Assembly: GCA_964636085.1 (NCBI GenBank)
Contig: CAZWPQ010000009.1
Span: forward strand, 43,387 to 66,990
From: an uncultured Nitrososphaerota archaeon
Lineage (GTDB): Archaea; Asgardarchaeota; Njordarchaeia; Njordarchaeales; Panguiarchaeaceae
Direction of reading: 5' to 3'
DNA length: 23,604 nucleotides
Under the pieces are notes generated by a model. The model had not been told where the DNA came from, searched no databases, and saw only the letters and a list, made by a program, of their open reading frames with translations. Made by a program: the position numbers and the translations under genes. The stretch's first letter is position 1. Every line of letters begins with the position of its first letter. Positions 1 through 23,604 of the stretch are shown here, in pieces.

Positions 1-149
1 TATTCGGGTAGAACAAAGTGCTCTCTCGGTACTCTAAGGAAAGCATCTATATATTTTTTGTCCACTAGACCCATCCTCCTAAAAAAATCAGCCAACTTAA
101 GTTTATCCCTCTGAAGCTTTTTCCAAATTTCTTTATTTAAACGCGCCAT
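1..149 (-). CDS. pcm: Protein-L-isoaspartate O-methyltransferase, N-terminal part (runs off left edge)
   Basis: Own translation from ATG at 149: MARLNKEIWKKLQRDKLKLADFFRRMGLVDKKYIDAFLRVPREHFVLPE. AFxxVPRExF is the typical PCMT N-terminal motif. Not in the ORF track. Confidence 0.8.
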   Translation of the reverse strand, partial: MARLNKEIWKKLQRDKLKLADFFRRMGLVDKKYIDAFLRVPREHFVLPE

Positions 150-174
150 TTCAATATTTTCCCTCGGATTGTTT

Positions 175-681
175 CTATATGCTCTCCCTCATCACTTCAT
201 CATAAAGCCCCTTCTCCTTCAATATATCTTCCAAATTTTTGATCACATCTCTAGGATCCTTCCCCTCAATCTTTATGCCCATAGATACACATGTGCCTAT
301 TACTTGCTTTACACATGCCAAGAAATTCTTTGCAATCATGTCCTTCTTCTTTATCCTCGCTATCTCTATAATTTGCTTTAGACTTAGATCACCAACATAC
401 TCGGATCCTGGTTTCCCCGACCCTTTTTCCACTCCTGCGTATTTAAGTATAAGGGCTGACGTATATGGCGTACCTACCTCTATCTCATATTCTCTTGTGT
501 CTGGATCATATGTTATCTTTACGGGTACACGCATTCCCTTAAATTCCGCCGTCATTTTATTTATCTCGGCAACTACCTTACCGACGGGGAGCCCTCGTTG
601 TCCTAATGCAGGACCTAGTGGAGGACCAGGAGTAGCCTCCCCACCTTTTACTAAGAATGTCAATGTTTCTTTCTTTCCCAT
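175..681 (-). CDS. rpl11: 50S ribosomal protein L11 (uL11)
   Basis: GGEATPGPPLGPALG, GVEKGSG and GTCVSMG motifs. ATG at 681 follows an SD-like GGGTGG. Confidence 0.97.
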   Translation of the reverse strand: MGKKETLTFLVKGGEATPGPPLGPALGQRGLPVGKVVAEINKMTAEFKGMRVPVKITYDPDTREYEIEVGTPYTSALILKYAGVEKGSGKPGSEYVGDLSLKQIIEIARIKKKDMIAKNFLACVKQVIGTCVSMGIKIEGKDPRDVIKNLEDILKEKGLYDEVMRESI

Positions 682-874
682 GTTTACCACCCTAGACCCG
701 ATATAATTTTTTTCTATATATTATTATATGCGACTATTTAATTCCTCAGCCGCACTTATCCCTCACTTTGAACAACCCGCATATTTATGAGCATAATATT
801 CTGAAGTATCTCTCGATATTTCTCCCCCTTTAAAGTTTCCTACGCCACTATATTTTGCTTAGTTGGGATAAAAA

Positions 875-1285
875 ATGAAATTGAGACTCAACAAGTCAAC
901 ATTAGAGACGCTCAGGAGATTAGGCGTGCAGGGGTTAAGTATAATAGAGTTTGATGAACATCTAGGCCCCGTGCCAAAATTCGTATATTCTAAACACTCG
1001 CGGCTTATTCGACGTATTTTACGGGACAGGATATTCTCATCCAAGGTTTCTATATTGGCAAAGTATGCATGTGAAGCAAGATTAATAGATGATCTCCATA
1101 TTGTTGTTGAGAGCTTTGAGAGTTATGGAAGGAGATTAAAAACTAATTATATAATAGCACAATTGTCTGAGGACGCCAACATCGTCAGAATTAGGCAGGT
1201 TCTTCGACGGTTGAAAAGAAGATTAGATGGATGTAGGGAAATAAGGAAAGACATTATTGAGAGGTATCTCATGGAAATCCTATAG
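875..1285 (+). CDS. Small uDENN/longin-like domain protein (putative)
   Basis: 136 aa. Hydrophobic strand followed by FDEHLGP (LSIIEFDEHLGPVPKFVYS), the F-D-x-x-x-G-P signature of uDENN/NPR2/C9orf72-type longin domains. Stop shares the palindromic CTATAG (1280-1285) with the convergent gene. Confidence 0.55.
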   Translation: MKLRLNKSTLETLRRLGVQGLSIIEFDEHLGPVPKFVYSKHSRLIRRILRDRIFSSKVSILAKYACEARLIDDLHIVVESFESYGRRLKTNYIIAQLSEDANIVRIRQVLRRLKRRLDGCREIRKDIIERYLMEIL

Positions 1286-2752
1286 CTTGTCCTGGAATTT
1301 TTTGACGAAATTGAAAATCTCTATATAGTCATCAGGGGTCAACTTCACTTTTTTGCCTCTTATTATGTCGAACCATATCTCAACAATACTACGTAGCTTT
1401 TCAATATCACCCACAAGGTCTGGACGTCGTTTTTGTATGGCTTCAAGGATGCCATCCCACTTTTCTTGTCTTATCCCTAGCCTAAATTTTATGGTTCTAC
1501 GAAGATTATCAATTATTATCTTAAATGCTTCTCGATATCCACCCCTATACATGTACCAAAGATATCTTCCATAGTAAGGCGAAGTCCCAGTCTTCTTTAC
1601 TGATGACTTAAATATCTTCACCTTAGTTTTGAACCGCCTAGGCAAATAGTAGACAAAAAACATCATAAATATTATCGGTATTAGTGGAGCGATTATCCAA
1701 TACCTTGTAAAGGATGTAATGACTTTCATTGCGAGAGCCAGACCAAATAATGGATTATCTGGAGTAAATGCCTTTCTGGATTCATCAAATACAATTATCC
1801 TAGATTTCGAGCCAAAAGCTAGCCAATCGATCAATCTTTGTGCAAATTCTTTATTATCGAACCCTTCTTCATCTGCTATTGAGAGGACCTCATTCGTAAA
1901 TATGTCGGGATCACCTATTATTGCTATTCTGCCTCCGTTTGGAATTTCTATCGTAATACCCAAAGAAAAGGGTATTCCTCCCCACTCGTCGTAATCGGGG
2001 GCGGCCTCCCCATCCATTATGCTATCAATGTTTGTTTCTAACCAGCTAAAAGGAGTCGTTGTCATAAACCCCAACTCAGAAGGTAGCGGGGTGATAAACC
2101 TTTTTTCCGTACCATTCTCACATTTTACCTCCATATCTACAGAGATCGATACTGCAAATTTTGTTAATACCTTCCTAACATGGCCTGATAGTATTCCATA
2201 ATAATCATTGAAATTCCTTACAACAACATATGCTGGGTTCCGCCAATATGACCCAGCATCCATTACAACGGCAGATGTGTTAAAATATATCATGAAGCTC
2301 TTAACACTAACACCAGAACCAAACGATCCACCGAACAAACTTATGACTGCTTGCTCAGCGGGAATCATCCTCCATATCCACTGGAGAAGAGTATTCGCTC
2401 TACCAAAGTCATCAGCTATAAGTATACTAGAGCCATTTTGTAGGAGGGACAATATGGTTAATGCTGATTGTTCATCATATTTCAGAGAAGGCCCTATAAT
2501 GACATAAACTATTCTTGTTCCTATATTTATGGCAGATTCGGGATCCGAAATTATTAACTTTGTATCATAGCCTTCATCCTCGATCAATTTTTTCAATTCG
2601 TATAATCCTTTCTCATTCTTAGAGGTAACAGAGTAAGGAGTTATAGGATAATACCCCGCTCGCATTAATAGAGCAGTAATAGCCGATGAAATTGTCAGAA
2701 AAGTAAACAAAACTAAACTGAACTTCGCAACTCTAGTCGCCCATGACGCGAT
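1280..2752 (-). CDS. DUF4350-type (GldG-like) membrane-anchored protein
   Basis: N-terminal TM, PYS..N..GL..L..L motif, GSSILIADDFG, GRIAIIGDPDIFTN..DN..F...LIDWL, IVFDES, then TM segment(s) and a cytoplasmic helical domain. Start uncertain: ATC 2752 behind a good SD, or TTG 2710. Confidence 0.75.
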   Translation of the reverse strand: MASWATRVAKFSLVLFTFLTISSAITALLMRAGYYPITPYSVTSKNEKGLYELKKLIEDEGYDTKLIISDPESAINIGTRIVYVIIGPSLKYDEQSALTILSLLQNGSSILIADDFGRANTLLQWIWRMIPAEQAVISLFGGSFGSGVSVKSFMIYFNTSAVVMDAGSYWRNPAYVVVRNFNDYYGILSGHVRKVLTKFAVSISVDMEVKCENGTEKRFITPLPSELGFMTTTPFSWLETNIDSIMDGEAAPDYDEWGGIPFSLGITIEIPNGGRIAIIGDPDIFTNEVLSIADEEGFDNKEFAQRLIDWLAFGSKSRIIVFDESRKAFTPDNPLFGLALAMKVITSFTRYWIIAPLIPIIFMMFFVYYLPRRFKTKVKIFKSSVKKTGTSPYYGRYLWYMYRGGYREAFKIIIDNLRRTIKFRLGIRQEKWDGILEAIQKRRPDLVGDIEKLRSIVEIWFDIIRGKKVKLTPDDYIEIFNFVKKFQDKL

Positions 2753-2758
2753 TTTGCC

Positions 2759-3709
2759 TCACCCTAGCTTTTTCTCTATAGATCTGGCCAACTCGTTTAA
2801 TAGGGAGTGCCATACATCAAAATCAATACTGCTCATCAATATTGTTCTTGCATAGGGCCCTCCATAGTTTAGGAGCTCATATATCGCCACCATATTTTTT
2901 AAGATATTATATGCGTCCTCCTCTAACACCCCCTCTAGGGCCATTGCTCTCTCTTGTATAGGCGCACCTACCTTAGGTATAATTCCCAATTCACGGCACA
3001 GACTGTCAATAAGCTCCCTGACCAAAAGAACAAAGTTTATATCTCTGCGTCTCGCCTGTTCTGTCATTGCGGTTAAAATTTCTCTCCACATAGGAGCCCC
3101 CATTCTTGCCTTTTCCCTCCTCATGATCTGTCTTAATGACATCATTGCACTTGAAGCCATCATTATTAACAATAGGGCAATAACAACGTATGCCTTAGAA
3201 TCCCCACCTTCTCTCTCGTATGTAACCATTTCGATTGTTATGGTAGCCTTATAATAAATTCTTGTCGGGCCATAACCCTTATCCACAGAGCCTGGGTAGT
3301 ATACAGTGAAATACACCACTCCTTCGGGAAATGTCATATCCACAAATATTCTAAAATAAAAATCTCCGTCACTTCCTGTCGTACATTCAGAGATCAATTC
3401 TGATTCCTCCTCGGACTTGTTTAGATATAGATATACTTTCTCGTTACTTACGGGTATCTCTTCCCCCCCTTCCGTAACGACTAGTTTGCCAGTTATCTCG
3501 ATGTAATCCTCCCCCTTCACAAATGTGCCAAGATCAATAATCTCTTTACTATCCGCCAAGTATTTACTTTGGCTGTAACTATTCCCTATGTGAGAATAAA
3601 TCCCATGTATGTGTGTCATAAAAAATAAGAAAATTGTAGCTACCAGAATCATTGCAAGTACTATATTGTTCCTACACACTTTAATAGTCCCCAAACTACT
3701 AGAGCTCAC
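2759..3709 (-). CDS. Membrane protein: signal peptide, Ig-like domain, TM helix, DUF4129-like cytoplasmic domain
   Basis: Hydrophobic N-terminus; Ig-like pattern ITGKL...PVSNEKVYLY...TTGSDGDFYF...YYPG; TM AYVVIALLLIMMA; helical C-terminus. Start may be GTG 3679. The DUF4129 call is by context only. Confidence 0.6.
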   Translation of the reverse strand: MSSSSLGTIKVCRNNIVLAMILVATIFLFFMTHIHGIYSHIGNSYSQSKYLADSKEIIDLGTFVKGEDYIEITGKLVVTEGGEEIPVSNEKVYLYLNKSEEESELISECTTGSDGDFYFRIFVDMTFPEGVVYFTVYYPGSVDKGYGPTRIYYKATITIEMVTYEREGGDSKAYVVIALLLIMMASSAMMSLRQIMRREKARMGAPMWREILTAMTEQARRRDINFVLLVRELIDSLCRELGIIPKVGAPIQERAMALEGVLEEDAYNILKNMVAIYELLNYGGPYARTILMSSIDFDVWHSLLNELARSIEKKLG

Positions 3710-5909
3710 CTTGGTATATAACTTGTGTACCAGTCATTTTTATTATCCCAACTTTAGCTAGGTTTTGTAATTCTCTTAGTAGTAAGTGTTTAGGCATACC
3801 AAGTGCCCTTGCTAATAAATCTATTGACGCCCTTCTTAGGGCCCTTATCTGGAGATATATCTGCCCCATGGGAGTTTCGGATAGCACTGCTCTTAGCTCT
3901 TCGGGTTCCCTCTTTAGGGTCTCAAATCTCTGGGATAATTCATTATATCGCTCGGTTGCTATTCTTAACTGCTCCTTGAGCTTAAGATTTTCTTCTTGCA
4001 GTTTCTTAAACTCCTTACTGGACACCGTTACGCCTTTCTTATACTCCGCTATTTGGGACTGAAGGATTTTTATCTGGTCCTCATAGACTTTTAAAGTTGC
4101 CTCTAATTCCCCAATCCTCCTAGTTTTTGTCTGTAATTCATTTCTTAGCTTCAATAACTCGTCCTTCATCGATTCAAGCAATTTCCTATATTCCTCTAAG
4201 GATATCTCCGCTGATGGTTTCTCCTCGGCCTTACCCATTATTTCACGCAATGACGTTATTTCCTCCTTTAGTGCCTCCATGGAAGCCATCATTCCCTCAA
4301 GCTCCTCTATTTTTCTCTTTAGACTGTCTATTTCCCTGTCTTTTTCGGCTAGCTTCTCCTCATAGAGTTGCTTTATTCTTTCGAAACCACTAAACTCGGC
4401 TAGCTTAGACTGCAATTCTGTCAATTTTTTCCTTAACTGTTCAATTTCAGTATTTCTTTTAGCAAGCTCATTCTGAAGTAGTTTATACTTCTCTATGATG
4501 GCCATGTATTCCGAGTATAACTCATTGTATCTCTTCGCGATTTCTGATTCGCTTTCAAGTTGAGATATTGTGGCCTTCAATTCACTTATTATCCTATCCT
4601 TCTCCGCAAGCTTGGCCTCGTATACCTCCCTTATTTTTTCCGCACTTCTTAGCTCGGTAATTTGTGTTCTTAGCTCATCCAATGTTTTTCGAAGTTTTTC
4701 ATTTTCCTCTTTCAACTGTTCAATTTCACGTTGGAATATCTTGTTCTGCTCGGTGGCTTGAACGTATTTTGTGTATATTTCTTCATATCGCCTCATTATG
4801 TCGCTTGACCCCACCATTGTCTCTAGCTGATGCTTTAATTCGGCGATTATTCTGTCTTTTTCTGCCAGCTTTGCCTCGTAAAGCTTTTTGGTTTCCTCAA
4901 ATCCTTTTAGTTCTACCAACTTCATCTCTAGATCCTTTATTTTCTTCTCTAGCTCTATCATTCTCTCCGTTTTTTCTTTTAGCTCTTCCTGCAATTTTTT
5001 GTTTTCCTCCACAATTTTCTTGAATTCCTCTAATTTCTCAGCTGGAACCGCTTTTTCTCTCATTTCATGCTCAAGTCTTTCTATTTTCTGATTTAGTTCA
5101 CTAATGATTTTTTCCTTTTCACCCAGTACTTTTTCATATTTCTCCGTTAGCTCAGAAACTTTAGCTTTTAGCTCTTCATTTTCGCTTCTGAGGTTGTCTA
5201 CTATATCATTTAGCTCCTCTAACTGTCTTTTTAGGGTTCTATTCTCTTGAAGTAAATTTTCTACATCCTCCACTTCTTCCGTAGATGCAGAGAGATCCCT
5301 CAAGACCGTGGTATACTCTAGGAGCCACTTCTCGTACGCCTCACGAAGCCCGGATAATCTCGATGTGAGTTCATTTAACCGCGATAATAACTCCCGATAG
5401 AATGGTTCGAGTGGAGCTATGGCACCTTCAAATATTTCTGGCTCCTTTGCCTTTAACTCCCTCTCGACAATGTCCCTGTATGAGGCCTCCAGTTTCCTTC
5501 TTAGATGAGTTAAACCAATTTTTGATACAAATGCTAGGGCTATACTATTTCCTAATTCTTTTACATGTTTTCTAATAGTTAACAGCTGATTCCTAATAGC
5601 CTCCTTAAAACTTTCTCGAGAGGTTTTTATAACATCGTTCATCTTTGCTATGGTCTCGTTTATTTGTTCCCTCATAATCTCCGCTGGCGATATTTTGTCC
5701 ATTGGTACTTCTTCGAGCATAGGTTGTATTTCCTCTGGTATCTCGATTCTCTCCATGACTATCTGTTCGATTCCTTCTGATACTTCCCTAGCTCTAATAT
5801 CTGCACGAGCCGCAGAAAGATATTTTTTCATTACCTCGTCGGCCATTCTATCAAGTTCTTCATCTATAGATTCATCGCCACTTTGATCAGATTTTTCTTC
5901 CTCCGCCAA
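3699..5909 (-). CDS. Long coiled-coil protein with internal 86-aa repeats and C-terminal winged-helix domain
   Basis: E/K/L-rich heptads over about 500 aa, no Walker A, so not SMC. C-terminus GQIYLQIRALRRASIDLLARALGMPKHLLLRELQNLAKVGIIKMTGTQVIY has a wHTH pattern. Confidence 0.75.
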   Translation of the reverse strand: MAEEEKSDQSGDESIDEELDRMADEVMKKYLSAARADIRAREVSEGIEQIVMERIEIPEEIQPMLEEVPMDKISPAEIMREQINETIAKMNDVIKTSRESFKEAIRNQLLTIRKHVKELGNSIALAFVSKIGLTHLRRKLEASYRDIVERELKAKEPEIFEGAIAPLEPFYRELLSRLNELTSRLSGLREAYEKWLLEYTTVLRDLSASTEEVEDVENLLQENRTLKRQLEELNDIVDNLRSENEELKAKVSELTEKYEKVLGEKEKIISELNQKIERLEHEMREKAVPAEKLEEFKKIVEENKKLQEELKEKTERMIELEKKIKDLEMKLVELKGFEETKKLYEAKLAEKDRIIAELKHQLETMVGSSDIMRRYEEIYTKYVQATEQNKIFQREIEQLKEENEKLRKTLDELRTQITELRSAEKIREVYEAKLAEKDRIISELKATISQLESESEIAKRYNELYSEYMAIIEKYKLLQNELAKRNTEIEQLRKKLTELQSKLAEFSGFERIKQLYEEKLAEKDREIDSLKRKIEELEGMMASMEALKEEITSLREIMGKAEEKPSAEISLEEYRKLLESMKDELLKLRNELQTKTRRIGELEATLKVYEDQIKILQSQIAEYKKGVTVSSKEFKKLQEENLKLKEQLRIATERYNELSQRFETLKREPEELRAVLSETPMGQIYLQIRALRRASIDLLARALGMPKHLLLRELQNLAKVGIIKMTGTQVIYQGEL
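4290..5160 (-). repeat. Intragenic degenerate tandem repeat, 258-nt (86-codon) period
   Basis: The Tyr codons of YEEKLAEKDR, YEAKLAEKDR, YEAKLAEKDR and YEKVLGEKEK start at 4364, 4622, 4880 and 5138, exactly 258 nt apart. Confidence 0.85.
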
Positions 5910-5980
5910 CTAGTACACCAACAGCAAAACAATATTCACATATAAATTTAAAACAAGTAAAAATATAAATGAAACAAGAA

Positions 5981-6008
5981 TTAGTAAAAAGTTATGCTTT
6001 ACTAAAAA
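5981..6008 (-). terminator. Possible MCM terminator (AT-rich inverted repeat and T-tracts)
   Basis: TTAGTAAA (5981-5988) and TTTACTAA (5998-6005) form an inverted repeat; minus-strand T-runs lie just downstream of the MCM stop. Confidence 0.35.
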
Positions 6009-6024
6009 ACTCAATAGGAAGCCG

Positions 6025-8127
6025 CTACTCAATAAATTTTATCTTTCCTGGGCTAGGTTCAAATAAGGACACAAATTTCTCCTTTTGTATAACACTCCTC
6101 ACAAATTCCTTTGATATGTTTTTGGCTCCACATCGCTTATATATCTCGCTTATTGGAACTCCATCGGGATACTCCTCCTGTAGCTTCCTTATAAGATCAA
6201 GCACAAAACGATATCTAGACCGACGCGATAATGTCTCGCCTGTATATATTGCCCCCGCATCTATAACCCCCGCCTCTATATCATAGGCCACCTGTTTGAG
6301 GCTCTCATTCATTAATTGTATTGCAAACATTGCATCATCTTCATCAGCTTCTTCTTTAAGAAGCATTCTTGCATGGGCTTCTGTAAGTCTTATCAGTGCT
6401 TCCAGATGTCTAGGAGTTATAGGTACAGGATGCAGCTCCAAATGTGACTGCCTATATTTTGATGCCGAACTTCGCATCATCAGATAGAACTCCTTAATTT
6501 TCTCAATCGCCTCCTTAGTCAATCTAGGATGAATATATTCTCTCGCATACATCACCATTTTTTTAAAGAAATCGGGTGGAATTGGAGGGATAACATCCTT
6601 TATCCTTCCATGCAACTGCAATATGTGTTCCGCTAATTGCTTATCCTTTTCATCATCTGGCACATCCCTCAACACAAAAATTAGATCGAATCTAGATAAT
6701 ATTGTCGGCGGTAAGTCAAGATTTTCCCTAAGTCCCCTATCAGGGTAATACCTACCATACCGCGGATTAGCCGCTGCCAAGACACTAGCCCTAGCATTGA
6801 GAGTAGCAACGATGCCAGCCTTAGCGATAGATACTGTTTGTTGTTCTAGGGCCTCATGAATGCTCCTACGATCCTCATCCCGCATCTTGTCGAACTCATC
6901 AATACACGCAATACCCTTGTCACAGAGAACCAAAACACCAGCCTCTAGGGCCCATCCATCCTCAGTCCTTATGACTGCAGCCGTTAATCCTGCAGCGGTG
7001 GTACCTTTTCCGCTGGTATAGAGAGCTCTAGGGGCAAGGTTAGCAACATATTTAAGTAATTGAGACTTGGCTGTACCAGGATCGCCAAGAAGAAGTATAT
7101 GAATATCGCCACGAACCCTAGTGCCATCAGGATATACTTTTTGAACCCCACCAAAGAGTTGAGCCGCAATGGCCTTCTTTATTATCTCCATCCCATAAAC
7201 AGAGGGGCATATACTGGCATAGATTTTCTGCTCTAAATTAGGGTCATTTTTTAATGATAGTATTTGCTCAATCTCAGATTCTGTAAGCATTATTTCTTCT
7301 TGCTCTGTTTCAGGTTTATCTATATATACGGCTTCTACATATGTTTTAAAAAGTGGTTTCCTACCCTCTGTCAGCTTTCTTTCGGGCATCACTAAAATAA
7401 TCCCAGTTATCTTTATTCTGTCCCCAGGTCTTACCTTATCCACCAAGTCACCAAAAACTATAACACTACATGATTCTGGCAGTTTTCCAGCAGGAAGTTC
7501 CTCGGGCAACTCCTGCACTATTAATTCCTGATATTCCTCAAACTCTTTTCCTTCGCTCAACAATATAAACTTATTCTGATTTGTGTTGCTACAGTCAGGA
7601 AAAGGACAACTTCGAGGCCTAGAATAGAATTCGTCACTTTCAAAGAGGAAAGTTCTATTGCATTCTCTACACAGCCACATTGATCTCCGCATGAATTGCT
7701 TTACTTGAGACACACGCACGACAAGAGCTCTAAATTCTACAAGTCTTCCAATCAACAAGCTGGTAAAAATATCCCGTATTGGGACTTCGTGACCTATATC
7801 CTTTATTCTGACCCTATAGCGCCGTATGACTTCATCAGGAACATCTCCATGGATCTCTCTAAGCATTTTCCAGAGGGTATGCGTAAAGATCTTTAGTATC
7901 TCTTTTGGTCTCAGCAATAGTTGCCTTGCAAGAGTTGGATTCCTAATGACTAAATCTGGATATGAAATAGTTAGACTTGTTATTTTCTCATCAAAGATTA
8001 TCTGAAGCAACTTAAGATATGGAAATATAGGGAGGCCTTTGTTATCGACAGTAGAAAAATTATTCACAAAATCCCTAAATCCCTGTTCGATCTCCTCATA
8101 TGTAAAGACTTCTCCAGCCTCAGACAT
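6025..8127 (-). CDS. mcm: Replicative helicase MCM
   Basis: Zn finger CRECN...CPFPDC, Walker A GDPGTAKS, Walker B CIDEFDKM, arginine finger SRFD, PITPR sensor 2, C-terminal WH. No intein. SD GAGTGA 6 nt before ATG. Confidence 0.98.
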   Translation of the reverse strand: MSEAGEVFTYEEIEQGFRDFVNNFSTVDNKGLPIFPYLKLLQIIFDEKITSLTISYPDLVIRNPTLARQLLLRPKEILKIFTHTLWKMLREIHGDVPDEVIRRYRVRIKDIGHEVPIRDIFTSLLIGRLVEFRALVVRVSQVKQFMRRSMWLCRECNRTFLFESDEFYSRPRSCPFPDCSNTNQNKFILLSEGKEFEEYQELIVQELPEELPAGKLPESCSVIVFGDLVDKVRPGDRIKITGIILVMPERKLTEGRKPLFKTYVEAVYIDKPETEQEEIMLTESEIEQILSLKNDPNLEQKIYASICPSVYGMEIIKKAIAAQLFGGVQKVYPDGTRVRGDIHILLLGDPGTAKSQLLKYVANLAPRALYTSGKGTTAAGLTAAVIRTEDGWALEAGVLVLCDKGIACIDEFDKMRDEDRRSIHEALEQQTVSIAKAGIVATLNARASVLAAANPRYGRYYPDRGLRENLDLPPTILSRFDLIFVLRDVPDDEKDKQLAEHILQLHGRIKDVIPPIPPDFFKKMVMYAREYIHPRLTKEAIEKIKEFYLMMRSSASKYRQSHLELHPVPITPRHLEALIRLTEAHARMLLKEEADEDDAMFAIQLMNESLKQVAYDIEAGVIDAGAIYTGETLSRRSRYRFVLDLIRKLQEEYPDGVPISEIYKRCGAKNISKEFVRSVIQKEKFVSLFEPSPGKIKFIE

Positions 8128-8204
8128 GTCAAATCACTCGGTTGTAATACTCCACCACCACGGAATTACACACTCTATAATAGTTAGTAATTCATGAATC
8201 CTAC

Positions 8205-8255
8205 TTTATTTTTCTTTCTTTTTTAAAAATAGAATAAGAGTTAAAGAAAAATAAA
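8205..8255. repeat. 13-bp perfect AT-rich inverted repeat
   Basis: TTTATTTTTCTTT (8205-8217) and AAAGAAAAATAAA (8243-8255) with a 25-nt spacer. The right arm doubles as the U-rich terminator of the 8261 gene. Confidence 0.5.
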
Positions 8256-8260
8256 AAACT

Positions 8261-9412
8261 TCACCTTTTCTGTCTCTTCGATATTAACAGCCCCAGATAA
8301 TAAAATATTAACGAGACAAATGCAAAGATAAGAACGATGAAAGCTGGGCTCTGAGCTTCCGCAACGTCAGGATAAATAGATCCAATGACATCAGCCAGGG
8401 CAAGTGTAATTAATGTTAAAATGACGCATAGGGGAAGCTTAAAAAATAAATTAAGTATTATTGAAAGAATCATTCTCTCAAAATGTGGGGCAGCCTTTGA
8501 CCCAAACAACAGTCTCATTACATCCTTATCCCGCCTCTCTTCCAACTTTAAAAACCCCAAAACTTTCCCAGAGAGTTCTTCTGTTGTTTCCTCCAAGGCA
8601 TATATGCCAGTATACCCCCTAAGCAGCAATTCGGCAAGCGGACTAAATCTAAGACCTCCACCTTCCTCCATAGAAATGGGCGTCTCAATACTTGATTCAT
8701 AGCTTGTCCTACCGTAAAATAATGACTCTATCGTCTTTTTCATCCTTATGGTTTTTGTCCTATAACGATCTATTACATGGGCAGCATAAGCTAAATTTCC
8801 ACAAACCTCTATAACCAAAAAAGTAAACGCCGCCAGTATCACAAAGCTGTTAAATATTACTTCGCCTAGACTATGTGGTGGCCATGGATAAACTCTCATT
8901 TGAGCCTGACCAATTGCCTCAAGACCCGTCAACGCAAACAATGATAAGGCTACTGCCCACATGAAATGTGCTATACTTCCGCGAACAATAAAACTTATAT
9001 TCAATATAAAAGCAATTATTAGGAGAAAGGCAAGAAAACCGGCTACCACTTCTAGAAAAGTCACTCCTACTTGTCCCTTACTTAAAGCAAACAACCTTGA
9101 TGCATCAACCCTTATAATCGATGACACATAACTAATCGAAATCATATATGCTGTTGTTTCGGATTGTATCCTCGCCAGATAAAGACAAACTACCACGAAA
9201 CCATAGACAATGAGCACAAGCGAAAAAACAATCATATCCCTAACTAATAACATGAGCTTATAGCATGAATCCCAAACAACCCCGCTAGCAAATTTAGATA
9301 TGTACCATAGATATGAAAAGACAAAAAATGCCATGATGGCTTTGAAAAGTATATATTTTACCACCAATTCCCTATTCAGTTTTTCAAGCTGACTAATATA
9401 GGCACGCATCAT
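8261..9412 (-). CDS. Polytopic membrane protein of unknown function, coupled to the DUF58 gene
   Basis: Roughly 6 N-terminal and 2-3 C-terminal hydrophobic segments around a soluble loop. ATGA overlap with the upstream gene at 9409-9412. Confidence 0.7.
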   Translation of the reverse strand: MMRAYISQLEKLNRELVVKYILFKAIMAFFVFSYLWYISKFASGVVWDSCYKLMLLVRDMIVFSLVLIVYGFVVVCLYLARIQSETTAYMISISYVSSIIRVDASRLFALSKGQVGVTFLEVVAGFLAFLLIIAFILNISFIVRGSIAHFMWAVALSLFALTGLEAIGQAQMRVYPWPPHSLGEVIFNSFVILAAFTFLVIEVCGNLAYAAHVIDRYRTKTIRMKKTIESLFYGRTSYESSIETPISMEEGGGLRFSPLAELLLRGYTGIYALEETTEELSGKVLGFLKLEERRDKDVMRLLFGSKAAPHFERMILSIILNLFFKLPLCVILTLITLALADVIGSIYPDVAEAQSPAFIVLIFAFVSLIFYYLGLLISKRQKR

Positions 9413-10839
9413 ATGGCACCAATCATCCTCATCTTTGCCCTGACATACGCGTCAAGAACTGCTGAAATAATATTCTTTGGTGTCGCCGGGATCACCCTAA
9501 CACCGTATCTCGCTATTCTATTTGAAACCAGCTTAAATCTTCTCATGTACTCTATCATCACTGCCTCTCTATACATCGCCATATACGGCTTCCGTGGGCT
9601 AGGTATCTCGAACAGAGGGGAAATCAGTGATATTATTGTAGGTCTTAATTTATGCGCTAATGCTATCTTTATACCTTCCTCGAATATGTGAACATCTCCC
9701 TCTAAATCCGATATAATAACCAAGAAACCGCTTCTAGGTTCCCTATCTATCAAATACCTAACAGCACCAGGGAGATTTGCCACTCCTTCTGGTTCAGCCT
9801 CAGCTAGTATCGACAGGACCCTAAGAAAGTGGCCACGCCCCCTCCCAGCCTTCAGGAAATTATGAACCGTAGATGAAAATAGCATTACCCCAAAGAAATC
9901 TTGCATTCTTTGGGCCAAATATGCAACCAAAGCACCAGCTCTAGCCGCAAAGTCAAGTTTAGTGAATCTACGAAAACCAAACCCCATCGTATAACTAGTA
10001 TCTATAAGTATGTATAGCTTTATCACTTTCTCACCATGGTACTCTTTTACCATCAATTTTCCTAGTCTTACAGAGGCCTTCCAGTCAATGAGTCTTATAG
10101 GATCAGCGGGATTATAGAGTCTTAGTTGATGAAAATCATAGCCAGACCCTTTCATCTTGAACATAGTGTGTTGGCCTGGCAAGAAGCCTCCCATAGCTTT
10201 TTGAGTTATCTCCACCTTCCTTACATCTCCATATGCAGGAAATACCCTAATCTCTGAGTAATCTGGAAACTCAAATTCTGTCTCGAACATAGATAGCCTA
10301 TCTGTTACTACTATGCCCACGGGCCCTACGACATGAACTCCTCGAGCCGCCGCTCTGAGCAGGTATGATATCTCGATTTTTCCGCCCGCAGGTAAATTGG
10401 TTTCTACATAATTCTCGCCGAAAATTATATCAAATGCGTCCGGCACCAAGTCTGTGATTATGACCTTATCCAAGTCTAATAGTGTGGGGTTATAAATCTT
10501 GAGCTTAACCATCGTAAGTTCGCCCTGAAAGATTTTGTCCTTTAGTATTTCTCGCTTAATTTCCAGCCTTGGAATTATAGAGCTAGTTATAAGTGAAAAC
10601 CTTATGTATGAAAATATGAACGCAAAGATCAGTATGCCAGCAAGAATCAGCAGCCATGGGGCAAATATTATGACCTCCAATGTCTGGGGGAAATATGCCA
10701 TGATGTTAATTCCAGCAGCTTGAAGTACCGTTATAAGGTATCTTAGTTGATATAGCGACAATGCGAAGAAGAAACAAAAGAACGTTATCAGTAAATATAC
10801 TCCCGCAACATTTGATATCTTTATTTTCAAGAGCAACAC
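9409..10839 (-). CDS. DUF58/vWA MoxR-associated membrane protein
   Basis: GSGYDFHQLRLYNPADPIRLIDWKASVR DUF58 signature; MIDAS-like IDTSYTM and IISDL; two N-terminal TMs and an Ig/DUF11-like segment. Start codon uncertain. Confidence 0.9.
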   Translation of the reverse strand: MLLLKIKISNVAGVYLLITFFCFFFALSLYQLRYLITVLQAAGINIMAYFPQTLEVIIFAPWLLILAGILIFAFIFSYIRFSLITSSIIPRLEIKREILKDKIFQGELTMVKLKIYNPTLLDLDKVIITDLVPDAFDIIFGENYVETNLPAGGKIEISYLLRAAARGVHVVGPVGIVVTDRLSMFETEFEFPDYSEIRVFPAYGDVRKVEITQKAMGGFLPGQHTMFKMKGSGYDFHQLRLYNPADPIRLIDWKASVRLGKLMVKEYHGEKVIKLYILIDTSYTMGFGFRRFTKLDFAARAGALVAYLAQRMQDFFGVMLFSSTVHNFLKAGRGRGHFLRVLSILAEAEPEGVANLPGAVRYLIDREPRSGFLVIISDLEGDVHIFEEGIKIALAHKLRPTIISLISPLFEIPSPRKPYMAMYREAVMIEYMRRFKLVSNRIARYGVRVIPATPKNIISAVLDAYVRAKMRMIGAI

Positions 10840-10928
10840 CGAGCCTATAAGATAACCAAATTCTAGTAACTAAAAACGATTTGCATAAATATAACATAAC
10901 AATTTTTGTTAATAAGCACAAATCCCAC

Positions 10929-12038
10929 TCATTTAATCCTGTTTTTCCTTACTATGGTCTGCTCTACATAGACAAGCATGTTATCAGGTATGTTCTCAAA
11001 AACCAACGTACCTGGGCCCACAACCACGTTCTTGCCGATAAGTACTCCTGGCATTGTCCCAACGTGTATGCCAATCTCGGTATTCCTACCTATGATTACC
11101 CCTAGTTTGTTTAAACCACTATCAATTTTTTTGCCATTCCATCTAACCTTTATTGTTGCTCGATCCAGTCTCACATTTCCAGTTATAAAACCTGCGCCAG
11201 TGTGTACATGAAAATCGAATAACGAGTCTCCAATATAGCCCGAGTGTGTCTCAGAGTACGGACCTAACCAGCTTCTAGCTACCTCCATATTTGCCCCAAT
11301 TATCGAGTTTCTCTCTATTATTGATTGTCTCACCAAAGCATTATTCCCAATTATTGTATCAGGTCCTATATAGCATGGGCCCTTGATAGTCACATTTCCA
11401 TATATCCTAGCGCCGCTGGATATCCAACAATCTCCCACAATATTAACATTTTTAGAAATCATGGCATCATTACCTATAGACTTGCCCTTAATCTTTGTAT
11501 TCAGCAATTTCATTGAGAATACAAGCATCTCCCATGGATAAAGTGGCAGTGTCTCCATATCTCTCCAATCCACTCTGTGCCCCTCCTCTGGCCATTCAGA
11601 CCCACTCCTGATGTATACGAGAGGCCTCACTATTTTGCCTTTTTGCTCATAAATAACCATGTTCTTGTTATGGATGGGAAATGATCCAAATATGACGGCT
11701 GGATCAAATGCATGAGTGATAATTGCATCATTCTTTGGGTCTCTTAATGAATTCGTTATTTCCTTCAGAACAGACATAGATATGCGGTCTATTCTTTCCT
11801 TAACAATTTCGATGGATAATTGATTCATATTGTCTATATGTATGTCTCCACTCTTGCCGACATTTAAAACCACAATCTTTTTTATACGCGCAAAAGAATT
11901 TAGTGCCTCTATCAGGTGCATGTAGACAGGTTTTCCCATAATCTCAAACTCTGCTACATGTACAGAGTCCAAAGGCCATATTCTTGCGCTTTCGTCAAAT
12001 ATTAAATATGCTTCCAATCCATCTACGTGCGGATCCAT
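10929..12038 (-). CDS. GlmU-like hexapeptide (LbH) acetyltransferase with degenerate N-terminal nucleotidyltransferase domain
   Basis: C-terminal HSGYIGDS..GAGFITGNVRLD..KLGVIIG..PGVLIG matches the archaeal GlmU acetyltransferase domain. N-terminus LIFDESARIWPL..GKPV lacks LAAGxGxR and PK. Confidence 0.8.
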   Translation of the reverse strand: MDPHVDGLEAYLIFDESARIWPLDSVHVAEFEIMGKPVYMHLIEALNSFARIKKIVVLNVGKSGDIHIDNMNQLSIEIVKERIDRISMSVLKEITNSLRDPKNDAIITHAFDPAVIFGSFPIHNKNMVIYEQKGKIVRPLVYIRSGSEWPEEGHRVDWRDMETLPLYPWEMLVFSMKLLNTKIKGKSIGNDAMISKNVNIVGDCWISSGARIYGNVTIKGPCYIGPDTIIGNNALVRQSIIERNSIIGANMEVARSWLGPYSETHSGYIGDSLFDFHVHTGAGFITGNVRLDRATIKVRWNGKKIDSGLNKLGVIIGRNTEIGIHVGTMPGVLIGKNVVVGPGTLVFENIPDNMLVYVEQTIVRKNRIK

Positions 12039-12153
12039 TCAACGACACCCAATTCCAATTATAGGATTTGTTAAATCTAAATTTGTATTTCAACAACATC
12101 TTTTAATATTCAGCATGATTCATTTTATAATACGGTAGAGGCAGAGAATAGTT

Positions 12154-14292
12154 ATGAGAAAACACAAGAAAAAAAGGGAGAAGAAGCAAACAGTACTGGA
12201 CGTGTTCCTATCTAACCAACAATCTATGAATGCTAGCACATTAAACAAGGATATTGCTAACTCCCTACAAACACCTTCACCCAGTTTGGATAAATTGATC
12301 TCCACCTATGATCTCAAAAGGAGTGGAGGGCGCATAGTAGACCTAACAGAGCTGATGTCCATCTTTATAAATTCTATCAAATTGCCCGAGATATCCTCCC
12401 CGCAGATGCCCCGATTCAAATTTAGTGAGATAACAAATATAAACTCTAGAATTCTCGTAGTGACTGAGAAACCAAAGGTAGCTACTGCACTTGCTAAAGC
12501 GTTGTCTGGAAAGGATTATAAGATCTTAAGATTCGGACGGATAACCGTATACTCGCTCCGCTACAGGGGGAGACACATAACTATAGTCCCCCTTAGGGGG
12601 CATCTCATCGAATATGACACAAGGAGGGAATATAAGTCATGGCACACAACGGATCCATTAAGGATAATACAGGATGAGAAAAGCCTTTTCCGCAAACATC
12701 GATACCCTAGCATAGTTAAAATCCTCAGATCCTTAGCCCAAAAACATGACGTTCTATTCATAGCTACCGATTCTGATGAGGAGGGAGAAAATATAGGTTG
12801 GGAGGCATACCAGATTATAAAGACTGTGAAGAATATGCCCGTATTTAGAATATGGTTCTTATCGCTCCAACCAAGCGAACTTATAGATGCTTTTAACAAT
12901 CCAACAAAACCAATCATAAACTGGGCCCTAGCACCCGAGGCCAGAAAAATAATAGATGCTTTTAGTGGTTTCTCATCAACTAGGGAACTTACTATTATCG
13001 GCAGGAAATCTGGACATATTGCAAAATTACGGCCTCAGGGGGGGATACTATCACTAGGACGTGTACAGAGCCCCACCCTATACTTACTATTTCTGAGGGA
13101 AAGATACATCCGTAACTATAAACCCAGACGATACTGGTCACTTACGGCTGAAGTTTTGCACGACAACATAAACATTAATACGGAGCATATAAAATCACCA
13201 TTCCAGCAGGAGGAAATCGCTAAACAAATATATAAAAAAGTTGTGAACGCAAAATATTGTAGTGTAATTAAGATAGATTCAAAAACTGAGCGGCAACGCC
13301 CCGAGGGGCCGCTGAATACCAATAAAGCCCTTATAATGCTGAACAAATTATTGAAGCTACCATCCAGCAAAGCCATGAAAATTTTGGAGGACTTATATTT
13401 GGAGGGACTGATCACCTACCCAAGGACAGACACGGATCGCTATCCAGATAACTACAACCATAGAGCTAACATTGAAAGGCTTTGTAGACATAAAGAACTA
13501 GGTAAATTTGCAATGAAAATAATTTCCATGGGTTGCAGATTACGCAAAAATGGAAGAAGACTAATTGGAGATCATCTCCCCATAACTCCTATTGACGTGC
13601 CAAAACAAAATACTAGGTTATCGGATACCCATATCAAGGTCTATAATTTAATTGTACGCCGATATCTATCTCTCTTTATGAATGATGCCATACTAGTCAA
13701 AGCAAAGGTTTACCTGGGGGTCGATGGGGAAACTTTTGTTGTCAACATTACAAAAATAAAAGAACAAGGCTTTCTCCAAGTATATCCCTTTAACAAACCA
13801 AAAACATGTGATATAGAACTCCAACCAGGGCATAAATTGATTATTAAAAACATCAAACTTCAGAAACGGTTCACAAAACCACCAAGCCGACTGAGTGAGG
13901 CCGAACTATTAGCATATATGGAGAGGCTAGGTTTGGGGACAAAAGCAACAAGATCAGAACACATCCAAAAACTGGTTAGCCGTAAGTACATCATACGAAA
14001 AAAAGGTAGGCTTCATCTATCCGAGTTAGGTTACCGGTTATGCGAATTTCTTGAGAAAATTTGGCCCGAATTTCTACAGCCCTATTTTAATGCTTATGTA
14101 CATACATTGCTTCGAAAAATCATGAATGGTGAAATTGATTATAAGGAGGCTGTCTCCAAGGCCAGAGAGAAGTTTATCGAAATATTCCTTAGACTCCGAA
14201 AATCTAGAGATGAACTCCTTAGAGTGCTTTCATCAGTACCATCAACGGATACATCCAATCGAAAAAGACCCCGTGCAAAAAGAAGAAAATAA
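12154..14292 (+). CDS. topA: DNA topoisomerase type IA (archaeal TopA/Topo III-like)
   Basis: TOPRIM VTEKPKVA and ATDSDEEGENI; SLGRVQSPTL; catalytic GLITYPRTD (Tyr at 13417-13419); GLGTKATR. No C-terminal Zn ribbons; about 95-aa N-terminal extension. Confidence 0.95.
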   Translation: MRKHKKKREKKQTVLDVFLSNQQSMNASTLNKDIANSLQTPSPSLDKLISTYDLKRSGGRIVDLTELMSIFINSIKLPEISSPQMPRFKFSEITNINSRILVVTEKPKVATALAKALSGKDYKILRFGRITVYSLRYRGRHITIVPLRGHLIEYDTRREYKSWHTTDPLRIIQDEKSLFRKHRYPSIVKILRSLAQKHDVLFIATDSDEEGENIGWEAYQIIKTVKNMPVFRIWFLSLQPSELIDAFNNPTKPIINWALAPEARKIIDAFSGFSSTRELTIIGRKSGHIAKLRPQGGILSLGRVQSPTLYLLFLRERYIRNYKPRRYWSLTAEVLHDNININTEHIKSPFQQEEIAKQIYKKVVNAKYCSVIKIDSKTERQRPEGPLNTNKALIMLNKLLKLPSSKAMKILEDLYLEGLITYPRTDTDRYPDNYNHRANIERLCRHKELGKFAMKIISMGCRLRKNGRRLIGDHLPITPIDVPKQNTRLSDTHIKVYNLIVRRYLSLFMNDAILVKAKVYLGVDGETFVVNITKIKEQGFLQVYPFNKPKTCDIELQPGHKLIIKNIKLQKRFTKPPSRLSEAELLAYMERLGLGTKATRSEHIQKLVSRKYIIRKKGRLHLSELGYRLCEFLEKIWPEFLQPYFNAYVHTLLRKIMNGEIDYKEAVSKAREKFIEIFLRLRKSRDELLRVLSSVPSTDTSNRKRPRAKRRK

Positions 14293-14336
14293 TTTAATAT
14301 CTAGTAGTTTTAACATGTTTATGATTAGGTTAAATG

Positions 14337-14343
14337 TTTATAA
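14337..14343 (+). promoter_or_regulatory. TATA box for the sRNA-rps27e transcript
   Basis: TTTATAA ends about 22 nt upstream of the predicted sRNA 5' end. Confidence 0.5.
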
Positions 14344-14364
14344 TTTCATTTTTGATGTTGATAA

Positions 14365-14423
14365 GCCGATGATGAAGAGGTGATCCACTAAAGCAACAAT
14401 GACGAGGCCTTTGTGTCTGAGGT
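14365..14423 (+). ncRNA. Box C/D methylation-guide sRNA
   Basis: C box ATGATGA 14369-14375; 12-nt guide 14376-14387; D' CTAA 14388-14391; C' ATGACGA 14399-14405; 11-nt guide 14406-14416; D box CTGA 14417-14420; terminal stem GCC/GGT. Size and spacing are canonical for archaea. Confidence 0.85.
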
Positions 14424-14431
14424 GTATAGCT

Positions 14432-14668
14432 ATGGCTGAAGAAATAAGAAGGATTATTGAGGAGCTAGATGAAAAGGAGAAAAAAATTGCTAGATTCCCA
14501 AGAAGCACATTCATCAGGGTAAGATGCAAACAATGCGGCCATGAAATTCTGACATTCTCTCATGCATCCACTAAGGTATATTGTCCTAGCTGTAAAAATC
14601 TTATTGTTGAACCTACTGGCGGTAAAGCAAAAATACATGGGGAAATATTGGAGGAATATTACTACTAA
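14432..14668 (+). CDS. rps27e: 30S ribosomal protein S27e
   Basis: PRSTFIRVRCKQCGHE..FSHA...VYCPSC...VEPTGGKA zinc ribbon. SD GAGGTG before ATG 14432. Confidence 0.96.
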   Translation: MAEEIRRIIEELDEKEKKIARFPRSTFIRVRCKQCGHEILTFSHASTKVYCPSCKNLIVEPTGGKAKIHGEILEEYYY

Positions 14669-14693
14669 GCTAAAAAAGACGGGGGTAAAACAG

Positions 14694-15737
14694 ATGCGTA
14701 CTACAATAATTTATGTCATCGTTCTAGTAATATCTACTGCTATCTGGCCGTGTCTCGCTTCGCCCAATACACATGAGACAGAAAATGAGTTAGTAGTTGT
14801 CATGGACGTCCACCATAAACCGGCGTTACTGAATTTTACGAAGGCAATAGGCTATTTAAACGAGACCCTCAACAGTAGTATTAGGTTCTACCAACTAAAT
14901 GACACCATAAATTATTCAACATTATCTGGAGTAGCCATATACATAGTCCCCCCATCAAATAATACGTTCTCTGACTCAGAGAAAAAAATTATTGAATCAT
15001 ATGTTCGGAGAGGCGGTATTCTTTTGGTAATGGGCTTGGATTCTGTCAAGGATAGAGACTTTAATTCCGATGTTATAGTAATGGATGACTTAGTTTCAAG
15101 CATTCCTCTCGACACAAAAATTCATTTCAACTTCACTAAAGGCTTTGGGAATACACTAATAGACCCACTTTCAAATGATAGTTATCTCCATATCAATGAG
15201 AGCCATTATTCTGATGCCCTTAAGGATTTCCTTGGCGGGAAAACGTTTAATCTTATTGTTGAATCCACCATTATTACTTTAGACACTATCAACATAAGCA
15301 AAGAAATGATAATTCATCCACCGCCTTGGACTTATGCTCTATGCTATAATGGAACAATATTTTATCCTGAGGGTGGGATAACAATTTTTGCTATGGAGAA
15401 ATACGGCCTAGGTTATGTGGTTGTGTTTGGTTTTTCTCTTAGTCTAAGTGATATTGTTGAACCCACATACGGAAAAGCATGGATCGATATAGCACAAAAC
15501 AAAGACCTTTGGGTCACCATTCTTAAAAACCTGTTGCTCTCTTCCATAAGGCGTTATCAGAAATACTTTTGGAATACTACAGCACTTTGGTTACCCCCCC
15601 TAGTCGTGGGGGCAACCCTAATCGTACTATCGATAATATTGATCATAAAGAAAGGTAAGAAAATCGAGAAAGCTAAGGAAAAAAGAGAAGTACGCTTGGC
15701 AGAGATGCTACGTCGGATGAGGAGAAAGGAGAAATAG
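14694..15737 (+). CDS. GIFT (GldG/IFT52/DUF4350-like) type I membrane glycoprotein
   Basis: Signal peptide from ATG 14694 (SD GGGGG); VVMDVHH, FSDSEKKIIESYVRRGGILLVMG, GLGYVVVFG...N..L..NL; C-terminal TM and basic tail; 12 N-x-S/T sequons. Confidence 0.7.
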   Translation: MRTTIIYVIVLVISTAIWPCLASPNTHETENELVVVMDVHHKPALLNFTKAIGYLNETLNSSIRFYQLNDTINYSTLSGVAIYIVPPSNNTFSDSEKKIIESYVRRGGILLVMGLDSVKDRDFNSDVIVMDDLVSSIPLDTKIHFNFTKGFGNTLIDPLSNDSYLHINESHYSDALKDFLGGKTFNLIVESTIITLDTINISKEMIIHPPPWTYALCYNGTIFYPEGGITIFAMEKYGLGYVVVFGFSLSLSDIVEPTYGKAWIDIAQNKDLWVTILKNLLLSSIRRYQKYFWNTTALWLPPLVVGATLIVLSIILIIKKGKKIEKAKEKREVRLAEMLRRMRRKEK

Positions 15738-15743
15738 TTGCTC

Positions 15744-17129
15744 TTATGCCTTCATTTTTGATTCGTATTCTTTGCATTTTTTCCTTATTTTAGTGGCGTA
15801 TGGGAATAGCAAAACTATAGCAACTAGGTTTATCAACACTACCGCGAGGATCGTCAAGAGCGTAATATGATACTTCATGAATGAAAAACGCTTTTTGATG
15901 GCCTCTATTCTTATTGATTCACTCCATTTAAATCCATAAAATTCCATTGAGGACATTATTCTAATAAAAACGACTGCTGATCTGTTTAGCAATGCACTTA
16001 TATTGAGATCGACATCATAATAATAATATGCCTCTTGTTTCTCCTCATCATATGACTCATTTTTAGGTTCTGGAGCCGCTGGTAATTTTAGTTTCCCAAG
16101 ATATTCAAAACCTATTATCGTTAATGGGTCTGGTAGATTAGTATTAGAACCTAGCGACAGATTTGCATAGGTGACTCTAAATTTAACATTGATTGTTGGG
16201 TTTTTATCGATATCAATTGTTGTTTCATTCGGCTCTCTGCTTATAACGGATATATCAATGCGATTTAGTTTCTCGCCAAGCCACAATATGATATTTTCGA
16301 GCAATTTTAGGTTATCAAAGTCCTTCTTAACAACATAAAGATTTTCAAACATGTATCCCGATGAGACCACAACTATTCTAGACCCAAAATAGTATTCCTG
16401 AGCATAACAAAATGTAACGTTTTGTCCATAGGTCTTCTTTCCTTTTTTGTACTCTACGTATGTTGTAGGCCCGCCCCAGATTAGCTTATTAACATATAGA
16501 ATCGATACATTCGTTTCATTGTCTAGCGGCATTGTTTCATTAAGCCCAAGTTCATCTAGAAGTTCATTGTTCCCAGTGTAATTCAAGGCTGATGCATTTA
16601 CTACTAATATAGAATTTATGTCCCTCGTTATAGAGACATTTTCCCAACTACCGTTAACAATAATATATGACTCTTTCTCATAATATGATTCATTATCCTC
16701 CGCAGAACCTATTATCTCAAGCCCAAACATTTCTAGTAATCTTTTCGATGTATCATCTACTGATGAGGGCAATACAAATAATAGATTGCCTCCCAAGAAA
16801 GTGTAATTTTTAATTATGCTGATCTGTTCATCGGTTAGGTTTTCATGCGTCAAAAGCACCAAGACATGAACATGGTCTAGTTCTTCCATAGTTGTTAAGT
16901 CAGTTATGTTCTTTATGTAGAACCCAACTCCCTTAATCTTATCGATTAATACGGAGAAGTTATCTACCGGAATTTCTGGCGTCCCTCCTCTAAATATCCC
17001 GAATGTTATATTCTCCTTTTGGTTCTCCAAAAGGACACAGGCATATGGACTTTCTGGGCTTGAATTGAATTTAGGGTGGACGCTTGGGATGATTGATACG
17101 AGTAATAGCAATATTATGATTCCCCGCAT
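15744..17129 (-). CDS. GIFT domain plus Ig-like type I membrane glycoprotein (OST48/Wbp1-like architecture)
   Basis: Signal peptide; LTDEQISIIKNYTFLGGNLLFV..LLEMFGLE; GSRIVVVSSGYMFEN..DNLKLLENIILWL; beta-rich domain; TM; Lys-rich tail; 20 sequons. Confidence 0.65.
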   Translation of the reverse strand: MRGIIILLLLVSIIPSVHPKFNSSPESPYACVLLENQKENITFGIFRGGTPEIPVDNFSVLIDKIKGVGFYIKNITDLTTMEELDHVHVLVLLTHENLTDEQISIIKNYTFLGGNLLFVLPSSVDDTSKRLLEMFGLEIIGSAEDNESYYEKESYIIVNGSWENVSITRDINSILVVNASALNYTGNNELLDELGLNETMPLDNETNVSILYVNKLIWGGPTTYVEYKKGKKTYGQNVTFCYAQEYYFGSRIVVVSSGYMFENLYVVKKDFDNLKLLENIILWLGEKLNRIDISVISREPNETTIDIDKNPTINVKFRVTYANLSLGSNTNLPDPLTIIGFEYLGKLKLPAAPEPKNESYDEEKQEAYYYYDVDLNISALLNRSAVVFIRIMSSMEFYGFKWSESIRIEAIKKRFSFMKYHITLLTILAVVLINLVAIVLLFPYATKIRKKCKEYESKMKA

Positions 17130-17206
17130 TCTCGCCCCCACTCTCGATTCTTCAACCCCCTTATTCATAATTCAATTTTCCTTTTTATTCATATGAGGGG
17201 AACAGA

Positions 17207-17761
17207 ATGATACGAACATTTGTAGCTATAGATATTACGGATAAGGACATTATCAGTAAAATTATTAATATTCAGCGAGGACTTATAAAGACTGGGGCCT
17301 CGATGAAGATAGTGGAGCCAGAGAATATCCATATAACCCTATACTTTCTAGGGGAAATTCCCGAATCAGCTATTAGTCAAGTAGAAGATATAATCTACAA
17401 TTGCATAAGAAATATGGAGCCTTTCGAGATAGAGATAGGGGGGCTAGGAGCATTCCCAACAATTCATAGACCCAGAGTTGTATGGATAGGAATTCTAAAA
17501 AATTCCGAGGTAATTTCATCAATAGCGAGTTGTCTTAGGGATGGATTCTCGAAACATGGGTTCCGGGTCGAGCACAAAAAATTTCATGCTCATATAACAT
17601 TGGCACGAATAAAAAAATTTACAAGAGACCTTAAGGATTTCATAGCAAGAAACTCAAACAAGTATATAGGCAAGTTCTTTGTAGAATCGCTTAAACTAAA
17701 GAAAAGTACATTGACGCCCCGGGGGCCTATTTACGAGGACTTAAAAGTTTTCAAACTATGA
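17207..17761 (+). CDS. thpR: RNA 2',3'-cyclic phosphodiesterase (2'-5' RNA ligase family)
   Basis: RTFVAID, two HxT motifs (NIHITL, HAHITLAR), GAFP...PRVVWIG, STLTPRGPIY. Confidence 0.95.
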   Translation: MIRTFVAIDITDKDIISKIINIQRGLIKTGASMKIVEPENIHITLYFLGEIPESAISQVEDIIYNCIRNMEPFEIEIGGLGAFPTIHRPRVVWIGILKNSEVISSIASCLRDGFSKHGFRVEHKKFHAHITLARIKKFTRDLKDFIARNSNKYIGKFFVESLKLKKSTLTPRGPIYEDLKVFKL

Positions 17762-17763
17762 CC

Positions 17764-18330
17764 CTACATTTTATCTGCATAGATAAATTCCTTAATGTTT
17801 TTGTCTTCAAGCAATTCTGCCAGTCCATCTAAAATTGATTTCTTAAATGCCTCAAAGATTTTGTAGAATATTTGAAAAAATTCCCTTTCATATAAATCCA
17901 TACCTTCTGTTTTTCCTGTATGTAGCCTATGTATTATCCTAGGAAAACGAATAGCGGTCATTTTTCTTAGTTCAGTAACTATTTTATCTCTTGTTGCATT
18001 ATCCACATTTTTTATTACCTCTATTAACCTAGGATAGAACTCGTTAGGTAATGGATCCAGCTTTGGGCTTATGGTAGAAGTGCTTGATAAATTAACCAAC
18101 TTTGTTATTAATTGTTTATCATTCATCTCGTCCTCAATTTCTACTAAATCATGTTTTCTTAATATCCTAGCAATAAACCGCGGTAACTTCTTCCTTTCCC
18201 CCACCACCAAGTTTATCACATGGCCCATTACATCCAGTCTATAGCTCTTCTTTGGTATAACCGTTACCTCCTCCACTAGAAATTTTATATATGCCCTAAT
18301 GAACATTTTTCTTAGGTCAACTAGCCACAT
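17764..18330 (-). CDS. GINS subunit, B-A domain order (Gins23/Psf2-Psf3 type)
   Basis: N-terminal beta domain V..G....LPRFIARIL...LVEI followed by a helical domain with LDPLPNEFY and R..RI. Start could be 18348, 18330 or 18306. Confidence 0.7.
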   Translation of the reverse strand: MWLVDLRKMFIRAYIKFLVEEVTVIPKKSYRLDVMGHVINLVVGERKKLPRFIARILRKHDLVEIEDEMNDKQLITKLVNLSSTSTISPKLDPLPNEFYPRLIEVIKNVDNATRDKIVTELRKMTAIRFPRIIHRLHTGKTEGMDLYEREFFQIFYKIFEAFKKSILDGLAELLEDKNIKEFIYADKM

Positions 18331-18350
18331 TGAAGTACACGTGATCAAAC

Positions 18351-18725
18351 TTGACCGATCTCAAACAAGTAATAATTGTTAGAGATGATCTTAAAAAAAT
18401 TGGTATGACTATAGGTAAATTATTTGTCCACATAGCGCATGCCGCTGTTGAGGGTTACCGCCTAGTAAAGAATTTTAAGCCCGAAGTGGCTGACAAATGG
18501 ATTTTATCTGGACAAAAAAAGGTCGTATTGCATGTGAGTAACTTAGACCAGCTAATAAAAAAATATAAGAAAGCTATTTCACTCGGCATACCTTCTGGGG
18601 TAATCAGGGATGCTGGCTTGACTGAACTGGAGCCAGGCACAATTACTGTTCTCGTAATAGGACCATGGTTTTCCGACATTATAGATAAAGTAACTGGGGA
18701 TCTCCCACTATTGAGAAATTGGTGA
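18351..18725 (+). CDS. pth2: Peptidyl-tRNA hydrolase Pth2
   Basis: KQVIIVRDDL..GK....AHAAV, W...GQKKVVL, IRDAGLTELEPGT.TVL.IGP, IDKVTG.L.LL. Confidence 0.95.
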   Translation: MTDLKQVIIVRDDLKKIGMTIGKLFVHIAHAAVEGYRLVKNFKPEVADKWILSGQKKVVLHVSNLDQLIKKYKKAISLGIPSGVIRDAGLTELEPGTITVLVIGPWFSDIIDKVTGDLPLLRNW

Positions 18726-18729
18726 TTAA

Positions 18730-20031
18730 ATGGTTGAATCATATCCTGCCCTAGACATGCTATGTGGGATGCATGCGTATATGACTAGTGTTCATCTCAA
18801 AGCTAATATTATGTGGAGTGATATAGATGATTTTATTGTGGAGGAAATACAGAAAGATGGAACTATCTTAGAACTGAAAAATCCCGTAATCACGCCAAGC
18901 GGTTATCCTGGACTTTTCACCCATTTTGTACTAATAAAAAGGAATATTGATACCTTTAGTGCAATCAGAATTATTTCTAAAAAACTTGGAATACCAAGAC
19001 ACTGGGTATTTCTTAGCGGTATGAAGGACAAAGAAGCGATTACAGTGCAGCGTGGCTGTGTGTTTGGTGTTCCTCCAGAGAAAATAATAAGCACTAAGTG
19101 GAGCGAAAAAATAATGCTAGTCTCGCCAGTTAGAGAATTAAGGAGGATCCATATAGGAGAACACATAGGAAATCACTTTACTATCAAATTTCGGACTACC
19201 AACATTAATGCTATCCAAATGATATTGAATGAGTTGGTCAAGAAGGGCGCCCCAAATTTTTTTGGTTACCAAAGATTCGGTGTTTGGAAGCCTGTATCTC
19301 ATATAGCTGGAAAGCTAATTGTGTTGGGTAGGTATATGGAATCATTAATGGTAGTCCTTAAAGAATGTTCACCTTTTTTCCCTAATCGTGAACAATTTCT
19401 AGAATTATTGGAGGAGGAAGATTTTAAAAATGCACTAAGCTTGTTACCTAAAAGAGGTTTTTACTATGAGCGAATCATCCTTCAAAATCTCTTAAAGAAA
19501 ATTGAGCCCCACAGAATTCTACATTCGTTACCCCGAGAGTTCCTTAGAATCTTGGTCGAATCATATCAATCTTTTCTTTTTAACCTAGCCCTCAGCGAAA
19601 TATTAAATGCTAACATTGATATACCCAACAGGCTACCCCTCATTGGATATCATTTTGAACAACAATATATCCCGCCAGTAATCAAAAACGTCCTCTCAGA
19701 TATATTAGACTCCGAAGACGTATTGCCCTCTAATTTTAGGATCAAGTATCTTCCAAAAAGTGTCGCTAAGGGAAGTTGGAGATCAACTATTGTCATAATC
19801 GGTGATCTAGAATATTACCACGACAACGGTAATATTCTGAAGTTTTCGCTTCCAGCAGGGAGCTTCGCTACAGTTGTGCTTAGAGAAATTGCAAAAGCAT
19901 ATATTCTTGAGCCATTATTGGGCAGGGTAGCCCATAGATCCAATGAAAATGTCCTTAGAATAATGACAGACTATTATCGCTCACTACTAAAAAAATATTT
20001 TGCAGGAAAAAACATTCAAGGCTTTATCTAA
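18730..20031 (+). CDS. truD: tRNA pseudouridine(13) synthase TruD/Pus7
   Basis: DFIVEEI, catalytic GMKDKEAITVQ, GNHF, PNFFGYQRFG, YQSFLFN, FSLPAGSFATVVLREI. Confidence 0.95.
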   Translation: MVESYPALDMLCGMHAYMTSVHLKANIMWSDIDDFIVEEIQKDGTILELKNPVITPSGYPGLFTHFVLIKRNIDTFSAIRIISKKLGIPRHWVFLSGMKDKEAITVQRGCVFGVPPEKIISTKWSEKIMLVSPVRELRRIHIGEHIGNHFTIKFRTTNINAIQMILNELVKKGAPNFFGYQRFGVWKPVSHIAGKLIVLGRYMESLMVVLKECSPFFPNREQFLELLEEEDFKNALSLLPKRGFYYERIILQNLLKKIEPHRILHSLPREFLRILVESYQSFLFNLALSEILNANIDIPNRLPLIGYHFEQQYIPPVIKNVLSDILDSEDVLPSNFRIKYLPKSVAKGSWRSTIVIIGDLEYYHDNGNILKFSLPAGSFATVVLREIAKAYILEPLLGRVAHRSNENVLRIMTDYYRSLLKKYFAGKNIQGFI

Positions 20032-20044
20032 CTTAGTTCGGTAA

Positions 20045-21028
20045 TTACAGCTCGGGTATCGGAACACTATCGAGAGCTGCAGTCATGATATCATATGGTT
20101 TTACTCCCCCGAGCTCTACTTCTGGCTTTAGGAATATCCTATGTGGCAATACATATGGGGCAACCATTCTAACATCTTCTGGTGTTACATAATTTCTTCC
20201 ATTCATCGCTGCATGTGCCCTAGAGCACATTAAAAGAGCAATCGATGCTCTTGGTGAGCATCCAAAAAGTACCCTAGAGTCCCTCCTTATCGCCATGACA
20301 ATGTCCCGCATGTACTCAAGAACGGATTCCTCTACCTCTACTTTATTAGCTATAAATTTCTGCATTTCGATTACAGTTCTTGCACTTGTTACTTGACTTG
20401 TCAAGACCCTCTTAATGGTCCTCATTTTCAGCTTTAGAATCTGTAATTCCTCTTCCTCATCTGGATACTCCACTTGTATATACATCATAAATCGACTTAG
20501 TTGAGCCTCAGGTAATGGATATGTACCCTCTAATTCAACAGGATTCTGCGTGGCCATAACTAAAAAAGGTTTTGGTAAGGGGTAAGTAACACCCTCCACA
20601 GTTACTGTTTTTTCTTCCATTGCCTCTAACAGAGCCGCTTGTGTCTTGGGAGGCGCTCTATTAATCTCATCAGCCAAAATTATATTTGCGAATATCGGGC
20701 CCCTCTTGAATTTAAACGTACCCTCTTTTTGGTCATAAATATATGATCCTATTATATCAGCTGGTAACATGTCAGGCGTCATCTGTATTCTCTTAAAGCT
20801 AGCACCAATCACATTGGCAAAGTTTTGTGCTAGGAATGTTTTCCCTACCCCCGGCATTCCCTCAAGCAATATGTGGCCACCAACTAGGAGACCTATAAAC
20901 ATCATTTTTATTATATGATCCATACCTATAATAGCCTTCTTAAGCTCCTTATATACCCTCTCGTATGTCTGTTGCACGAATTTCTCATCTATTAAAAGCT
21001 CCTCCTCTCTTATTGCCTCCTCTGCCAT
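20045..21028 (-). CDS. moxR: MoxR-family AAA+ ATPase
   Basis: HILLEGMPGVGKT, RIQMTPDMLPAD, LADEINRAPPKTQAALLEAMEE, ATQNPVELEGTYPLPEAQ, SPRA, HRI. Confidence 0.95.
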   Translation of the reverse strand: MAEEAIREEELLIDEKFVQQTYERVYKELKKAIIGMDHIIKMMFIGLLVGGHILLEGMPGVGKTFLAQNFANVIGASFKRIQMTPDMLPADIIGSYIYDQKEGTFKFKRGPIFANIILADEINRAPPKTQAALLEAMEEKTVTVEGVTYPLPKPFLVMATQNPVELEGTYPLPEAQLSRFMMYIQVEYPDEEEELQILKLKMRTIKRVLTSQVTSARTVIEMQKFIANKVEVEESVLEYMRDIVMAIRRDSRVLFGCSPRASIALLMCSRAHAAMNGRNYVTPEDVRMVAPYVLPHRIFLKPEVELGGVKPYDIMTAALDSVPIPEL

Positions 21029-21059
21029 AGAATTACCCAACTAAGCATGTAATTTCTAC

Positions 21060-21080
21060 AAAAAACAAAAAATATAAAAA
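21060..21080 (-). terminator. U-rich terminator after EF-1alpha
   Basis: Minus strand has three T-runs of 5-6 nt (TTTTTATATTTTTTGTTTTTT) about 20 nt after the stop. Confidence 0.5.
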
Positions 21081-21098
21081 CAGGGTTTTACTAGAATT

Positions 21099-22418
21099 CT
21101 ATTCTGCATCTGGAGGAAGAATATCCATTACGAGGCCAACAGCTATCAATTGTCCCATATCCCTTATAGCGAACCTACCGAGCTGAGGCAACTCGGCGGC
21201 TTTTTCTAAAACGCATTTCTTTATAGGCTCTATGATGACATCAGCGAGTTCTTCTTTTTTAATAAACGCTGGATCCTTCTCTATCAACTTGCCAGATGAA
21301 TCGTACCTAGCCTTTAGCTTTACAAATCTAGCTGCTATTTGTAATGTGTGTGCATGTAGCACGGGCGTGTATCCAGCCGCTATTGATGTTGGATGCCACA
21401 CAACCGAGATCTTTGCTAGGACTCTAGCAACCCCCGGGCCCACTATTGTTGGCGGGTTTGTTTCATGACCTATCACATCTCCTCTCTTTATATCACCAAC
21501 AGCAACACCCTTGACGTTTATTCCAATATTATCCCCAGGAATTGCCTGATCAAGTTTCGTATGATGCATCTCAATTGATTGAGCAACCGTTCTAATCTGC
21601 GGGGGATTTATAATTATTTTATCTCCTGGTTTTAGTACCCCCGTTGCAACCCTACCTGTAGCTACAGTTCCAACACCAGTTATCTTCAAAACTTTTCCTA
21701 TCGGAATTCGTAGTGGCTTATCTATGGGTACGGGGGGTGGTTTGATGTATTTATCGAGTGCTTCCTTTAGTGTAGGACCGTCATACCAAGGCATATTTGG
21801 AGATTTCTCGACTAAATTATCTCCCTTTAGACCGCTTGTTGGTATGAATGGTACATCCTCAGGCTTGTAGCCCATCTCACGTGAGAATAGGAATTTTGAC
21901 AACTCGCTCCTCACATATTCATAGGCATCCTGCTTATAACCAACAGCATCCATTTTATTTACACAAACAATCAAATTCCTTATACCTAATACTTTGGCAA
22001 GAATTGCATGTTCCCTTGTCTGACCTCCCTTACTAAACCCCGCCTCGAATTCATTAGGTTTGGCTGACACGACTAGTATCGCTGCGTCCGCTTGGGATGT
22101 TCCTGAGATCATGTTCTTAATAAAGTCTCGATGACCTGGAGCATCAATTAATGTAAAATAGTATTTCTCTGTCTCAAATTTAGTGTATGTGGGATCAATA
22201 GTAAGCCCCCTAGATCTCTCCTCTCTAAGTGTATCCAGAACCCATGCATAGGCCCAGGATTCTCGCCCTATTTCTGCAGCCTCTTTCCTGTATTTCTCTA
22301 TGATTCTTTCGTCAATCGCACCTAGCTTGTATAAGAAATGACCCATCATTGTTGATTTTCCATGATCTACGTGTCCTATTACTACTAGATTTACATGGGG
22401 CTTTTTTGCTCTCGACAT
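21099..22418 (-). CDS. tuf: Translation elongation factor EF-1alpha (divergent)
   Basis: GHVDHGKST, RGLTID, DAPGHRDFIKNMISG, NKMD, SIEMHH, GDNIG, LGRFAIRDMG. ATG 22418 follows SD AGGGGA. Confidence 0.93.
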   Translation of the reverse strand: MSRAKKPHVNLVVIGHVDHGKSTMMGHFLYKLGAIDERIIEKYRKEAAEIGRESWAYAWVLDTLREERSRGLTIDPTYTKFETEKYYFTLIDAPGHRDFIKNMISGTSQADAAILVVSAKPNEFEAGFSKGGQTREHAILAKVLGIRNLIVCVNKMDAVGYKQDAYEYVRSELSKFLFSREMGYKPEDVPFIPTSGLKGDNLVEKSPNMPWYDGPTLKEALDKYIKPPPVPIDKPLRIPIGKVLKITGVGTVATGRVATGVLKPGDKIIINPPQIRTVAQSIEMHHTKLDQAIPGDNIGINVKGVAVGDIKRGDVIGHETNPPTIVGPGVARVLAKISVVWHPTSIAAGYTPVLHAHTLQIAARFVKLKARYDSSGKLIEKDPAFIKKEELADVIIEPIKKCVLEKAAELPQLGRFAIRDMGQLIAVGLVMDILPPDAE

Positions 22419-22484
22419 TCTGCATCCCCTTCTATTATTCAATACATTTTTTACTTAGTATTTTCCTTATTAATAAAAACAGTA

Positions 22485-22497
22485 TATTTAAACTTTT
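22485..22497 (-). promoter_or_regulatory. BRE-TATA promoter of EF-1alpha
   Basis: Minus strand AAAAG-TTTAAATA, about 67 nt upstream of the ATG. Confidence 0.55.
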
Positions 22498-22517
22498 AAG
22501 CTAATGTAGCTATCGAT

Positions 22518-23604
22518 CTAGCATCGCAGAAAAAATTGAATGATGCCGCCAATTTCTGAGATTTTCTCTAATACATTAATTTGGCTCATACTCTCGTCAT
22601 TACCGAGCGATTTATACATAATTTTGCCTATGCTTGTCAATATATTCTGTATTCTATTTATGAGTGTTATAAATCTATCAGCATTACAGAGGTTACGGGT
22701 GCTAAATTTAGGCACTATTTTTCTAGCAATATTTTCTAACGGAAATTCCATATCGATAAAGAGTCCCTTGTCTATAACAAAAAAATACTTCTTATCTCTC
22801 CCACCAAGCGGCAACGTAACTGTATTTAAATGATCCTCGTTTCCTGTTTTTCCATTATTTATTGGAATATAGACAGCTTTTATTGCTCTATAAATTCTCG
22901 AGGAGGTTATAGTCTTTTCCATTTGAATAAAAACATCGACCAGATCCATCCATTCTGGGGCCAGACCATAAACCTGCAACCATCTCCTAACAAGGCCCAT
23001 AAAATCCCTTGCATGCGTTGTTGCTATACCCCTTATACCTGCTGAATATGCATGGAATAATGCTTTTGTATCCTTCGCATCCTGTATCTCAGTAATAAAA
23101 CAGTAGTCAGGCGACCTATGTAACAGTTTTAGAATTTCTCGCTCCTTATAGTTAATTCTGATATCGTATTCTTCCAGTGAGGATCTCAATTCATAAGAGG
23201 GCACCGAAATCCTTATCGCCTTTTTTCCCTTTAACATGATATCAGGTATTTCTGAAACATCTTCAATAATAACTAATCTCCAACTGGCTGGGATCGCACT
23301 CAGCAAGAGACTAGCTAAAGTCGTTTTTCCCGATCCAGTTTCACCAAAGATTATAATGTTTGGCCGAAAAATAAGTATACCTAGAAGTATTGATAAAATC
23401 TTTCTCATTGTACTGTGGGTAATCAAACTCAGGTAGGGGGGTAATGCTGATAATTTTCTTATAACCACAGATGCTGTTCCATATCTATATGAATCAATAC
23501 TAATTCTAAGTTTTTGATTGCCTATGCTCAAATCTATTTTTTGAGATGGATTTATACCAAATAGTAATGAATCCCCGTAGATTTTAATGAAAAAAATTAA
23601 TGAT
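22518..23604 (-). CDS. VirB11/TadA/CpaF-like secretion ATPase, C-terminal part (5' end beyond window)
   Basis: IRK, Walker A GETGSGKTT, Asp box IIEDVSEI, Walker B region LHRSPDYCFITEIQD, His box TTHA. I checked that the frame stays open from 23531 to the edge. Confidence 0.85.
   Translation of the reverse strand, partial: SLIFFIKIYGDSLLFGINPSQKIDLSIGNQKLRISIDSYRYGTASVVIRKLSALPPYLSLITHSTMRKILSILLGILIFRPNIIIFGETGSGKTTLASLLLSAIPASWRLVIIEDVSEIPDIMLKGKKAIRISVPSYELRSSLEEYDIRINYKEREILKLLHRSPDYCFITEIQDAKDTKALFHAYSAGIRGIATTHARDFMGLVRRWLQVYGLAPEWMDLVDVFIQMEKTITSSRIYRAIKAVYIPINNGKTGNEDHLNTVTLPLGGRDKKYFFVIDKGLFIDMEFPLENIARKIVPKFSTRNLCNADRFITLINRIQNILTSIGKIMYKSLGNDESMSQINVLEKISEIGGIIQFFLRC

Follow-up and report, generated by a model that had tools for sequence, protein, structure and literature searches.

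A conserved box C/D RNA upstream of rps27e in Njordarchaeia with a guide complementary to the 16S rRNA tail and a predicted target at U1532

The spacer between topA and rps27e in a 23,604-nucleotide stretch of an uncultured Njordarchaeales genome (herein the window) carries a compact element that is best explained as a genuine box C/D guide sRNA, which pairs with the 16S rRNA 3' tail and directs 2'-O-methylation of U1532; we consider this account, taken as a whole, probable. Its parts differ in strength. Comparative sequence evidence makes it very likely that the element functions as a C/D sRNA and pairs with the 16S tail through its D' guide, and it is likely that the sRNA directs Um1532, a modification not reported in the literature. 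The anatomy of the element, its conservation, its complementarity to the tail, and the genes for the C/D proteins are direct observations.

Anatomy and Genomic Setting of the Element

The sequence-only reading had described a full C-D'-C'-D layout in the topA-rps27e spacer, with a noncanonical CUAA as box D'. Both descriptions hold: the boxes are read directly (Table 1), recur in 13 genomes, and lie within a gap of 139 nt. A box C of the RUGAUGA type stands near the 5' end and a box D near the 3' end, the arrangement that marks C/D RNAs, and the spacers of 12 and 11 nt agree with the archaeal norm of ∼12 nt (PMC7229835). Box C' (AUGACGA) is an acceptable variant; in the D' of the window copy the G needed for a sheared GA pair is missing. 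Most orthologues could form terminal stems of 2 to 6 bp, with differing sequences (CC/GG in family f1; GG/CC in families f2 and f3); because the scoring allowed free offsets, the support that they lend is weak.

Table 1. Features of the sRNA element and its surroundings (positions are those of the window; identity is the mean pairwise identity among orthologues)
Feature	Position	Strand	Identity	Basis or remark
topA (type IA DNA topoisomerase)	12154–14292	+		Pfam Topoisom_bac 2.3e-95, Toprim; not part of the element
TATA-like TTTATAA, candidate promoter	14337–14343	+		By eye; center about 25 nt before the proposed sRNA 5' end
Terminal stem, short	14365–14368 (5' strand)	+		GCC pairs with GGU at 14421–14423
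Box C, AUGAUGA	14369–14375	+	0.95	Sequence reading; conserved in orthologues
D' spacer (guide), 12 nt	14376–14387	+	0.96	Holds GAGGTGATCCA at 14377–14387
Guide core, GAGGUGAUCC	14377–14386	+		Complementary to 16S G1529–C1538 (Escherichia coli numbering)
Fifth base upstream of D'	A14383	+		Marks predicted target U1532
Box D', noncanonical CUAA (DNA CTAA)	14388–14391	+	0.69	Sequence reading
Loop between D' and C', 7 nt	14392–14398	+		
Box C', AUGACGA (DNA ATGACGA)	14399–14405	+	0.83	AUGNNGA in orthologues
D spacer, 11 nt	14406–14416	+	0.44	Low conservation; mostly A-rich in orthologues
Box D, CUGA (DNA CTGA)	14417–14420	+	0.96	Sequence reading
Flanks of the element			about 0.3	
GAGGUG, likely rps27e Shine-Dalgarno	14419–14424	+		Overlaps box D and the 3' stem strand
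rps27e (78 aa)	14432–14668	+		Pfam Ribosomal_S27e 1e-19

Thermodynamic folding of the element gave no signal over shuffled sequences (z = 0.36). Such an absence is usual for the C/D class, the fold being uninformative for a protein-scaffolded RNA. At gathering thresholds no Rfam family matched in the window. In E-value mode, about eight C/D families matched 14365 through 14422 on the + strand only, at 14 to 24 bits vs. gathering cutoffs of 38 to 54; among these, sR1 (RF01152), sR41 (RF01126), sR22 (RF01275), and sR14 (RF01145), with E-values of 0.007 to 0.03 and scores of 17 to 22 bits, share the length and box layout of the element. Only the boxes are matched, and the element is therefore a member of none of these families; weak matches to several families are what a new C/D sRNA sharing only the boxes gives. 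Across the 2.4-Mb genome a C/D pattern with a relaxed D' matched 11 times, as against no match in the reversed control; long SD-like words are uncommon in this genome, the 10-mer GAGGTGATCC having just two occurrences.

Genes for fibrillarin (3e-95) and Nop (Nop5; 4e-67) are both found on contig C11, and one for an L7Ae family protein (2e-27) on contig C24. With these proteins encoded, and with a 12-nt spacer and D'-like box in 13 genomes, the earlier assignment of the element to the box C/D sRNAs is upheld. A strict C-D'-C'-D pattern retrieved nine further canonical sRNAs from the genome and none from its reverse; 8 of their 18 guides pair over 9 to 11 nt with the rRNAs of the same-genus genome G001, vs. 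6% of shuffled guides. Judged by these predicted pairings, the 10-bp match of the window guide is typical for the organism, and CGGA serves as D' in other sRNAs of the same genome. One canonical C/D sRNA, on contig C34 (+ strand, from 14375), has guides that pair with nucleotides 6 through 15 and 46 through 55 at the extreme 5' end of G001 16S, and two further sRNAs (contigs C15 and C3) pair near nucleotides 28 through 45; with the tail guides described below, guides thus seem to cover 16S at both of its ends.

The stretch is present in DNA runs from hydrothermal-vent and sediment metagenomes. The upstream neighbor of the element differs in family f3, so linkage to topA is not conserved, and rps27e lies directly downstream in 11 of 13 genomes, with 10 to 19 nt between box D and the start codon. 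A/T-rich hexamers occur 20 to 38 nt upstream of box C in all copies; since the spacer is itself AT-rich, the candidate promoter in Table 1 is a weak call. Within genus g1, conservation begins at ATG 14432 (GTG in G004), which, rather than position 14433, is the rps27e start. The ATG at 14399, taken as the start by a mechanical ORF list, is box C' and is not a conserved start in relatives. A conserved upstream ORF from this ATG was ruled out, as frames and stops differ among genomes; calling the gene from there adds 11 codons to rps27e (14399 through 14431), and annotation pipelines could err likewise. Downstream of rps27e, 14562 through 15737 and 15744 through 17168 encode proteins with weak GIFT-domain and ABC_transp_aux Pfam matches, and a similar gene also follows rps27e in f3.

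The GGUG of the likely Shine-Dalgarno (SD) sequence GAGGUG begins 11 nt before ATG 14432. For the genome at large the SD is GGUGA(U): GGTGA peaks at −11/−10, with 135 occurrences near ORF starts vs. 19 further upstream. GGUGA(U) pairs with 16S A1531 through C1536, so that U1532 and C1533 fall inside the SD:anti-SD helix. The alternative that GAGGTGATCC is the SD of rps27e was ruled out: it ends 45 nt before ATG 14432, and a proper SD (GAGGUG) is present. Because the SD is conserved, the rps27e mRNA starts upstream of it and the sRNA is most likely its leader; from this arrangement, rps27e is probably on the same transcript as the sRNA. The overlap of box D with the SD is restricted to genus g1, and in f3 the SD follows box D by 5 to 10 nt. 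Two copies, in G005 and G011, lie away from rps27e. The conserved function therefore cannot depend on rps27e and the unit works alone, while a local coupling of sRNA and rps27e in g1 is possible.

Conservation across Njordarchaeia

The class sample comprised 14 species genomes in four families. Comparison with relatives, which the sequence-only reading had proposed, yielded single-copy orthologues in 13 of the 14 genomes, spanning three families and conserved in boxes and guide. The pattern of box C plus guide had exactly one match in 11 of 14 class genomes and none in the reversed control; one of these 11, in G007, turned out to be a copy of the sister family described below, and the remaining three genomes carry an identical guide behind the box C variant UGAAGA. 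The window-family sRNA was not found in G007 (77% complete), where extra matches are ordinary SD sites of ribosomal-protein genes. Conservation was counted by script from a box-anchored alignment, a MAFFT alignment having misaligned the 3' halves.

Among the 13 orthologues, box C reads AUGAUGA in 10 and AUGAAGA in 3. The D' spacer is 12 nt long, has the pattern A-GAGGUGAUCC-(A/U), and leads into a D'-like box at a constant register; its ten core bases do not vary, position 12 holds a noncomplementary A in every copy, and position 1 is A or U. Box D' is more varied (CUGA in 2, CCGA in 4, CGGA in 4, CUAA in 2, CUAG in 1), with the canonical CUGA in three genomes if the shifted sister-family copy of G007 is counted; its GA is kept in 10 of 13 and absent in the window copy, G002 (CUAA), and G003 (CUAG). 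The D'-C' loop spans 3 to 9 nt, C' is AUGNNGA throughout (13/13), the D spacer measures 10 to 12 nt, and box D is CUGA in 12 and CAGA in 1. This pattern, read from aligned sequences (identities in Table 1), is characteristic of a C/D sRNA in which a single guide is functional. No match of at least 8 nt to G001 16S or 23S was found for the D spacer of any orthologue; it is apparently an orphan or degenerate guide, leaving half of the RNA looking idle.

Outside the class no real copy was found: neither family's pattern has one in the phylum sample (386 and 237 genomes outside the class), and the window family has none across one genome per prokaryote species, with patterns strict enough that diverged guides could escape them. 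The 39 non-Njordarchaeial matches (37 bacterial, one in Methanospirillum, and one in Thermoplasmata) are without a C/D layout, and most of them read like the coding word D-E-E-V-I. Matches in G306, G014, G109, G161, G300, and G324 were likewise rejected, as they are without boxes or fall inside ORFs.

The 16S Tail and Its Predicted Guides

The host assembly (83% complete, 2.4 Mb, 102 contigs) contains neither 16S nor 23S rRNA, and the rRNAs of same-genus G001 were used instead. The complete 16S of G001 ends ...GCGGAUCACCUCCU, and in all 13 16S genes of relatives with a match reaching the 3' end the tail reads GGATCACCTCCT (GGAUCACCUCCU); the pairing considered here presupposes a host tail of GGAUCACCUC. 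Contigs of three DNA runs compared with the G001 16S 3' region were fragmentary and mixed from several organisms; one short contig from the probable source run covers the tail with its last 13 bases unchanged, too weak a link to call it the host 16S. In G001 itself, the 23S (+) and 16S (−) genes are adjacent and convergent (contig C11 of that genome, 390761 through 396110; L020, L104), so that one operon transcript is impossible, and its 16S is atypical just before helix 45 and in the 3' strand of that helix (GTAAGGCGAAACAAGG and GGTGCGGGCGG).

An exact 11-base match of the guide to the 16S tail had been claimed. Ten of these bases stand, the guide core pairing 10/10 with 16S 1505 through 1514 of G001; the eleventh, A14387, faces a C in that genome. 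The duplex with the relatives' 16S thus has the ∼9 to 10 bp, spanning the fifth base upstream of D', that are looked for in a C/D guide. That fifth base is A14383, which pairs with the U of GGAUCA, so U1532 is the predicted target, in agreement with the earlier proposal. The invariant bases are exactly positions 2 through 11 upstream of D', both in the window family and in its sister family. Published work (PMC7229835, citing Yang et al. 2016) describes the Nop5 dimer as capping the guide–substrate duplex, with a limit of 10 nt within the 12-nt archaeal spacer; the invariant positions match this limit, so selection has preserved precisely those bases that are open to use by a C/D RNP. The main doubt about Um1532 is the degenerate D' in the window copy and two congeners, which could make the internal k-loop weaker. 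In vitro, however, Sulfolobus RNPs tolerated mutated boxes in an archaeal sRNA well (PMC7229835).

A search with the 9-mer GAGGTGATC revealed a second sRNA on contig C7 (78166 through 78215, + strand; locus L129, about 1500 through 1549), with box C, the spacer GGGAGGUGAUCA (78173 through 78184), D' CGGA, C' AUGAAGA, a 12-nt spacer, and box D. Members of its family occur in 13 of 14 class genomes, the exception being G011 (66% complete), where none was found. Ten bases are again invariant (GGAGGUGAUC, positions 2 through 11) and pair with 16S G1530 through C1539, a register one base beyond that of the window guide, for which C1533 is the predicted target. The D guide of this sister sRNA is conserved within families, its f3 version pairing near 16S position 910 (the ACUUAAAGG stretch) and its f1 version with 16S 719 through 728 of G001. 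A third tail guide occurs in G005 of family f2 (contig C121; L118, 1432 through 1483), with the spacer GCAGGAGGUGAU and D' CUGA, and predicts C1535; it would pair up to or past the last mature 16S bases and, were the flank like that of G001, could act on the precursor alone. Taken with the window family, the sister and third guides therefore tile the 16S tail of the class with two or three guides. About 28 nt downstream of the sister sRNA, at about 78244 through 78295 (+) of contig C7, lies a tandem C/D sRNA with box C, an 11- to 12-nt spacer, D' CGGA, C' AUGACGA, a 12-nt spacer, and CUGA. The sister sRNA of G007 (contig C12; L040/L119, about 1500 through 1552) overlaps the 3' end of a 356-aa ORF in antisense orientation; by eye, that ORF seems to begin like an RNA methyltransferase of the NOL1/NOP2/Sun type.

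Methylation of this part of 16S is known from two other archaea. In Nanoarchaeum equitans, Seistrup et al. (2017; PMC5389701) found Um1528, Gm1530, and Am1534 by MALDI-MS and RiboMeth-seq, assigned them to sR25, to the D' guide of sR20, and to the D guide of sR13, respectively, and placed Am1534 within the anti-SD; the fragment (Um)G(Gm)AU shows U1532 to be unmodified there (PMC5389701). The tail-complementary spacers of sR20 and sR13 stand in earlier supplements, where no target was at first predicted for them (Randau 2012, PMC3491384; Dennis et al. 2015, PMC4644070). The window sRNA resembles both in being a compact archaeal C/D sRNA with a 12-nt spacer complementary to the single-stranded 16S tail, including anti-SD bases, and the two systems are alike in that several guides tile the tail and both organisms are hyperthermophiles. 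They differ in the predicted site, U1532, and in lineage, which is Asgard (Njordarchaeia) rather than Nanoarchaeota; moreover, sR20 and sR13 each have a functional second guide (for 23S Cm1920 and 16S Am1408), whereas the D spacer of the window sRNA is an orphan. We claim no homology between the N. equitans sRNAs and that of the window beyond the boxes and the guide imposed by the target.

The 16S of Ignicoccus hospitalis carries Cm1533, with a guide called unknown by the authors (PMC5389701). The supplement of Dennis et al. (2015; PMC4644070) lists the I. hospitalis sRNA IHOsR305 with the spacer GGGAGGTGATCA, identical to that of the host's sister sRNA, which predicts C1533, and not to that of the window sRNA; on our own reading of that supplement, IHOsR305 may be the missing guide for Cm1533. 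N. equitans is without RsmA/Dim1, and its sRNAs were suggested as a replacement checkpoint (PMC5389701). A similar loss is ruled out for Njordarchaeia, in which the gene is present in 14 of 14 genomes, and in this respect they therefore resemble Ignicoccus, which likewise retains RsmA and in which Cm1533 was measured. The novelty implied by the sequence-only reading was accordingly too high, as guided 2'-O-methylation in or next to the anti-SD had been published for N. equitans and I. hospitalis (PMC5389701). Since sRNA-guided Gm1530 and Am1534 in the former and Cm1533 in the latter are on record (PMC5389701), no new principle is involved; new here, on the evidence of sequence comparison, are the predicted Um1532 site, the lineage, and the conserved link to rps27e.

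Mechanism, Alternatives, and Significance

In the mechanism that we propose, 14365 through 14423 (+) encodes a C/D guide RNA of about 55 to 60 nt. A promoter just upstream would drive its transcription as the leader of the rps27e message, after which it would be trimmed to an RNP-protected core, with L7Ae, Nop5, and fibrillarin assembling on the C/D and C'/D' motifs. The D' spacer would then present GAGGUGAUCC, at positions 2 through 11, to 16S G1529 through C1538, and fibrillarin would 2'-O-methylate U1532 while the sister sRNA (C7, 78166 through 78215) guides modification of C1533. Methylation may stiffen and protect the single-stranded tail in a vent thermophile, and the bound RNPs may hold the tail during 30S assembly. 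From expression and RNP assembly through to methylation and its benefit, these are steps that we infer.

The RNP might instead, as the sequence-only reading had also allowed, act mainly as a chaperone or gatekeeper, its pairing with the tail delaying pre-16S folding or 3' maturation or barring immature 30S from mRNAs, with methylation secondary or absent. Such a role was proposed for N. equitans sR13 by Seistrup et al. (PMC5389701) and is discussed for archaeal sRNAs, and it would accord with a D' that is degenerate in three g1 copies while the guide is invariant, with the competition of two sRNAs for the same ten bases, and with the pairing of other host sRNAs to the extreme 5' end of 16S. 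Yet the core sits in the exact catalytic register (2 through 11) within a 12-nt spacer in all copies, the one-base offset of the two families suits adjacent methylation sites and not simple masking, and with RsmA/Dim1 in every class genome no checkpoint needs replacing. We therefore hold it unlikely as the main role, although chaperoning and methylation are compatible and may coexist. An extended form of the idea, in which the two tail sRNPs form an anti-SD gate until late 30S assembly and sRNA and S27e synthesis are coupled in cis, strikes us as rather improbable. Each transcript would then yield either the sRNP or S27e, a reading of the overlap of box D and stem with the SD in g1 that we regard with equal reserve.

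That the element serves chiefly its neighbor, as a cis-acting rps27e leader in which S27e synthesis is tuned by a k-turn that binds L7Ae at the ribosome-binding site or by a strong decoy SD 45 to 55 nt upstream, with the C/D appearance counting only as a binding site for L7Ae, is very improbable, even though in 11 of 13 genomes the element immediately precedes rps27e, at 10 to 19 nt, leaving no room for a separate promoter, and in g1 the SD has bases in common with box D and the 3' stem. Archaeal regulation by L7Ae through k-turns in 5' UTRs is reported (Daume et al. 2017; PMC5539422), and the C/D k-turn likewise falls within a few bases of the ribosome-binding site; the k-turn in the window differs in lying within a complete guide RNA that is also found away from gene starts. 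Against a cis role stand the G005 and G011 copies away from rps27e, the sister family, which has the same type of guide at unrelated loci, and the separation of box D from the SD in f3; moreover, it is the guide that is invariant, not the bases around the SD, and no upstream ORF is conserved, the frames after the C' ATG being different. An AT-rich spacer that happens to hold box-like and SD-like words would also account for the lack of an Rfam family at gathering score and for a folding energy no better than that of shuffles. This is scarcely credible given single-copy orthologues in 13 genomes with conserved boxes and guide, reversed-pattern controls of 0, and out-of-class matches that are coding or without boxes; the comparative sequence data refute chance resemblance for practical purposes.

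For Njordarchaeia, a thermophilic Asgard lineage for which we found no C/D sRNAs described in the papers searched, two class-wide conserved guide families are added. Thinking on how C/D guides work is unchanged by the finding. Were the gate and the cis coupling both real, the supply of a small-subunit protein would be linked to the maturation of small-subunit RNA. The shared rps27e transcript would offer a natural case for the excision of an sRNA from archaeal mRNA leaders. The predictions are precise, Um1532 and Cm1533 both falling inside a GGUGAU-type SD:anti-SD helix, and they would extend 16S-tail methylation in hyperthermophiles to a third archaeal lineage.
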